This document shows positions 1 to 64,000 of a stretch of DNA of 64,000 bases, piece by piece. Position 1 is the first letter of the stretch, and every line of letters begins with the position of its first letter. The stretch comes from Bacteroidales bacterium (GTDB lineage Bacteria; Bacteroidota; Bacteroidia; Bacteroidales; VadinHA17). The stretch spans positions 550 through 64,549 of the forward strand of contig JALONT010000007.1 of assembly GCA_025454795.1 (NCBI GenBank), read 5' to 3'. The notes beneath the pieces were generated by a model, which did no database searches, was not told the DNA's origin, and saw nothing but the letters and a program-made list of their open reading frames with translations. The translations under genes and the position numbers were made by a program.

Positions 1-2867
1 GGCTCCATTCCGGATTCAATATCGAGATTGACAATAGTGTGATACTCTCGTCTGCCGTTGAAGCAACAATAGCAGGGTCGGCAACCGATCAGAAACTGGA
101 AAACTGGCTCAATGAATATGTTTCATCAAACCTCGATGATGAAAAGAGCTGGAACCTGAAAGAGGGAATGCTGATGCTTTCCAGGGAGCTTTTCAAAGAG
201 AATTTCAGGATAATGTCAGAGGATCAGTCGGAAAAACTTGCGGATAAGGACTTCCTTCTGGACTATATTGAAAAATTAAAGTCACTCTCAGCATCTTTTA
301 CCATTGAATTGCAGAAACACGGGCAAAAATGTCTTGAGATATTCAGCGATTATGGATTAACTGACGATATGTTCTTCGGTAAAAGCAGGGGAGTCCCTGG
401 TTATATAAGATCCATTGTACTTGGTAAGATCAGCAAACCATCTGAAAGCGCCAGACATATTCAGGGCAATCCTCCCCGATGGTCAACCGGAGAACCCTCC
501 CCGGAACTCCTTGAAGCAATAAATGGCGGACTGGGTGGAGCAGTAAATGAAGCCATCACATATTATGATACTAATATCCTTAACTATAATAGTGCAAAAG
601 CAGTTCTTTCAAACATTTTCGCTTTGGGTATACTGAGGGATGTCCGGGAAAATGTCCGTAAGATTACTACTTCAGAAAACACTTTCCTGATATCTGATGC
701 AGGAGATCTGCTCTACCGGTTGATCCGTGGCGACCAGACTCCATTTATTTATGAAAAGATAGGAAACAGGTTCGAAAATTATATGATAGATGAGTTCCAG
801 GATACCTCGTGGCTCCAATGGAAAAATTTCAGTTCCCTGATAGAAGAAAGCATGGGAAGGAGCTGTGATAATCTTGTTGTAGGGGATGTAAAACAGTCAA
901 TATATCGTTTCAGGAACAGCGACTGGAAGATCCTTGGAAAAACACTTCATAATCTCATTGAAAATGAGAGATTCCTGAGCAAACCCCTTGTGACAAACTG
1001 GAGAAGCCGTTCAAATATTATCAGGTTTAATAATGCTCTGTTCACCGTTATCCCGGAAATATTTGACAGCAAACTACCTGAGAATTCTGATTTTATTAAG
1101 TTTACAGAACTCTATTCTGAAGCAGTCCAGAAAGATCCCCGGAAGGATAACAGCGGATACGTGAGAATTGAGTTTATTGAAAATGAGAAGCCTGTTGCTG
1201 ATGATGATTCTCAGGAAGATGACACAGCTGATACATCAAAATGGAATAAGAAAGTTCTTGAAAAATTACCTTCAGTTGTTGAGGCATTACAGGACAGCGG
1301 GTATAATGCTTCAGATATAGGGATTCTTGTAAGGAGCGGGAAGGAGGGAGCCGATGTTCTTAAAACGCTGATCGGCTATGCTTATACATGTCCGCCCGAT
1401 AGGAAAACCAGGTACAATTATAATGTGGTATCAAATGATTCCCTTGTTCTCTCAAATTCACCGGCAATAATATTTATAATATCCGTGCTTAAGGTGCTGA
1501 GTGATCCTCATGACACAATAAGTATGGCTCAGATACTGCGGTTTTACCTCCTGGCAAAAGGAGATGAGTCTTCTGATACTGTTTCTCTTCGTCCTGATAA
1601 AATATTGGAAAATGCATCCGCCCTTTTACCTGAGGATTTTACAATGTTCTTTGAGAAAGCCAGGCAGATGACACTCTATGAAGCTACCGAATATATAATT
1701 GGATTCTTTGGCATAGGAAATTATCCGTGGAATGTATCATATCTCAGCACTTTTCAGGATCTGGTGATAAATTTCACAGGAAGCAGGAATACTGACTTCC
1801 TGTCATTTATTGACTGGTGGGAAACAACAGGAAAATCCGAATCAGTTGTTCTTCCTGCAAACCAGGATGCAGCTAAGGTTTTTACAATTCATAAGTCAAA
1901 GGGACTTGAGTTTAAGGTAGTTATCCTTCCGTTCATCTCCTGGCATGACGACCATGAGTCTACAAAACATCCAATACTGTGGGTAAAGCCGGAAAAAGAA
2001 CCATTTGACATGCTGGGTATTGTTCCCGTGAGATATAACTCAGGTCTGTCAGATACAATTTTTGAAGCGGATTATCTTGAAGAGAAGTATTCTGCATATA
2101 TAGATAACCTGAATCTCCTATATGTTGCCATGACGAGGGCTGTTGACGTAATATGGGGTTTTGCGCCGGATGAGCCTGGAAAGAATAATGGTCTGGCACT
2201 CATTCTTAAGGAGGCACTTACAGGAGATCAATATGCTAAGGCTGAAACAGGTATAGCTCTGAAAACTTTTTACAATGGAGAGAAAAAATTATTTGAATAT
2301 GGGAAAATACCGGAGAATAAAGGCACCATAAGAGTAGAAAATGATTTCCCTTCGTTTAGTTACACTGTAACATCAGGTCCGGAGACCCTGAAGCTTAAGC
2401 TCCATGGTGAGAATTACTTTTCATCAGGGCGCAAAGATGCTGATAGAAAGATCAATTACGGAAAACTGATGCATGAGGTTTTCGAAGGGATAGATACTGC
2501 TGAGGATATCGCTGCAGCAGTCAGCAGGATAGTAATGGAAGGCAAATTACCTGGATCAGAATCAGCCTTCCTTATTACAAAACTTTATTCACTGATTTCT
2601 GCTCAGCCTGTTTCTGACTGGTTCAGACCAGGGAATAGTGTTATGAAAGAAACTGACATACTGCTGCCGTCCGGAGTGACAAAGCGCCCCGACAGGGTCA
2701 TATTAATGGATGGAAAAGCTGTTGTCATTGATTTTAAATTTGGAGTAGAGAATAAGCATTATACAGAACAAATTGAACAATATCGTAATCTCCTGGCTGA
2801 TATGGGTTACAGAGATATTGATGCTTTCTTGTGGTACGTCGATAATAATAAGATCGTAAGAGCCTGA
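1..2867 (+). CDS. UvrD/AddA-type helicase-nuclease, C-terminal portion (gene begins upstream of window)
   Basis: The frame is open from base 3, so the Met listed at 39 is not the start. UvrD-type motifs DEFQDTS, VGDVKQSIYRFRN, FTIHKSKGLEF, LLYVAMTRA. C-terminal PD-(D/E)XK-like DRVIL..VIDFKFG. Confidence 0.8.
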   Translation, partial: LHSGFNIEIDNSVILSSAVEATIAGSATDQKLENWLNEYVSSNLDDEKSWNLKEGMLMLSRELFKENFRIMSEDQSEKLADKDFLLDYIEKLKSLSASFTIELQKHGQKCLEIFSDYGLTDDMFFGKSRGVPGYIRSIVLGKISKPSESARHIQGNPPRWSTGEPSPELLEAINGGLGGAVNEAITYYDTNILNYNSAKAVLSNIFALGILRDVRENVRKITTSENTFLISDAGDLLYRLIRGDQTPFIYEKIGNRFENYMIDEFQDTSWLQWKNFSSLIEESMGRSCDNLVVGDVKQSIYRFRNSDWKILGKTLHNLIENERFLSKPLVTNWRSRSNIIRFNNALFTVIPEIFDSKLPENSDFIKFTELYSEAVQKDPRKDNSGYVRIEFIENEKPVADDDSQEDDTADTSKWNKKVLEKLPSVVEALQDSGYNASDIGILVRSGKEGADVLKTLIGYAYTCPPDRKTRYNYNVVSNDSLVLSNSPAIIFIISVLKVLSDPHDTISMAQILRFYLLAKGDESSDTVSLRPDKILENASALLPEDFTMFFEKARQMTLYEATEYIIGFFGIGNYPWNVSYLSTFQDLVINFTGSRNTDFLSFIDWWETTGKSESVVLPANQDAAKVFTIHKSKGLEFKVVILPFISWHDDHESTKHPILWVKPEKEPFDMLGIVPVRYNSGLSDTIFEADYLEEKYSAYIDNLNLLYVAMTRAVDVIWGFAPDEPGKNNGLALILKEALTGDQYAKAETGIALKTFYNGEKKLFEYGKIPENKGTIRVENDFPSFSYTVTSGPETLKLKLHGENYFSSGRKDADRKINYGKLMHEVFEGIDTAEDIAAAVSRIVMEGKLPGSESAFLITKLYSLISAQPVSDWFRPGNSVMKETDILLPSGVTKRPDRVILMDGKAVVIDFKFGVENKHYTEQIEQYRNLLADMGYRDIDAFLWYVDNNKIVRA

Positions 2868-3832
2868 TGCAGTTTAAAAGTACAAATCGTCATATTTTCC
2901 CATGGGGCAATGACCGGAGGTTCAATGCCTATTCAAATTATTTCAGAAAGCTTTATGGTGCAAGAATCCAGAAGGTTTTGGTAGATGCCGGTTTTACTTG
3001 TCCGAACCGCGACGGTACGAGGGGAACAGGAGGCTGTACCTACTGCAATAATGATGCTTTCAATCCTTCCTACTGTCTTCCCGGGAAATCTGTAACGCAG
3101 CAGATAGAGGAGGGGATCTTATTCCATAAAAAGAGATACCGCGAAGCCAGTTCGTATCTGGCTTATTTTCAGGCATATTCAAATACCTATGCACCTCTTT
3201 CTAAATTAAAAAGGCTATATGAAGAGGCTCTGAATTACCCCGGAGTCATAGGACTGATAATTGGTACCAGACCTGATTGCATTGATGATAAGAAGCTTGA
3301 ATACATTAAGTCACTGTCACAAAGGTGCTACCTTTCAGTGGAATATGGCATAGAATCATGTTATGACAAAACGCTCAGGAGGATTAACAGAGGACATACT
3401 TTCAGAGAGGCAGTTGATGTTTTAAAAGCGACAGCTGCACTTGGTATAAATACCGGTGCCCATTTCATTTTCGGATTGCCGGGAGAATCCAGGGAAGATA
3501 TGCTCAAAGAGGCTGCCATTATCTCTGAACTGCCGCTGAAAACCGTTAAATTCCATCAGCTCCAGATTATTAAAGGTACGGTAATGGAAAATGAATATCT
3601 GCATAAGCCTTCTGATTTTCAGTTATTTACATGGGGAGAGTACCTGGAATTCTTCATCCGGTTTCTTGAAAGACTGAATCCGGAAATCGTAGTTGAGAGG
3701 TTTACAGGTGAAGCACCTCCCCGTTTTCTCAATGGCCCGTATTGGGGCAAAAAAAGAGCCGACGAGATTGTATCACTTGTAGAGAAAAGACTTGCAGAGC
3801 TTGATACCTGGCAGGGGAGACTCTTCTCATAG
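2867..3832 (+). CDS. TIGR01212-family radical SAM protein
   Basis: GFTCPNRDGTRGTGGCTYCN cysteine motif typical of this family. The start overlaps the upstream stop (TGATG). Confidence 0.85.
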   Translation: MQFKSTNRHIFPWGNDRRFNAYSNYFRKLYGARIQKVLVDAGFTCPNRDGTRGTGGCTYCNNDAFNPSYCLPGKSVTQQIEEGILFHKKRYREASSYLAYFQAYSNTYAPLSKLKRLYEEALNYPGVIGLIIGTRPDCIDDKKLEYIKSLSQRCYLSVEYGIESCYDKTLRRINRGHTFREAVDVLKATAALGINTGAHFIFGLPGESREDMLKEAAIISELPLKTVKFHQLQIIKGTVMENEYLHKPSDFQLFTWGEYLEFFIRFLERLNPEIVVERFTGEAPPRFLNGPYWGKKRADEIVSLVEKRLAELDTWQGRLFS

Positions 3833-3905
3833 TTTGGGATCGAAACAAATACATATACCCAATGGAATGAAAATGCAGCTTTTAGTTAAATTTGAAATGA
3901 TAAAT

Positions 3906-3913
3906 TAATTTTG
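3906..3913 (+). promoter_or_regulatory. -7 box TAATTTTG for the sulfatase-family gene
   Basis: Exact TAnnTTTG, 48 nt upstream of ATG 3961. Confidence 0.4.
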
Positions 3914-3960
3914 CATGACCTCACGTTTTAACTTTTATTGGATCAATAAATTCTTATTTA

Positions 3961-6015
3961 ATGAATAACCGTTATCTCAATTTTCTAACCTCGGTGAAAA
4001 TTCTTTTCCGGATTTTTCTACTTGGCCTTTTAATTTTATTCATATCGAAACTTATCTTCCTGTTTGCGTTTGGCGTTTATGATGATTTACAGGGCTATTT
4101 ACCTGATTTGTTTCGTGCTTTTGTTATGGGATTCCGGTTTGATGTAAAAGTACTTGGATATGGATTATTTCCTCTGATGTTATTATGTTTTACCGGTTTT
4201 TTAAATAGTAAGAATCCTGAATCTAATGGTTTATTTAACAGAATATCACTGATTTATGGTGTTGTGATCTTAATGCTGTTTATTATAATTTCTGTAATAG
4301 ATTTTTTTTACTTCAAGTTTTTCCATACCAGGATAAGCGTAATTTTCTTTGGCATCATTGAGGATGATACTTCTGCTGTACTTAAATCTGTCTGGACCGA
4401 TTATCCAATGATACTAATCCTGATATCACTTTCTGTTATTGGCATATTGTTGTATTTTGTCCTTCATAAATTGGTAAGGACAGCAGTTAAACATAGTTAC
4501 CTGCAGAATGTTTGGCTCAGGGTGATCTTTGTATTTCTTTTCATTGGTATCTATGTTCTTGCTTCACGTGGTACACTTGAAATGTTTCCCCTGGGTGCCC
4601 ATAACTCTACAGTATCTGGGAATACCTTTGTGAATACTCTTACACAGAATGGCATTACTTCGCTTCAGACCGCATATTCAGACAGAAAAGTGTCAATAAG
4701 CACTGATATAGCTCAAATGCTCCTGGAATACAATTTTGACAACCAGGAAGAGGCTGTCATCGAATATCTAGGAAAAACAGATATTGATACAATAAATATT
4801 ACAAGCAATTTATTATCAACTACTCCTGAGGACTTGTTTCTCAAAAATAATCCTCCGAACGTAGTCTTTTTATTCATGGAAAGCATGAGTAGTTACTACT
4901 ACGAATTGCATTCTTCACAAACAAATCTTTTCGGGAAATTAGAGGATCAGCTTAGGTGTTGCTATGTTTTCAGGAATTTTCTTTCCAATACTAATGGCAC
5001 AATTTCTTCACTTGAAAGTGTTATGGTTGGAACCCCCAGGTCCCCTTTATCTCAATCAGTTTATCAGACAAGATCACTTTTATCATCTGTGGCAAAACCG
5101 TTTTATGATAATGGTTATAATACTTATTTTGTAACAGGCGGCAAATTAGGCTGGCGGAGCCTGGATAAATTCATATACAATCAGTACTTTGAAAATGTTG
5201 AAGGGGAAGCCACACTTAAAAAGTTGTATCCGGATGCCAAAACCTGCGAATGGGGAGTCCATGATGAAAATGTTTTTGACCGGATTTATCAGATACTAAG
5301 TGCTGATTCACAAAAACCCAGGTTCATCTTTACGTTGACAATATCCAACCATACTCCATTTGAAACGCCCAAATCATATTCGAATTATCCTTTAAACGTT
5401 ACTGATGAGATAAAATCGAAATTAAAAACAACTCCTGAAATAGCATATAAAAACTTATTGTCCTATCAGTACTCCAATAATTGCCTTGGTCAGTTTATTG
5501 AGGATCTGAGAAAATCTCCTCTGGGTGAGAATACCATTGTTGTGGCTACCGGTGATCACAATACACTTCAGTTATTTGAATTTACCGATAAGGACTTATT
5601 ACGAAAATATTCTGTCCCTTTTATTATTTATATACCTGAAAAGTACAAACCTGAAGGTATGGTGAATACTAAGAGGTTTGGATCGCATAAGGATATATTT
5701 CCAACCATATTCAATCTGTCATTATCAAATGCCTCCTATCTGAATACAGGTAATAATATGCTTTCTGAGGAGAGCATTTCCGATTTTGGTGTTTATAACT
5801 ATTATTTTGCAATAGGTTCAGCTGGTTGTGTTGATTTTCAGCAAAATCCGCTTTACTATTCATGGGAAGACAGTTCATATACAAATCTTATACCTTTAGG
5901 ACAAAATCATAATTCTGGTTTGGACAGCCTCTACTTAAAGGCAAAAGCATATATCGCTTCGATGAACATTTATATCATGACCGATCTGAGAAGTAAACGG
6001 GTGGGAGAACATTAG
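3961..6015 (+). CDS. LTA-synthase/sulfatase-family membrane protein (alkaline phosphatase superfamily)
   Basis: Multi-TM N-terminus followed by a sulfatase-like domain (VVFLFMESM, ATGDHN). A TAATTTTG box lies 48 nt upstream. Confidence 0.75.
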   Translation: MNNRYLNFLTSVKILFRIFLLGLLILFISKLIFLFAFGVYDDLQGYLPDLFRAFVMGFRFDVKVLGYGLFPLMLLCFTGFLNSKNPESNGLFNRISLIYGVVILMLFIIISVIDFFYFKFFHTRISVIFFGIIEDDTSAVLKSVWTDYPMILILISLSVIGILLYFVLHKLVRTAVKHSYLQNVWLRVIFVFLFIGIYVLASRGTLEMFPLGAHNSTVSGNTFVNTLTQNGITSLQTAYSDRKVSISTDIAQMLLEYNFDNQEEAVIEYLGKTDIDTINITSNLLSTTPEDLFLKNNPPNVVFLFMESMSSYYYELHSSQTNLFGKLEDQLRCCYVFRNFLSNTNGTISSLESVMVGTPRSPLSQSVYQTRSLLSSVAKPFYDNGYNTYFVTGGKLGWRSLDKFIYNQYFENVEGEATLKKLYPDAKTCEWGVHDENVFDRIYQILSADSQKPRFIFTLTISNHTPFETPKSYSNYPLNVTDEIKSKLKTTPEIAYKNLLSYQYSNNCLGQFIEDLRKSPLGENTIVVATGDHNTLQLFEFTDKDLLRKYSVPFIIYIPEKYKPEGMVNTKRFGSHKDIFPTIFNLSLSNASYLNTGNNMLSEESISDFGVYNYYFAIGSAGCVDFQQNPLYYSWEDSSYTNLIPLGQNHNSGLDSLYLKAKAYIASMNIYIMTDLRSKRVGEH

Positions 6016-6037
6016 CAGATCAGACAACTAGCCTATT

Positions 6038-8950
6038 ATGACTTATTTTCTGGAAAGAATTGCCAGGCTTCTTTTTGATGAGTGTGGAAATGACCTCAGG
6101 AAACATTGTCTTGTATTTCCTAACAGAAGGGCCGGATTGTATTTTCTAAAATATCTTGCATCTGAGATATCAAAACCTGTCTGGTCACCTGCAATAATGA
6201 CGATAAATGACCTCTTCAGGTCACTATCAAAACTTCATCCGGCGGAAAATGAAATCCTTCTTTTCGAACTCTTTAAAGTGTACAAATCAATAAAAAAATC
6301 AGGAGAGAACTTCGATGATTTTTATTTCTGGGGAGATATGCTCCTGAACGACTTTGACGATGTCGATAAATACCTTGCCGATGTTCAGAAACTGTTCAGA
6401 AATGTACTCGATCTTAAAAAGATAGATGAACAGTTTGGCGGACTTACCCCGGAACAAGCTGAGATTGTCAAAAGGTTCTGGATCAATTTTAATCCTGCAA
6501 AGTCTTCAGATGAAAAGGCTAAGTTTATCGGCATATGGGAGATTCTTTACGATCTCTATAACAGGTTCAGAGAAAAGCTGAAAGACAAAAACCTTGCGTA
6601 TGAAGGAATGATCTTCAGAGACGTTATTGAGAATCATGATTGGAATGATCTTACAGGTTTAAAATGGGAAATGATCCATTTCATCGGGTTTAACGCACTG
6701 AATGCATGTGAGAGAGAAATCATGCTGATCCTGAAAAAAGAGGGGAAGGCACGATTCTACTGGGATTATGATAATTCATATCTGGATAAAGGCAGACTCA
6801 ACTCTGCAGGATTTTTCCTGAAAGACAATATCCGGACATTCGGTAACGATATGCCTGAAGACTGGGAATACGATACGATTCTTTCAAAACCCGGGATCGA
6901 AGTTAAACGCCGTATAATAGACACATCTTCAGATATTTCACAGGTGAAGCTGATCCCTGATCTTATTGGTCAGCTGCCTGGCCTGACCCCGGAAAATTCA
7001 CATCATACAGCAGTTATTCTTGCCGATGAGAAACTTTTGCTTCCACTTCTGACAAGTCTGCCCGGAAATGTTAAAGACATTAATATCACAATGGGTTTTC
7101 CGCTTAAACAGACATCCGTCTATTTGCTGGTAAAAAATCTTCTTGAAATGCAGCGAAATGCACGGGTCAGAGATGATGTTGTTATATTCAGCCGCGACGA
7201 TGTAATAAGAATACTAAAAGACAGCCTGATTACCGGTCTCCTGGATGAGCAGGATGATCTGATTAAAAAGGAGATCTCTGAAAAATGTTCAGTATGGATT
7301 GACTCCGGCAGGTTTGTGAAGTCGGAAAAATTATCCGGAATATTCTGGAAACCATCAACACCTGCTCTGATGTCCGGCTATCTGAAATCGGTACTGATGA
7401 TGGTCGTGTCTGACGGAGCTGAAGATGGCTCGGCACAGGCTGGAAGTATTCTGCCGGTCAGTATAAGAAATGAATTTGTATACAGGTCAATCCTTTCTGT
7501 GAACAGACTTGATTCAATCTCCGGAGATCCGGATGTAAGTTTCAATATTAATACATGGGCTTCAATCCTTGACAGACTATTAATGGTGCAGTCAGTGCCA
7601 TTTTCAGGGGAACCTCTCTCGGGAATTCAAATCATGGGTATTCTTGAAACAAGAACACTCGATTTTAAAAACCTCATATTCCTTTCGGTAAATGAAGGGA
7701 TACTCCCTGCAGTTTCGGCTCCATCATCCTTTATCCCATTTAGTCTTCGCGATGCCTTCGGACTTCCTTCGATAAATCACCAGGAATCCATCTATGCATA
7801 CCATTTCTACCGGTTGCTCCACAAAGCTGAAAACATAACTTTCATTTATAACTCAAATCCCGATAGCAAGGGAGGTGGTGAAATGAGCAGGTTTCTGCAA
7901 CAGATGAAATATGAGCAGCTTAAAAAACCTGAATTCCTGAATCTGAGTTTTGAAATAAAGAATCCCCGTACAGTAAGTACAACAGTTGAAAGGACAGGAG
8001 AACATACTCTTCGACTGAATTCGCGGTTTAGAGATAATGTTCTGGTGACTGATAAAGCAAAGCAGAAAAGACTATCTCCATCAGCAATAAACACCTGGCT
8101 GACCTGCAGGATGATGTTTTATTACCGCTATGTGAATGATCTGAGGGAGCCTGATAATAAATTTAAGGAGATTGATCCGGCGAAACTAGGCACCCTTCTC
8201 CATGAGGTTATGAAAAATATCTGGGCTCCCTACACAGGCACGGAAGTTGATGATTCCGTAATAGATAATATAATTTCAGATAAGCTGACTCTTTCGCAAT
8301 TGATCACGAATGCAATCAATGAGAAATTTGAAAGGGTTGATGATTCCGCTATTGCTGCCAACGAAAAGATAGTAAGAAATGTGCTGCTTAAGTACATTTA
8401 CAGGGTCATGGAGTTTGACAGAAAAGCTGCACCATTTAATATTATAGGTTTGGAGAGACCGGTTGTTTTCAGCATGATCCTGGAAAATGATGGGATGCAG
8501 ACTGAATTGAAAATAGGAGGGGTGACCGACCGCATTGATATTAGTGATGGCATTACCAGGATCGTGGACTATAAAACAGGAAAAACAGCAGATTCAATAA
8601 AATCAGTTAATGCACTTTTTGAGAATAACAGGAAAAAAGATGCAGACGCCTGGCTTCAGACATTACTGTATTGCGAGGGATATCTTTATGAAGGTCACGG
8701 AGTAAAACTTACTCCATCTGTTTATAAGATCAAAAGGGTGCCGGGGGAAAATTTCACTGATAAACTCATTATTAAGCCAGGTAAAAAGGAAGAGGTGTTT
8801 GTGGATGATTATTTGACAATAAGAGGGGAGTTCCTTAATGGATTGCAGAATGTTGTGAAAGACATTTTCAGCAATGATGAACCATTTGTGATGATTCCAG
8901 GAAACTGGGAATGCAGATATTGTCCCTACAGAATATTATGTATGAGATAG
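6038..8950 (+). CDS. AddB-like PD-(D/E)XK nuclease with C-terminal Fe-S cysteine cluster
   Basis: C-terminal nuclease motif DRIDISDG..IVDYKTGK. Cys in LTCRMMFYYRY plus CRYCPYRILC, the AddB-type 4-Cys arrangement. Confidence 0.75.
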   Translation: MTYFLERIARLLFDECGNDLRKHCLVFPNRRAGLYFLKYLASEISKPVWSPAIMTINDLFRSLSKLHPAENEILLFELFKVYKSIKKSGENFDDFYFWGDMLLNDFDDVDKYLADVQKLFRNVLDLKKIDEQFGGLTPEQAEIVKRFWINFNPAKSSDEKAKFIGIWEILYDLYNRFREKLKDKNLAYEGMIFRDVIENHDWNDLTGLKWEMIHFIGFNALNACEREIMLILKKEGKARFYWDYDNSYLDKGRLNSAGFFLKDNIRTFGNDMPEDWEYDTILSKPGIEVKRRIIDTSSDISQVKLIPDLIGQLPGLTPENSHHTAVILADEKLLLPLLTSLPGNVKDINITMGFPLKQTSVYLLVKNLLEMQRNARVRDDVVIFSRDDVIRILKDSLITGLLDEQDDLIKKEISEKCSVWIDSGRFVKSEKLSGIFWKPSTPALMSGYLKSVLMMVVSDGAEDGSAQAGSILPVSIRNEFVYRSILSVNRLDSISGDPDVSFNINTWASILDRLLMVQSVPFSGEPLSGIQIMGILETRTLDFKNLIFLSVNEGILPAVSAPSSFIPFSLRDAFGLPSINHQESIYAYHFYRLLHKAENITFIYNSNPDSKGGGEMSRFLQQMKYEQLKKPEFLNLSFEIKNPRTVSTTVERTGEHTLRLNSRFRDNVLVTDKAKQKRLSPSAINTWLTCRMMFYYRYVNDLREPDNKFKEIDPAKLGTLLHEVMKNIWAPYTGTEVDDSVIDNIISDKLTLSQLITNAINEKFERVDDSAIAANEKIVRNVLLKYIYRVMEFDRKAAPFNIIGLERPVVFSMILENDGMQTELKIGGVTDRIDISDGITRIVDYKTGKTADSIKSVNALFENNRKKDADAWLQTLLYCEGYLYEGHGVKLTPSVYKIKRVPGENFTDKLIIKPGKKEEVFVDDYLTIRGEFLNGLQNVVKDIFSNDEPFVMIPGNWECRYCPYRILCMR

Positions 8951-9000
8951 CCTCAGTTAGACCTACTAATCATTTCTTTTATTAATTTAGTGTTTAATTC

Positions 9001-9006
9001 AGGAGG
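9001..9006 (+). promoter_or_regulatory. Shine-Dalgarno-like AGGAGG, 6-nt spacer to ATG 9013
   Basis: Read directly: aggagggacaggATG. Confidence 0.5.
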
Positions 9007-9012
9007 GACAGG

Positions 9013-10761
9013 ATGAAAACTGGGTACAAGAATTACCGGATTGAGATTAATAATATCAAATTCGTTGCTGATGATGGCAGGACATGCCCAAGAACGGCTA
9101 TTGTGACCTTTTTTGATCATGAAGGTAAGGAGTATGATACTGAATTGTTCGGTGCCGTTGAGCTAAACTGGATCTATGACCAGATAAAGGAAGGCAAAGA
9201 GATATCACTGGATAATTTTTATGTTTCTGAATTCTCCCTTTCAGCCTACAGGAGGCATTACAATATTGAAAAGAAGGAGCTTATACCGGTTAAAGGTATT
9301 TCTGCAAAAAATGCATTCTTCGAATCAAAATTGTGTACGGATTTTTCATATGCCTCATTCGCAGACGGAGAAGTAAGCTTTGAAGGAACACATTTTGCTA
9401 AAGGGAAAGTAGCCTTTACCGGTTCTGTTTTCGGTATCGGAAATGTGAACTTTTCAAACACTTTTTTCAGGGATGGAAATATTGAATTTGACGGAACCAC
9501 CTTTGGCGAAGGAGATTTTTTGTTCAAAAATGCCCTGGTCAATAACGGCATTAAAGATTTTCAGGATATTCAATTCGGAAACGGGGAAGTGAGTTTTGCA
9601 AATACAGAGTTCAACTCCGGTGAGCTTCTTTTCATTAATACGCGTTTCAACAGCGGTAAATTCAATTTTAAAGTAACCCGGATAGCAGGAGGGAAAGTGG
9701 ATTTTCACTATTCGGTATTTGGTAACTGCGAGATCACATTTGAAAGGACTGAATTTGGAAACAGCAGGGTCGACTTCAGGACTGTGGATTTCGGTTCGGG
9801 AAGAATTAATTTCAACCGTTCTGTCTTTGGCAATGGAGAGGTAAACTTTGAGGGTGCCTCATGCAAAGCAGGCAAAATCCAGTTCAAGAAAGCAGAAATG
9901 GGTTCCGGTCCCAAAAACTTCAATCTCATGGAGATGGAAGATACAGAAATCAGTTTTGAAAGAACCGAATTTGGCGACGGTGATGTAAGTTTTTATGAAT
10001 CAATGTTTCACACAATATCTCTTAAGTCATGTCACTTCAAACATTATATTGATCTCAGGATTTCTGCAGCCCAATTGCTTGATCTTTCTGATACCATAGT
10101 CCGTGATATTGTCGACCTTGAACCTTATGACTTTCCTGTCGGAATAAAAGTGCTTGATATGTCAGGAATGAGGCTTATCGGGAAAATTTATATCGACTGG
10201 AAAAATAATAAATGCCTTTCCCTTATCAGTCATCAGGAAAATACAAATCTCCGGCAGAAGGCAGAACAATTCAGGATTCTGAAGGAGAATTTCAGCAGCA
10301 TAGGTAAGTATAATGATGAAGATGAGGCTTACGTTATGTTTAAACGTTATGAGGCTAAATCATGGATCACAGAGCAGGAGGAGAAAGGTGGCATTACAAA
10401 AATCGCCAGTTACATACCGCATGGCTTCAAGTGGCTGGTATTTGATAAGATTGGTCTGTATGCAACTTCACCAGGCAGGGTACTATTGAGTGTTCTCGTT
10501 TTCTGGTTTTGTTTCGGATTTATTTTTTTTATTACCGAAATATCAGGGCTTGGCAGGACTGCATCAGCTGTTGGAAATCCAGATGGGCTTTCCATTCTGT
10601 TTCAATCATATTATCACAGTGCAATTACATTTTTTACTATTGGCTACGGGGATGTGTATCCGATGGGCCTAAGCCGGATATTCTCAGGCTTGGAAGGATT
10701 TATGGGAGTATTTATGATGTCTTATTTTACAGTGGCTTTCGTCAGGAAAGTACTGAGATAG
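9013..10761 (+). CDS. Pentapeptide-repeat (beta-helix) protein fused to a 2-TM potassium-channel pore
   Basis: About 250 aa of approximately 20-residue F.(G/N)G.V.F..T.F repeats, then two TM helices flanking the selectivity filter FFTIGYGDVYP. Canonical AGGAGG lies 6 nt before the ATG. Confidence 0.75.
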   Translation: MKTGYKNYRIEINNIKFVADDGRTCPRTAIVTFFDHEGKEYDTELFGAVELNWIYDQIKEGKEISLDNFYVSEFSLSAYRRHYNIEKKELIPVKGISAKNAFFESKLCTDFSYASFADGEVSFEGTHFAKGKVAFTGSVFGIGNVNFSNTFFRDGNIEFDGTTFGEGDFLFKNALVNNGIKDFQDIQFGNGEVSFANTEFNSGELLFINTRFNSGKFNFKVTRIAGGKVDFHYSVFGNCEITFERTEFGNSRVDFRTVDFGSGRINFNRSVFGNGEVNFEGASCKAGKIQFKKAEMGSGPKNFNLMEMEDTEISFERTEFGDGDVSFYESMFHTISLKSCHFKHYIDLRISAAQLLDLSDTIVRDIVDLEPYDFPVGIKVLDMSGMRLIGKIYIDWKNNKCLSLISHQENTNLRQKAEQFRILKENFSSIGKYNDEDEAYVMFKRYEAKSWITEQEEKGGITKIASYIPHGFKWLVFDKIGLYATSPGRVLLSVLVFWFCFGFIFFITEISGLGRTASAVGNPDGLSILFQSYYHSAITFFTIGYGDVYPMGLSRIFSGLEGFMGVFMMSYFTVAFVRKVLR

Positions 10762-10762
10762 C

Positions 10763-11251
10763 TCATTTCTCCATTTCCTGTTGCAAGGCAGCCATCTTTA
10801 TAGCTGTGACAGCTGCTTCATCACCTTTGTTTCCATGTATGCCACCGGCTCTCTCAGCAGCCTGCTCATATGTGTTGGTTGTAAGAACTCCGAAGATAAA
10901 CGGCAGGTTATAATCGAGATTAAGCTGTGTTATACCATATGTTACTCCCTGACAGATATATTTAAAATGAGGAGTTTCTCCCTGTATCACACAACCCAGG
11001 CAGATCACTGCATCAAGGTCATCGTATTCTGCAAGGATCTGGGCCCCCATTGTAAGCTCAAAACTTCCGGGAACATGTTTTATTACAATATTCTTATCAG
11101 CGGCTCCATGTTTTTTTAATGTATTAACAGCACCGTCAAGGAGAGACCAGGTGACTTCTTTGTTCCAGTCAGAAACAACAATTCCAAACCGCATATTTCC
11201 GGCATCCGGAATACTATCCGGATCATAGGCAGATAAATTGGCTGTGGCCAT
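10763..11251 (-). CDS. ribH: 6,7-dimethyl-8-ribityllumazine synthase
   Basis: [15 protein letters not shown].., [28 protein letters not shown]: a typical RibH. Confidence 0.9.
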
Positions 11252-11252
11252 T

Positions 11253-11939
11253 CTACTTTATGAGAATCTTTACTCTGGCTAAGTATTTTTCAATTGACAT
11301 TCCTTCTGTGCTTTCAGGATACTCAGTCTGGATCCGTTCGTAGATCTTAAGGACTTCAGAATAATTGCCGCTAAGTTCATGTATTTCACCGGCTTTCATC
11401 AGGAATAACGGGGTGTTGAATGAGTTATCTGCATAATCAGCTGCTTCAATATATTTTGCAACTCCCTTTTCAGTATCTCCAAGTTCAACGTAAGCGTCCC
11501 CGATAGCTCCGATTGCAAGAGATCCGAGGACTTTATCTTTCTTTGAGTATTTTTCAAGCATATCTATTGCATCCTGGTACTTACCAAGATGAAGAAAGCA
11601 AATACCTGCACTGTAACGTGCCAGGTTACCGGAGGCTGTGAATTTGTAGTCACTTGCTATATCGAGGAAACCAAGGTAGTTTCCGTCACCATTCAGGGCA
11701 AGCTTAAGAGAATCCATTTCCAGGTATCTTTCAGCCTGGTACATCTGCGACTGTGCCTCATTGTTTCTCTTGCTCAGGTATATCTTTCCAAGCCAGAACA
11801 ATCCGACAAGGACAACAATAACAACTAGTCCAATAAGTAATGCTCTGTAATTCTGCTCCAGAAACTGTTCTGTTTTTGTCAGTGTCTCCTCAACGTTCTT
11901 CAGGCTCTGCGGATTCTCATCCTTAGTTTTCTTTGCCAT
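11253..11939 (-). CDS. Membrane-anchored TPR-like protein (YfgM-like), co-transcribed with ribH
   Basis: Single TM ([17 protein letters not shown]) followed by a helical-repeat region. A 1-nt gap separates it from ribH. Confidence 0.6.
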
Positions 11940-11978
11940 ATCAGGTTTTAATTTTTTTTACTTCAAAATTTACCACCG

Positions 11979-11986
11979 CAAAAGTA
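11979..11986 (-). promoter_or_regulatory. Bacteroidota -7 box TACTTTTG for the TPR-ribH operon
   Basis: Exact TAnnTTTG on the minus strand, 40 nt upstream of ATG 11939. It has the same extended TACTTTTGCGG form as the box upstream of rpsF. Confidence 0.5.
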
Positions 11987-12103
11987 ATTGTTTTCAATTT
12001 ATTTTAAAACAATTAATTAAAGAAAGGAAAAATATAATCTGCCATGATAAATAACAGATTACCAGTTAGATAAAATTATTTTATGGTCAAACAATTCTTT
12101 TAG

Positions 12104-12111
12104 TAACTTTG
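12104..12111 (+). promoter_or_regulatory. Possible -7 box TAACTTTG upstream of recF (distant)
   Basis: Exact TAnnTTTG, but 123 nt before ATG 12234. Confidence 0.25.
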
Positions 12112-12192
12112 TATTAATTATAGAACCTTATATAATATGACCGATTACTTGTAAGAATTAGAATTTTAAAATTATAGAATAAAACAATTACA

Positions 12193-12218
12193 CCGTTGCG
12201 CCATTGCGCCATTGCACC
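12193..12218. repeat. 8-bp tandem repeat CCGTTGCG CCATTGCG CCATTGCA CC
   Basis: Read directly. This is a GC-rich island in an AT-rich spacer and ends 16 nt before the recF ATG. Confidence 0.7.
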
Positions 12219-12233
12219 TTAATACCGTTAACT

Positions 12234-13352
12234 ATGTATCTGAAGAAACTCACACTTACAAACTTTAAAAACTATAATCAGACTGGACTTGAATTCTCCC
12301 CCAAAATAAACTGCTTTGTCGGAAATAATGGTGTGGGGAAAACAAACATTCTGGATGCAATACACTATCTGTCGCTTACAAAAAGTTTCTTCAATAATAT
12401 CGATAGCATAAACATCCGCCATGGGGAAGACTATTTTATCATAGAGGGGATATTCGATTCTAAGGGAGAGGAAGATAAGATATATTGCGCATTTCAAAAG
12501 CAAAAGCAAAAGGTGCTTAAGAAAAACGATAAAGAGTACCAGCGACTATCCGATCATGTGGGGAAATACCCGGTTGTAATGATGTCCCCTGCCGACAACG
12601 CGCTCATTTCTGAGGGTAGTGAAGAGAGACGTAAGTTCCTGAACAAGATAATCAGCCAGTATAATGCTGAGTATCTGGATTCGGTTTTAAAATATAATAA
12701 AGCCCTGCAGCAGAGAAACAAACTTCTGAAAGATTTCAAATCGACCGGAAGATTCGACACCGATACACTGTCCATCTGGGATTCACAACTGGTGAAATAC
12801 GGAACATATGTTTTCAGGGAGAGAGTCCATCTGGTTGAAGAACTGATACCGGTATTTCAGGAACATTATTCGATGATTTCATCCGGGAAAGAAAAAGTAA
12901 AACTAACTTACAGGTCGCACCTGTCGGAAGGCGATTTTAGTGAAGCCCTTCTGAATTCTGTAACAAAAGACCGTTTCCTTGAATACACTACAACAGGCAT
13001 TCATAAAGATGATCTGCTCCTGGAGATGAACGGGCATTCTGTTAAATCGATTGGGTCTCAGGGCCAGAAGAAATCGTACCTGGTAGCTCTGAAGCTTGCA
13101 AAATTCGATTACATAAGACGAAAGGCAGGGCTCTCACCAATCCTCCTTCTTGATGATATATTCGATAAATTTGATATTGACCGTGTTGAACAGATAATCA
13201 GGCTTGTCGGAAATCGTAGGTTCGGTCAGATCTTTATTACGGATACTCACCAGAGCAGGTTGCATGATATCCTTGCGTCGCATAAAACTGATTATAAGCT
13301 CTTCAGAATAAATAATGATGCTGTAGAGGAGGTAGTTCAAAACGGAAAATAA
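12234..13352 (+). CDS. recF: DNA replication/repair protein RecF
   Basis: MYLKKLTLTNFKNY..GNNGVGKTNILDA Walker A and LLLDDIFDKFD Walker B. The ATG at 12234 is preferred over the listed TTG at 12204, which reads through the tandem repeat. Confidence 0.9.
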   Translation: MYLKKLTLTNFKNYNQTGLEFSPKINCFVGNNGVGKTNILDAIHYLSLTKSFFNNIDSINIRHGEDYFIIEGIFDSKGEEDKIYCAFQKQKQKVLKKNDKEYQRLSDHVGKYPVVMMSPADNALISEGSEERRKFLNKIISQYNAEYLDSVLKYNKALQQRNKLLKDFKSTGRFDTDTLSIWDSQLVKYGTYVFRERVHLVEELIPVFQEHYSMISSGKEKVKLTYRSHLSEGDFSEALLNSVTKDRFLEYTTTGIHKDDLLLEMNGHSVKSIGSQGQKKSYLVALKLAKFDYIRRKAGLSPILLLDDIFDKFDIDRVEQIIRLVGNRRFGQIFITDTHQSRLHDILASHKTDYKLFRINNDAVEEVVQNGK

Positions 13353-13357
13353 TCCAG

Positions 13358-13648
13358 ATGAGACGAAACAAGACAATATCACTGGCAGAGGCAATGAAGG
13401 ATTATATAAGGGAGATGCACCTTGAAGGCAAGCTGAGTGAGATCGGTGTAATTAACTCATGGGAAGAGACTGTCGGAAAAGCAATAGCCTTGCGCACATC
13501 AAAGCTTTTTATAAAGGATCATATTCTGTATGTTCATCTCAGTTCTTCTGTCGTAAGGAATGAGCTGCTTATGCTCCGGCAGGAACTGAAGGAAAAACTT
13601 AATGAAAAAGCAGGTAGTGAAGTTATTAAGGATATAGTGCTGAAATAG
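13358..13648 (+). CDS. DUF721-family small protein (commonly follows recF)
   Basis: 96 aa, 5 nt after recF. The sequence pattern SWEETVGK..LYV..SS.V..EL is typical of DUF721. Confidence 0.7.
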   Translation: MRRNKTISLAEAMKDYIREMHLEGKLSEIGVINSWEETVGKAIALRTSKLFIKDHILYVHLSSSVVRNELLMLRQELKEKLNEKAGSEVIKDIVLK

Positions 13649-13650
13649 TC

Positions 13651-13701
13651 AGGCCCCACAATCCCCTCCCGCCGAAACGGGACAGGCTCTGAAGGGGGTT
13701 G
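13651..13701. repeat. GC-rich repeat: 20-mer AGGCCCCACAATCCCCTCCC plus a nested hairpin
   Basis: The 20-mer recurs, inverted, at 60364-60382 with one indel. The stem CAATCCCCT (13659-13667) / AGGGGGTTG (13693-13701) contains one T-G wobble. The inner stem is CCCG/CGGG with loop CCGAAA. Confidence 0.7.
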
Positions 13702-13746
13702 ATTCAAAATGGTTTCTGACCCATCTTAGGAGGTAAAGTTGTTTTA

Positions 13747-15495
13747 TTATTTGATAGTGTAGGTGTTCCCTGTAATGTTTATTGACTTTTTAAAAGATTT
13801 TGTAGAAGAGAAATTATAAACTTCCCCATTGTAGTTTAGCCTGACTTTCCTGTTTCCGATCTCCACTGTTATAACTGAAGAAATATCTTTCCCGATTATA
13901 TAATCGGCCATAAGCAACGCTTTTTCAATCCCGTCTCCGCGCCCGAAGTTCCACACCTCATCCGGTAGGGCAAGCCTTTTGTCATCATAAATTGACTCAT
14001 CGGGCATCTCTGAGAGAATTTTAAAAACCTCATTCAGCTTCTTCCCGTTCAGATCGTTAAAACATACCGGGTTCCTCTCAATTGCTGCCTTAAGGAACGG
14101 CAGCCAGCTTATCTTATCCATCTCCCTGTAAACATAAAGGGTGATAAGTGATGTCTCTGAAGTACCGGCATGGCTCAATATAGACGCTACAATATCCTCC
14201 CTGCTGTTTTCAGGTGTAATTAACGGCACACTTGTTTCCAGATACTTTTTATTCACATCAGGTATGTTCGGATCAGTCCTGATAAAAGTTTTAATGTCGT
14301 TGAACATCTCATGAATGATCTGCTTTGGGATTTGTCCGCATAAAAGAATAAACTGATCCTCTGTTTCCTGCAGGTCTTTTCCATGGTGCCTGTCAAGCAA
14401 ATCTTCAATGTCATTAAGCATTATTTTCCCCTGCAAAGGGCTAAGATGAAATTCGTCTCCTTCGATTTCCCTGATAAGATGAGCTCGCGTCTCAGCCGAG
14501 ACATTGAATTTACTGGTATGTTCATATTCAAACATCTTTTCCAGTGAGATATATCTCTTCTTCCCGGAGCACTCACATTCAAACTGGAAAAGGGATTTAT
14601 ATTTCGATTTGAACCTCAGAAAGTTAATGAATATCAGTTTTGTAAGATCTGTAACAAGAAACTGTCTTAGCCTGTCAGAAAACAGATCATAGGCACTCCT
14701 GTCAATGGTAGCCTCATTATAAATAGTATGAATAAATCCTGAAATATGAGAAACAATGGTTACTTTTTCATTCTCAAGAGCCCTTCTCGCTTTCTCCGAA
14801 AGGGATGTTCCATTGAACCACATGTTTTTCGTGACAATCCTCCGGTTGTTGGTTATAAGTCCCTCTTTTTCGATGACAAAGTTCTGAGAATGAAGTGGTG
14901 TTGCTATAAGAAATATTTTTTCGAGGGGGATCCTACCTACAACGAACATTGCTGAGGCGTAAAGTGACGATAATGAGACACATTCACCTGCACCGGTAGT
15001 GAAGTTTTCTTTGTGTCTGAAGGCAGTCATAGCTTCGATAGTTTCAGTTTTCCAGTATGGAATTATGTCAGAATTATATTTGTCGAGCCCGAAATGCTTT
15101 CTGATATCAATATCAAAATAATACTTGTCGCCTTCATAACCGAAAAGAGCGTTCGATTGACTCAGAACCTCCATGTCAAAAATACCGGAGAACCTTTCAA
15201 TTTCCCTGGTCTTTGAAGTAATGCCCCATGTTGACAGGTCGAGGTTGAAAACGTAGTTTTGTATAATGTACTGCTTTATTCTGTTTGACTTGAATGTAAA
15301 CCCCTTCTTATCGATATCAGCAAACCATGGATCCTTTCGCCATTCCCACAATAGAGGTGACATGATATTGGCAAGTACTAACGGATAAAATAGTTCCGGA
15401 AAAATAAAGATCTCCATATCGGAGAGTGTAAATGCTGACGAATACTTTTCAAGAGTTTTCTTATCTGAAAAGTCAGCAGAATATTTTGAAGTCAT
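13747..15495 (-). CDS. Uncharacterised 582-aa protein (possible papain/transglutaminase-like Cys-His core)
   Basis: Long ORF with no competing frame. The spacing GAGECVSLSSLYA ... x30 ... PLHSQNF ... x14 ... TNN resembles C-H-(D/N) triads; this is inference only. Confidence 0.6.
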   Translation of the reverse strand: MTSKYSADFSDKKTLEKYSSAFTLSDMEIFIFPELFYPLVLANIMSPLLWEWRKDPWFADIDKKGFTFKSNRIKQYIIQNYVFNLDLSTWGITSKTREIERFSGIFDMEVLSQSNALFGYEGDKYYFDIDIRKHFGLDKYNSDIIPYWKTETIEAMTAFRHKENFTTGAGECVSLSSLYASAMFVVGRIPLEKIFLIATPLHSQNFVIEKEGLITNNRRIVTKNMWFNGTSLSEKARRALENEKVTIVSHISGFIHTIYNEATIDRSAYDLFSDRLRQFLVTDLTKLIFINFLRFKSKYKSLFQFECECSGKKRYISLEKMFEYEHTSKFNVSAETRAHLIREIEGDEFHLSPLQGKIMLNDIEDLLDRHHGKDLQETEDQFILLCGQIPKQIIHEMFNDIKTFIRTDPNIPDVNKKYLETSVPLITPENSREDIVASILSHAGTSETSLITLYVYREMDKISWLPFLKAAIERNPVCFNDLNGKKLNEVFKILSEMPDESIYDDKRLALPDEVWNFGRGDGIEKALLMADYIIGKDISSVITVEIGNRKVRLNYNGEVYNFSSTKSFKKSINITGNTYTIK

Positions 15496-15548
15496 ATTTT
15501 TCTTTAAATCCTCTAATTCTAGTAACAGAAAACGGGATAGAATGTTTA

Positions 15549-15971
15549 TTAAAGGAATCTTTCAGAAGTAGAAAAGAAGAAATTTGCTTCTTTCTGTGCA
15601 TTCTCATCACTATCGGATCCGTGCACCGCATTCATCTGTACCGAAACTGCAAATGTTCTTCTGATAGTTCCCTGCTCAGCCTTATTGGGGTCTGTGGCTC
15701 CGATCAGTTTCCTGAATTCTTCAACGGCATTCTCATGTCTGAGGACCATTACCAAAACTGGACCGGATGTCATGAATTCAATAAGCCCTTCAAAAAATGG
15801 TTTACTCTTATGGACTTCATAGAACGATTCAGCCTGTTCCTTTGTCATTTTTATCATTTTCATTGCAGCAATCTCAAATCCTGCTTCATTGATCATAGCC
15901 ATAATAGGTCCTGACTTCCCGGTCCTCACTGCATTTGGCTTTATAATTGAAAATGTATAATCACCAATCAT
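15549..15971 (-). CDS. ndk: Nucleoside diphosphate kinase
   Basis: TFSIIKPNAV, GATDP and NAVHGSDS (active-site His) motifs. Confidence 0.9.
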   Translation of the reverse strand: MIGDYTFSIIKPNAVRTGKSGPIMAMINEAGFEIAAMKMIKMTKEQAESFYEVHKSKPFFEGLIEFMTSGPVLVMVLRHENAVEEFRKLIGATDPNKAEQGTIRRTFAVSVQMNAVHGSDSDENAQKEANFFFSTSERFL

Positions 15972-16056
15972 ATATTGTTGTTTTGTAATTGAATATTAGA
16001 ATTCTCACTTCAGGAATATTGTTTATCTTTACCCACTTAAAAAATGAGCAGCAAAA

Positions 16057-17082
16057 GTGTTAGAATTATCCAAATATACAAAAGAATTATCGAAATATTT
16101 CTCCACATCTGAGAATATCCTGCTTGTAGCCCATATAAATCCTGATGGTGATGCAATAGGGTCACAATTAGCACTCTATCATTATCTTAAGTCTATCGGG
16201 AAAAATGCATCTATGATCTCTCCCAATAACCTGCAGGAGTTCCTTAAGTGGATGGACGGGGCAGAGTTAATTGATGTTTTTATAAGGAACAGGGATAAAT
16301 GCAGGAAGCTGATCGGGAATGCAGATCTGATTATTATGCTTGACTTCAATCAGACTGACAGACTGGGAGAGGCTGAAGATCAGGTTATTTCTTCAACTGC
16401 CGGAAAGATTATCATTGATCATCACCTTAATCCTCAAAGCTTTACAGATTTAATAATTTCCGATCCTTCAAGGTGTTCAACTTCGGAGATCGTCTATGAG
16501 CTTGTCTCCATGCTCAATGAAGGTCATTTCAGAAGTAAACCGTTTGCTGAGGCCCTCTATACCGGTATTATTACCGATACCGGGAATTTTGAGCATGGCG
16601 CTTACACCAGCCGGACTTTAAGAATAGTTGCCGATCTGCTCGATTCCGGCATCGAAAAAGAAAAGATACTCAACCTGATCTATAATAATTTCTCGGCAGA
16701 GCGCATGAGGTTACAGGGTTTCGCACTTAACGAAAAAATGGTCATCCTGCCTGAATTCCAGACAGCATATATTATACTTACAAGGAAGGATCTTGAGATA
16801 TATAACCATGTTAAAGGAGATACCGAGGGATTTGTAAATATGCCTCTTTCAATTAAAGGGATTATTTTTTCAGCTCTCTTTATTGAAAAAGATGGATTCA
16901 TAAAACTTTCATTCCGTTCAAAGGGGAACTTTCCTGTCAATGAATTTGCATCTGAATATTTTCTGGGAGGCGGCCACCTGAATGCTTCCGGTGGTGAGTT
17001 TCCTGGTAATCTGGAGAGTGCTGTTGACTTTTTTCTGAAGACCCTCAGGGAAAATTTCATGAGGTTCAATAAGAATAATTAA
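16057..17082 (+). CDS. DHH/DHHA1 phosphoesterase (NrnA-like oligoribonuclease/pAp phosphatase)
   Basis: HINPDGDAIGS, IIIDHH and GGGHLNASGG motifs. GTG start. Confidence 0.8.
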   Translation: MLELSKYTKELSKYFSTSENILLVAHINPDGDAIGSQLALYHYLKSIGKNASMISPNNLQEFLKWMDGAELIDVFIRNRDKCRKLIGNADLIIMLDFNQTDRLGEAEDQVISSTAGKIIIDHHLNPQSFTDLIISDPSRCSTSEIVYELVSMLNEGHFRSKPFAEALYTGIITDTGNFEHGAYTSRTLRIVADLLDSGIEKEKILNLIYNNFSAERMRLQGFALNEKMVILPEFQTAYIILTRKDLEIYNHVKGDTEGFVNMPLSIKGIIFSALFIEKDGFIKLSFRSKGNFPVNEFASEYFLGGGHLNASGGEFPGNLESAVDFFLKTLRENFMRFNKNN

Positions 17083-17085
17083 ACG

Positions 17086-17604
17086 ATGATAATAAGATCC
17101 CTGATTATTTCGTTATTGTCACTGGTAATCTTTTCCTGTAATTCAGATCAGGGAAAGATCATCGAAAAATCCGGACCGGGTAAGAAAGAAATGTCTGATC
17201 TTAACAGGTATTTTGTTCAGAAAGACAGGGAACGGATTGAAAGCTATATCGGGAGGAAAAAACTAAAGATGACAGAATCGCCAACCGGACTCTGGTATGC
17301 AATATTGTCGGAGGGAAATGGTGATTATTTTACCGATAATGATAAAGTAATACTGGAATATGAGGTTGCTCTTCTTGACGGGACAAGTTGCTATTCTTCA
17401 AAAGAGCATGGGCCAAAAGAAGTTATCATCGGCAAAAGCGGGATGGAAGCTGGACTCAACCAGGGGTTGAGAATGCTGAAACCAGGAGGGGAGGCGATCT
17501 TCATAATGCCATCGTTTATGGCCTTTGGATTTACAGGCGACGGGAATAAGATCCCCGCAAGGGCAGTGATAGTGTACAATATTACTAATACACAGAAGAA
17601 TTGA
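17086..17604 (+). CDS. FKBP-type peptidyl-prolyl isomerase, lipoprotein-like signal
   Basis: Signal peptide ending in FSC, then an FKBP core (V.LEYEVALLDGT, GLNQGLRMLKPGGEA). Confidence 0.85.
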   Translation: MIIRSLIISLLSLVIFSCNSDQGKIIEKSGPGKKEMSDLNRYFVQKDRERIESYIGRKKLKMTESPTGLWYAILSEGNGDYFTDNDKVILEYEVALLDGTSCYSSKEHGPKEVIIGKSGMEAGLNQGLRMLKPGGEAIFIMPSFMAFGFTGDGNKIPARAVIVYNITNTQKN

Positions 17605-17643
17605 ATAATATTTTTTTCAGACTACACAAATAATTTTATAATC

Positions 17644-18138
17644 ATGATTCAAATGACAGAAAAAATCAGACTGGTTGTTGTGGCTGCTCTGGTTATTGTC
17701 TTAATGGCTTCCTGTGATCCTACTAAAAAATATGAAAAGGAGCAGAAAGAGGCAATTCAGAATTACCTTAATGATCACCCCGAACTTGAATTTGAATTGA
17801 AAGGGAGTGGATTGTATTACCTCGATATCATTGTTGGATCAGGCATGGCTGCGGCTATTCATGATACAGCTTATGTAATGTACAAAGGCACGTTTCTGGA
17901 TGGCTCCAAGCTGGATGAAAATTATGACGACAACGATACATTGATATTTCCTATCGGTGAAGGTTACACGATTCTTGGTTTTGACGAGGGAATTACATAT
18001 ATGAATGAAGGTGGCAAAGCAATGTTCCTTATGCCATCTCAGCTGGCTTTTGGCAATTTTAACTATTATATGCCTGCATATACACCTGTTGTGTACGAAG
18101 CCGAGCTGGCGAAGATCGTTCCATCTGGAGCGAAGTAG
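17644..18138 (+). CDS. FKBP-type peptidyl-prolyl isomerase, lipoprotein-like signal
   Basis: Signal peptide ending in MASC, then an FKBP core (YVMYKGTFLDGSKLD, GFDEGITYMNEGGKA). Confidence 0.85.
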   Translation: MIQMTEKIRLVVVAALVIVLMASCDPTKKYEKEQKEAIQNYLNDHPELEFELKGSGLYYLDIIVGSGMAAAIHDTAYVMYKGTFLDGSKLDENYDDNDTLIFPIGEGYTILGFDEGITYMNEGGKAMFLMPSQLAFGNFNYYMPAYTPVVYEAELAKIVPSGAK

Positions 18139-18140
18139 GC

Positions 18141-18839
18141 TTACTGCAGTACAAATACCACAAATCGGTCCTTCAGGTCCGGTATCTCTGATCTCCAGCC
18201 TGAAATACTCATTGTTCTTATCGATTCTGTCGGAAGAGTAATGTCCGTGGCAATGCACAGCAAAGTTTCTTTGCTACAGGTAGATAGAATTGTGTCAAGC
18301 ATTTTCTGATTTCTGTAAGGTGTCTCCATGAAGATCTGTGCATATCCTTCACGTGATCTTTTTTCAAGTTCTTTTAATCTTGACGCCCTCTCTTCAGGCT
18401 TAACCGGTAAATAGCCATTGAAGCAGAAATTCTGCCCGTTAAGTCCTGATGATATAAGAGCCATGATTATTGACGATGGACCGGCAAGAGGAGTAACCCT
18501 TATCTTTTTTTTGTGAGCGATTTCTATTAACCTGGCACCAGGATCTGCAATTCCTGGTAATCCCGCCTCGCTCATCAGTCCAATATCTGATCCGTTTATC
18601 GCAGGTTCAAGAAAATGGCTGATCTCCTTTTCCCCCGTATGCTCATTAAGTTCGAAGAAGACCGATTCATCAATGGGAAATGCTTTATCAATCAGCCTCA
18701 GAAATCTTCTTGCGGAGCGGATATTTTCGACAACAAAAAACCTTAATCCCCTGGTTACTTCAAGAACTTTTTCGGGAATCACATACCTGAAATCATCTCC
18801 TCCGAGGGTTACAGGTATCAGATAAATCTTTCCTGCCAC
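18141..18839 (-). CDS. RsmI-like SAM-dependent methyltransferase (tetrapyrrole-methylase fold)
   Basis: GKIYLIPVTLGG N-terminus and SEAGLPGIADPG motif. The listed ORF extends to 18875, but a TATATTTG -7 box lies inside that extension, so the GTG at 18839 (MAGKIYLIP) is the preferred start. Confidence 0.7.
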   Translation of the reverse strand: MAGKIYLIPVTLGGDDFRYVIPEKVLEVTRGLRFFVVENIRSARRFLRLIDKAFPIDESVFFELNEHTGEKEISHFLEPAINGSDIGLMSEAGLPGIADPGARLIEIAHKKKIRVTPLAGPSSIIMALISSGLNGQNFCFNGYLPVKPEERASRLKELEKRSREGYAQIFMETPYRNQKMLDTILSTCSKETLLCIATDITLPTESIRTMSISGWRSEIPDLKDRFVVFVLQ

Positions 18840-18854
18840 TTTCAATTGTTTTCT

Positions 18855-18862
18855 CAAATATA
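18855..18862 (-). promoter_or_regulatory. -7 box TATATTTG for the rsmI-like gene
   Basis: Exact TAnnTTTG on the minus strand, 16 nt upstream of GTG 18839. Confidence 0.4.
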
Positions 18863-18919
18863 ATAAAATAAACATGCAATAAAAAAGCTGTTCCTGTTGG
18901 CTGTTTTAGTTTTTTAATA

Positions 18920-18927
18920 TAGGTTTG
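18920..18927 (+). promoter_or_regulatory. -7 box TAGGTTTG for the MBL-fold hydrolase gene
   Basis: Exact TAnnTTTG, 19 nt upstream of GTG 18946. Confidence 0.45.
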
Positions 18928-18945
18928 TCATGAAATATTGTAAAA

Positions 18946-19713
18946 GTGAAGATAACCTTTCTTGGTACTGGAACCTCACAGGGTGTTCCTGTAATAGCCT
19001 GTGAATGTGATACATGTATTTCTAAAGATCCACATGATAAACGACTCAGAACTTCACTTCTTCTTGAAACGGATAATGTGACGCTACTCTTTGATGCCGG
19101 ACCCGATTTTCGTCAACAGATGTTAAGGGAAAAAATAAAGAAGCTGGATGCGATAATCATTACACATGAACACAAGGATCATATTGCCGGAATGGATGAT
19201 GTAAGGGCATTCAACTACAAAAGCCAGGCCGCTATTGATATTTATGCCGAAGAAAGAGTTCAGAAAGCAATAAAAAGAGAATTCTCCTATGTTTTTGCTG
19301 AATACCAGTATCCCGGGATTCCCAAAATGAGACTTAATGATATTCCAAAAGATGGTTTTTCAGTTAAAGGAGTAGTGATCACGCCTGTAAGAGTTCGTCA
19401 CCTGAACCTGGAGATCCTTGGTTTCAGGATTGGTAACTTTGCATATATAACTGATGCAAACTACATTCCTGAAGAGAGTAAGGAAAAGCTTATTGGTGTC
19501 AAGTACATGGTAATAAATGCCTTGAGAAAGGAGAAACATATTTCTCATTTCAACCTTCGTGAAGCCGTGGATTTTGTCAGGGAAATTTCCCCAAAAAAAG
19601 CTTTTATTACACATATCAGTCATCAGATGGGTCTGCATAAAAATGTTACGGAGGAACTACCCCCCGGAATTATGCTTGCTTATGACGGACTGAGTCTGGT
19701 TTGTGATGAATGA
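18946..19713 (+). CDS. MBL-fold metallo-hydrolase (PhnP-like)
   Basis: KITFLGTGTSQGVP and HEHKDH (HxHxDH) motifs. Confidence 0.85.
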   Translation: MKITFLGTGTSQGVPVIACECDTCISKDPHDKRLRTSLLLETDNVTLLFDAGPDFRQQMLREKIKKLDAIIITHEHKDHIAGMDDVRAFNYKSQAAIDIYAEERVQKAIKREFSYVFAEYQYPGIPKMRLNDIPKDGFSVKGVVITPVRVRHLNLEILGFRIGNFAYITDANYIPEESKEKLIGVKYMVINALRKEKHISHFNLREAVDFVREISPKKAFITHISHQMGLHKNVTEELPPGIMLAYDGLSLVCDE

Positions 19714-19724
19714 AGCAGTGATTA

Positions 19725-19931
19725 CTACTTCTTTTTATAGTTTTTTACCAGTTTTTTCTGATAACCTGTTGAAAAATAGTATCTGTTTCTTCCAAGCTGA
19801 GATGTGTTCACCCTTGATGCTCTTTTCCTTTTATCCTGGAACGGGTTCTGCCTGGCAGGAGCGCAACCGGTAAAGATTGCAATAGTAACAAAGATCAGAA
19901 GATACTTTAATATTTTGAGTGTATTAGACAT
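19725..19931 (-). CDS. Small basic lipoprotein (68 aa)
   Basis: Signal peptide with lipobox IFTGC, followed by a K/R-rich tail. No homology was recognised. Confidence 0.45.
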   Translation of the reverse strand: MSNTLKILKYLLIFVTIAIFTGCAPARQNPFQDKRKRASRVNTSQLGRNRYYFSTGYQKKLVKNYKKK

Positions 19932-20035
19932 TCTGAGTATCTGCTTATGGAATCTCCCCTAAAAATACAATTAATTTTATTAATAAAAAAACTGAGAAGT
20001 AGTCTTACACTCTTTAACGGGAAGTTTGAAGTGGG

Positions 20036-21205
20036 TCAATTATCCAGTTTTCCAGCTCCGTTGCCGATTTCCGGCTGATAAAAATCAGCGACCAATCCGG
20101 TTTTCTTTGTATAAACCACAGACAACTCTTTCATGAATCTTGCTGAGTCTTTGGTTCTGACAATACTGACTGTGCATCCGCCAAATCCGGCTCCGGTCAT
20201 CCGGGTCCCGATTACTCCGGGAAGCTTTCTCCCTTCATACACAAGTGTATCCAGTTCAATGCCTGTCACTTCGTAGTCTTCCTTCAGCGAATCATGCGAT
20301 TCATTCATCAGTTCACCAAACCTTATGATATTGTATTCTTTCAGCACTTTAACTGCTTCAAGAACACGGCCATTCTCGCTTATTACATGCTTAGCCCTCT
20401 GTCTGACAACAGGATCCTGTATGTGCTTCTCCAGAAGTGGTATTTCTCCTGTTGTAAGTTCACTTAAATTACGGATTGGCATATATATTTGCAATTGTTC
20501 GACTGCCTTATCGCATTCTGCACGACGCTCATTATATTTTGAGTCGGTGAGTCCTCTTCTTTTGTTTGTATTGGTTATTACCAGCGAACAATCATTTAGA
20601 ATTATCGGAACATTTTCGTATAAAAGTGTGTCGCAGTTCAGGTATATTGCATGATCCTTCCTGCCAAAACCAACAGCAAACTGATCCATTATCCCACAGT
20701 TCATTCCGACAAATTCATTCTCGGCCTTCTGACTCATCTTTACCAGTTCCAGGGTGCTGAGTCCTGCACTGAATAATTCGTTAAGGGCTACTGCAGTTAC
20801 CATTTCTATGGAAGCAGAGGAGGAGAGACCCGCTCCGTTTGGTACATCCCCAAAGTATAATAATTCCATCCCTTCTATAGTGATCCCTTTTTTCAGAAAT
20901 TCATTAATAACACCAAGCGGATAATTGATCCATTTTTTACCGGTATTAACGAATAATCCGTTGAGTTCAGCCACTTCGTCGCTGTTAAAGTTCAGAGTGC
21001 TGAATTTGAGTTTATTGCTTTTGATCTTTCTGACAGAAAGATATGTCCCGTAATTGAGAGCACACGGAAATACAAATCCTCCGTTGTAGTCGGTATGTTC
21101 TCCTATTAGGTTGACCCTTCCGGGTGAGAAAAAAAGAACAGGCTTTTCATTCCTGTTCCCGTATTTTTCATAAAATTTGTCAGTGAATTTTTCTGTATCC
21201 ATCAA
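20036..21205 (-). CDS. galK: Galactokinase
   Basis: GRVNLIGEHTDYNGG and PNGAGLSSSAS (GHMP kinase) motifs. Confidence 0.9.
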   Translation of the reverse strand: MMDTEKFTDKFYEKYGNRNEKPVLFFSPGRVNLIGEHTDYNGGFVFPCALNYGTYLSVRKIKSNKLKFSTLNFNSDEVAELNGLFVNTGKKWINYPLGVINEFLKKGITIEGMELLYFGDVPNGAGLSSSASIEMVTAVALNELFSAGLSTLELVKMSQKAENEFVGMNCGIMDQFAVGFGRKDHAIYLNCDTLLYENVPIILNDCSLVITNTNKRRGLTDSKYNERRAECDKAVEQLQIYMPIRNLSELTTGEIPLLEKHIQDPVVRQRAKHVISENGRVLEAVKVLKEYNIIRFGELMNESHDSLKEDYEVTGIELDTLVYEGRKLPGVIGTRMTGAGFGGCTVSIVRTKDSARFMKELSVVYTKKTGLVADFYQPEIGNGAGKLDN

Positions 21206-22636
21206 TTAGACTTTTAGTTTCTTTTCAATTTCGTTAATCTGGTTTCTGAAATGCTTGTCGGTATCTATAAGATTGTTGACTGTTTTGCAGGCATGCAATA
21301 CTGTTGCATGGTCTTTACCTCCGATATGCGAGCCTATGCTCGCCAGTGATGCTTTTGTGAGACTTTTTGAGAAGTACATTGATACCTGCCTTGCCTGTAC
21401 TATCTCCCTTTTTCTTGTCTTCCCCTGGATCAGATCAATCGGGATCTTATAATAGTCACACACGATTTTCTGGATATATTCAATTGTTATCTCTCTTCTT
21501 GCTGTGCTGATTAGTTTTTCAACCATCAGTCTTGCAAGGTCAAGAGTTATCTCTTTTCTGTTCAGTGTTGATTGTGCATAAAGAGATATAAGGACAGCCT
21601 CGAGTTCCCTGATATTATTTGAGATGTTGGCTGCCAGGTATTCAAAAATCTCATCAGGCAGTTCAATGCCGTCATTATAAGCTTTTTTCTTCAGGATAGC
21701 CAGACGTGTTTCATAATCCGGCCTCTGGAGATCGGCCTGAAGTCCCCATTTAAACCTGGAGAGGAGTCTCTGTTCCATTCCCTGAAGATCCACGGGTGGC
21801 TTATCGCATGTGAGTATCAGTTGTTTCCCTGACTGGTGAAGATGATTGAAGATATGAAAGAAGGTATCCTGTGTTTTTTCCTTGCCTGCAAATTCATGCA
21901 CATCATCTAGGATAAGAACATCGATCATCTGATAGAAATGGAGAAAATCATTTTTATTATTGTTCCTTACTGACTCTACAAACTGGGTTTGAAATTTATT
22001 TGCATTAACATAGAGAACTATTCTGTCAGGGTGCTTCTCTTTTACAAGTATTCCTATCGCCTGGGCAAGATGTGTTTTACCGAGTCCCGAGTCGCCGTAA
22101 ATCATGAGAGGATTGAAAGCTGTTCCTCCCGGATTATTACCGACAGCTATTCCGGCAGAGCGAGCAAGCCTGTTGCATTCGCCTTCCACATAGTTTGTGA
22201 AATTGTAATCGGGATTTAATTTAGGGTCAAAATGAACCTTTTTGATCCCAGGTATTACAAACGGATTCTTTATTGAAGGTTGGGTTACATCGAAAGGAAC
22301 CTGAACAGGTTTGTTATTAAGGTCTGTTTTATTTCTTGAAGGGTATCTGACTGTATATGGCTTACCATCAGAATAATTGGCATTCTCCATCACGACGTTG
22401 TACTCAAGCTTGGCATCGGTTCCGATCTCCCTCCTGAGGGTTTTCCTCAGAATATCAATATACTGTTCCTCAAGGTACTCATAGAAAAAAGGACTGGGAA
22501 CCTGGATGGTCAGCACATTGTTTTCAAGCTTCAAGGGGATAATCGGTTCAAACCATGTTTTGTAACTGATGGATGGAATAATATCCCTGATGATTTGAAG
22601 ACAGTTATTCCAAACGTCATGATGTGTTTTGTTCAT
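21206..22636 (-). CDS. dnaA: Chromosomal replication initiator DnaA
   Basis: GDSGLGKTHLAQAIG, LILDDVHEF, and a C-terminal DNA-binding helix (RQVSMYFSKSLT..SLASIG..GGKDHATVLHA). Confidence 0.95.
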   Translation of the reverse strand: MNKTHHDVWNNCLQIIRDIIPSISYKTWFEPIIPLKLENNVLTIQVPSPFFYEYLEEQYIDILRKTLRREIGTDAKLEYNVVMENANYSDGKPYTVRYPSRNKTDLNNKPVQVPFDVTQPSIKNPFVIPGIKKVHFDPKLNPDYNFTNYVEGECNRLARSAGIAVGNNPGGTAFNPLMIYGDSGLGKTHLAQAIGILVKEKHPDRIVLYVNANKFQTQFVESVRNNNKNDFLHFYQMIDVLILDDVHEFAGKEKTQDTFFHIFNHLHQSGKQLILTCDKPPVDLQGMEQRLLSRFKWGLQADLQRPDYETRLAILKKKAYNDGIELPDEIFEYLAANISNNIRELEAVLISLYAQSTLNRKEITLDLARLMVEKLISTARREITIEYIQKIVCDYYKIPIDLIQGKTRKREIVQARQVSMYFSKSLTKASLASIGSHIGGKDHATVLHACKTVNNLIDTDKHFRNQINEIEKKLKV

Positions 22637-22977
22637 TTATGTTGGCTATTTTAATTTTAAAGGTTAGTGACCAGTCTGATTCGTCTAGCAATATTTGTAA
22701 AAAAAAAACTTATAAACAAAACTTTTTTTACTTGATTTTCTCAAAAAAAGTATATGTTTTTAAACATCAGCAACTTATGAAAAATATTTTTTTCTGTCTT
22801 CATATCACATTCATTATCAGTCGATTATAATAATATAAATTGTTTTGTCGGTGTGCCACAATTCATTATGAGCACTTACTCAAAATTTAACAATCAGGGT
22901 ATAAAATGAGTATTATCTTGACCTTGATTTTGTTTTATTCTTCAAGATGAAGATAATCTGAATTTTATGATTTCAGA

Positions 22978-23931
22978 TCATTCTGACGGAATATTTTTTT
23001 TGCCGAAGAGAGAAAAGTGAACATACCTTTTCGGATTGGCTTTTATATCCTCTAAAAGTGCATTCAGATTTTTAAGAGTGTCTGTGAGGTCTTCGTAAAG
23101 GGAGTCATTTGTCAGTATTTGTCCCGCACTTCCTTTTCCTTCATTCAGATTTCCGATAAGCAGGGAAGTTTTTTCAAGAGATGTTTTAAGATTCATTACC
23201 AGATTGTAAATATCAGCTGCAGCGAGGGTATCGGTAACAGATTCGAGACTGGTGAATGTATCGGCCATCCTTGAGGAATTGTCAGAAAGCATTTGTGAAA
23301 ACCTTGCAATATTGTCCAGTGTGGTTTTAAGTTCTTTCTCTCTTGTTCCGATAACCCGATCAATGCTTTCAGTTGTGCTGTTAAGGTTTGCAACTGTACC
23401 CTTCAAATCTCCTCTGAATCCCGCATCCATAATATCATCAACAGAAACAATAACTGAATCGATGACATCGAGTAGATTTGAAATTTTTTCCTTTATCGGA
23501 CCTAACTCCTCCTCAATTGTAGTAGTAATAGAGGCATTTAATTTTCCCGGAATTGTATCTCCGTATTTATAAAATCCCGGACCATCACCGTAAACAAATT
23601 GTGCTTTCATTCCGGCTATGATTGATACGGGAACTATTTCGGCAACTGTGCTAACCGGAAGTTTAAAACCCTTGCTTACCGAAAAAGTAACAAGAAGTCT
23701 TCCACTGGTTTCATCGATGAAATGAATTGACTGAACCACTCCAACCTTATATCCGTTAATTTCAACTGGACTGGATTCTGCAAGTCCTCCTATTTCATCA
23801 TATACCGAATAATAGAGTGTTGAGTTCGAGAATAAGTCTTTCCCTTTAAGAAAATTGTACAAGAAGATAAATGCAACAATTGTTAACAGAGCAACCACTC
23901 CTACCTTTACTTCATTTGATATCTTAGCCAT
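22978..23931 (-). CDS. MlaD/MCE-family protein
   Basis: N-terminal TM followed by an MCE domain (GGLAESSPVEINGYKVGVV). Confidence 0.8.
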   Translation of the reverse strand: MAKISNEVKVGVVALLTIVAFIFLYNFLKGKDLFSNSTLYYSVYDEIGGLAESSPVEINGYKVGVVQSIHFIDETSGRLLVTFSVSKGFKLPVSTVAEIVPVSIIAGMKAQFVYGDGPGFYKYGDTIPGKLNASITTTIEEELGPIKEKISNLLDVIDSVIVSVDDIMDAGFRGDLKGTVANLNSTTESIDRVIGTREKELKTTLDNIARFSQMLSDNSSRMADTFTSLESVTDTLAAADIYNLVMNLKTSLEKTSLLIGNLNEGKGSAGQILTNDSLYEDLTDTLKNLNALLEDIKANPKRYVHFSLFGKKNIPSE

Positions 23932-23942
23932 CAGATATGTTT

Positions 23943-25139
23943 TTATTTTTTCCTTTTTTGTTCGAGAGCCTGCTGCAAAGGTAATATTTTGTTGTCTTTT
24001 ACAGCAATTACAAAAGCATCAGGATAAATTGCTTCTATCTTTTTCCGATGTTTCACTGCTTCAGTATAATTGTCGAATTTTCCGGTTGCATACTTAAAAC
24101 GATCATTTGCTTTTAATTCAGTTATTTCGTTTAATCCGTTAAAATTCTCAGGTTTCATTTCTGTCCCTGTTGCGGAGGTGGCAACCTGTACCATAAATAC
24201 GAGTTTGTTTTCCGGAACCTGCCCTTCTTTGTAATCTCCGGAACTGAGGTCAGGTTCATTTGCTTTTACAGCAGATATACCGCTCCTTGCATCAATTTCA
24301 TTCATATAATCCCTGCATGCCCTGTAAATAGCCGACGCCATATAATCCTGTCCCTGTTTGGAAATGAGAAACTTCTCTTCGGCAGCGTTGGTGACAAATC
24401 CTGTCTCAACCAGGACGCTTGGCATGGTAGTATTGAACAGAACCCAGAAGCCTGCCTGTTTAACCCCCCGGTTTTTTCGCTCGACTCTCTCGGTAAACTG
24501 AGTCTGAATTTTTAATGCAAGATCGGTACTCTGTTTCTGGAAAACATTCTGCATCAGGGTAAAAATAATATATGATTCAGACGATTTCGGATCAAATCCC
24601 TGATATTTGGTTGAATAGTCATCCTCCAGGAGGATAACCTCATTCTCCTTCATTGCAACAGCAAGGTTTTCATCATCTTTTGTAACTCCCATAATGTATG
24701 TTTCGGAACCGGCAACACCTGAATTTTTAGCCCAATTTGAATGAATAGAAATGAAGAGGTCGGCATTATTCTGATTTGCTATCCTGGGACGTTCAATGAG
24801 ATCAACAGTTGAATCATCATTCCTCGTATATACAACAGTTACATTTTTCAGGTTCTCTCTGATATACTCACCTGTTTTTAAGGCTATTGCAAGATTTATA
24901 TTTTTTTCCATGCTGAAAGATCCCAGTGCTCCCGGATCTCTTCCTCCATGCCCGGGATCTATAACAATGACCCATTTCCCTTCATTCTTAGGATCAGGCA
25001 GCGATGCATATATATTATAAGGTATAATAAAAAGTAACAGCAATTTTAAACTATATATATTAACGGCATGAAGTTTGCCGTTTTTAATTCCGGTACGCAT
25101 AATCAGTTCACTTTTTTTTAATAGTTTTGCCGCTGACAT
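23943..25139 (-). CDS. N-acetylmuramoyl-L-alanine amidase with C-terminal SPOR-like domain
   Basis: VIVIDPGHGGRDPGA, DLFISIHSN and VLVETGFVTN motifs. The first ATG (25139, MSAAKLL) is preferred over the listed TTG at 25154, because a TATTTTTG box sits at 25163-25170. Confidence 0.85.
   Translation of the reverse strand: MSAAKLLKKSELIMRTGIKNGKLHAVNIYSLKLLLLFIIPYNIYASLPDPKNEGKWVIVIDPGHGGRDPGALGSFSMEKNINLAIALKTGEYIRENLKNVTVVYTRNDDSTVDLIERPRIANQNNADLFISIHSNWAKNSGVAGSETYIMGVTKDDENLAVAMKENEVILLEDDYSTKYQGFDPKSSESYIIFTLMQNVFQKQSTDLALKIQTQFTERVERKNRGVKQAGFWVLFNTTMPSVLVETGFVTNAAEEKFLISKQGQDYMASAIYRACRDYMNEIDARSGISAVKANEPDLSSGDYKEGQVPENKLVFMVQVATSATGTEMKPENFNGLNEITELKANDRFKYATGKFDNYTEAVKHRKKIEAIYPDAFVIAVKDNKILPLQQALEQKRKK
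25122..25129 (+). promoter_or_regulatory. -7 box TAGTTTTG for the lptD-like gene (divergent, interleaved with the amidase promoter)
   Basis: Exact TAnnTTTG on the plus strand. Confidence 0.4.
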
Positions 25140-25162
25140 CCCGACGTCATACAAAAACTGTA

Positions 25163-25170
25163 CAAAAATA
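25163..25170 (-). promoter_or_regulatory. -7 box TATTTTTG for the amidase-mlaD operon
   Basis: Exact TAnnTTTG on the minus strand, 24 nt upstream of ATG 25139. Confidence 0.4.
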
Positions 25171-25179
25171 GTATTTAAG

Positions 25180-27843
25180 TTGTATTTTTTTAAAGAAAAG
25201 CGGTTCCTTGTAGTGTTCCTCGTGATGGTCCATTCACTTTTAATGTTCTCTCAGGAAGGAATAGTTATTCCCGACTCTTTAAAACTACATGCCGATACAA
25301 TAGTTTCAGATACTGTAAGAAGTCTGAAAAAGATTTCTTCGGATGCAATCGATAAACAGGTAACTTATAATGCAGAAGGGTACATTAAAAATGATCTTGT
25401 TGGCAAAAAATCTATAATGGTTACAGCTGCAATAGTTAATTATGGTGATATTGAGATAAAGGCCGACTCCATTGTATTTGATATGGAAACAAATATGGTT
25501 TATGCTGTAGGGATAAAAGACTCCACAGGCACTGTAACCGGCAAACCATCATTCAAATCCGGATCGCAGGAATTTGAAGCCGATACGCTCAGGTATAACT
25601 TTAAAACAAAAAAGGCAGTGGTCAAGAACATTATCACACAGCAGGATGAAGGACTTCTGCACAGTGCTGTAACCAAACTTCTTGATGACGGAACTTCCAA
25701 CATCTATAACAGCACATATTCGACATGTGATGCTGATACTCCGCATTTTGCCATATACCTTCTTAAAGCCAAGGTATATCCCGGTAAAAAAATTGTTTCA
25801 GGGCCTGCTAATCTTGTATTGGAGGGGATACCTTTACCGCTTTATCTTCCTTTCGGCTTTTTTCCGGTTCAGACGAAGACGGCAGCCTCCGGTCTTATTA
25901 TTCCCAGACCCCATTATGAAGAGGGAAGGGGTTATGCTCTGACTGATGGGGGTTATTATTTTGCAATAAATGATTATTTCGACCTGACGCTGAAAGGAAA
26001 CTTCTTTGCCAACGGATCGTGGATGACAACCGCATCGACAAGTTATAATAAACTATATAAGTACAGCGGTAACTTTTCATTCAGTTATGCCAATAACATT
26101 TCAGGCCATAAGGGATTATCTGATTATAATAAATCGACAAACTACAGTCTTGGATGGACCTATTCACAGAATGCCAAGGCAAGACCCGGCTCAAGGTTTA
26201 GTGCAAGTGTCAATATGAGCTCAAGTGGTTTTGACAGGAATAACAGTTATAACCTGAATGACCATATTACGACAACAAGGCAGTCGAGTGTCAGCTATTC
26301 CAAAACATGGGAAGGTACTCCGTTTAACTTCTCGGCCAGCATGAACCACAGTCAGAATGTGAGGAATAAAACCGTGTCACTGAATCTCCCGAGAATGAGC
26401 TTCAGTGCATCGAGAATCTATCCTTTAAAGCGTAAAAACAGCACCGGCTCCCAAAAATGGTATCAGGAACTTCAGTTCCAGTACTCAGCATCCCTCGATA
26501 ATCAGATCAGTACTTACGACAGCCTTTTATTTACCGGTGAGGTCTGGAAAAATATGAGGAACGGTTTCTCACACGATGCCCCATTGAGTTTGCAGATCCG
26601 GCCTTTCAGAAACTTTTCAATATCACCTCAGATCTCTTACAGGGGTGTTATGTATACTCAGAAAATTGAAAGAAGATGGGATCCTGCTTACATTGATCCT
26701 GTGACAAATGCGATTGTCCCTTCTGTTGTAAGGGATACACTGAGGGGCTTTTTTTACGGACATGCTATAAATCCTTCAATTAGTGCAGGTTATAGTCCCC
26801 AGATCTTCGGGATGTTCCAGTTTACAAATCCGGATTCCAGGTTGCAGGTAATCCGTCATGTTATGAAACCTTCAGTGAGCTTCAGCTACGTACCCTCATT
26901 CCAGGGTTTCAGTTCCAGAATGTACAGGCAGGTACAGGTCAATGTCGATACTACCAGAACGAAAAGTGAATATTCAATCTTTGAGGGGAATATTTATGGA
27001 ACACCATCCTTATCACGGAGGAGCGGAAATCTCTCTTTTAGTCTGACAAACATTCTGGAAGCTAAAATATTTCAGCGAAACGACACTACCGGGAAACCAC
27101 AGAAAGTGAACCTGATTGATAATTTTGGCATAAATACTTCCTATAACATTTTTGCTGATTCACTGAGGTGGAGCCCCATAACAATGGTTATGAGAACTAC
27201 TCTTTTCAAAAATATAAATATCTCAACCAACAGTAATTTTTCCCTCTACGGACTAAATAGCAGAGGAAGTCAGATTGGAACTTATTATTATTCACAGACT
27301 AAGAAACTTATGCGTCTAAACAGTTTCACAGTCGGAATGGATTTCAGCCTGAGTGAACTTCTGAAAGGAAAGGATGCAAAAAAGAAGTCCGGTACACCAC
27401 AGGCTTCTTCCAGAATGGGAGAAACCATATCCAGGGCTCCAAATCCTGAAAGCCCCGTATCTGGTACAGAGAACAGGGGTAGTCAGTTTGATGAATACGG
27501 GTATGCCACATTTGATGTTCCATGGTCAATGAATATCAATTACAGTATGAATTATTCCAAGCCTTCTCTGAAGTCAACTTTCACCCAGACACTTTCTGTT
27601 AACGGTAATGTCGCCCTTACAAAAAAAATGAATATAACTTATAGTACGGGTTATGATTTTACGAGTGCGGCAATAACGATGACACAGATAACGGTAACGA
27701 GGGATCTTCATTGCTGGGATATGAGTTTCAACTGGATACCAAACGGATATATGAAAATGTGGGAGTTTTCGATAAAGGTTAAAGCCTCTGTTCTGGCCGA
27801 TCTGAAATATGAGCGCAGAAAAGATTACCATGATAATTACTAA
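25180..27843 (+). CDS. LptD/OstA-like outer-membrane LPS-assembly protein
   Basis: OstA-like N-terminal domain followed by a long beta-rich region (Y/F/S/N-rich alternating pattern). The start is uncertain: TTG 25180 gives the signal peptide YFFKEKRFLVVFLVMVHSLLMFSQ, while the listed 25075 start overlaps the amidase gene. Confidence 0.7.
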   Translation: MYFFKEKRFLVVFLVMVHSLLMFSQEGIVIPDSLKLHADTIVSDTVRSLKKISSDAIDKQVTYNAEGYIKNDLVGKKSIMVTAAIVNYGDIEIKADSIVFDMETNMVYAVGIKDSTGTVTGKPSFKSGSQEFEADTLRYNFKTKKAVVKNIITQQDEGLLHSAVTKLLDDGTSNIYNSTYSTCDADTPHFAIYLLKAKVYPGKKIVSGPANLVLEGIPLPLYLPFGFFPVQTKTAASGLIIPRPHYEEGRGYALTDGGYYFAINDYFDLTLKGNFFANGSWMTTASTSYNKLYKYSGNFSFSYANNISGHKGLSDYNKSTNYSLGWTYSQNAKARPGSRFSASVNMSSSGFDRNNSYNLNDHITTTRQSSVSYSKTWEGTPFNFSASMNHSQNVRNKTVSLNLPRMSFSASRIYPLKRKNSTGSQKWYQELQFQYSASLDNQISTYDSLLFTGEVWKNMRNGFSHDAPLSLQIRPFRNFSISPQISYRGVMYTQKIERRWDPAYIDPVTNAIVPSVVRDTLRGFFYGHAINPSISAGYSPQIFGMFQFTNPDSRLQVIRHVMKPSVSFSYVPSFQGFSSRMYRQVQVNVDTTRTKSEYSIFEGNIYGTPSLSRRSGNLSFSLTNILEAKIFQRNDTTGKPQKVNLIDNFGINTSYNIFADSLRWSPITMVMRTTLFKNINISTNSNFSLYGLNSRGSQIGTYYYSQTKKLMRLNSFTVGMDFSLSELLKGKDAKKKSGTPQASSRMGETISRAPNPESPVSGTENRGSQFDEYGYATFDVPWSMNINYSMNYSKPSLKSTFTQTLSVNGNVALTKKMNITYSTGYDFTSAAITMTQITVTRDLHCWDMSFNWIPNGYMKMWEFSIKVKASVLADLKYERRKDYHDNY

Positions 27844-27854
27844 ACCAACCATAT

Positions 27855-28232
27855 ATGAAGCGAATCATTAAAACCCGGAATGCACCTGCTGCAATTGGAC
27901 CTTATAGTCAGGCAGTTGAAATACACAGAACGCTTTACATCTCAGGACAGATTGCAATTGATCCTAATACAGGAAAGATGATTGAGGGAGACATTACCGC
28001 ACAGACAGAACAGGTTATGAAAAACATTGAAGCTATTCTTCATGAAGCAGGATACACATTTCTGCAGGTTGTGAAATCAACCTGTCTCCTGAGTGAAATT
28101 TCAAATTTCAAAGCGATGAATGAAGTCTACGGACGCTATTACTTTGATTATCAGCCTGCAAGGGCTGCATTTGCTGTAAAAGAGCTGCCGCTGGGGGCAC
28201 TTATTGAGATTGAGACTATTGCTGTAAAATAA
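27855..28232 (+). CDS. ridA: RidA-family reactive intermediate deaminase
   Basis: APAAIGPYSQAV.., PARAAFAVKELPLGALIEIE. Confidence 0.9.
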   Translation: MKRIIKTRNAPAAIGPYSQAVEIHRTLYISGQIAIDPNTGKMIEGDITAQTEQVMKNIEAILHEAGYTFLQVVKSTCLLSEISNFKAMNEVYGRYYFDYQPARAAFAVKELPLGALIEIETIAVK

Positions 28233-28273
28233 AATTACTTTAACATCTGATCCCCTGTAACGCTTCGCGGCAT

Positions 28274-28290
28274 CTCCACCAATGGGGGAG
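28274..28290. repeat. Short GC-rich hairpin CTCCACC-AAT-GGGGGAG
   Basis: Read directly. The CAATGGG(G/A)G core resembles CAATGGGAGGGGAT at 60359-60372. Confidence 0.4.
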
Positions 28291-28322
28291 AATTAAAAAA
28301 GGCGTTATCAAAAAAATGAGGC

Positions 28323-28470
28323 TGTATCAAAAGGTATTTTAACCACCCCGTCATGACCCTTCGGGCATGACACCCCTCCTTGAAAAGGAGGGGAAATATT
28401 TGATAATTAACACATTAAGGAGGAGTACCCCTGACAACAGTCAGGGGGGAGGTGGTTGACTTTTGATACA
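28323..28470. other. 148-nt GC-rich nested inverted-repeat element (candidate structured RNA or REP/MITE-like repeat)
   Basis: The outer stems are TGTATCAAAAG (28323-33) / CTTTTGATACA (28460-70) and AACCACC (28341-47) / GGTGGTT (28451-57). They enclose three GC-rich hairpins: 28350-71 (loop CUUCG), 28373-93 (loop GAAA) and 28428-47 (8 bp, loop AACA). A weak AT hairpin sits at 28407-18. Confidence 0.6.
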
Positions 28471-28496
28471 CCCCCTTAATATTAAAATTTAATTTA

Positions 28497-28943
28497 TTAT
28501 TCTGCCGCAATCTCAAAATCAACCTCTACTTTTACATCCCTGTGCAACTTAATAACAGCCTTATATTTTCCAACCTCTTTAATCTGATCCTCAGGAAGGG
28601 AAATGTTCTTTCTGTCGATATCGAATCCCTTTTCTTTAAGAGCTTCAGCAATCTGGATGGTATTCACAGAACCAAAAATCTTACCGGAGCTACTTGTTTT
28701 TGCGCCCACAACGATCTGCAGGCCTTTCATTTTTTCTGCAACTTCCTGGGCTTCCGCTTTGATCTTCTCTTCCTTATGTGCTCTTTGTCTCAGGTTTTCT
28801 GCATGCATTTTTTTTGCTGACGATGTAGCTGCAACTGCATAACCTCTCGGGATAAGAAAATTTCTTCCGTATCCGTCTTTGACATTTACCAGATCATTTT
28901 TCAGTCCAAGTTTATTGACGTCCTGTAATAAAATAATTTCCAT
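28497..28943 (-). CDS. rplI: 50S ribosomal protein L9
   Basis: MEIILLQDVNKLG..VKDGYGRNFLIP. Confidence 0.95.
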   Translation of the reverse strand: MEIILLQDVNKLGLKNDLVNVKDGYGRNFLIPRGYAVAATSSAKKMHAENLRQRAHKEEKIKAEAQEVAEKMKGLQIVVGAKTSSSGKIFGSVNTIQIAEALKEKGFDIDRKNISLPEDQIKEVGKYKAVIKLHRDVKVEVDFEIAAE

Positions 28944-28955
28944 AATCTCCCCTCC

Positions 28956-29225
28956 TTATTTTAATAGATCTGTAACGTAAGGAAGAAGTGCAATATGACG
29001 AGCTCTTTTAACAGCTTTTGCCACTTTCCTCTGATATTTAAGCGATGTACCGGTGATCCTGCGGGGCAGGATTTTTCCCTGGTCATTCAGGAATTTCTTG
29101 AGGAACTCAGGATCTTTATAATCAATATACCTGATCCTGTTCTTCTTAAAACGGCAGTATTTCTTTTTCTTGACTTCTACAGTAGGGGGAGTCAAATATC
29201 TGATTTCTGATTCGTTCTGTGCCAT
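28956..29225 (-). CDS. rpsR: 30S ribosomal protein S18
   Basis: YIDYKD...LKKF....[10 protein letters not shown]....QR.VA.AVKRAR..ALLPY. Confidence 0.95.
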
Positions 29226-29228
29226 TTC

Positions 29229-29582
29229 TTATTCCTCCTTTGTTTTACCTGATTCCTTCTGTTTTCTCTTCTTCTCTGCATATTCTACAGCAAATTTCTC
29301 CATCCTGAATGTCAGGAACCTGATGATTCTTTCATCCCGGCGATACTGAACTTCAAGTTTCTCAATAATCGGTCCCTCACCTTTGAATTCGATCAGGTAA
29401 TAGAAGCCTGTCGACTTTTTCTGAATGGGATAGGCCAGTTTTTTCAGGCCCCAGTTTTCTTCATGAACGATCTCACCCGTATTGTCGGTGATGATCTTCT
29501 TGAACTTTTGTACCGCTTCCTTCATCTGGTTCTCAGATAAAACGGGAGTTGCAATGAAAACGGTTTCGTACTGATTCAACAT
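29229..29582 (-). CDS. rpsF: 30S ribosomal protein S6
   Basis: YETVFI..P.LSE....E.V.KF...I...GG.I...E.WG.KKLAY.I. Confidence 0.95.
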
Positions 29583-29620
29583 AGTAATTATTTGTTAATT
29601 AATTTAATGATTTTGGACCG

Positions 29621-29628
29621 CAAAAGTA
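29621..29628 (-). promoter_or_regulatory. -7 box TACTTTTG for the rpsF-rpsR-rplI operon
   Basis: Exact TAnnTTTG (extended form TACTTTTGCGG), 39 nt upstream of ATG 29582. Confidence 0.5.
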
Positions 29629-29752
29629 CATCTTTTTCGGTTAAACAAAAAATATTGAACATAAAATTATGCCTTTATCTTTAATCATTATTCAGAACTC
29701 TGATGTTAAGTGTTAAATTCTTGCAGGCATCTTATTTCGTTGGCTTTTTAAC

Positions 29753-29760
29753 TATATTTG
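29753..29760 (+). promoter_or_regulatory. -7 box TATATTTG for dnaX
   Basis: Exact TAnnTTTG, 35 nt upstream of ATG 29795. Confidence 0.45.
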
Positions 29761-29794
29761 TAATGCACAAATTTTGAAGGAGAAAGTCAGCTTT

Positions 29795-31546
29795 ATGGAG
29801 AACTTCATTGTTTCAGCCCGAAAATATCGTCCTGCAACTTTCGACATGGTTGTCGGACAGGATACAATAACTAATACGCTGAAAAGTGCAATTAAGAACA
29901 AACATCTGGCACAGGCTTATCTGTTCTGCGGACCAAGAGGGGTGGGCAAAACAACATGTGCAAGAATATTTGCCAAGACTATCAACTGCATAAACATACA
30001 GGAAAATGGTGAAGCCTGTGATAAATGTGAATCATGTCTCTCATTTAATACTTTGCGCTCATTTAATATACATGAGCTTGATGCTGCATCCAACAACAAG
30101 GTTGAAGATATCAGAAGCCTGAATGACCAGGTACGCATACCTCCTCAGATCGGAAAATACAGCATATATATAATAGATGAGGTTCATATGCTATCCTCAT
30201 CAGCCTTCAATGCCTTCCTGAAGACACTGGAAGAACCACCCTCACATGCGATCTTTATCCTTGCAACGACGGAGAAGCATAAAATAATCCCGACAATCCT
30301 GTCACGCTGCCAGATATTTGACTTTAACAGGATTAAAGTAGAGGCTATAGTCGCCAGGCTGATGTATGTTGCAAAAAATGAGTCTGTTACTATTGAGGAA
30401 GAAGCGCTTCATACAATAGCGCATAAAGCTGATGGTGCCTTAAGAGATGCCCTCTCCATTTTTGACCAGATGGTAAGCCTTTGCGGAAAGAAGATTATAT
30501 ATAAGGATGTTATTGAAAATCTTAATGTCCTTGACTATGAATACTATTTCAGAAGTGTCGATGCGGCTCTCAAAGGAGATGTGTCAACTGTTCTGATGAC
30601 TTTCAATGAGATCCTCGAAAAGGGATTTGACGGACATAATTTTGTGGCCGGACTCAACAACCATTTTCGCGATCTCCTGGTAAGTAAAGATGAGTCAACA
30701 CTTCGTCTTCTTGAAGCAACCCCTGCAATAAGGCAAAGGTATTTTCAGCAGGCTATAAAATGCCCTGTCGATTTTCTGTACAGTGCTCTGGAAATAGGAA
30801 GTAATTGTGATGTCTCTTATAAAAGCAGCAAGAATCCGCGGCTTCATGCTGAACTTTCACTTTTACGCCTATGCAGAATTACTGCCGGATCAGTTGAGGA
30901 AACTGAAAAAAAAAAGGCTGACAATAAACCACTGAATAAAGCTGATAATGATCTTCCTCTTCCTTCAAAGTCAGAGATTGTGCGGAATGCTGAAGATCAG
31001 GAGAAAAGAGAACCTGCAAGGCAGGAAAATATTGCAGGGAAACATACGCCTGTTATTGAGAAGGAAACCAGGTCTTTTTCGATAAGGGAAATAATTTCAG
31101 GAACAGAAGAACCTGGTGGGAAAAATATTTCGTCAGCTCCTTCGCAGAACCTGGAAAAAACAGCCTCTCCAGTTTTAAAAGCTGAACTCACAGCTGACTC
31201 CTTTGCTTCGGCTTGGAAGGAATTCACTGAAAACCTTAAAGGGGAAGGGGCAAGAATTCTGTCCATGTTCAAGACCATCAGACCGGAGATGGAAGATGAA
31301 CATACAATAAAACTCCATTTAAGCAATGCTGCTCAGAAAGATATTTTTATCCAGAACTATAGACCCAAACTCTTGAATTTTCTGGAGAATAAATTTATAG
31401 TCTCTGAACTTGAGATTGAGACAACAATAGATATTTCAGAAACAAACGAATTGCTCTACAGCGATGAACAGAAATTAAATTATCTCCAGAACAAGTATCC
31501 TGTTCTGAAAGATTTTAAGAAAACATTTAATTTGGATATTACATAA
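29795..31546 (+). CDS. dnaX: DNA polymerase III subunit tau (gamma/tau)
   Basis: ARKYRP..F..VVGQ, GPRGVGKTT, the Zn module C..C..C, IIDEVHMLS and SRCQ.F.F. The ATG at 29795 (MENFIVSARKYRP) is preferred over the listed TTG at 29774. Confidence 0.9.
   Translation: MENFIVSARKYRPATFDMVVGQDTITNTLKSAIKNKHLAQAYLFCGPRGVGKTTCARIFAKTINCINIQENGEACDKCESCLSFNTLRSFNIHELDAASNNKVEDIRSLNDQVRIPPQIGKYSIYIIDEVHMLSSSAFNAFLKTLEEPPSHAIFILATTEKHKIIPTILSRCQIFDFNRIKVEAIVARLMYVAKNESVTIEEEALHTIAHKADGALRDALSIFDQMVSLCGKKIIYKDVIENLNVLDYEYYFRSVDAALKGDVSTVLMTFNEILEKGFDGHNFVAGLNNHFRDLLVSKDESTLRLLEATPAIRQRYFQQAIKCPVDFLYSALEIGSNCDVSYKSSKNPRLHAELSLLRLCRITAGSVEETEKKKADNKPLNKADNDLPLPSKSEIVRNAEDQEKREPARQENIAGKHTPVIEKETRSFSIREIISGTEEPGGKNISSAPSQNLEKTASPVLKAELTADSFASAWKEFTENLKGEGARILSMFKTIRPEMEDEHTIKLHLSNAAQKDIFIQNYRPKLLNFLENKFIVSELEIETTIDISETNELLYSDEQKLNYLQNKYPVLKDFKKTFNLDIT
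30906..30921 (+). other. Candidate -1 frameshift / slippage site in dnaX: A10 run containing A AAA AAG, then GGC TGA in the -1 frame
   Basis: Zero-frame codons are GAA AAA AAA AAG GCT GAC (30905-30922). The -1 frame after the heptamer reads GGC TGA (30916-30921). Confidence 0.5.
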
Positions 31547-31629
31547 TTTCCCGAATAGAGAAACTTCCGGTTATTGAACAAGCTGAATAAATAAATGTTA
31601 GTATATTTAAATCTTTAAATTAATTAAAT

Positions 31630-32142
31630 ATGTTAAGAAAAAAAGTAGAAGACATCTGCAACAGGCAGGTTGAAAGAGAAGGCTACTCTTCAAATCTATA
31701 TCTTGCTATGGCATCCTGGGCAGAGATTAACGGTTTTGCCGGAGTGGCTGAATGGCTGTATGTTCAGTCAGATGAGGAGAGACTCCACATGCTTAAATTC
31801 ATCAGGTATATAAATGAAAGAGGAGGTAAGGCTGTTATCCCGGCTTTCAAAAAGCCTCCGGTTGACTACAAAAGCGTGGAAGATCTCTTTAGAGAAGTAT
31901 TGAAGCATGAAGAATTTGTAACTGCCAGCATCAACGAGATTGTAGCAGTTACACTTGAAGAAAAAGATTTCAATACTCATAATTTTCTCCAGTGGTTTGT
32001 ATTTGAACAGGTTGAAGAGGAGGCTAGTGCCAGAGCTATTATTGACAAAATACAACTTGTTGGAAAAAACAATATGTATCAGTTCGACAGGGATATCATG
32101 AGTTTAAGAACCCCTGCTGCAAGTACTCCAGCTGCCGGATGA
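31630..32142 (+). CDS. Ferritin (non-heme)
   Basis: Ferritin-like di-iron residues are present (E..YSSNLYLAM.SW, SDEERLHMLKF, EQVEEE). Confidence 0.85.
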   Translation: MLRKKVEDICNRQVEREGYSSNLYLAMASWAEINGFAGVAEWLYVQSDEERLHMLKFIRYINERGGKAVIPAFKKPPVDYKSVEDLFREVLKHEEFVTASINEIVAVTLEEKDFNTHNFLQWFVFEQVEEEASARAIIDKIQLVGKNNMYQFDRDIMSLRTPAASTPAAG

Positions 32143-34592
32143 AAAAATATATATTAGCCTGTTCAACAATAATCATGATTCTTTCAGTTCTGCAGCTTGA
32201 TGCTCAGAATATGAAAAGCAATTCCTCTATTACCAGTGTATGCTATGCCGGTAATAAAGTGAACAGGATTTATATTCCGCCTCCTGCTAAATACTTTGAA
32301 AATAAAGATTCGAAAGGCGGAGCAACAATTAATATTATTTATACCGGGTTTACCAGCCTGAGAAAACCACCGGTGGAAAAAGCAGTAGGGATCCTTGCAT
32401 CATTGCTGCCTCCTGATGTTAACATTACTGTACTAGCTGACTGGACAACAATTACAACAGCCGGTGTCCTTGCCAATTCTACTTCTACTGGTTATTATTA
32501 CGGATCATACATCGATGCATTGAACCCTTCGGCAATCTATCCTGTTTCACTGGCTGAAAAAATTGCCGGAAAAAGCCTTAACGATGATGTAGAAGGCGAT
32601 ATTCAATTGAATATTAACAGATCCATAAACTGGTATCTCGGAACTGATGGGAAACCTACTTATCTAAAATACGACCTGGTTACTGTTGTCCTCCACGAAT
32701 TGATACATGGTCTCGGGTTTTTCGATAGTATGACCAGTGAAGGTATATACGGCTCCTATGGTATTGACTCCAGACCCCTCATTTATGATACATTTGTGGA
32801 AAACCTGGCAGGGCAGAAACTTACTGATACCCTGGTTTTTGACAATCCCTCAACCGCTCTGAAAACTGAGCTTACAGGAGGGCAGCTATATTTTAACGGC
32901 CCCCTGCTTCAAAATTATTCGCGGAAAAGAGCAAAACTATGGGCTCCTGCATATTATGATGCCGGATCAAGCATATCTCATCTCGACGATGATGATACAA
33001 CAAATACAGATAAACTTATGACACCTTATATTGACATACAGGAGGCAATTCATGATCCTGGTAAAATTACAATGTCAATTCTTGGTGATATTGGATGGAT
33101 CAATACAAGAATAATACATGTACCTCATGGCGATACAGAAGAGAACCTTACAGAATTACCTTTAAAAGCCGTTATAAAGTCCGATACAACATTTGTTAGC
33201 GACAGCGTGGGACTGGTCAGATCATTTGATGGATTTGTAACACGTGATACCGTTTTCCTGACACAAGCTGTCGCCGACACATTCATTACGACAGTTCAGA
33301 TTCCTGAGTATAACTCAAAATTTGAATATTATATATTTGTAAAAGATTGTTTTTCAAGAATATACAGATTGCCTTCTTTCACTGATACATTGAAATTCTC
33401 CGTTTATGTCGGGAAAGACACAGTCAAACCCGAGATATCGCATACCCCTATTGGATATTATTTTGAAAAGATTGATTCGGTAAGATTCTTTGCTAAAGTT
33501 TCTGATAATATCGGAGTAGATTCAGTATACGTTGAGTATATAGTAAATGAAAACGATCCATATTTTATTGGTCTTATACCTGATAGCACAGATGGGTACA
33601 GAAATGAGTTCAGTGCAAAGTCTTTATCACTTGATGGGGGAGATTCAATCAGATACAGAATAATTGCCAACGATAAAGCAAATGAAAGCAACCGGTCTTT
33701 TCTCCCGGCAACCGGATATTTCAAAGTGCCAATTGAAGACATAGAGCCTGTAGCTAAAAGCTATTCGACTGATTTCACAGATGCGTCTGAAGATTTCTTC
33801 AATTTAGGGTTTGAAATCCTGCAACCTGAAGGTTTCTCGGGGAAAGGGCTCCATACAAGACATCCCTACAAGAGTCCCGATAAAGATGGCGACAGCATAA
33901 TTTATACATCCCTCCTCAGAACACCTGTAAAATTTGATACAACAGGGATGGTAATCAGCTTTTTGGAGCTTGTACTTGTTGAACCGGGAGAGGAAAAAGC
34001 CCCGTTCGGTTCTCAGGATTTCTACGATTATGTTATTGTAGAGGGATCCGGAGATTTTGGTAATAGTTGGTTCCGGGTAGCCGATGGTTACGATTCCAGG
34101 TTTATACCATCCTGGCTGACAGCCTATAACAGCTCGATTGTGGAGAATAACTCAACTTACGTGGGAAAGGAATCGATGATGCTGAAAAACACGTTTAGTT
34201 TAGCGGAATCATCTGATATTTCTATTGGTGATACCCTGATGTTACGATTCCGTCTCTTTTCTGATCCTTATGCTCATGGCTGGGGATGGGTCATAGATGA
34301 TCTTCATATAGGGCCCCTCGTAGATGGTGTTGAAGATATCATTTATCCGCATCTTGTTATCTATCCAAATCCGGGTAATGGCCTGATAAATATCAGTAAT
34401 ATAAACGGTCCTGGTGGAAAACCTTTCAGATACAGCATTTTTAACGCTGCCGGTTATTGTTTAATGACAGGTTTTACAAGTGGAGCAGATTCAGACATTT
34501 TAAACATATCAGGGAATCCTTCCGGAATTTACTTCATTGTTCTTAATGGGAACAATGGAATCAGAGCAATTAAATACAGCCTGATTAAATAG
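32139..34592 (+). CDS. Secreted zinc metalloprotease-like protein with T9SS C-terminal sorting domain
   Basis: Signal peptide and the motif VVLHELIHGLGFFD (HExxHxxGxxD). The C-terminal ~80 aa (IYPNPGNGLINIS...GIYFIVLNGNNGIRAIKYSLIK) are a typical T9SS type A CTD. The start overlaps the ferritin stop (ATGA). Confidence 0.75.
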   Translation: MKKYILACSTIIMILSVLQLDAQNMKSNSSITSVCYAGNKVNRIYIPPPAKYFENKDSKGGATINIIYTGFTSLRKPPVEKAVGILASLLPPDVNITVLADWTTITTAGVLANSTSTGYYYGSYIDALNPSAIYPVSLAEKIAGKSLNDDVEGDIQLNINRSINWYLGTDGKPTYLKYDLVTVVLHELIHGLGFFDSMTSEGIYGSYGIDSRPLIYDTFVENLAGQKLTDTLVFDNPSTALKTELTGGQLYFNGPLLQNYSRKRAKLWAPAYYDAGSSISHLDDDDTTNTDKLMTPYIDIQEAIHDPGKITMSILGDIGWINTRIIHVPHGDTEENLTELPLKAVIKSDTTFVSDSVGLVRSFDGFVTRDTVFLTQAVADTFITTVQIPEYNSKFEYYIFVKDCFSRIYRLPSFTDTLKFSVYVGKDTVKPEISHTPIGYYFEKIDSVRFFAKVSDNIGVDSVYVEYIVNENDPYFIGLIPDSTDGYRNEFSAKSLSLDGGDSIRYRIIANDKANESNRSFLPATGYFKVPIEDIEPVAKSYSTDFTDASEDFFNLGFEILQPEGFSGKGLHTRHPYKSPDKDGDSIIYTSLLRTPVKFDTTGMVISFLELVLVEPGEEKAPFGSQDFYDYVIVEGSGDFGNSWFRVADGYDSRFIPSWLTAYNSSIVENNSTYVGKESMMLKNTFSLAESSDISIGDTLMLRFRLFSDPYAHGWGWVIDDLHIGPLVDGVEDIIYPHLVIYPNPGNGLINISNINGPGGKPFRYSIFNAAGYCLMTGFTSGADSDILNISGNPSGIYFIVLNGNNGIRAIKYSLIK

Positions 34593-34678
34593 GTAACGTG
34601 AATAGTTTCTGAACCACATCGCCGCTTAGCCCTTCCTTTTGAAAGAATTTATTACAATCCAATATTGGAAAAATAGAT

Positions 34679-34686
34679 TAATTTTG
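34679..34686 (+). promoter_or_regulatory. -7 box TAATTTTG for secA
   Basis: Exact TAnnTTTG (TAATTTTGCGC), 35 nt upstream of ATG 34721. Confidence 0.5.
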
Positions 34687-34720
34687 CGCATAATTTGAAA
34701 TTCCGAAAAAAAGATACACA

Positions 34721-37700
34721 ATGGGCTTAATAAATAACATGCTGGGTCTCTTTCTTGGTAATAAGTACGACAGGGACATGAAGGAGATAACCCCATATGT
34801 TGACAAGATCAAAATCGAATATGAGAAACTTAAGGATTTATCAAATGACCAGCTCAGGGATAAGACATCTGAAATCAAAAGTGTGATACATGACCATATC
34901 AGGGAAGATGAAAATGAGATCCTGTCACTTAAGGAAAAAGCTGAAGCTGAAGAGGATGTATATAAGAAAGAAGACCTGTACAATGAAATTGATAAAATAG
35001 AGAAAAGGATCGATGAAAAACTGGAGCATGTCCTTGATCTTTGTGTTCCCTTGAGTTTCGCTATTGTGAAAGAGACTGCAAGAAGGTTCAAGGAAAACAG
35101 TGTTCTGGAAGTAACTGCCAGGCAGTACGACAGGGACCTTGCTGCTATAAGGGAAAGTATTACGGTTAAAGGTGACACGGCATTCTGGAGTAACCGTTGG
35201 GTTGCCGGGGGAAATGAGATACTCTGGGATATGGTACATTACGATGTACAGCTTATAGGAGGTGTTGCTCTCCATAAAGGTAAGATTTCTGAAATGGGTA
35301 CTGGTGAAGGGAAGACCGTTGTTGCCACTCTTCCTGTTTTCCTGAATGCACTCGCCGGACGTGGAGTACATATCGTTACAGTTAACGATTACCTTTCAAA
35401 ACGCGACTCTGAGTGGATGGGCCCGATCTATGAATTCCATGGACTTACAGTTGATTGCATTGACAAGCATCAGCCAAACTCTGTCGACAGACGTAAAGCA
35501 TATAATGCAGATATTACCTTTGGTACAAACAATGAGTTCGGTTTCGATTACCTGAGAGATAACATGGCTATCAACCCCGAGGACCTTGTCCAGCGCAAAC
35601 ATCATTATGCCATTGTCGACGAGGTTGATTCTGTGCTTATTGATGATGCCCGTACACCGCTAATTATTTCAGGTCCCACAGCCAGAAGCGATACACAGCA
35701 GTTTGACGAACTTAAACCAAAAGTCGATAAACTTGTTAATGCTCAGAAAAAACTTGTAACCCAGATACTTGCGGATGCGAAACGACTGATAGGAGAACAA
35801 AAGAATGAAGAGGGAGGCCTTCTTTTACTCCGGGCATTCAAAGGACTTCCAAAGAATAACGCTCTTATTAAATTCCTTAGCGAAGAAGGAAATAAAACAC
35901 TCCTTCAGAAGACTGAAAATTTCTACATGCAGAACAACAGTAAAGAAATGCCTAAGGTCACTGAAGAACTGTATTTTGTAATTGATGAAAAAAATAATCA
36001 GATTGAGCTTACTGAAAAAGGTCTCGACCTCATCTCAACTTCGGTTGAGGATGCCAGCTTCTTTATACTTCCGGATGTGGGCTCAAAAATTGCCGATCTT
36101 GAGAAGTCTGGAATGAGCGACAGGGAGAAACTTGTTCTGAAAGATGAGCTTCTTCAGGATTATTCAGTTAAGTCAGAGAGGGTTCATACTATGACTCAGC
36201 TTCTCAAAGCCTGGACTCTTTTTGACAAGGATGTAGAATATGTTGTCATGGATAATAAGGTTAAGATAGTTGATGAGCAGACCGGACGTATCCTTGAAGG
36301 AAGAAGGTATTCTGACGGACTCCACCAGGCTATTGAAGCGAAGGAGAATGTAAAAGTGGAAGCAGCAACACAAACCTATGCAACCATAACCCTGCAGAAC
36401 TATTTCAGGATGTACCATAAACTTGCAGGTATGACCGGGACAGCTGAAACTGAGGCAGGAGAATTCTGGAATATCTATAAACTTGATATTGTTGTAATAC
36501 CCACAAACCGACCCGTCATAAGGAATGACAGGGAAGACCTTGTTTATAAGACAAAAAGAGAAAAATATAATGCTGTTATTGATGAGATCACCGAGATGAA
36601 CCGGGAAGGAAGACCCGTACTTGTTGGTACCACGTCCGTCGAGATATCCGAATTGCTAAGCAGGATGCTGAAGATGAAAGGCCTTAAGCATAATGTTCTG
36701 AATGCAAAACTTCATCAGAGGGAAGCAGAAATCATTGCTGAAGCAGGTAAGACCGGAACAATTACAATTGCCACCAACATGGCCGGTAGAGGTACCGATA
36801 TTAAGCTTACCGAGGAGGTCCGGAAGGCCGGTGGTCTTGCAATAATTGGCACTGAAAGACATGAATCACGCAGGGTCGACAGACAGCTTCGCGGAAGATC
36901 AGGCAGACAGGGAGATCCCGGGTCCTCACAGTTTTTTGTATCTCTTGAGGATGAACTGATGAGACTCTTCGGATCTGATAGAATTGCCGGGATAATGGAT
37001 AAGCTTGGACTGAAAGACGGTGAGATGATCCAGCATTCAATGATTACGAAATCGATCGAACGTGCTCAGAAGAAAGTCGAGGAAAATAACTTTGGAATCC
37101 GTAAAAGGCTTCTTGAATATGACGACGTCATGAATTCTCAAAGGGAAGTTATTTACAAGAAAAGAAGACATGCTCTCCTTGGAGAAAGATTAAGTGTTGA
37201 TGTTGCAAACTCAATGTATGATGTAACCTCAAGCTTGGTGGACTTTTACCATAGTGAAGGTGATTTTCAGGGTTTTGATCTCGATCTTATACGCTCATTT
37301 TCGATGGATTCACCGGTGGCTTCACAGGATTTTCTAAAGAATTCCATTGATGAGATTTCTGATAAAGTGTATGAAAAAGTTCTGGACACATATAAGCGCA
37401 AAGTAGAATCGATATCTCAACAGGCCTATCCGGTTTTGAAAGATGTTTATGAGAGGATGTCAGCTACTTACGAAAATGTAGTTGTCCCGATATCCGACGG
37501 GACAAGAGTTTTCCAGGTTGTGACAAATCTTAAGGCAACTGCAGAATCGGAGGGAAGAGAGCTTGCTAAATCATACGAAAAAACAGTTGTTCTGGCTACC
37601 ATCGACGATGCATGGAAGGAACACCTGCGTGAAATGGATGACCTTAGACAATCAGTTCAGAATGCCACATATGAACAAAAAGATCCTCTCCTTATTTATA

Positions 37701-38038
37701 AGTTCGAATCGTATGAACTGTTTAAAACAATGCTCAATAAGGTAAATAAAGATGTTGTAAGCACTCTGATGAAAGGTCATATTCCTACCCAGGATCCTGA
37801 ACAGGTCAAAGAAGCACAGCGTCGTCGTCAGGTTGAAAACCTCAGGACATCCAGAACTGATACGATACAATCAGGGAGTGCCATGGGAGCCGCTCAGGAC
37901 CGGAACAGGAAGGTTGAACCGGTAAGAGTCGACAGGAAGGTGGGACGAAATGACCCATGTCCGTGCGGCAGCGGGAAAAAATACAAGCAATGCCACGGTC
38001 TGCAGCGCGCACCGGGAGAAGAGGGTGCAAGACCCTGA
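34721..38038 (+). CDS. secA: Preprotein translocase ATPase SecA
   Basis: [45 protein letters not shown], and a C-terminal zinc motif [14 protein letters not shown]. Confidence 0.95.
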
Positions 38039-38051
38039 TTTACGATCAGGT

Positions 38052-38930
38052 TTATTTGACCTCCTCCAGTACTTTTTGAATTCTCGAGAATATTGTCCGG
38101 TTGACCGGAACAAGCGGTAGTCTTAAATTATTCTGACATAGATTCATAATACTTAGGAAAGCTTTTATCCCTGCCGGATTCCCATCAGCAAAAAGTAACT
38201 CAATTGATTCAATAAAGCGGAACTGTATCTCACGCGCGGCTTTATAATTACTCTTCGTAGCCATGCTCACCAATTCGCTGCATTCTGCAGGAAATGCATT
38301 AGCAAGTACGGAAATGACACCGGAACCGCCAGCAGCTATTATCGGAAGGGTCAACATATCATCACCTGATATGACGAGAAAATTTTCTGGTTTTCCTTTG
38401 ATTATCCTCATGATCTGGGCCATGTCTCCCGAGGCTTCCTTTATAGCAACAATATTTTCGCATTCATGTGCAAGTTCAAGACATGTATCGGACGAAATGT
38501 TGCTGCAGGTTCTCCCCGGAACATTGTAAATGATAACCGGCAATGGACAACAGTCAGCAATTGCCTTGAAATGCTGAAAAAGACCTCTCTGACTTGGCTT
38601 ATTATAATAAGGTGCAACTGATAATATGCCGTCGACTCCTTCAAGATCTGTTTCTCTTATAAGGTTGATAACCTCCTGGGTGTTATTTCCCCCGATTCCG
38701 ATTACAAGAGGCACACGTTTATCAACAGCTTCAATTACATATGATATGATAGCCTGTTTTTCATCTTTGTTAATGGTTGATGCTTCACCGGTTGTGCCCA
38801 TTGAAACAATATAATTCACTCCTCCCTTTATAACATGGTTAACAACACGTCCAAGTGCTGAAAAATCTATGCTTGTGTCATTCTTAAATGGTGTGACAAT
38901 TGCCACACCTGTCCCTCTGAATATTTTCAT
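38052..38930 (-). CDS. dapA: 4-hydroxy-tetrahydrodipicolinate synthase
   Basis: GTGVAIVTPF, GTTGEAST, YNVPGRT and the active-site-like IVAIKEASG. Confidence 0.9.
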   Translation of the reverse strand: MKIFRGTGVAIVTPFKNDTSIDFSALGRVVNHVIKGGVNYIVSMGTTGEASTINKDEKQAIISYVIEAVDKRVPLVIGIGGNNTQEVINLIRETDLEGVDGILSVAPYYNKPSQRGLFQHFKAIADCCPLPVIIYNVPGRTCSNISSDTCLELAHECENIVAIKEASGDMAQIMRIIKGKPENFLVISGDDMLTLPIIAAGGSGVISVLANAFPAECSELVSMATKSNYKAAREIQFRFIESIELLFADGNPAGIKAFLSIMNLCQNNLRLPLVPVNRTIFSRIQKVLEEVK

Positions 38931-38936
38931 AAATTA

Positions 38937-39509
38937 TTATTTTTCAACCTGAATCGCTGAGGTTGCGTTAATCATTTCAAGATAGTGAATTACCTGCGTA
39001 AGATAATTTTCGACCTGCACCGGCTTTTTTATTTCCATCATTAAATCGAAATTGGAAGAATCTGATTCAGGGTCAAAAAGCCCGACCTTAAAACTGGCCG
39101 AGGATAATGAGGTAATATACCAAAGCGTAAAAAGTTTCCCGAAGTTGATATCAATCAGAATATCAAACCGTGTCTTAATGAAAACATCTGTTTCTGTCGA
39201 TACGGGAATATAAAACATATTTGTCTCCTTTTTCCTGATACAGGAAAGATACCTTAATGCAGTATATTGATCCGGAAGCTCCTTCCCGGGATAATATCCG
39301 ATTATCTTAACATCAATATTCCTGTCATGCATCTTCTGATAGAACCTTGACAGACTGCTAAAATCCTCAGTTTTTGCCGAATCCCATACAATTCCTATGG
39401 TCTTAACCAGGCTTATATTGGAATAAAATACCTTCCGTTTCACCCTTACGCTCTTTTTCGAAAGGATTGAATACCCGATTTTAAGTCTTGTATCTTCGAA
39501 TAATTCCAT
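38937..39509 (-). CDS. Hypothetical protein (190 aa), conserved-looking, upstream of dapA
   Basis: Clean ORF with a 6-nt gap to dapA. No motif was recognised. Confidence 0.5.
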   Translation of the reverse strand: MELFEDTRLKIGYSILSKKSVRVKRKVFYSNISLVKTIGIVWDSAKTEDFSSLSRFYQKMHDRNIDVKIIGYYPGKELPDQYTALRYLSCIRKKETNMFYIPVSTETDVFIKTRFDILIDINFGKLFTLWYITSLSSASFKVGLFDPESDSSNFDLMMEIKKPVQVENYLTQVIHYLEMINATSAIQVEK

Positions 39510-39555
39510 ATTGCAAACCTAATAGTTTTTTATTAAAGTCAGTGGATCAAAAATA

Positions 39556-41589
<2,034 letters not shown>

Positions 41590-41606
41590 TCATCTTTCAG
41601 GTACTG

Positions 41607-42743
41607 TTAGTTCCAGACCCCCTTAATTTCATATCCGCACTTGTTGCATTTCCCGGCTTCGAGATTATTTAATGTGATCCGGTAACCCTGCCTTGCAATT
41701 ACTGTTATGCCACATGACGGACACCTGGTATCAGAGGCTTCGTTACCCGGGACATTCCCGATGTAAACATATTTTAAACCTTCACTGTAAGCGACTTTTG
41801 CAGCATTTCTGAGTATCTCAACAGGTGTCGGAGGCAGTTGTTCAAGCTTATAAAGAGGGTGGAACCTGCTGAAATGGAGAGGTGTATCTTTAAAGCCGTT
41901 TTCACTGAGCCATTTACACATCGCGGCTATCTCATCAATATTATCCGACCATTTTGGAATAACAAGATTGGTTATCTCAAGCCATACACCTGAATTCAGA
42001 TAAATTTTCAGAGAATCAAGGACAGGTTGAAGCTTACCGCCGGTGAGCCTCAGGTATGTACTGTCATTGAATGATTTCAGATCAATATTTGCAGCATCAA
42101 TCACACTGCAAAGTTTTTTTAAAGGATCGGCATTAATGTATCCGTTTGATTTAACAATGTTCCTGATGCCGGTTCTCTTTGCCAGTACTGCTGTCTCATA
42201 GGTATACTCATAAAAGGTGACAGGTTCGGAATATGTATATGCAATAGAGCGGCAGCTGTTAGTAATAGCTTCATTTACCACTTTATCCGGCATCAGATCG
42301 TAATTCCTTGTCTTGTCGGGAGAAGTTTGTGATATTGCCCAGTTCTGACAGTTAAGACATACCATATTGCATCCGGCAGTTGCAATGGAATAGGCTCTGG
42401 ATCCTGGTAAAAAGTGATATAAAGGCTTCTTTTCGATAGGATCAATATTAACGGAACAGGGATTGCCAAAAGCCATAGTATAGAGCTTTGAATCCTTTAC
42501 CCTCCTATTATTGCATTTGCTTGTCTCTCCCTCCTTAAGAACACATTCGTTGGGACAAATCCTGCACATGATCCCCCTTGGTGTCTCTTCCTGGAACATT
42601 GCAACTCTTCTCAGAGTGGATTGCTCCCCGGGGACAATTCTATTGATAACCGCAGTTCCCGGAAGACTCGCAATTCCTGCTGAAATGGCCAGGCATTTCT
42701 TAATGAAGATTCTTTTGCTGTTATCAAAATCCATGTTTGTCAT
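41607..42743 (-). CDS. amrS: AmmeMemoRadiSam system radical SAM enzyme with Tat-like N-terminal signal
   Basis: GCNMVCLNCQNW (CxxxCxxC), an N-terminal Cys cluster CRICPNEC...C, and a C-terminal CPSC...CNKC. The N-terminus is SKRIFIKK followed by the hydrophobic stretch CLAISAGIASLPG. Confidence 0.85.
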   Translation of the reverse strand: MTNMDFDNSKRIFIKKCLAISAGIASLPGTAVINRIVPGEQSTLRRVAMFQEETPRGIMCRICPNECVLKEGETSKCNNRRVKDSKLYTMAFGNPCSVNIDPIEKKPLYHFLPGSRAYSIATAGCNMVCLNCQNWAISQTSPDKTRNYDLMPDKVVNEAITNSCRSIAYTYSEPVTFYEYTYETAVLAKRTGIRNIVKSNGYINADPLKKLCSVIDAANIDLKSFNDSTYLRLTGGKLQPVLDSLKIYLNSGVWLEITNLVIPKWSDNIDEIAAMCKWLSENGFKDTPLHFSRFHPLYKLEQLPPTPVEILRNAAKVAYSEGLKYVYIGNVPGNEASDTRCPSCGITVIARQGYRITLNNLEAGKCNKCGYEIKGVWN

Positions 42744-42760
42744 TCTGAATAAAATTAAAA

Positions 42761-45187
42761 CTAATGTTTGTTCCTGTTTGTTCCAAAAAGAATGCCGGTT
42801 AAAATTAAAACAGCAAGTAAAAATATGGAAACTCTGATGCCAAGAAGAGGGACTGTAACGCTTGTGACAAGAATGAATCCCATGGCTGATCCGGCAAGGT
42901 CGGCACTATAAGTCATCCCGGGTGAAGTTCCGTTATTTTCAGGTTCAGTAAGTACCCTGAAAAGATGTCCGGTCATAAATGAGGGTATCAGAACAGAAAT
43001 TATAATCAATAGAATAATTGTAACGACTCCCTTTAGGTCAGTCATATAATTATAACTTATGGATATGACTGCATAAAAGATTAGAATGAAGAATGCCTTT
43101 AACTTAAGAGAAATTGAATTCAGGAATTTCTGATTTAATCCTGCTCCGGCAGCAAGACCTGCCATAAGGGCGGCAAGAATTATACCGACAAACTGGTACA
43201 TATTACCAACAGTCAGCTGAACTGTGAGCAAGATTATGAACTCAAATCCGGCAAGCGCTGAAGCGCTGAAATACATAAGAACATCTCTCCTGCGAACAGA
43301 CAATACAGGTACAGCGAAGGCCAGAATAATAATTATCAGGGCAGGTATCTTCTCACCGAGGTTTTTGCTGAAATCATAATTCTGAAAATATAGACATGCT
43401 ACCGGGAATGCCAATCTGTTGACCCTGACATTTGGATCAAGAATATAGGCTACTTCCGCTGATTTTTTCTCAATGAGATCATCGGCGAGAAAATCGGAAC
43501 TTACATAAATATTCTTTATGCCTTTCTCATCAGCCAGCTTGCAGAAGGAAACGGACAGTTCCTTGTCGGATGCTAAAAAGTATAGTTTATTTCCGGTGAC
43601 CGGTTTCACGAATCTGAATACCTCAGCCAGGCTGTTGTATACAGATGAATATAAATAAACAGCCTCTTTGTTCAGGTAGTTTTCCCCCGGACCCGGTGAA
43701 CACATAAATATTCCTCCGTTGGAAAGCAGTTTCTTTATATCATTAAAAAATTCTGTTGTATAAAATCTGTTCAGAGAGAGCGTTGAGGGGGGAGGAAGAA
43801 GAAGGATAACCGCATCCGCGTGATCCTTTTTATTCCTGACATAGCTGAAAGCATCTTTGTTTTCAATTATAAGACTAGTGGATTCCAGAGCTTCCTTTGA
43901 TACAGGGAGTCTTGCAAGTACCGGATCCCTTTCAATAAACGTAATCTTTTTTACGGGGTATTTAAGTATTTCAGGCAGATGAGATTCAAGAGATCCTGAG
44001 ATAAGGACAATACTCCCGATATTGTTTCTCTGAAGCAAAGCATAGTGAATATCTTCTTCTCTTTCAATCGCATCGTCATTATATCCTATTAACCTTTGGT
44101 TGTAATAAATACTCTGTTCGCCTGAATATTCACCTCTGGTAATATTACCGTAAGGAGTGTCAGTTGTCTCGATAACTTTAATCCCGGGTAGGAGCAGCTG
44201 TCTGAAAATCCTGTCGGGACCTGACAGGATAATGATGGATATTATGGCTGCAAATGAACATTTTACAATAAGTTTTGATCTGCGGTTTTTTACAAAGAAG
44301 GTCAGTATAGAAAATGCAATAGTCAGTGAGGTGACAATTAAAAGGAGAAGGTATGTGTCTAGCAACCCTGCAGTAAGCACTGAAACAAGAATCCCGGCAA
44401 TAATGCCTCCGGTTGTCTCTATTGAGAATGATTTCCCTGGAATAAATCCGTTTTTTTCTCCGGCAGAGGTTATCACTTTTACAAAGGCAAATCCTGATAT
44501 AAGGCAGAATGGTACAAGTATCAGAAATGTGATGATTGTAGTGGACAGGAAGGATGGTATCTCTCCGGTTTTGAGAAACAGCCTTGATATAATTATAAGC
44601 AACATCAATGAAATAGCCGGGCTTAATGAAAAGATCATGTTGATCTTCGGGATATCGTTTAGTGGAGATCTGGCTGCCAGAGCTGCTCCTCCTGCTGAAG
44701 CAATAAGCCAGGAACCAAGAAAGAGCCCTGTTATCAGTTCATATCCTCCTGAAATATTCATTATCTCCCTCATCAGCAATATCTGGACCGATATACTGGT
44801 AAACCCCAGGACAAACAGATTGGAGATTATTACTGATGAATCAAATCCTGCGGATTCGGCTGGTTTTGTAAGGGTCTCTGTTTTTGAAAATATTTTTCCA
44901 AAATAGGATAGATGCCAGATAAAATGAAATATCCCCGTTATAGCAAGCCCTGCACCTGCTTCAACATGCCATTTAAGTATGTATTTTACTATTGGAATAT
45001 TCCATTTGAAATTTATCTGGAGCGCCATCAGTACTCCTGCGGTGGCAGTGAACAGGAATAAGATTGCAAGCGCTGAGTTCCAGAGTTTTTTGTGAAATGC
45101 CTGGGAGAAGAATCCCATACGGTAAAAAGAGAAACTGAGAATATATAACAGAGAGACAGTTATGATTGTCCCTATGACATGATACAT
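42761..45187 (-). CDS. 808-aa polytopic membrane protein with a central degenerate spermidine-synthase-like domain
   Basis: Many TM helices lie on both sides of a soluble Rossmann-like domain (VLISGSLES.., FIERDPVL, DAVILLLPPPST, TTEFF..IKKLLSNGGIF). The N-terminal His-rich 2-TM segment reads WHVEAGAGLAITGIFHFIWH. Confidence 0.7.
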   Translation of the reverse strand: MYHVIGTIITVSLLYILSFSFYRMGFFSQAFHKKLWNSALAILFLFTATAGVLMALQINFKWNIPIVKYILKWHVEAGAGLAITGIFHFIWHLSYFGKIFSKTETLTKPAESAGFDSSVIISNLFVLGFTSISVQILLMREIMNISGGYELITGLFLGSWLIASAGGAALAARSPLNDIPKINMIFSLSPAISLMLLIIISRLFLKTGEIPSFLSTTIITFLILVPFCLISGFAFVKVITSAGEKNGFIPGKSFSIETTGGIIAGILVSVLTAGLLDTYLLLLIVTSLTIAFSILTFFVKNRRSKLIVKCSFAAIISIIILSGPDRIFRQLLLPGIKVIETTDTPYGNITRGEYSGEQSIYYNQRLIGYNDDAIEREEDIHYALLQRNNIGSIVLISGSLESHLPEILKYPVKKITFIERDPVLARLPVSKEALESTSLIIENKDAFSYVRNKKDHADAVILLLPPPSTLSLNRFYTTEFFNDIKKLLSNGGIFMCSPGPGENYLNKEAVYLYSSVYNSLAEVFRFVKPVTGNKLYFLASDKELSVSFCKLADEKGIKNIYVSSDFLADDLIEKKSAEVAYILDPNVRVNRLAFPVACLYFQNYDFSKNLGEKIPALIIIILAFAVPVLSVRRRDVLMYFSASALAGFEFIILLTVQLTVGNMYQFVGIILAALMAGLAAGAGLNQKFLNSISLKLKAFFILIFYAVISISYNYMTDLKGVVTIILLIIISVLIPSFMTGHLFRVLTEPENNGTSPGMTYSADLAGSAMGFILVTSVTVPLLGIRVSIFLLAVLILTGILFGTNRNKH

Positions 45188-45189
45188 AG

Positions 45190-46698
45190 TTATTTGATAT
45201 TTTCATTAATTACCATTCCTTCATATATAAATATTTCAGCATCTTTCCATCCGTCCCATCCGATTCCTGCTTTATCCCTGGCAGTATAACCAAGAAATTG
45301 TTCTACTGTCCATCCATTTTCCGTGGCAACCTGTGGAAGCATCGTCCCTGATCTGAAATCTTTCTTAATGTATATGCCATGTTTCCCCAATAATATCTCA
45401 TTGATATTAATGATCTTTTTCATCGGTCCAAGTACCGTAATCTCAAAATCAAGTTTGCTGAATTCTTCCCTGGTAAGTGATGGGAAGCGGGGATCTTCAA
45501 AAGCTGAAGAGAGAGCAGATGCTTGTACTACTTCAAAAAGCGGATCAGATGAGATAAACCTGCCTATACAACCTCTCAGACTATTATTGATTTTGAGTGT
45601 CACGAATACTCCAAGTTGTCTTTTAAGTGCTTCAGGAATCTTTTTGTCATCAATAATATATTTTTTATTCTCAAATAACATACTCCTTATACTGTTTTTT
45701 GCAATTGAAAACAGCATCTCTTTCTCTTCTTTGCTGAAAGAGAATTCTTCAGAGGATTTCTGTTCATTCGTTGAAACGTTCTTCTTATCAATTAATGCAA
45801 TAGCATGATATCCGACTACTTCATCTTTCCCTCCGTATTGAGAGTCTCCCGAATTACAATAATCTATCCTTTTAAATTCCAGGTTATCATCTCCTTCAGC
45901 CAGATATAGAAGGAGAAGACCTGATGTCCAGCCACACATGCTGGTAGCAAGTCCCGGTATATTTTCCCCGGAGTTTTTCTTAAGCGTGCCGAGGAAAACT
46001 GAAGGATCTCCGGAAACCAGTCCTTCAGCTGTAAGATTATCAGTTTCTAAAGCATCCTTATATGGTGGATAATGTGAGAAATCACTGCTGATTACAAAAA
46101 GATTATCAGGAGTAAACCAGGGTTTCAGGGCTTCTGCTATAGTCCTTATCGTTGATATATTATCTGTCCCTATTATGACAGGAATAATCTTTGGAACACT
46201 GTTGTAGTAGAGCTGGATCAGGGGAATCTGTACTTCAATGCTATGCTCCTGTGAATGAGCAGTGGAAGGGAAGTTGAATACTTTGTTTTCAGTTTTCAGC
46301 CTGGTAGCTAATTCCTTGTTTACCAGGGCTCTTCCAAGTGGAGTAATAAAATCACCTGTATTATAAACTGAAGCTCCGTCAAATGCCATTATATGACTGG
46401 ATCCGATGATGAAAATATTATTGTACACTGCGCTCCGCGGAGTCGATGAAAATGCAGCAGCTGCGGTTTTTCCTGAGAATACATATCCTGCATGAGGAGA
46501 GATAATTGCCCTGACTTTCCATGACCCGGGCGATTTTTTACATTCTGAAAAGAGTCTGGAGATATCCTTCAGGAGAGTTTCTTTATCTGCGACATAAAAT
46601 CGGCCTGCTGCAACAGGCTGTCTGTCAGCCGGTTTATTCTGTGGATGAAGTTCCATGACACTGATAATTGATATCAATACTGTAATTAAAGTCCGCAT
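45190..46698 (-). CDS. AmmeMemoRadiSam system protein B/A fusion (Memo-like + AMMECR1-like) with N-terminal signal/anchor
   Basis: Memo motifs AAGRFY, ISPHAGYVFSG and SSDFSHY. The AMMECR1 motif LRGCIGRF lies in the C-terminal half. Hydrophobic N-terminus MRTLITVLISIISVM. Confidence 0.85.
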   Translation of the reverse strand: MRTLITVLISIISVMELHPQNKPADRQPVAAGRFYVADKETLLKDISRLFSECKKSPGSWKVRAIISPHAGYVFSGKTAAAAFSSTPRSAVYNNIFIIGSSHIMAFDGASVYNTGDFITPLGRALVNKELATRLKTENKVFNFPSTAHSQEHSIEVQIPLIQLYYNSVPKIIPVIIGTDNISTIRTIAEALKPWFTPDNLFVISSDFSHYPPYKDALETDNLTAEGLVSGDPSVFLGTLKKNSGENIPGLATSMCGWTSGLLLLYLAEGDDNLEFKRIDYCNSGDSQYGGKDEVVGYHAIALIDKKNVSTNEQKSSEEFSFSKEEKEMLFSIAKNSIRSMLFENKKYIIDDKKIPEALKRQLGVFVTLKINNSLRGCIGRFISSDPLFEVVQASALSSAFEDPRFPSLTREEFSKLDFEITVLGPMKKIININEILLGKHGIYIKKDFRSGTMLPQVATENGWTVEQFLGYTARDKAGIGWDGWKDAEIFIYEGMVINENIK

Positions 46699-46710
46699 GA
46701 TTGCTAAACT

Positions 46711-46739
46711 AAAAGACCTAATAAAGTTAGGTCAAAAAA
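46711..46739 (-). terminator. Weak intrinsic terminator-like hairpin between the DUF1987 gene and the amr operon
   Basis: GACCTAA-TAAAG-TTAGGTC, a 7-bp stem followed by UUUU on the minus strand. Confidence 0.35.
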
Positions 46740-46780
46740 TTGAAAAAAAGGATGTTTGAATAGATTTGTTTGGATCAATG

Positions 46781-47236
46781 CTAGATCAGAACCATAGATT
46801 CCTTGAGGATCTTTCCGTTATCATCCGTACCATAGATTTTTATTCCAAGGTTTATGGTGGTAATGCCGATCATATCTATAATCGGACTCAGGTTATCTTT
46901 AAGATCATCTTCCTCCATATTTTCGAACTCTTCAATTTCAAAATAGAGATGGATCATCAACGTGGCTTCATCTTTCTTTATTCCGCAGAGTACCTTTATA
47001 ATTTTTGCAATCCAGATTGTTGAAGCAGTATTAAAATACTCAAGATTAAGTCTGAGATTCGTGGTTTGCCGCGGATTAGCTGAATACAGGGTGACCCATT
47101 TAAGGATGTTCTCGTACAACTTGGCTGCATTTTCAGGGATTGATCTTCCTGACAAAATAAGTTCTCCTGTAATATGGTTCAGATCGATCTGTGGTGTTTT
47201 ACTGGTCGGTTCGATATATAAACTTTTGATTTCCAC
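46781..47236 (-). CDS. DUF1987 / SiaC-family regulatory phosphoprotein-like protein
   Basis: EPTSKTPQIDLN...GELILSGRSIPENAAKLYE.IL.W... and LNLEYFNTAST match the DUF1987 pattern. Confidence 0.75.
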   Translation of the reverse strand: MEIKSLYIEPTSKTPQIDLNHITGELILSGRSIPENAAKLYENILKWVTLYSANPRQTTNLRLNLEYFNTASTIWIAKIIKVLCGIKKDEATLMIHLYFEIEEFENMEEDDLKDNLSPIIDMIGITTINLGIKIYGTDDNGKILKESMVLI

Positions 47237-47483
47237 CTGTATGACTCTTTAGTTTGTTCTTAATTGAATAATTAATATACGTTAAATTTAAGACATCTTT
47301 TTTAGAATAGTTCATTATTTATCAATTCTTAATCAAAAATATCAGTCCGGTGGTCAAATATTTCTATCTGTTTGTATAAACTAATGATTATTCTCAGTTA
47401 TATCTCTACCGCTTTTTGATACTCTTTTCTGACAGGTCAATATATTAAAATATTATCTTTACCGCTGTTATTTTAATTGACTA

Positions 47484-49271
47484 ATGGAGAGCATACTAAA
47501 GGGAAAAGTAAAGGAAGCTATCAGGATTCTGTATAACAGCGAATTAAGTGATGATCTGATCCAGATCCAGGAGACAAGAAAAGATTTTAAAGGAGACTTT
47601 ACTCTGGTTGTATTCCCATTGCTGCGTTTTTCAAAAAATACACCTGAGAAAACAGGTGATACAATTGGTCAATATATTGTGGAGAATTTCCCTGCAATTT
47701 CAGGATTTAATGTAATAAAAGGATTTCTGAACCTCGAGATATCCGATAAATGGTGGATGGATTTTTTCAGAAGTATCGCTTCTGACAATGACCCGCTCCG
47801 GAAATGTAAAGTCACCCGTCCGGAAACCATACTAGTGGAGTATTCATCGCCAAATACCAATAAGCCTCTGCATCTGGGACATATCCGCAACAATCTTCTC
47901 GGATTTTCTCTCTATAGGATTCTGGCTGCCTGCGGACACAATGTAATTAAGACTAATATTGTAAACGACCGGGGAATACATATCTGCAAATCGATGCTTG
48001 CCTGGCTGAAGTATGGACAAGGAGAAACACCTGAGATCTCAGGAATGAAGGGAGACCATCTGGCAGGTAAATATTATGTGCTGTTTGAAAAAGATTATAA
48101 GGCTCAGACCGAAGAGCTGATATCCGGAGGTATGGAAGAAACTGAAGCAAGAAATTCAGCTCCACTGATGAAGGAGATCCGTGAAATGCTGCTCAAATGG
48201 GAAGCCGGCGATAGTGAAGTAATGGCGCTCTGGAAAAAGATGAATTCATGGGTCTGTAAGGGTTTTGACGAGACTTACAGGCTGCTGGGGGTCGATTTCG
48301 ATAAGATCTATTACGAGTCAGATACTTATAAAATCGGCCGCGATATAGTTATTTCTGCTCTTGAAAATAAAGTGCTGTACAGGAATCCCGACAATTCAAT
48401 CTGGGCTGATCTAAGCTCCGAAGGACTCGACCAGAAGCTTTTGCTAAGATCCGATGGAACAGCTGTTTATATGACACAGGACTTGGGTACCGCTGTTCTC
48501 AGGCAGAAAGAATATGGATTCGACAAATGCATCTATGTTGTTGGAAATGAGCAGAATTATCATTTCCAGGTGCTAAAAGCAGTTCTCAGGAGAATGGGGT
48601 ATAAATGGTCCGATGGATTGTACCATTTCTCATATGGAATGGTTGAACTGCCGGAAGGAAAAATGAAATCCCGTGAAGGAACAGTTGTTGATGCTGACGA
48701 TCTGATCGCGGAGATGAAAGAGACCGCCAGAGTTGTATCTCTGCAGTTGGGTAAGCTCTCGGATTATTCTGATGAAGAAAAAGAGGAAATCTTCCGCAAG
48801 ATCGGACTTGGAGCTCTGAAATATTTCATCCTGAAAGTTGATCCGCGAAAAAATATGACATTCAATCCGGCTGAATCAATTGACTTTAATGGAAATACCG
48901 GACCATTTATTCAGTACACTTATGCAAGGATCAAATCAGTGTTCAGAAAAGCTGAACAGATGGGCATCTCTTATGATTCTTTGATCCCTTCAGAATTGAA
49001 AGCGGGTGAAAAGGAGATAGGACTTATCAAGCTTCTCCGCAGGTTTACAGATACAGTTTCAGAAGCGGCGGCAGGTTACAGTCCTTCTCTTCTGGCAAAT
49101 TATTGCTACGACCTTGCAAAAGAGTATAATCAGTTTTATCACGATTTTACAATTCTTGGAGATAACGATCAGGACGTACGTAATTTACGGCTTGAGCTTT
49201 CTAAGGTTGTAAGTACAACGCTGTGTTCAGGAATGTGGCTGCTTGGAATAGAAATGCCTGAAAGAATGTAG
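47484..49271 (+). CDS. argS: Arginine--tRNA ligase
   Basis: Class I HIGH-type motif [15 protein letters not shown], the KMSKS-like MKSREG, and a C-terminal DALR anticodon-binding region. Confidence 0.95.
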
Positions 49272-49274
49272 AAA

Positions 49275-49422
49275 GTCGGAAGTCGGAAGTCGGAAGTCAG
49301 AAGTTGTTCTGTTGCCTCCGACTTCAGTCTTCAGACTTCGGTCTTTGGTCTTTGGTCTTTGGTCTTTAGTCTTTGGTCTTTGGTCTTTGGTCTTTAGTCT
49401 TTGGTCTTTGGTCTTCGGTCTT
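49275..49422. repeat. Heptanucleotide tandem array with imperfect palindrome: 4 x GTC(G/A)GAA, 11-nt spacer, then 15 x (C/T)(C/A/G)G(A/T)CTT
   Basis: Units were counted directly. The left arm is 49275-49303 and the right array is 49318-49422 (mostly TGGTCTT). The reverse complement of the left arm matches 49315-49343 at 21/29 positions. Confidence 0.9.
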
Positions 49423-49458
49423 AAAATATACTTGTTAAATTATTTATTTGAAAAACAT

Positions 49459-50778
49459 ATGTTCGAGAATTTAAGTGAACGGCTTGAGAAATCTTTTAAA
49501 ATACTTAAAGGACAGGGACGAATATCCGAAATTAATATTGCCGAAACACTTAAGGAGGTCAGGAGAGCATTGCTCGATGCCGATGTCAATTTTAAGATTG
49601 CCAAACAATTTACTGACACAGTCAAAATAAAAGCACTGGGACAGGAAGTGCTCAAATCGGTAAATCCGTCTCAGATGATGGTTAAGATCGTCCACGATGA
49701 GCTTGCAAAGCTTATGGGCGGTGATAAAACCGACATAAATATTAAGATAAATCCATCAGTAATTCTGATTGCAGGACTTCAGGGTTCAGGGAAAACAACA
49801 TTCGCCGGAAAACTTGCAAAATGGGTTAAAACCAAACGCGGCAAAAATCCCCTTCTCGTAGCCGGCGACGTTTATCGTCCTGCTGCAATCGAGCAGCTTA
49901 AGATCATAGGTTCGCAGGTAGAAGTACCGGTGTATATTGAAGATGGGAATATGAATCCGGTGCAGATTGCCAGGAATGCTGTCAGAGAGGCAAAAAAGAA
50001 TGGCAATGATGTTGTGATAATAGATACTGCCGGACGTCTTGCAGTCGATGAGGAAATGATGAAGGAGATCTCCTCAGTAAAAGAGGCAGTTAATCCGCAT
50101 GAGATACTTTTTGTTGTTGATTCCATGACTGGACAGGATGCAGTCAATACGGCCAAAGAGTTCAACAATCGGCTTGATTTCGATGGCGTCGTTCTGACCA
50201 AGCTTGATGGAGATACCAGGGGAGGTGCAGCGTTGTCAATCAGAGAGGTAGTCAATAAGCCAATCAAGTTTGTAAGCTCCGGTGAAAAGATGGATGCAAT
50301 CGATATCTTTTATCCGATGCGAATGGCAGACAGAATACTGGGTATGGGGGATATTGTTTCCCTCGTTGAAAAAGCGCAGGAGCAATATGATACAGAAGAG
50401 GCAAGAAAACTCCAGAAAAAGATTGCAAAAGACCAGTTCGATTTCGATGATTTTATTACACAGATACAGCAGATCAAGAAAATGGGTAATGTAAAAGATC
50501 TTATGGCAATGATCCCAGGTGTGGGTAAAGCTGTGAAAGATCTTGATATTGATGACAATGCATTCAGGGGTATTGAAGCAATCATCAAAAGCATGACACC
50601 TGAGGAAAGGTCAAATCCGACAGTTCTGAACGGCAGCAGACGGAAGAGGATCGCAACAGGAAGCGGAACGACTGTTCAGGAGGTCAATAAACTTCTGAAA
50701 CAATTCGATCAGACCCGAAAAATGATGAAGATGATGACGAAGGGAGGAAATGTTGCCAGATTTATGGGACGAAAATAA
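49459..50778 (+). CDS. ffh: Signal recognition particle protein Ffh
   Basis: MFENLSERL..., [14 protein letters not shown] and TKLDGD, with a Met-rich C-terminal M domain. The ATG at 49459 is preferred; the listed start at 49312 translates the heptamer array. Confidence 0.95.
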
Positions 50779-50788
50779 CCCCGAAAAT

Positions 50789-51661
50789 ATGTACACACTT
50801 ATTGATGGAAAAAAAGTCGCTTCCGAAATAAAAAGGGAGATTGCGGATGAGGTAAAGAGAATTATTGACGCAAATGAAAAAATTCCGCATTTGGCCGCCA
50901 TACTTGTCGGCGATAATGGCTCCAGTCAGACTTATGTTGCACATAAAGTTAAAGATTGTGAAGAGGTAGGCTTCCGTTCCACGCTCATAAGATTTGAGAA
51001 AGATATTCCTGAATCTGACCTTTTGAATAAGATTTCTGAACTGAATACTGATAAAGAAATTGACGGTTTTATTGTACAGCTTCCTCTTCCCATACACATT
51101 TCAGAGAATAAAGTAATCGAATCTATTGACCCTTCAAAGGATGTTGACGGATTTCACCCGGTTAACCTGGGGAAAATGGTTATAGGTCTTCCCGGTTTTC
51201 TTCCGGCAACTCCCTATGGAATTGTAGAATTAATAAAAAGATACAGGATAGAGACGGGAGGTAAGAATTGCGTTGTAATAGGCAGAAGCAACATTGTCGG
51301 ACGACCAGTCAGCATTCTCCTTTCCCAGAAAGGGATGGATGCAACAGTGACTGTTGTACATAGCCGTACAAAAAATATTAATGGAATAATCAGAGAAGCC
51401 GACATAATTATTGCGGCACTCGGTTCTCCTTCTTTCGTTAAGGCCGAAATGGTAAAAGAAGGAGCTGTTGTAATAGACGTTGGCACAACACGTGTTAATA
51501 CACCTGAAACAAAAACAGGATGGAAGCTTACAGGAGATGTTGATTTCGTTAATGTAGCACCGAAATGCTCCTTTATTACACCTGTGCCGGGTGGAGTAGG
51601 ACCAATGACAAGAGTATCACTGTTAAAGAATGCACTTGCCGCTTCAAAAAACAAGAGATAA
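50789..51661 (+). CDS. folD: Bifunctional methylenetetrahydrofolate dehydrogenase/cyclohydrolase
   Basis: [36 protein letters not shown] and [11 protein letters not shown]. The ATG at 50789 avoids overlap with ffh. Confidence 0.9.
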
Positions 51662-51677
51662 TCCGGGTAGTTGAAGG

Positions 51678-52721
51678 TTAATTAATAGTCACTCCCCTGA
51701 AATAGAGGTCATATAATCCTTTTCCTCCGGGTCTGTTGGAAGAAAAGATGAGAAAATGATTTGTAAAGCTGTTATGAGTCCCGATTACAGGGCGATATTC
51801 ATCATATTCAGTATTTACGTATGGTCCGAAATTGATGGGTGAACTCCATTTCCCATTTTTGAATTTTGAATAATAAAGATCAAATCCTCCTATCCCTCCT
51901 AGACGATTGGAAGCAAATACCATTATTTTTCTGAAAACCATTGGACAATTATCATCGCGGGTGCTGTTTATGCTGTCTACCCTGTTTGATGCAGCAAAGC
52001 CGGAGTTGAACCATGTTGTAAGATCTGTATCTGCCGGTTTGCTCTTAAGATAAATATCAAAGTTGTCGCCTCCATTGTCAGAGGAAAAATAAGCGCTATC
52101 CTGGTTAGTATCAAAACTTATGTAAATATCATCAGCACCGGTATTCAGCAATTGTACAGGGAATGGTCCCTGAACTGCGGGAAGAGTGCTGCTTAAGACC
52201 GGTTGGTTCTTGAGATAGTAGAAATCGAGATCGCCGCTGGTGTTTCTTGATGAATAAATGAGATATTCATACCCGTCGACTGAACTAAAAATGCGAAAAG
52301 GTCCACGGTCATCAGCAGAGGTATTTGCAGCGGTTGTCAGTTTTGTTAAAAAAGTATTTTGTGTTATATCAGCTCCAAGACCGAATAATCCGGTTTTCTG
52401 ATCCCATTCAAATGTTAAGATTCCCTGAACAAGATCATACTGCTCTCCCGTATAGGTCCGGTCACTTGAAAAAACAGATACTATATTTCCAATTAATACA
52501 TGTGAATAAGTATCTATATCATCAATGGTTGAGAAAATATTTGTTGTCTCATAATCATTATAAACTGAATTGAGATCAGTCAGGAAAATTGCTGAATCCG
52601 GGAATGTACCCTTTGGAAACTTTAATGGGTTTTCCTCTTTTTTGCAGGAAGTAAGATTAAAAGTGATTGCTAATATGCTGAATACCAAAGCTGAAACAAT
52701 TATTGATGATAACTTTTTCAT
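51678..52721 (-). CDS. Lipoprotein with PD40/TolB-like beta-propeller repeats
   Basis: Signal peptide with lipobox LTSC, plus the repeats FASNRLGGIGGFDLYYS and FSSNRPGGKGLYDLYF. Confidence 0.65.
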   Translation of the reverse strand: MKKLSSIIVSALVFSILAITFNLTSCKKEENPLKFPKGTFPDSAIFLTDLNSVYNDYETTNIFSTIDDIDTYSHVLIGNIVSVFSSDRTYTGEQYDLVQGILTFEWDQKTGLFGLGADITQNTFLTKLTTAANTSADDRGPFRIFSSVDGYEYLIYSSRNTSGDLDFYYLKNQPVLSSTLPAVQGPFPVQLLNTGADDIYISFDTNQDSAYFSSDNGGDNFDIYLKSKPADTDLTTWFNSGFAASNRVDSINSTRDDNCPMVFRKIMVFASNRLGGIGGFDLYYSKFKNGKWSSPINFGPYVNTEYDEYRPVIGTHNSFTNHFLIFSSNRPGGKGLYDLYFRGVTIN

Positions 52722-52736
52722 AATGAAGAGTTAATA

Positions 52737-52744
52737 CAAAAGTA
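52737..52744 (-). promoter_or_regulatory. -7 box TACTTTTG for the PD40 lipoprotein gene
   Basis: Exact TAnnTTTG on the minus strand, 16 nt upstream of ATG 52721. Confidence 0.45.
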
Positions 52745-52773
52745 TTAACGCAAAGATATTAATATTTAGTATT

Positions 52774-52801
52774 AAATGAAAAACCGGGAGGGTGCCCGGT
52801 T
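52774..52801 (-). terminator. Orphan intrinsic terminator-like hairpin (minus strand)
   Basis: AACCGGG-AGGGTG-CCCGGTT, a 7-bp stem followed on the minus strand by UUUCAUUU. No annotated minus-strand gene lies upstream of it. Confidence 0.4.
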
Positions 52802-53031
52802 CTTCTGAGGTAGAATTTAGGTTAATTCTAGGGTAAAATTGGTTTTGGGGTAATAAAATTATCTTTTACACATAAATGATGAATAATTGACCTTACAGGT
52901 TGCGTTGGTGCATTAAAAAATATCAGGAATATGATAATTTATTTGTATAGATCTGAAGATTAGATGTTTAAAAATAGAATAAAATGTTAATAATTGAATA
53001 TCGACCATTAATCCCTTTTTAAAAATAGTAT

Positions 53032-53039
53032 TACTTTTG
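53032..53039 (+). promoter_or_regulatory. -7 box TACTTTTG for the TPR gene
   Basis: Exact TAnnTTTG, 19 nt upstream of ATG 53058. Confidence 0.45.
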
Positions 53040-53057
53040 TCTAATAATAATGGACCA

Positions 53058-54470
53058 ATGGAAGAGGATAGGTACGGTTTTTCTTTTGAGGATGAGATAA
53101 AGCAGGCTGTACAGAAATTTGAGAGAATGAAAAGGAATAATGAGAGTTATTTCTTTGATGTTATTGAATTTGAGTCGATTATTGATTTCTATATTGACAA
53201 CAATAATTCGATAAAGGCTTTTGAAGCGGCTACACTTGCTTCCCAACAGCATCCCAATTCGGTTTCAATTCAGCTCAGGAAAGCCAGGGTGCTGCTCGAT
53301 AAAGGCCGTGCAGTGGAAACACTGAAGATACTGAAGAAGCTTGAGAATATTGAACCGGGAAATCATGAGATATATATAGCAAAAGGAACAGCCATGGGTA
53401 TCCTGGGCGATATCCAGGGTGCAAAAAAAATGTTCGATTATGCACTTACTCTTGATACTGAAGAGGTTGAAAATGTCCTCTTTGCTATTGTGTCTGTCCT
53501 GCAAAATCTTAATTACTATGAACATCTTATCCCGTATCTTTTAAGATTAATTGAGAAGGAACCCGAATTCTATGCTCATCTTTATGATCTTGCTTACGCT
53601 CTTGAAAAAAAAGGGGATTATGAGAACAGCATTTCTAACTATCTGAGGTACCTCGATGAGGAACCATTTTCCGATAGCGCCTGGTATAACCTTGGTATTA
53701 TTTATAATAAGCTTGAGCAGGCAGAAAATGCCATGGAAGCATATGATTACGCTCTTGCGATAAATTCACAGAACACCTTTGCCCTATTCAATAAAGGTAA
53801 TATCCTCAGTAACCTTGAACGTTTTTTGGAGGCTATTCCGGTCTACCTCGAATATCTTGAAAATGAGACTGACAGTTTTGAGGCAATGACATATCTTGGG
53901 GAATGCTATGAAAAGATAGGAGAGTACCTTCTTTCAAAAAAATATTACCATGATGCCATCGAACTGGCCCCGGAATTTGCTGATCCATGGTTTGGTCTGG
54001 GGGTTGTAGAGCTTAACAGCGGAAATGTTGATGACAGCCTGATATTCTTCAGAAAAGCTGTCAAACTCGATGATGAAAATCCCGAATTCTGGTACCTGCT
54101 TGGAAAAGCCCATTACCTGAAAGGTGAGACCAAATCGGCATTAAGCTGTTTCAGGGAGGCTCTTAAATTAGATGCATACTATGATGAGGTTTGGCTTGAT
54201 CTTGGAAAGATCATTCTTAAGGAGAAACTTCCGCAAAAAGCAATACCATACCTTGAACATGCCTATAAAGTGACAGGTGATGTGCCGGGTATAAACTACC
54301 TGCTTGCTTCATTTTACCTTCAGACCGGTAATCAGGAAAAAACTTATAAACACCTCTCTCTTGCTATTGATATGGATAAGAATCTGTACACACAGTTTCA
54401 GGATTTTTTTCCAAAAGACCTTCTCACAAAGAAGATAAACAAACTTCTGGAGAAGAATGATCTCACCTGA
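53058..54470 (+). CDS. Tetratricopeptide-repeat protein
   Basis: Repeated 34-aa A/Y/L-pattern units throughout (e.g. AWYNLGIIYNKLEQAENAMEAYDYALAINS). The listed TTG start at 53037 lies inside the -7 box, so the ATG at 53058 is preferred. Confidence 0.8.
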   Translation: MEEDRYGFSFEDEIKQAVQKFERMKRNNESYFFDVIEFESIIDFYIDNNNSIKAFEAATLASQQHPNSVSIQLRKARVLLDKGRAVETLKILKKLENIEPGNHEIYIAKGTAMGILGDIQGAKKMFDYALTLDTEEVENVLFAIVSVLQNLNYYEHLIPYLLRLIEKEPEFYAHLYDLAYALEKKGDYENSISNYLRYLDEEPFSDSAWYNLGIIYNKLEQAENAMEAYDYALAINSQNTFALFNKGNILSNLERFLEAIPVYLEYLENETDSFEAMTYLGECYEKIGEYLLSKKYYHDAIELAPEFADPWFGLGVVELNSGNVDDSLIFFRKAVKLDDENPEFWYLLGKAHYLKGETKSALSCFREALKLDAYYDEVWLDLGKIILKEKLPQKAIPYLEHAYKVTGDVPGINYLLASFYLQTGNQEKTYKHLSLAIDMDKNLYTQFQDFFPKDLLTKKINKLLEKNDLT

Positions 54471-54494
54471 ATTATTTCTCCTTAAACTTCAAAC

Positions 54495-55268
54495 ATGATG
54501 AAGAATATTATTCCTTATTTACCTGAACGCCCTTCAAAACCAAGAAATTCAGGTCTTACGATGGTCATGGATAAAGGGCTCAGTGTCAGGGAAGCAGAAG
54601 ATTTTATGTCGGTAGGCAGCGAATATACTGATTTTGTGAAACTTGGCTTTGGGACTTCCCTCATTACCCCTGGTTTTGAAAAGAAAATTAAGATATACAG
54701 GAAAGCAGGCACAATTCCCTATCTGGGAGGAACCCTCTTTGAAGCATTTGTAATCAGAAATATGTTCAGGGAATACGTTGAATTTCTTGATAAGAATAAG
54801 ATTGAACTTGTCGAAGTCTCTGATGGAGCATACGATATCGAGCACTCGAGGAAGCTGGAGTATATCAGGACACTTGCAAAGCGCGGTACAGTGATCTCTG
54901 AAGTAGGATCAAAGAAAAAGGACGTAGTTTACTCTCCTGATGAATGGGTAGCAATGATGAAATCCGAACTTGACGCCGGATCATTAAAAGTTATTGCTGA
55001 AGCTCGTGAATCAGGAACAATTGGGATCTATAATGAAGACGGATCCATCAATAATGAGATTATAAAGGCAATATCTGAGCATGTAAAACTGGAAAATGTT
55101 ATCTGGGAAGCCCCGCTTAAATCACAGCAAACCTGGTTCATCAAACATTTCGGAGCCAATGTCAACCTCGGCAATATAGCACCTGGCGAAATCATTCCCC
55201 TGGAGACGCTTCGCCTGGGGCTCCGTGGTGATACTTTCTTTCAGTTTCTTCCTGATGCTCTTAAATGA
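54495..55268 (+). CDS. comA: (2R)-phospho-3-sulfolactate synthase (ComA family)
   Basis: RPSKPRNSGLTMVMDKG, VKLGFGTS, LGGTLFE, VEVSDG, SEVGSK, IAEARESG, WEAPLKSQQ and LETLRLGLRGDTF match the ComA family pattern. Confidence 0.8.
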   Translation: MMKNIIPYLPERPSKPRNSGLTMVMDKGLSVREAEDFMSVGSEYTDFVKLGFGTSLITPGFEKKIKIYRKAGTIPYLGGTLFEAFVIRNMFREYVEFLDKNKIELVEVSDGAYDIEHSRKLEYIRTLAKRGTVISEVGSKKKDVVYSPDEWVAMMKSELDAGSLKVIAEARESGTIGIYNEDGSINNEIIKAISEHVKLENVIWEAPLKSQQTWFIKHFGANVNLGNIAPGEIIPLETLRLGLRGDTFFQFLPDALK

Positions 55269-55317
55269 CATAGATCGTTGATTAGTTTCTCATTAAAACA
55301 ACAATAACATTATCCAA

Positions 55318-56070
55318 ATGAGAAAATATGGCCTTATCGGATTTCCTCTCGGTCACTCTTTCTCACAAAAATATTTTACCGAAAAATTTGCCAGGGAACA
55401 GATAAAAAATTGTTCCTATGAAAACTTTCCAATTGATTCTGTTGACCTGCTGCCGGAACTGATCAGGGATAATCCCGATCTTTGTGGTCTTAACGTCACT
55501 ATTCCTCATAAAACTAATATCTTGAAATATGTTGATGTAAAGGACCCTGCCGTAGTAGAGATTGGCGCAGCTAATGTTCTGAAAATTAAAAGGATTGAAG
55601 GTAAGTTGAAGATTTATGGTTACAACAGCGATGTTACCGGTATCTGTGATTCTGTAATGCCTTTCATTTCAGGAAATTTAAAAAATGCACTGATCCTTGG
55701 AACCGGAGGAAGTTCCAGAGCAGTCGCCTATAGCTTGAAAAAACTTGGACTCCATATCTCCGTTGTTTCCCGCAAAAGAAGCCCGGAACTGATAAATTAC
55801 CGGGACATTACTGCATCACTGCTTGAGAAAACTGATATAGTTATTAATACAACACCCCTTGGGATGTTCCCTGATATGACCTCAAGACCAGAAATAGATT
55901 ATGATCTGCTAAATGAAAACCATATTCTTTTCGACCTTGTTTACAATCCTGAAATGACCACATTCCTTAAAATGGGGAAGGAGAGAGGGTGCAAAATAAT
56001 TACAGGGCTTAAAATGCTGTATTCCCAGGCAGCAAGGTCCTGGGAGATCTGGAATAATGATGAATTCTAA
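55318..56070 (+). CDS. aroE: Shikimate dehydrogenase
   Basis: YGLIGFPLGHSFS, LNVTIPHK, GYNSD and ILGTGGSSRAV. Confidence 0.85.
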   Translation: MRKYGLIGFPLGHSFSQKYFTEKFAREQIKNCSYENFPIDSVDLLPELIRDNPDLCGLNVTIPHKTNILKYVDVKDPAVVEIGAANVLKIKRIEGKLKIYGYNSDVTGICDSVMPFISGNLKNALILGTGGSSRAVAYSLKKLGLHISVVSRKRSPELINYRDITASLLEKTDIVINTTPLGMFPDMTSRPEIDYDLLNENHILFDLVYNPEMTTFLKMGKERGCKIITGLKMLYSQAARSWEIWNNDEF

Positions 56071-56092
56071 CGGCGCGGTTAACTTTTATTCT

Positions 56093-56863
56093 TTATCCTG
56101 AAGAGAAAAGCTCATCAGGATACTCAATATTTAAGAGAAACAAACCTTTGGCTGGTGACGATTTACCTGCCCTGGAACGGTCTTTAGAAGTGATAACCTC
56201 TTCAAACTCTTTTAAGGTCATCTTCCCTGTTCCTATTTCAATCATTGTACCAACGATCGCTCTTACCATGTTTCTCAGAAACCTGTCAGCTTTAATCGTA
56301 AAGCCCAGTCTGTCATCAGCTTCTTCCCATACAGCGTAAAAGATCCTGCAAATATTGGTTTTGTTGTCGGAATGGAGCCTGCTGAAACTGGTGAAATCCG
56401 AGTAATTAATAAGCATACCGCAGGCTTCATTCATGGAGTTGACATCAATTTTCCCGTGAATAAACCAGGATGAGTCATCCCAGAACGGATTCTTGGTTCT
56501 TGAAATATTGTACCGGTAAGTCCTTGAAACAGCACTGAACCTGGCATGTGCATCAGGATTGACTTTTGAAAGTCTGGTTACAGCAATATCTTTCGGCAGA
56601 TACCGGTTTAACCTGTAAATAAGGTTCTTTTTGTATGGAAGGTCAGGTGAAACAGATTCGAAATGAGCACAGAATACTGATGCATGAACACCTGTATCTG
56701 TCCTTCCGGCACCAATAGTGGCAATTTTTTCGCTGAGAATAGTGCTCAGGGCTTCATCGAGGATCTTCTGAACTGTAATGGAATTGGGTTGCACCTGCCA
56801 TCCATGATAGGATGTACCTTTATATGAGAGAAATATGAAATATCGTGTTTTAATTGAATTCAT
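56093..56863 (-). CDS. truA: tRNA pseudouridine(38-40) synthase TruA
   Basis: RYFIFLSYKGTSYHGWQVQ and GAGRTDTGVHA (catalytic Asp). The start is ambiguous between ATG 56863 (MNSIKTRY) and ATG 56884. A TATATTTG box at 56868-56875 lies between them. Confidence 0.85.
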   Translation of the reverse strand: MNSIKTRYFIFLSYKGTSYHGWQVQPNSITVQKILDEALSTILSEKIATIGAGRTDTGVHASVFCAHFESVSPDLPYKKNLIYRLNRYLPKDIAVTRLSKVNPDAHARFSAVSRTYRYNISRTKNPFWDDSSWFIHGKIDVNSMNEACGMLINYSDFTSFSRLHSDNKTNICRIFYAVWEEADDRLGFTIKADRFLRNMVRAIVGTMIEIGTGKMTLKEFEEVITSKDRSRAGKSSPAKGLFLLNIEYPDELFSSG

Positions 56864-56867
56864 AACA

Positions 56868-56875
56868 CAAATATA
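56868..56875 (-). promoter_or_regulatory. -7 box TATATTTG immediately upstream of truA ATG 56863
   Basis: Exact TAnnTTTG on the minus strand. Only 4 nt separate the box from the ATG. Confidence 0.3.
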
Positions 56876-57039
56876 ACTAATCATAGAATATTAATTCATG
56901 GAGTAAAAATTGATAATTATTAAACTCATTTTGTTTGAAAACCGATCATTAAATGTATTTTTACCTCTGCCGAATAAGAAATTTTAACCTGTTTGAAAGA
57001 ACCAAAAAGAATGATTGATAAATTAAAAAACCTTAAACT

Positions 57040-58764
57040 ATGAGACTTGATCTGAGTTGGATAGATTATCTGATCATGATAATCTATTTTATTTTTGTGC
57101 TTGGTATTGGCTGGTTCCTGCGGAAGTTCATGAAGAATGCCAATGCTTTTCTTGAAGCCGGCCGTTCAATTCCGGCATGGGTTGCAGGTCTTGCCTTTAT
57201 CTCCACAAACCTAGGTGCACTTGAGGTTATGGGAATGACTGGTTCGGGGATGAAATACGGAATGCTCACTACTCATTTTTACTGGATAGGTGCAATCCCT
57301 GCAATGATCTTCCTTGCATTATTTATGATGCCTTTCTACTACGGGTCGAAGGCAAGATCGGTCCCGGAATTTCTAAAACTCAGGTATGATGAAAAAACCA
57401 GGGGACTCAATGCAATCCTTTTTGCAATAATGACAATTCTTGCATCAGGAATCTCTATGTATGCCCTCGCTATCCTGATGGAAAAAGTACTTGGATGGGA
57501 TTTTAATATGAGTCTCTGGGTGTCTGCTTTGATAGTCCTGGGTTATACATACCTCGGTGGCCTTTCATCAGCTATCTACAATGAGGTTCTACAATTTTTT
57601 ATTATTGTAATTGGTCTGTTACCTCTTGTATTTTTAAGTCTTAAGGATGTTGGCGGGTGGAGCGGACTGAAAGAGAGCCTTGCGCCAATTACGACATCAG
57701 GCGGATATGCTGCTGATACCTTTACTACAACATGGAAATATACCTCTGAAGCATCAGGAAATCCATTGGGAGTGGAGTGGTTTGGAATCCTCTTCGGCCT
57801 CGGTTTCGTTTTATCATTTGGTTACTGGTGTACAAACTTCCTTATTGTTCAGCGGGCTTTTGCGGCAGAATCAAAATCTGCAGCAAGAAAGGTTCCGCTG
57901 ATCGGGGCAATTCCAAAAATGTTCATCCCGTTTTTAATCATTGTGCCGGGTATTATAGCTATTGTCCTTTTCAATGATCCTGCAAAAGGTTTTACGTTGC
58001 CTCTGGATGCAGGCGGAAAACCGATTTATGACTATACTATTATCATGCTTCTGAAACAATACCTGCCTGCAGGAGTGCTTGGTCTTGGTATCACAGCACT
58101 GCTTGCATCATTTATGTCAGGTATGGCTGGCAATGTATCTGCTTTCAATACAGTATGGACTTACGATATATATCAGAGTTATATACGTAAACGTACAGGA
58201 GATGAAGAAGCTGACGGAAAACACTATCTGACTGTCGGTCGTATTGCAACTATTGCTGGTGTTCTTCTGAGTATAGCTGCTGCCTATATTGCGGGTAAGT
58301 TCGGCAATATCATGGACTTCCTGCAGACAATCTTTTCAATGATTAATGCACCGCTGTTTGCAGTTATCTTCCTTGGAATGTTCTGGAAACGAACTACCGG
58401 TCATGCTGCATTTACAGGACTTCTATCCGGATTTCTTCTGGCACTTCTTCATCATGGACTTACAGTACCGGCAGGCGCAACCACACTTGTGAAGGGAGGC
58501 TGGATCACAAACCTTCATACTTATCCTGTTGAAATGGCACAGAATTTCTGGACTGCGATCATTGCATTTACAGTAGCTACAACAGTGACAGTCGGACTGA
58601 CCCTTATCACTAAACGGCTCAAAACTGATGAAGAGCTATATGGTTTGGTTTATTCACTTACTCCGCGTACGCTGGCTGAGGAAGGTCCCTGGTACCAGCG
58701 CCCGGTTGGCCTGGCTATTATTGTTGGTGTAATTTGTGTTATTTTAAGTATTTTATTCTGGTAG
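57040..58764 (+). CDS. Sodium:solute symporter (SSF) family transporter
   Basis: About 13 TM helices, with SSF-type sequence (GRSIPAWVAGLAFISTNLGA, GGLSSAIYNEVLQ). Confidence 0.85.
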   Translation: MRLDLSWIDYLIMIIYFIFVLGIGWFLRKFMKNANAFLEAGRSIPAWVAGLAFISTNLGALEVMGMTGSGMKYGMLTTHFYWIGAIPAMIFLALFMMPFYYGSKARSVPEFLKLRYDEKTRGLNAILFAIMTILASGISMYALAILMEKVLGWDFNMSLWVSALIVLGYTYLGGLSSAIYNEVLQFFIIVIGLLPLVFLSLKDVGGWSGLKESLAPITTSGGYAADTFTTTWKYTSEASGNPLGVEWFGILFGLGFVLSFGYWCTNFLIVQRAFAAESKSAARKVPLIGAIPKMFIPFLIIVPGIIAIVLFNDPAKGFTLPLDAGGKPIYDYTIIMLLKQYLPAGVLGLGITALLASFMSGMAGNVSAFNTVWTYDIYQSYIRKRTGDEEADGKHYLTVGRIATIAGVLLSIAAAYIAGKFGNIMDFLQTIFSMINAPLFAVIFLGMFWKRTTGHAAFTGLLSGFLLALLHHGLTVPAGATTLVKGGWITNLHTYPVEMAQNFWTAIIAFTVATTVTVGLTLITKRLKTDEELYGLVYSLTPRTLAEEGPWYQRPVGLAIIVGVICVILSILFW

Positions 58765-58768
58765 GAGG
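58763..58768 (+). promoter_or_regulatory. Shine-Dalgarno-like AGGAGG, 8-nt spacer to ATG 58777
   Basis: Read directly. It overlaps the symporter stop codon. Confidence 0.45.
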
Positions 58769-58776
58769 AAATTAAA

Positions 58777-58977
58777 ATGGTAGATATAAGAATTCCCATA
58801 GGTATGATGTTTACGATACTGGGAGTATTAATAACAGTTTTCGGCTTTATAACAACTTCAAATGCTGGAATGTATCAGAAGTCCCTCAATATTAATGTTA
58901 ATATTATTATGGGCATTCTGATGCTGATATTTGGACTGATAATGCTCTTCTTTGCTTTTAAAAAGAAAAAAGCTTAG
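58777..58977 (+). CDS. Small 2-TM membrane protein (66 aa) coupled to the symporter gene
   Basis: Two hydrophobic helices, a canonical SD, and a 12-nt gap to the upstream gene. Confidence 0.55.
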   Translation: MVDIRIPIGMMFTILGVLITVFGFITTSNAGMYQKSLNINVNIIMGILMLIFGLIMLFFAFKKKKA

Positions 58978-58998
58978 TACTATTGTAATTATTACTCA

Positions 58999-59081
58999 AA
59001 CCGCAAAGAACGCAAAGCACACGCAAAGCCAATAAAACTGAATCTTTGCGACCTTGCTTCATCTTTACGAACTTTGCGGTT
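58999..59081. repeat. 83-nt imperfect hairpin built from periodic CGCAAAG / CTTTGCG units
   Basis: The outer stem is AACCGCAAAG / CTTTGCGGTT (10 bp). The middle stem is CGCAAAG / CTTTACG (1 mismatch). The inner stem is CGCAAAG / CTTTGCG (7 bp) with a 15-nt loop. The element ends 12 nt before the ltaE ATG. Confidence 0.8.
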
Positions 59082-59093
59082 AATTATTTTCAT

Positions 59094-60134
59094 ATGGGAA
59101 AAAAATCAATAAAGAGAGGCTTTGCAAGCGATAATAATGCCGGCGTCCATCCTGAAATACTGAAGGAGCTTGAGCTTATTAATATGGGACACGTTCTGGG
59201 ATATGGTGGTGATATATATACAAAAAGGGCAGAGAATTTATTTAAAGAACATTTTGGAAAAGATGCCGAGGTATTCTTCGTTTTTAACGGTACTGCTGCC
59301 AATGTCCTGGGATTAAGCAGTATAACAAGATCATGGAATTCGGTAATTACGGCAGATACTGCTCATCTTGAGTCAGATGAATGCGGAGCTCCTGAGAAAT
59401 TCACTGGATGTAAAGTGCTCACCGCTGATACACCTGATGGTAAAATTACAGTAGCCCTTATTGCAAAACATATGCATGGCTTTGATTTTGAACATCATGC
59501 TCAACCTAAGGTGATCTCAATAACCCAGTCAACTGAGATGGGCACAGTCTATACCGTCTCCGAGATCAGAAAACTGGCGGATTTTGCTCATTCTAAAGGA
59601 TTACTTCTTCATATGGATGGTGCCAGGCTTGCAAATGCAGCTGTCTCCCTTAATCTTCCCTTTAAAACATTTACTACCGATGCTGGTGTTGATGTACTTT
59701 CATTCGGAGGGACAAAGAACGGAATGATGGTTGGTGAGGCCGTTTGTATTTTAAGACCCGGACTCTCTGAGAATTTTAAATACATCAGGAAGCAGGGAAT
59801 GCAGCTTGCTTCGAAAATGAGATTTATCTCAGCACAGTTCATAGCATATTTCAGGAATGACCTCTGGAAAAGAAATGCATCTCATTCAAATATGATGGCA
59901 TCATTCCTTGCAAAAAAACTCACAGGTATCAATAATATTCAGATCACGCAGCAGGTACAGTCAAATGGTGTATTTGTCATTATTCCCCATAATGTAGCTG
60001 AAAAAGTGCGGAGTCACTACTTTTTCTATCCCTGGAATGAAACGAAATCTGAATACCGGCTTATGACCAGCTGGGATACTACTGAAGAGGATATAGAGGA
60101 GTTTGTGAAGCTATTGAAGAAAGAGTTGAATTAA
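59094..60134 (+). CDS. ltaE: Low-specificity threonine aldolase (beta-eliminating lyase family)
   Basis: FASDNNAGVHPEIL, HMDGARLANA and SFGGTKNG (PLP lysine region). The ATG at 59094 is preferred over the listed TTG at 59046, which reads through the hairpin. Confidence 0.8.
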   Translation: MGKKSIKRGFASDNNAGVHPEILKELELINMGHVLGYGGDIYTKRAENLFKEHFGKDAEVFFVFNGTAANVLGLSSITRSWNSVITADTAHLESDECGAPEKFTGCKVLTADTPDGKITVALIAKHMHGFDFEHHAQPKVISITQSTEMGTVYTVSEIRKLADFAHSKGLLLHMDGARLANAAVSLNLPFKTFTTDAGVDVLSFGGTKNGMMVGEAVCILRPGLSENFKYIRKQGMQLASKMRFISAQFIAYFRNDLWKRNASHSNMMASFLAKKLTGINNIQITQQVQSNGVFVIIPHNVAEKVRSHYFFYPWNETKSEYRLMTSWDTTEEDIEEFVKLLKKELN

Positions 60135-60154
60135 GAATCCTCTCACGCCTCAAT

Positions 60155-60354
60155 CTACCCTATATACACATCTTTTTTGTTTTCCTTTAAGATGTTTCTT
60201 AACCACGGGGTTTCACTGTTTATAATACCGTGGGACTCCGTGTTTAATTTCTTTACTCCGTGTAACTCAGTGGTTAATAATATTATAACAGATTTTTTAT
60301 AAGCCTTCTATAATTTTAAAACATCATATTCTGATAGATGTGTATAAAGAGTAG
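60155..60354. mobile_element. 200-bp MITE-like non-autonomous element with 19-bp terminal inverted repeats and a 9-bp target-site duplication
   Basis: The left TIR is CTACCCTATATACACATCT (60155-73). The right TIR is AGATGTGTATAAAGAGTAG (60336-54), a 17/19 match. An identical CGCCTCAAT flanks both ends (60146-54 and 60355-63). There is no ORF inside. An internal hairpin runs from TTAACCAC (60199-206) to GTGGTTAA (60270-277). Confidence 0.55.
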
Positions 60355-60363
60355 CGCCTCAAT

Positions 60364-60382
60364 GGGAGGGGATGTGGGGCCT
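60364..60382. repeat. Inverted copy of the GC-rich 20-mer seen at 13651-13670
   Basis: The reverse complement AGGCCCCACATCCCCTCCC equals 13651-13670 except for one missing A. Confidence 0.8.
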
Positions 60383-60391
60383 GTTCAACAT

Positions 60392-60425
60392 AAAAAAAGA
60401 CCGGATCGAAAATCCGGCCTTTTTA
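60392..60425. terminator. Bidirectional intrinsic terminator between ltaE and tonB
   Basis: A7 - CCGGAT CGAAA ATCCGG - CC T5. Confidence 0.6.
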
Positions 60426-60444
60426 TATAATCAATAAAATGATT

Positions 60445-61224
60445 TTACTTAAGCGTGAAGGTAATTGGCACCATGTACCATACTGGAACGGGTTTCCCGC
60501 CCTGTTTACCCGGCTTAAATGGAGGAAGTGAATTCACTACTCTTACAGCTTCTGCGTCAAGCTCAGGATCAACGCCTTTCAGGATGTTTACCTGGTTTAC
60601 AGCACCTTTGGAAGTAACACAGAACCTTACAATAACTCTACCCTGAATGTTATTTTCTTTTGCAACCTCAGGATATTGTGTGTGTTCAGCAATGTATTTC
60701 AGAAGTTCAGCATCTCCACCCGGGAACATCGGCATTTCTTCCACGACCACAAATGGTTCGGGTTCAGCTTCTTCCTGTACCTCTTCTTTTACTTCTTCCT
60801 GAATTTCAACACCTACATCGGTATTCTGAACTTCAACCTGAGCCTGATCTGAAGTCATGAGCTGTGCTGCCTCTTCCGGCTTCACAGAGTCAACAACAAT
60901 AGGAGGAACATATTTAGCCTGCTGAGCTGCTTCAGCCGGAGGAGGCGGAGGCGGAGGAGGAGGAGCAACCTGTTCATTTGGCTGATCCAAATTCTCCATC
61001 TTAATCTCTACCTGCCTTTCGGCACGCTTCTTACTGTTCTCCAGTGCCTTTGCATTAATGTATGGAGTTATAACAGCTGTACCCAAAATAATAATTCCAA
61101 TCACCATGGAAATAAGTACATTTCTATTGTACTTTTTCCTCAGACTGTATGCTCCGTACTCTTTATTTCTTATCTCAAATACGATATCATCAAAGGCTGG
61201 AGCTTTAATCTTTTCTTTTGCCAT
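60445..61224 (-). CDS. tonB: Energy transducer TonB
   Basis: N-terminal TM, a P9 proline-rich linker, and a C-terminal TonB domain (PMFPGGDAEL..YP..A....IQGRV.V.F.V...G). Confidence 0.85.
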   Translation of the reverse strand: MAKEKIKAPAFDDIVFEIRNKEYGAYSLRKKYNRNVLISMVIGIIILGTAVITPYINAKALENSKKRAERQVEIKMENLDQPNEQVAPPPPPPPPPAEAAQQAKYVPPIVVDSVKPEEAAQLMTSDQAQVEVQNTDVGVEIQEEVKEEVQEEAEPEPFVVVEEMPMFPGGDAELLKYIAEHTQYPEVAKENNIQGRVIVRFCVTSKGAVNQVNILKGVDPELDAEAVRVVNSLPPFKPGKQGGKPVPVWYMVPITFTLK

Positions 61225-61243
61225 CTTGTTTTGGATTTACAGG

Positions 61244-61909
61244 TTAATTGGTAGAAGTTGAAGCAGGAGGAGATGACCCGATGGCCGTTTCCACCATCTT
61301 TTCCTCATACCATGCTATATCCACAAACGTATAACGGGCTATTCCGCAGATGTTCATCTCGTCGAGAATATCTACAAAATTGCCGTAATTGGCTTTTTTA
61401 TAAGCTTTTATAAGCACAATTGGACCAGTATCATCATCATTTTTCAGTTTCCTGATAGCGCTCAGAAGTGAATCCTGGGAGATAACGATCTTACCTGAGA
61501 TCACCTGATTGTTGAAATCAGCTATCTTCCTTGCAAGTGTCCTGTTTCTTTCCAGAAGCATCTGACGTATTCCTGCAGCACTGAAATCTGTTTCCATTAC
61601 CGGCGGAAGATTGTTATAATCCTCTTCTTTAACAGTAGCAGGGTACCAGAAAAGTTTATTGTCCGGACCCAGGATTATATTTAAAGTTCTGCTTGCTGCA
61701 ATTACAGGAGCCTTCTGATTGGGATCCTTGATCTTTTCAGGAAGTACAATCTCCATTATTTTAGCCTTGCTGAAAGCGGTGGTAAGCATAAAAAATGTGA
61801 TCAGCAGACACATAAGGTCAACCATAGGTGTCATGTCAATATGCGGGGCATGTTTCTTAGCCTTCTTCTTTCCGCCTTTTACTTTTTCCTCTTGAATTAT
61901 TTCTGCCAT
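61244..61909 (-). CDS. exbD: Biopolymer transporter ExbD/TolR family
   Basis: IDMTPMVDLMCLLITFFM. The ATG at 61909 (MAEIIQ) lies 1 nt after the upstream exbD stop; the listed start at 61954 overlaps that gene. Confidence 0.85.
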   Translation of the reverse strand: MAEIIQEEKVKGGKKKAKKHAPHIDMTPMVDLMCLLITFFMLTTAFSKAKIMEIVLPEKIKDPNQKAPVIAASRTLNIILGPDNKLFWYPATVKEEDYNNLPPVMETDFSAAGIRQMLLERNRTLARKIADFNNQVISGKIVISQDSLLSAIRKLKNDDDTGPIVLIKAYKKANYGNFVDILDEMNICGIARYTFVDIAWYEEKMVETAIGSSPPASTSTN

Positions 61910-61910
61910 A

Positions 61911-62552
61911 TCACTGTTGTTGTATTTCTTCCAGGTTAATCTTTGTTGCTTCAAGACTTGTGATCAGATTAAACCTGTTAACATTTTTTTCCTGCAGAAT
62001 ATCCAGAACTTTTTTAACGGTGGAGAACCCGGTTTTCGAGTCTCCTTTAAGACAAGCCTGGATATTGGGATTTACCTGACGTGCATAGAGAATCCACAAT
62101 GAAAGCTGATTATCAGTTGAATCAAGTGGGATTCCTATCTGAAAAGCATCTCTTCCCTTTGAGTCTTTAGTGGCTAAAAACTCCTTCATCTTTAAGATTG
62201 GAACTCCGAGAGAGGATGGATACTTTTCAAATTCTCTCAGTTCCGCCGGAGTAAATTCAACTCCGTACCTTGTACCCATAAGAGTCAGAATCTTTGGCCT
62301 GTACTTAAGGAGGGTATCTGGTCCGTTATCAAAATTGATAAATACTCTATCGTCGTTTGACAGAAGGAATGTCATTGTATTAAAATCAGGTGTAGGTTTT
62401 TCTGATATTGAAAAAGGCGTATCAACTGTAGCCGGTTCGGGCTGCCTCATTGTGGTAGTCAGCATAAGAAATGTAAGGACCACTGAAAAGAGGTCAACCA
62501 TCGGCGTCATGTCAATATGGGGCGACTTGGTTGGTAATTTAATCTTTGGCAT
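61911..62552 (-). CDS. exbD: Biopolymer transporter ExbD/TolR family
   Basis: IDMTPMVDLFSVVLTFLM. Confidence 0.85.
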   Translation of the reverse strand: MPKIKLPTKSPHIDMTPMVDLFSVVLTFLMLTTTMRQPEPATVDTPFSISEKPTPDFNTMTFLLSNDDRVFINFDNGPDTLLKYRPKILTLMGTRYGVEFTPAELREFEKYPSSLGVPILKMKEFLATKDSKGRDAFQIGIPLDSTDNQLSLWILYARQVNPNIQACLKGDSKTGFSTVKKVLDILQEKNVNRFNLITSLEATKINLEEIQQQ

Positions 62553-62595
62553 TTTAGTTTTTTATTTATGATTTAGACCAAAAGATAAATTTCTG

Positions 62596-63414
62596 TTACT
62601 TGTTCTTCAGTGATGCAGCAAAATTCTGTGTCAGGCTGAAACCAGCTTCATCAATTTTAAATGTATATGAGTCAATAGTTGATGAAAAATAATTGAATGC
62701 TATAATTGATAATGTAGATCCTGTAATACCAAATGCAGTATTAACAAGAGCTTCAGAGATACCTGTTGCGAGTGCAAGAGCATCAGGAGCACCTGATTGT
62801 GCAAGAGCACCGAATGCACGGATCATACCGAGAACTGTCCCGATAAGACCAATTAAAACGGATATTGAAGCCAGTGTTGAGAAAATAACCATATTTTTTG
62901 AAAGCATAGGCAGCTCAAGAGCTGTAGCCTCTTCGAATGATTTCTGAATAGATAGGATTTTCTGATCTTTCTCAAGTTCTTTGTCATTTTGAAGGTCACG
63001 GTAACGCAATAAACCTGCTTTCATAACATTTGCGAGAGAACCCTTCTGCTTGTCGCAAGCTTCCATTGCTTCTTCAATCTTATCTTCTCCAAGAAGAGTC
63101 TGAAGAGAGCGGACAAATGTATTTAACCTGCCTTTACCTTTTGCTCTTGAAAGAGTAATTGCTCTTTCAAATAAGAAAATGAAAAGAACAAGAACACAGG
63201 TCATAAGAATCGGAACGATATACCCACCTTTGTATATAATACCCAGGTAGTTACCTTCCAGCGGAGATCCCTTGGGATTACCTCCTTCGAAGTTAACAGG
63301 ATTACCCATTATATTGACAAACAATAAATAGGCAACTACAAAAGCTACTAAAATAGCACCTGCTGCAAAAATATTTTGCAACGCATCTTTGAACGAACTT
63401 CCTTTTTTACTCAT
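62596..63414 (-). CDS. exbB: MotA/TolQ/ExbB proton channel
   Basis: Three TM helices and the motif GLIGTVLGMIRAF.... Confidence 0.9.
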   Translation of the reverse strand: MSKKGSSFKDALQNIFAAGAILVAFVVAYLLFVNIMGNPVNFEGGNPKGSPLEGNYLGIIYKGGYIVPILMTCVLVLFIFLFERAITLSRAKGKGRLNTFVRSLQTLLGEDKIEEAMEACDKQKGSLANVMKAGLLRYRDLQNDKELEKDQKILSIQKSFEEATALELPMLSKNMVIFSTLASISVLIGLIGTVLGMIRAFGALAQSGAPDALALATGISEALVNTAFGITGSTLSIIAFNYFSSTIDSYTFKIDEAGFSLTQNFAASLKNK

Positions 63415-63452
63415 TTTTATCGATTTGATTAAGTTTAAAATTTAACGATTTG

Positions 63453-63460
63453 CAAATATA
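63453..63460 (-). promoter_or_regulatory. -7 box TATATTTG for the exbB-exbD-exbD-tonB operon
   Basis: Exact TAnnTTTG on the minus strand, 39 nt upstream of ATG 63414. Confidence 0.45.
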
Positions 63461-63606
63461 TATTATCAATTGTTTTTTTCCAATTACATCTAAAATATTG
63501 TTAAACTTTCAGTCCTCTCTTTTATTGTTATAGACCCGAAAGACCTGAGATTCACCTGATATCATATATAATTTAGATCAATTCTTAATATTTATTCCGG
63601 GATAAT

Positions 63607-64000
63607 CTACTTTTCAAGAGTTACATTATAAACTCTCGATTTCGTTACCGGGACTTCTTTTGTTTTATATCCTTTTGCACTAACAAGCAGTATTTCGGAA
63701 CTTTGCGGAATTTCAAACTTATATTCGCCCTTCGAATTTGTAAGGTTCTCTGCAGATGTATCCTTTACCCTGATAGAAGCATAGGGAATCGGCGTACCGG
63801 TGGCTGCATCTTTTACTGAACCTTTGATCTCATTCGGATTAATTCCTTTCCTGACAGCTGCCTCAAATTCACGGATATAGCCAACCTGATTTTTTGCTGA
63901 AACATTATTCGGGTCGAGTGCCAGTATCTTATTGTAAGCATCAGTTGATTTTGCAAGGAAAGGCAGCCTGCCTTCGTTTGTTTTTTCATTTCCGGCCATC
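63607..64000 (-). CDS. C-terminal part of a TPR plus carboxypeptidase-regulatory-like-domain protein (gene probably starts beyond the window end)
   Basis: GSVKDAATGTPIPYASIRVKD...TNSKGEYKFE is a CarboxypepD_reg-like beta-sandwich. There is no signal peptide at the listed Met, which sits on the last full codon of the window. Confidence 0.55.
   Translation of the reverse strand, partial: MAGNEKTNEGRLPFLAKSTDAYNKILALDPNNVSAKNQVGYIREFEAAVRKGINPNEIKGSVKDAATGTPIPYASIRVKDTSAENLTNSKGEYKFEIPQSSEILLVSAKGYKTKEVPVTKSRVYNVTLEK

Follow-up and report, generated by a model that had tools for sequence, protein, structure and literature searches.

A conserved run of ten adenines at the tau/gamma boundary of Bacteroidales dnaX is a probable slippage site

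Does a single dnaX gene in Bacteroidales give rise to two clamp-loader subunits, and if so is the shorter one produced through slippage of the RNA polymerase or of the ribosome? The question is raised by a run of ten adenines in the dnaX gene of a Bacteroidales bacterium (assembly GCA_025454795.1, contig JALONT010000007.1, positions 550-64,549 of the forward strand). We refer to this whole stretch of 64,000 nt as the window, and all coordinates are counted from its first base. An initial annotation had described the run as an E. coli-type site for -1 ribosomal frameshifting. Our analysis upholds a recoding-type signal, conserved at the junction of tau and gamma, but not the SD element and stem-loop that are specific to the E. 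coli system.

The gene itself is readily identified as dnaX. Against the NCBIfam PRK14971 equivalog (NF011531 equivalent) its score is 766 bits, for a cut-off of 685, and the protein matches the Pfam families DNA_pol3_delta2 (PF13177), DNAX_ATPase_lid (PF22608) and DNA_pol3_gamma3 (PF12169). These Pfam domains, I-III of DnaX, stop near residue 363, while E. coli gamma/tau chains in the PDB match at E=1e-60, with the gamma structures covering residues 4-359. The proposed slippage site occupies residues 371-374 of 583, which is 8-11 residues past clamp-loader domain III. Both the Pfam and the PDB alignments therefore agree with the initial annotation, which had placed the boundary at about residue 374 of 583, where the conserved clamp-loader domains end. 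The region beyond the site is kept in 120 full-length homologues. At the level of the whole gene the features are as follows.

29795-31546, plus strand: dnaX coding sequence (tau, 583 aa and 66.0 kDa when the A10 mRNA is decoded in the standard way), from the open reading frame list and profile matches
30917-31546, plus strand: tau-only C-terminal region (linker and C-terminal domain), missing from the predicted short product, from translation
29795-30921, plus strand: predicted gamma-like product, residues 1-374 plus Gly, 375 aa, 42.2 kDa, ending ..SVEETEKKKG, from in-silico translation

Around the run, the codons in the frame set by the ATG at 29795 are GAG GAA ACT GAA AAA AAA AAG GCT GAC (30896-30922). 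A shift into the -1 frame at the run reads GGC TGA (30916-30921), the +1 frame meets a TGA 5-6 codons past the run, and the zero frame stays open for a further 210 codons. When the sequence was read again, the positions given in the initial annotation for the codons, the A10 run, the register of the heptamer, both stops and the GAGGA were all correct.

30896-30900, plus strand: GAGGA, an SD-like motif lying in Glu-Glu codons, from the sequence
30906-30915, plus strand: homopolymeric A10 (T10 on the template), proposed as the tract on which slippage occurs, from the sequence
30910-30916, plus strand: A AAA AAG heptamer, register X XXY YYZ, at which ribosomes might shift to -1, from the sequence
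30919-30921, plus strand: TGA closing the -1 frame after a single sense codon (GGC) past the run, from the sequence
30933-30935, plus strand: TGA of the +1 frame (CTG AAT), which closes the frame of A9 and A12 mRNAs, from the sequence and in-silico translation

The window contains just one other run of at least nine adenines, an A10 at 22699-22708. This run is intergenic and lies upstream of dnaA, and it was ruled out as a second recoding site. A scan for DnaA boxes found no cluster above chance.

The products that the site could give were derived by translating mRNA variants with A8-A13 in silico. Messages with A10 or A13 are read as full-length tau of 583 or 584 aa (66 kDa). The A11 message is read as ..GAA AAA AAA AAA GGC TGA, and the predicted product of 375 aa, which a -1 shift on the A10 message would also yield, holds domains I-III only; a truncated protein of about this length with an ..EKKKG end had been anticipated at the outset. 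A9 and A12 messages translate into proteins of 379 or 380 aa (42.8-42.9 kDa) with the tail ..RLTINH; a ribosomal shift of +1 or -2 is the only other way in which this tail could arise.

We compared the window with DNA from 160 loci, comprising 80 GTDB species representatives and 80 metagenome contigs, that range over Bacteroidales, Marinifilaceae, Paludibacter, Flavobacteriales-like and Sphingobacteriales-like sequences. The metagenome scan gave distant relatives rather than close ones, and the comparison speaks to breadth rather than to polymorphism of run length within species. Loci were classed after anchoring on the end of domain III, with the following result, in which the counts are not phylogenetically independent.

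97 loci: intact dnaX with a run of A9-A11 at the boundary (A10 in 76, A11 in 13, A9 in 8)
14 loci: dnaX divided in two, with the run at the point of division
37 loci: intact tau open reading frame without a run of at least nine A, including human-gut Bacteroides/Prevotella-like contigs

The run length is kept across loci whose proteins share 28-100% identity over the probe region. Within the close clade, the run is GAAAAAAAAAAG in 27 of 27 loci, a G-A10-G without exception, and a synonymous AAG or GAG is never found inside it. This is despite the fact that 32% of the Lys codons in these genes are AAG (the remaining 68% being AAA) and that AAG was used in 11 of 17 cases at a conserved control lysine. 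At the protein level the EKKK peptide is almost invariant amid a variable linker in 120 homologues of 72-100% identity. Across the wider set of relatives, however, the codon phase of the run differs, with phase 2 in 63 loci, phase 3 in 28 and phase 1 in 6, and the encoded peptide changes with it between EKKK, xKKKA and KKKx. The presence of the run in all three phases, with differing peptides, indicates that the constraint lies on the nucleotides and not on the protein. The base that follows the run is G in 50 of the 97 loci, C in 30 and T in 17.

In approximately 549 kb of ORF-like sequence from the window and 80 relatives, there are 75 A/T runs of length 8 and 11 of length 9 away from the dnaX site, while none of length 10 or more was found, suggesting that such runs are costly in these genomes. 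The 37 loci without the run amount to about a quarter of the sampled Bacteroidota, which implies that gamma is not universally needed.

The frames on either side are closed far more often than expected. Taking the linker of the same single-ORF genes as the null, a -1 stop falls within three codons past the run in 88% of cases (null 32%), a +1 stop within seven codons in 87% (null 34%), and both frames are closed in 75% (null 11%). In the close clade the T, G and A that form the -1 TGA are kept in 23, 25 and 26 of 27 sequences respectively, while the zero-frame residue that overlaps it varies between P, S, T, A, Y, D and G. Distant clades also keep a -1 stop directly past the run, for example as NNA AAA AAA AAA GCT GAN or as TCA AAA AAA AAA GGA GCT AGT. 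There are 51 distinct downstream sequence solutions, so that the stop pattern must have been maintained repeatedly, and chance or pure composition is a very unlikely cause. The initial annotation had proposed looking in orthologues for an A-run and an immediate -1 stop that persist despite synonymous alternatives, and on this comparison the proposal is clearly borne out.

A different picture emerges for the elements that stimulate ribosomal frameshifting. The 80 nt downstream of the run (30917-30996) fold to -9.2 kcal/mol, which is weaker than shuffled sequences (z=+1.31), and RNAalifold found 0 conserved pairs downstream among 24 relatives; the impression at first reading that there is no convincing downstream stem-loop thus holds. 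Upstream, the folded segment 30836-30905 is unremarkable as a hairpin (z=-0.2). SD-like 4-mers are found upstream of the run in 19% of relatives compared with a background of 13%, which is no enrichment, and positions -21 to -12, which hold the GAGGA, are unconserved in 27 close relatives. In addition, the ribosomes of Bacteroidia are SD-blind, with a sequestered anti-SD, and the SD-like element of prfB adds nothing to frameshifting in F. johnsoniae (PMC7797042, PMC13000453). The GAGGA noted at 30896-30900 is present, but the stimulator role proposed for it finds no support, and it probably represents just two Glu codons. The window contained no tRNA genes, and no tRNA-Lys gene was found in the 160 fetched loci.

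The relatives with a split gene bear on how efficient the event may be. In 14 relatives dnaX is split into two reading frames at the same tract, with tau in the -1 frame in 13 of the 14, and in these loci the full-length tau reading frame is readable solely after a shift. The set includes Flavobacterium-like loci and two loci from the window's own clade, L036 and L161. L036 has a C after the run, which makes its heptamer A AAA AAC, and it lacks stimulators. L161 matches L036 at every base over 3.7 kb (100% identity) and, being the same sequence, is not independent support. A search of the close clade for proteins of gamma length found the true split form in 1 of 120 matches (P0128, 379 aa, from contig L161). 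Three further candidates (P0125, P0136 and P0145) were rejected as split forms; they have no frameshift tail at the run, are shorter and are most likely partial. P0143 was provisionally grouped with these shorter, most likely partial proteins. Nanopore MAGs, with other frameshifts of their own (L026, L030, L056), are the source of some of the split genes, and for this reason the splits in L040 and L052 may be homopolymer errors. Tau is essential in E. coli. If it is equally indispensable here, a split gene whose tau needs the shift, and which has no stimulators, calls for a high-efficiency event.

Is it necessary to invoke recoding at all? The run could be a Lys-rich patch of the low-complexity linker in an AT-rich genome, with stops that are purely compositional. 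The genome has a GC content of 39.5% and prefers AAA for lysine, out-of-frame stops are common (a null of 0.32 for a -1 stop within three codons), and 37 related loci lack the run. Composition would not, however, be expected to hold the exact run length across such a range of protein identity, to keep the run when a change of phase alters the peptide, or to retain the third-base T before GA while the residue varies. Nor does it fit with both frames being closed in 75% of genes where 11% is expected, with runs of at least ten being otherwise missing from coding-like sequence, or with gene splits that fall exactly at the tract, and we consider this explanation very improbable. Less probable still, to the point of being hardly credible, is a hypermutable site at the DNA level, where replication slippage or phase variation would make the population heterogeneous and give gamma-only alleles. 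Long homopolymers are mutation hot spots, and the A9, A10 and A11 variants and split genes among the relatives could be read in this way. By analogy with the essential tau of E. coli, though, a frameshifted allele would still need slippage at the level of the RNA or the ribosome. Phase variation typically belongs to contingency genes and not to core replication genes, and A10 is strongly modal rather than one length in a broad spread.

The alternative with most in its favour is that programmed -1 ribosomal frameshifting on A AAA AAG, as in E. coli, is the main route to the 375-aa gamma. A AAA AAG is correctly phased and a -1 stop follows at once, a G comes after the run in the window, which has the optimal AAG, and in 27 close relatives, the +1 stop is farther off and less tightly kept than the -1 stop, and tau lies in the -1 frame in nearly all the split genes. 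A bare dnaX heptamer also gave approximately 14-16% frameshifting in vitro (bioRxiv 10.1101/2025.10.02.679949). Against this, a ribosome needs only seven bases, and yet ten are kept in 76 of 97 loci. In 47 of 97 loci the heptamer ends in C or T, and in E. coli these bases serve poorly in the Z position (PMC5009743). The +1 frame is also held closed (87% vs 34%). Neither an SD-like element nor a downstream stem-loop is conserved, and Bacteroidia do without SD pairing, the prfB element being inert in F. johnsoniae (PMC7797042, PMC13000453). From frameshifting alone, little tau would be expected in split genes such as L036. Each of these features, that is the ten conserved adenines, the freedom of the following base, the closure of both frames, the lack of a stimulator in the window or its relatives, the sequestered anti-SD and the high-efficiency shift that the split genes call for, favours the transcriptional route, and we regard ribosomal frameshifting as an unlikely main route. 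The two levels cannot be separated by sequence alone, because A10 runs contain an in-register A AAA AAN and the product is identical. The G that follows the run in 50 of 97 loci and in the window fits some ribosomal contribution.

We consider it likely, with a probability of roughly 0.8, that the A10 run is a functional slippage site. On balance we also favour slippage that is mainly transcriptional and by which one dnaX gene would supply two clamp-loader subunits. We infer the slippage itself, its assignment to transcription and the gamma function of the short product from sequence comparison. In the mechanism that we propose, RNA polymerase transcribing the T10 template could realign its all-rA:dT hybrid without a mismatch, and the mRNA pool would consist of A10 together with A11, A12 and A9 species. 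The A10 and A13 mRNAs would give tau and the A11 mRNA the 375-aa gamma-like protein, while A9 and A12 mRNAs would end at the +1 TGA. A ribosomal -1 slip on the A AAA AAG of the unedited mRNA could add to the 375-aa product. Baranov et al. 2005 (PMC1088944) cautioned that the polymerases of AT-rich organisms may be resistant to slipping on A9, but the depletion of runs of at least ten from coding sequence indicates that slippage still matters in these AT-rich genomes. Slippage of the Thermus type had been the second option of the initial annotation, and it has gained from the conserved length of the run, its occurrence in any phase, the G, C or T that follows it and the closure of both frames.

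Beyond the Bacteroidales we make a more tentative proposal, which we hold at a little under even odds: across much of the Bacteroidota and Chlorobi a bare A10 without stimulators may set the tau:gamma ratio at transcription, efficiently enough for lineages to flip between tau and gamma as the standard product by single-base indels. If true, no other cellular case of programmed transcriptional slippage would be as widespread as dnaX, and the bare run would offer a route to two products suited to ribosomes unable to use SD-type frameshift stimulators.

Should slippage be confirmed, annotations of Bacteroidales genomes would be missing a 375-aa gamma clamp-loader subunit, a second protein of an essential pathway, and the split dnaX genes of related MAGs should not be called pseudogenes or assembly errors. 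The mechanism of Thermus would also reach a large and ecologically important phylum whose ribosomes are unable to use the E. coli SD-type stimulator. The paired one-ORF and two-ORF architectures provide a natural readout of slippage efficiency. For an A10 in dnaX there is also a practical concern, as homopolymer “corrections” of long reads could damage real biology at this site.

How does the site compare with systems that are already known? Our literature search found no experimental study of dnaX recoding in Bacteroidota, the only relevant report being that of Antonov et al. 2013, and none of the papers found describes a Bacteroidales dnaX in which the A10 lies within a single reading frame. 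Already on record are the class of mechanism and, for the superphylum, the A10 tract. The remark in the initial annotation that such slippage is not established for Bacteroidota stands as far as experiment is concerned, but a prediction had already been made for the A10 of split dnaX genes (PMC3711429).

With the dnaX cassette of E. coli, Salmonella, Neisseria and Vibrio (Recode; PMC5009743) the window shares an A AAA AAG in register, followed by one codon and then a UGA. The outcome predicted here is also the same, a gamma without the C-terminal domains of tau. The E. coli cassette differs in having 6 A's and in relying on an SD-like element upstream and a stem-loop downstream to reach its 50% efficiency, and its site is deeper in the protein by about 60 residues (codons 428-430). 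Since neither a conserved SD-like stimulator nor a 3' stem-loop was found here, we do not file the site as a member of the E. coli type.

The resemblance to Thermus is closer. Transcriptional slippage in T. thermophilus dnaX was proven at the RNA level, according to the accounts of Larsen et al. 2000 given in PMC1088944 and PMC5009743, and the site there is GAG A9 GCC TGA with stops in both frames (PMC3711429, Suppl. Fig. S3). Both systems have a single tau reading frame with an A run at the tau/gamma boundary (at least nine A in this type, A10 in the window), both have nearby stops in the two non-zero frames, kept above the null in relatives of the window, and no ribosomal stimulators are needed. 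Even the local sequences are alike, GAG A9 GCC TGA in Thermus compared with GAA A8 AAG CCT GA in the clade and G A10 G GCT GA in the window. The differences are a run of A9 there and A10 here, a different phylum, and an AT-richer setting here, where the case is made from sequence.

A third comparison is with the split genes in which Antonov et al. 2013 predicted transcriptional realignment at an A10 (PMC3711429, Suppl. Fig. S3). These were described from Flavobacterium johnsoniae, F. psychrophilum, Cytophaga hutchinsonii, Capnocytophaga, Chlorobi and Coraliomargarita (PMC3711429). The tract, its position in the gene and the superphylum are the same as here, but the roles of the products are reversed. 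In the two-ORF form a zero-frame stop lies right past the run and the C-terminus of tau is in the -1 frame, so that gamma is the standard product and tau requires the shift. We recovered the split form in 14 of the fetched loci. The window itself is arranged otherwise; tau is its standard product and gamma would come from the shift, and programs that search for frameshifts cannot see this single-ORF form, which is absent from the description of Antonov et al. 2013. At an efficiency near 50% a single-base change can swap the standard product (Atkins et al. review, PMC5009743), and the mix of one-ORF and two-ORF architectures that we observe among the relatives fits such single-base swapping.

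Homopolymers were counted, leaving aside the dnaX run, in the window together with 80 related loci (L001-L080), a sample of approximately 549 kb of ORF-like and 66 kb of non-ORF sequence.

Number of A/T runs by length
ORF-like (~549 kb): length 7, 224; length 8, 75; length 9, 11; length 10 or more, 0
Non-ORF (~66 kb): length 7, 85; length 8, 41; length 9, 19; length 10 or more, 2

Comparison of the ORF-like with the non-ORF counts therefore shows that long A/T runs are depleted specifically in the coding regions of this lineage. The window itself holds a single A10 run besides that of dnaX, at 22699-22708, and it lies in the intergenic region of the following pair.

21206-22636, minus strand, dnaA-like ORF
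22637-22977, AT-rich intergenic region upstream of the dnaA-like ORF

The ORF looks like dnaA, judging by its translation. The DnaA-box scan with TTATCCACA, allowing at most one mismatch, found no cluster in the region upstream of it, and the 26 matches obtained at this threshold are no excess over the 20.7 expected from shuffles.

The dnaX gene has the following neighbours, the names of which are putative and come from reading the translations by eye.

28497-29582, minus strand, rpsF-rpsR-rplI-like operon, divergent, upstream of dnaX
within 31630-34592, plus strand, ferritin/Dps-like ORF, downstream
within 31630-34592, plus strand, secreted protein of 817 aa with a C-terminal sorting-domain-like tail, downstream

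A two-ORF form of dnaX is found within the window's own clade, in L036, which has 85% identity to the gamma region of the window.

L036:4080-4170, equivalent to L161:1100-1190, two-ORF dnaX site

Here the A10 run is followed by C where the window has G, the zero frame ends after ..EKKNVMKDR to give 379 aa, and the 208 codons for the tau C-terminus are found in the -1 frame. The GenBank MAG and the Logan assembly of SRR19116071 (L036 and L161) are 100% identical across 3.7 kb, and therefore probably derive from the same underlying data. Among the loci from MFD long-read MAGs (L026, L030, L040, L052 and L056), several have dnaX matches with lengths that are not multiples of three, some carry frameshifts elsewhere than the A run, and L040 and L052 have A9 in place of A10. 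These features can plausibly be put down to homopolymer errors, and a split dnaX called in an assembly of this kind should therefore be treated with caution.

Approximately 13 residues C-terminal to the proposed slippage site, the otherwise variable tau-only linker has a short stretch of strong protein-level conservation, the motif (L)P(L)PSKSEIIR.

30953-30985, DnaX residues 387-397, LPLPSKSEIVR

Across 22 sequences P390 is invariant, and conservation is 90% or higher at S391, S393, E394 and R397. The motif would be present in tau and missing from the predicted short product.

The proposed slippage route to a gamma product appears, from sequence, to be missing in six human-gut metagenome contigs with Bacteroides/Prevotella-like dnaX (L085, L090, L094, L097, L098 and L139). 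Neither an A run nor an X XXY YYZ heptamer follows domain III in these genes, and at that position all six share the conserved peptide G-x-x-P-K-Q-x-I-K-P-I-F.

Follow-up and report, generated by a model that had tools for sequence, protein, structure and literature searches.

Organization of the amr operon

The window, by which we mean the whole stretch of 64,000 nucleotides that was analyzed, contains three minus-strand open reading frames (ORFs) of 502, 808 and 378 aa, separated by spacers of 2 nt (45188-45189) and 17 nt (42744-42760). The ORF coordinates agree with the gene layout given in a preliminary description of this DNA, and all of the peptides quoted there were found (PHAGYVFSG, LRGCIGRF, CNMVCLNCQNW, SKRIFIKK, CLAISAGIASLPG, MRTLITVLISIISVM, VLISGSLES, LLLPPPS and WHVEAGAGLAITGIFHFIWH). 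The genes, the domains of the Amr proteins and a nearby hairpin are as follows:

45190..46698, minus strand: amrBA, fused AmrB (Memo-like) and AmrA (AMMECR1-like), 502 aa (ORF, TIGR04336, TIGR04335, Pfam)
45802..46617, minus strand: Memo / AmrB domain, residues 28-299 (PF01875, E 2.5e-48)
45217..45708, minus strand: AMMECR1 / AmrA domain, residues 331-494 (PF01871, E 4.9e-47)
42761..45187, minus strand: 808-aa membrane partner with 17 predicted transmembrane helices and a spermidine-synthase-fold domain predicted to face the periplasm (AlphaFold2, linkage)
41607..42743, minus strand: amrS, AmmeMemoRadiSam radical SAM enzyme, 378 aa (TIGR04337, CX3CX2C)
41613..42578, minus strand: AmrS catalytic core, residues 56-377 (TIGR04337 match span)
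46715..46733, minus strand: terminator-like hairpin, a 7-bp stem followed by a T-run (consensus match only)

The 502-aa protein matched TIGR04336 with 211.7 bits (cut-off of 26) and TIGR04335 with 153.4 bits (cut-off of 99); as had been proposed, Memo and AMMECR1 are fused in one ORF, and both TIGR models exceeded their curated cut-offs. The product of the third gene, previously taken to be AmrS, matched TIGR04337 with 348.3 bits (cut-off of 220) and contained the CX3CX2C motif, read from the sequence as CNMVCLNC; its next-best matches were glycyl-radical activases. The three Amr proteins are thus genuine members of their families. The amrBA ORF lies approximately 2.4 kb upstream of amrS with the membrane gene alone in between, and the consensus-type hairpin, located between amrBA and the upstream SiaC-like gene, may represent the 5' limit of the operon.

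Upon comparison with the AmmeMemoRadiSam system (TIGR04335 AmrA, TIGR04336 AmrB and TIGR04337 AmrS), for which no characterization of activity, substrate or product was found in our literature searches, all three components were present here, adjacent and on the same strand. In contrast to the canonical trio, which has no N-terminal extensions, AmrS of the window carries a putative Tat-type signal and AmrB-AmrA a putative Sec-type signal. Additionally, a fourth gene lies inside the operon and is conserved together with it; its product is the predicted 17-helix membrane protein.

N-terminal signals of AmrS and AmrB-AmrA

The assignment of export signals relied on motif, hydropathy and conservation. 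Orthologues came from a membrane-protein-seeded set (80 loci, species-representative genomes) and an AmrS-seeded set. Each was limited to the 80 best of no more than 600 matches, and the proportions given below are therefore not unbiased. Two segments were assigned in the window:

42645..42743, minus strand: putative AmrS Tat-type signal, Lys-Arg variant (MTNMDFDNSKRIFIKKCLAISAGIASLPGTAVI) (motif conservation, core hydropathy)
46639..46698, minus strand: AmrBA N-terminal Sec-type signal peptide or signal anchor (MRTLITVLISIISVMELHPQ) (hydropathy, orthologue conservation)

The TIGR04337 match begins at residue 56 of AmrS, which leaves an N-terminal extension of approximately 50 aa. This extension contains S-K-R-I-F-I-K-K, in which Lys replaces one Arg of the Tat motif. 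The S-K-R-x-F-[LI]-K pattern is conserved among orthologues, and distant orthologues have a true R-R pair in the canonical form S/T-R-R-x-F-L-K. Among the membrane-protein-seeded loci, at least 68 of 73 AmrS orthologues have [KR]-R-x-F-[LIV] ahead of an uncharged core (R-R in 7), and R-R is the form of most AmrS proteins in the AmrS-seeded metagenome set. The hydropathy of the signal core was 1.58 in the window and averaged 1.60 across AmrS orthologues, far below the AmrB mean of 2.53 (p = 2e-22). Judged in this way, the N-terminus of AmrS is a conserved putative Tat-type signal, with K-R here and R-R in the distant orthologues, and the Tat-like N-terminus noted previously was recovered. Among the 150 closest AmrS cluster representatives, 89 had no N-terminal extension.

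Known Tat-exported Fe-S proteins include Rieske proteins, hydrogenase small subunits and TtrB, which has a natural K-R signal. AmrS resembles them in its (S/T)-[KR]-R-x-F-L-K motif and the weakly hydrophobic Gly/Ala/Ser-rich core that follows, and differs from them in that the cargo is a radical SAM enzyme. A literature search found no paper describing an exported radical SAM enzyme.

The maximal hydropathy of the AmrBA signal over 13 residues (2.53) was equal to the orthologue mean. A hydrophobic N-terminus was present in 66 of 67 AmrB orthologues, 11 of which also had a lipobox-like Cys, and at one locus (L089) AmrA is encoded as a separate gene with its own signal. The hydrophobic signal or anchor reported before is shared by these orthologues, and by these measures AmrB-AmrA bears a Sec-type or lipoprotein-type signal. 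The putative signal segments of both AmrS and AmrB were in-frame and conserved across orthologues, in agreement with the assigned start codons.

These N-termini could instead serve as tethers or docking peptides, attaching AmrS and AmrB-AmrA to the membrane's inner face beside the 808-aa protein, in a cytoplasmic system in which the soluble domain of that protein is located in the cytoplasm too; we consider this quite improbable. SAM, ferredoxin/flavodoxin and Fe-S assembly are all located in the cytoplasm, which would favor such an arrangement, as would the K-R pair, a weakened Tat motif rather than a canonical twin arginine. In one relative (P0249), positive charges come after a helix, suggesting a cytoplasm-facing tether, and Sec-type signals on some AmrS orthologues (L068, L081, L097, L121 and L161) and on the triple fusion P0244 are difficult to square with the export of an Fe-S enzyme. 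However, the hydrophobic cores are preceded by positive charges, which gives an N-in, C-out orientation, AmrB has a lipobox-like Cys in many lineages, distant ones included, and the twin-arginine form of distant AmrS orthologues is canonical.

Architecture and predicted topology of the membrane protein

The 808-aa protein was divided into the following regions:

44900..45187, minus strand: accessory N-terminal three-helix domain, residues 1-96 (AlphaFold2, alignment)
44222..44839, minus strand: first membrane half, residues 117-322, a six-helix repeat plus helix 7 (AlphaFold2 helices, hhalign)
43352..44218, minus strand: spermidine-synthase-fold domain, residues 324-612, predicted periplasmic (Foldseek, profile-vs-PDB, positive-inside)
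42782..43348, minus strand: second membrane half, residues 614-802, helix 8 plus a second six-helix repeat (AlphaFold2, positive-inside, hhalign)

The AlphaFold2 model (pLDDT 84.1, pTM 0.86) contained 17 helices. The start of the ORF is backed by homologues, mostly of 807-808 aa; the NCBI call for the identical protein is 785 aa. Alignment of residues 118-301 with residues 632-806 by hhalign gave a probability of 95.6% and an E-value of 1.3e-8, which indicates an internal repeat, and the positive-inside analysis gave both six-helix repeats the same orientation. As modeled, the membrane body is a duplicated six-helix MFS-like module, the central loop of which has been turned into a two-helix hairpin bearing a complete spermidine-synthase fold. 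Pfam, Foldseek and profile-vs-PDB searches with this protein recovered neither an MFS Pfam model nor a solved MFS structure. Acidic residues occupy corresponding positions of the two repeats, as S-x-E-x-x-G in the first and S-x-D-x-x-G in the second.

Over 81 homologues, Lys and Arg numbered approximately 18.8 in the predicted inside loops versus approximately 2.1 in the outside loops. By the positive-inside rule, the spermidine-synthase-fold domain is therefore predicted to lie in the periplasm, on the side of the putatively exported enzymes, and this placement also speaks against a cytoplasmic system.

The combination of membrane and spermidine-synthase domains is shared with the "fused MFS/spermidine synthase" family (NF037959) and membrane-bound SpeE (PRK03612), and NCBI gives the former name to core-clade members. 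With the NF037959 cut-off of 40 bits, P0166 (51.8) and P0177 (62.5) passed, while P0121 (37.8) and the window protein (18.1) fell below it. Unlike in these families, the spermidine-synthase fold of the window protein is central, between 6+1 and 1+6 helices, rather than C-terminal, and a three-helix N-domain is added. A literature search found neither a published function for NF037959-type proteins nor a reported link to amr genes.

Structure of the spermidine-synthase-fold domain

The PF01564 (Spermine_synth) model matched residues 380-506 with 38.5 bits (cut-off of 22.9). Foldseek and profile searches recovered the complete fold: target TM-scores were 0.60-0.71 across approximately 270-290 residues, with 1uir at an E-value of 1.3e-9 (target TM-score of 0.67) and 6bq2 at a target TM-score of 0.71, and the domain profile matched PDB sequences with an E-value of 1.8e-25. 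As in the polyamine aminopropyltransferases (PF01564; 1uir, 1inl and 6bq2), an N-terminal β-domain precedes a Rossmann domain, and the acidic residues E419, D421 and D445, which map to positions that bind the cofactor ribose and adenine, are retained. In contrast to spermidine synthase, the Gly-rich loop GGGDGG is replaced by SGSLES, L463 and P466 occupy the positions of the two catalytic D-x-x-D-P aspartates, and the domain, which has a predicted periplasmic location, is flanked by membrane helices 7 and 8. Equivalog models scored far below their cut-offs (TIGR00417, 29.5 vs 249.55).

The preliminary description had called this core degenerate. The motifs are indeed lost here, but the fold is complete, and the motif survey showed that the loss is clade-specific rather than family-wide: the catalytic aspartates are missing only in certain clades, including the Bacteroidales clade of the window, and the full motifs SGG-V/I-SG, V-E-L-D-P and D-L/V-P-D-P are kept in planctomycete, ignavibacterial and archaeal-titled homologues. 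Because both catalytic aspartates are gone and the adenosyl-binding residues are kept, ligand binding or partner docking appears more likely for the Bacteroidales domain than aminopropyl transfer.

The retained motifs bear on another explanation, which we regard as unlikely, in which the membrane protein is itself a substrate-handling enzyme rather than a supplier of cofactor. The ancestral periplasmic domain would alkylate an amine of a lipid, polyamine or envelope polymer, the Amr proteins would modify the product, and the dead Bacteroidales domain would hold or present the substrate. The full motif set of these homologues, the complete aminopropyltransferase fold with its N-terminal β-domain, and the paired acidic residues of the membrane repeats, which would suit a cationic ligand, are in line with this scheme. 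Alkyl transfer, however, would in turn depend on extracellular SAM or decarboxylated SAM, the amr linkage persists in several clades that have lost the aspartates, and the amr neighborhoods of the scanned loci contained no conserved candidate substrate gene.

Linkage of the membrane gene to amr genes

In the membrane-protein-seeded set, AmrS, usually together with AmrB/A, adjoins the membrane gene in Bacteroidota, Ignavibacteria, Aminicenantes, Omnitrophota, Planctomycetes and archaeal-titled records. The identity of the membrane protein falls to 25% among linked loci, gene order and strand vary, and the distant loci have the three gene families in common and no further shared neighbors. In the reverse direction, 41 of the 47 signal-bearing AmrS loci with enough flank in the AmrS-seeded metagenome set had the membrane gene within 8 kb; it was absent from the few loci of this set whose AmrS had no signal. 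At five Tat-type AmrS loci, no membrane gene lay within 8 kb. In several bacterial phyla and in archaeal-titled records, signal-bearing AmrS and AmrB/A have the 808-aa gene as a conserved partner.

That an unrelated "fused MFS/spermidine synthase" polyamine protein merely sits inside the amr operon of one lineage is scarcely credible. Synteny by descent does account for the nearest loci, since close relatives share the whole neighborhood (argS, ffh, ligA and secA among others); the linkage at 25-31% identity in other phyla and archaeal-titled records, with rearranged order and no other common neighbors, and its recurrence in the AmrS-seeded search contradict an incidental placement.

The conserved signals, the linkage and the predicted topology largely support the earlier suggestion of an envelope-located variant with a dedicated membrane partner. 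We estimate a probability of roughly 0.6 that the operon encodes a four-part, envelope-located AmmeMemoRadiSam variant.

N-terminal domain and electron-transfer modules

The AlphaFold2 model placed helices at residues 2-23, 29-60 and 65-95 of the N-domain; the His-rich segment, described before as having two transmembrane helices, belongs to this three-helix domain. The invariant residues in the alignment were W36, N37, G51, H74, V75, G78 and H88. The two invariant His residues lie 14 residues apart on helix 3 (H74-x13-H88), and a spacing like H-x13-H occurs in di-haem cytochromes b. Since each chain has one such helix, a dimer or a further ligand would be required for bis-His haem ligation.

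At an E-value limit of 5, DUF4405 (PF14358) weakly matched 9 of 17 diverse N-domains (best E-value of 5.3e-5). Ferric_reduct matched 5 of 17, and the N-domain of the window itself gave no match. The domain is absent in forms of approximately 700-730 aa and is deleted in-frame in close relatives (L022 and L026), so it is dispensable and cannot be an obligatory electron route. The cytochrome-type N-terminus suggested earlier finds a weak echo among family members, but the domain is accessory and the window member is unmatched. Additionally, a small two-helix H-x13-H protein with weak cytochrome-b561 and Sdh_cyt matches is encoded at five archaeal- or planctomycete-titled loci; hhalign detected no homology between it and the N-domain.

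Among close AmrS relatives, fusions to DsbD_2, FMN_bind and NapH-type Fer4_5 domains occur; CBM_11 and propeller domains are also found fused to AmrS relatives. Extracytosolic electron-transfer systems have been described that consist of NapH-like/FMN-binding or DsbD-family (PF02683) proteins, and the FMN-binding domains in them are extracytosolic and flavinylated (Meheust et al. 2021, PMC8238504); DsbD_2 (PF13386) is tied to the DsbD family here solely through its Pfam description. That paper mentions neither radical SAM proteins nor Memo or AMMECR1. The fusions resemble such modules, as does the weakly DUF4405/Ferric_reduct-like N-domain, and the FMN_bind, CBM_11 and propeller fusions further disfavor a cytoplasmic system. 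Unlike these systems, the window operon has no FMN_bind, NapH-like or DsbD gene, and the weakly matching, dispensable N-domain is the sole candidate electron route in the window.

Possible radical chemistry outside the cytoplasm

The export signals and the membrane partner imply a radical SAM enzyme that would be active outside the cytoplasm. AmrS would be exported folded, with its Fe-S clusters, through the Tat pathway, AmrB-AmrA would pass through the Sec pathway, and the spermidine-synthase-fold domain would face the periplasm; the three soluble modules would then meet at the outer face of the cytoplasmic membrane. More speculatively, the MFS-like body may deliver SAM, or else the substrate, to the periplasmic domain as a cationic small molecule, and the DUF4405-like helix bundle with H74-x13-H88 may carry electrons across the membrane and reduce the AmrS cluster. 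Extracytoplasmic chemistry of this kind, with Tat-exported AmrS, MFS-like supply of SAM or substrate, hand-off by the spermidine-synthase fold and transmembrane electrons, is a tentative and rather doubtful proposal. Its electron route would be the DUF4405-like haem domain here and DsbD_2, NapH-like/FMN-binding or small cytochrome-b-like modules elsewhere. We know of no periplasmic source of SAM, and to our knowledge neither SAM nor low-potential electrons are available outside the cytoplasm. If true, the proposal would imply a previously unrecognized kind of envelope radical chemistry, and also that bacteria, and possibly archaea, have a route by which SAM is exported.

A periplasmic SAM pool would be unnecessary if AmrS were exported reduced and SAM-loaded and, in a single turnover outside, equipped AmrA, AmrB or the membrane protein with a stable protein radical in the manner of a glycyl-radical activase. 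The Tat pathway exports folded, cofactor-bound proteins, the closest characterized AmrS relatives are activases of glycyl radical enzymes (YjjW activase, PflA and CutD), and the source MAGs look anaerobic, judged by their record titles alone. We nevertheless consider such a single turnover very unlikely, as it leaves unexplained both the conservation of the transporter-like partner and the repeated fusion of AmrS relatives to electron-transfer domains.

Organization and family assignment of the amr gene trio

The preliminary description had placed three tightly packed genes on the minus strand. Reading of the ORFs in this Bacteroidales metagenome-assembled genome confirmed their coordinates and strand, as well as the intergenic spacers of 2 nt and 17 nt:

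45190-46698 (-), amrBA, AmrB-AmrA fusion, 502 aa
42761-45187 (-), gene of the membrane protein, 808 aa
41607-42743 (-), amrS, 378 aa

Family membership was established computationally. The 502-aa protein contained a Memo domain (Pfam, residues 28-299) and an AMMECR1 domain (residues 331-494), and its scores exceeded the cut-offs of TIGR04336 (211.7 bits) and TIGR04335 (153.4 bits), as expected for the proposed AmrB-AmrA fusion. The proposed identity of AmrS was likewise upheld by a TIGR04337 score of 348.3 bits against a cut-off of 220, and the second-ranking family matches were glycyl-radical-enzyme activases. The TIGR04337 match started at residue 56, and approximately 50 N-terminal residues therefore lie outside the family model. 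In the 808-aa protein, the PF01564 match was limited to residues 380-506 (38.5 bits), and the protein fell far under the cut-off of all spermidine-synthase equivalog models. The identical protein in NCBI (MUC93_03560) is annotated as 785 aa with a start 23 codons downstream, which removes the conserved first helix of the N-terminal domain. The longer start is supported because most homologues are 807-808 aa long and share a conserved MYH at the start.

Linkage of the membrane gene to amr genes

Close relatives share the entire neighbourhood (argS, ffh, the SiaC-like gene, ligA and secA) and are thus uninformative on a partnership, so a wider genome scan was performed. In the first scan, a membrane-protein profile was searched against species-representative genomes, and Amr homologues were located by tblastn in 80 loci. 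In the second, reverse scan, metagenome contigs were searched with an 8-sequence seed of signal-bearing AmrS. Both locus sets are the best 80 of at most 600 matches, and the proportions are indicative rather than unbiased.

The first scan revealed that the membrane gene adjoined amrS, and usually amrB/amrA, in Bacteroidales, Prolixibacteraceae, Ignavibacteria, Aminicenantes, Omnitrophota and Pirellulales/Planctomycetales, as well as in records titled Woesearchaeota, Methanosarcinales and Aenigmatarchaeota. The identity of the linked membrane homologues to the window protein went down to 25-31%. This four-gene linkage survived rearrangement: amrBA was divergently transcribed in six loci (L051, L054, L056, L061, L069 and L078), and yet another gene order was present in L053, L060, L068 and L081. 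Clustering of all ORFs across the 44 most distant loci left only three common families, namely the membrane protein, AmrS and AmrB/A. Three loci among these best 80 of at most 600 matches (L055, L074 and L082) had ample flank, yet tblastn found no Amr gene; L055 and L074 have a divergent motif set in common.

In the second scan, most of the 80 AmrS proteins (best 80 of at most 600) carried a twin-arginine (R-R) Tat-type signal, and the membrane gene was found within 8 kb in 41 of the 47 signal-bearing AmrS loci with enough flank. No membrane gene was present within 8 kb in five loci with a Tat-type AmrS (L089, L098, L108, L109 and L162), and it was also missing beside the few signal-less AmrS (L131, and L105 and L129 with one-sided flank). 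Incidental synteny was rejected on the basis of these two independent locus scans. In L063 (8001-10433 and 10598-11605), the membrane gene appeared to be split into several frames and AmrS had no signal region; either decay of the module or faulty assembly could account for this.

Export-type N-termini of AmrS and AmrB-AmrA

A Tat-like N-terminus had been proposed for AmrS. The sequence preceding the catalytic core was open and conserved in frame, which argues against real starts downstream of the putative signals. The signal assignments are made at the motif level, from motif, hydropathy and conservation. In the first scan, at least 68 of 73 AmrS orthologues contained [KR]-R-x-F-[LIV] and, directly after it, an uncharged segment with many Gly, Ala and Ser residues, which supports the predicted Tat-like character. 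In particular, the form S-K-R-D/E-F-L/I-K-K was found in Bacteroidales AmrS and in most other Bacteroidota and Ignavibacteria, while the archaeal-titled loci, the Pirellulales loci and some others contained T-R-R-E-F-L-K-K or S-R-R-R-V-L-K-Y, which correspond to the canonical twin-arginine consensus. Lys-Arg was strictly retained over R-R in AmrS of Bacteroidota and Ignavibacteria, and R-R is used by other proteins of these clades (e.g., L065 1764-3077).

AmrS relatives (E <= 1e-30) formed 1,339 clusters at 50% identity. Of the 150 representatives of the clusters nearest to the window AmrS, 89 had no N-terminal extension, approximately 31 had a Tat-like signal (automatically classified as R-R in 25), 4 had another hydrophobic extension and 15 had long N-terminal fusions; an export signal or a membrane/extracytosolic fusion was present in approximately one third.

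The proposed hydrophobic signal or anchor of AmrB/A was also recovered, as 66 of 67 AmrB orthologues had a hydrophobic N-terminus whose character, but not sequence, was conserved between lineages. A lipobox-like Cys was present in 11 AmrB orthologues (e.g., LGGC in L073 and TIGC in L080), and separate AmrB and AmrA genes in L089 each encoded a signal. Tat signals are less hydrophobic than Sec signals. In agreement with this difference, the 13-residue hydropathy maximum of the signal core was 1.60 +/- 0.24 in AmrS versus 2.53 +/- 0.34 in AmrB (p = 2e-22), with values of 1.58 and 2.53 in the window proteins.

Strongly hydrophobic, Sec-type AmrS signals with neither R-R nor K-R were observed in L068, L081, L097, L121 and L161, and AmrS of L068 and L081 additionally contained an AxA-type cleavage site (e.g., MKKIIIIILFCLGVFLADAQA). 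The AmrB-AmrA-AmrS triple fusion P0244 also had a Sec-type signal. Such a signal, which implies export in the unfolded state, is odd on an Fe-S enzyme.

Architecture of the membrane protein

The AlphaFold2 model of the 808-aa protein, built on 53 sequences from two clades, had a pLDDT of 84.1, a pTM of 0.86 and 17 transmembrane helices, and was divided into the following parts:

residues 2-95, N-terminal domain with three helices
residues 117-322, core helices 1-7
residues 324-612, soluble domain
residues 614-802, core helices 8-14

We found an internal repeat between residues 118-301 (helices 1-6) and 632-806 (helices 9-14), with an hhalign probability of 95.6% and an E value of 1.3e-8. Together with the start of both halves from one side of the membrane, this repeat points to duplication of a six-helix unit, giving a 6+6 body of MFS type. 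In the model, the central loop of this MFS-like body is a two-helix hairpin (helices 7 and 8) that bears the soluble domain. The core clade is named 'fused MFS/spermidine synthase' by NCBI; some members exceed the cut-off of the corresponding model, and the window protein scored 18.1 bits, under the cut-off. Pfam searches with the C-terminal membrane half gave chance-level matches only, and comparison of the membrane part with solved structures (Foldseek and profile search) revealed no match, the top hits all being to the spermidine-synthase domain. Over 81 homologues, Lys and Arg totalled approximately 18.8 in predicted inside loops and 2.1 in predicted outside loops; this bias predicts that both ends of the core lie in the cytoplasm, with the soluble domain on the periplasmic side.

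The spermidine-synthase-fold domain

The soluble domain contained a complete spermidine-synthase fold. Foldseek searches of the PDB matched 1uir (E value of 1.3e-9, target TM-score of 0.67) and 6bq2 (target TM-score of 0.71), and the family profile matched PDB sequences with an E value of 1.8e-25. Residue-level alignment gave the following motif states, whose roles we take to be those in spermidine synthases:

GGGDGG loop, SGSLES in the window protein
acidic pair after strand 2, E419 and D421, kept
adenine-binding Asp, D445, kept
two aspartates of D-x-x-D-P, L463 and P466, lost

The preliminary description had regarded the core motifs as degenerate, which is correct for SGSLES and L463/P466 of the window protein; however, this is not a family-wide state. 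Archaeal-titled, planctomycete and ignavibacterial homologues keep L-L-I-S-G-G-V-S-G-T, V-E-L-D-P and D-L/V-P-D-P, and intermediate states were present in Prolixibacteraceae and Aminicenantes. In true aminopropyltransferases, the Asp of GGGDGG discriminates against the SAM carboxylate. Even the 'intact' homologues have Val or Ile at this position, which would be compatible with binding of SAM in place of decarboxylated SAM.

The N-terminal domain and small His-containing proteins

Residues Y2, Y15, W36, N37, L40, F44, G51, H74, V75, G78 and H88 of the N-terminal domain were invariant across distant members; H92 was approximately 90% conserved, and H32 was not universal. Helix 3 carries both H74 and H88, separated by 14 residues, a distance similar to that between His residues on helices that ligate haem in di-haem cytochromes b. 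Pfam searches with the N-terminal 111 aa of the window protein gave chance-level matches only. When the N-terminal domains of 17 diverse members were scanned singly, 9 matched DUF4405 (best E value of 5.3e-5) and 5 matched Ferric_reduct. The earlier reading of a His-bearing, cytochrome-like N-terminus thus gains weak support, but the segment has three helices and not two. The domain is accessory: it is missing from forms of approximately 700-730 aa, and in the close relatives L022 (from 7956) and L026 (from 7983), 56-62% identical to the 808-aa protein, the whole domain was deleted in frame with the MYH start kept.

Small two-helix proteins of 82-113 aa with an invariant W, T-G and H-x13-H were found in five loci:

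L060 10076-10324, archaeal-titled locus
L071 4332-4607, archaeal-titled locus
L077 11242-11529 (-), archaeal-titled locus
L073 11395-11664, Pirellulales locus
L080 10116-10457, Pirellulales locus

In four of these, the gene lies between the membrane gene and amrS, and L071 does not extend far enough for amrS to be seen. Matches of these proteins to cytochrome b561 and Sdh_cyt were weak (E values of 2e-4 to 7e-3). Homology to the N-terminal domain was rejected (hhalign probability of 5.6%), and the small-protein HMM also missed this domain; the two are analogous at best.

Candidate electron-supply partners in other lineages

Several close AmrS relatives contained N-terminal fusions: the DsbD_2 membrane domain in P0242, P0258 and P0269; FMN_bind, alone or with NapH-type Fer4_5, in P0252, P0262, P0268, P0269 and P0277; CBM_11 in P0245; and a beta-propeller in P0247. 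Triple fusions of the orders AmrB-AmrA-AmrS and AmrS-AmrB-AmrA (including P0244 and P0249) had an N-terminal signal or anchor. NapH-like/FMN-binding and DsbD-family (PF02683) proteins have been described as extracytosolic electron-transfer systems, in a text in which radical SAM, Memo and AMMECR1 are absent (Meheust et al. 2021, PMC8238504).

Within the AmrS-seeded set (best 80 of at most 600), DUF362 proteins with an R-R Tat signal were present in 30 loci, usually just upstream of amrS (e.g., L095 490-1497, L098 6749-7747 and L136 6919-7929) and in some loci in two copies; a mixed cluster with a DUF6599 representative and NapH-like-looking sequences was present in 11, and DsbD_2 proteins in 4. 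These three kinds of partner recur in clades with R-R signals, and none of them was found in the window.

A proposed envelope-located variant of the system

Human MEMO1 and AMMECR1 have homologues in the AmmeMemoRadiSam system, a trio that was defined by comparative genomics and for which we know of no function or substrate. A radical SAM enzyme requires SAM, a low-potential reductant and Fe-S assembly, and to our knowledge these enzymes are regarded as strictly cytoplasmic. Judging from the N-termini, AmrS would be exported by Tat with its clusters loaded and AmrB-AmrA by Sec. With the spermidine-synthase-fold domain probably in the periplasm, all soluble modules would come together at the outer surface of the membrane. 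The motif state suggests that in Bacteroidales this domain serves ligand binding or docking rather than catalysis. More speculatively, the MFS-like body might deliver SAM or a cationic substrate, and the N-terminal domain might bind haem and hand electrons to AmrS.

An exported radical SAM enzyme would be unexpected and would challenge the view of where radical SAM chemistry occurs; if AmrS-type enzymes truly act in the envelope, SAM and electrons must both reach the periplasm. The exported variant would focus the search for a substrate on molecules that belong to the envelope or are associated with membranes. The variant also offers testable partners, namely the transporter-like protein and, in other lineages, the DUF362, DsbD_2 and NapH-like proteins. 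It thereby provides a starting point for work on an uncharacterised family whose conservation extends from bacteria to humans, and a first conserved functional context for the widespread 'fused MFS/spermidine synthase' proteins.

Our literature searches for 'AmmeMemoRadiSam' returned annotation mentions only. They yielded no description of an exported (Tat) radical SAM enzyme, no function for fused MFS/spermidine synthase proteins and no link between amr (AMMECR1) and these proteins. Memo gene contexts were reportedly analysed by Burroughs et al. in 2019, and such work may hold part of the context. What is already known is the trio itself; the exported, membrane-partnered form was not met in the literature, and part of it may have been noted before.

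Sequences flanking the trio

A SiaC-like gene (151 aa, 46781-47236, minus strand) lies directly upstream of amrBA, as it does in three close Bacteroidales loci (L001-L003, with PF09345 there), and a terminator-like hairpin is present between the two genes at 46715-46733. Scans for promoters and terminators revealed no excess over the shuffled expectation (30 versus 23.6 and 8 versus 6.0, respectively). The argS-ffh intergenic region (49273-49422) contained heptanucleotide tandem arrays (AAGTCGG x4.6, GACTTCA x2.9 and CTTTGGT x12.4), possibly with a role in phase variation or regulation; these arrays give the TTG-started ffh ORF a spurious repetitive N-terminus (LWSLVFG...).
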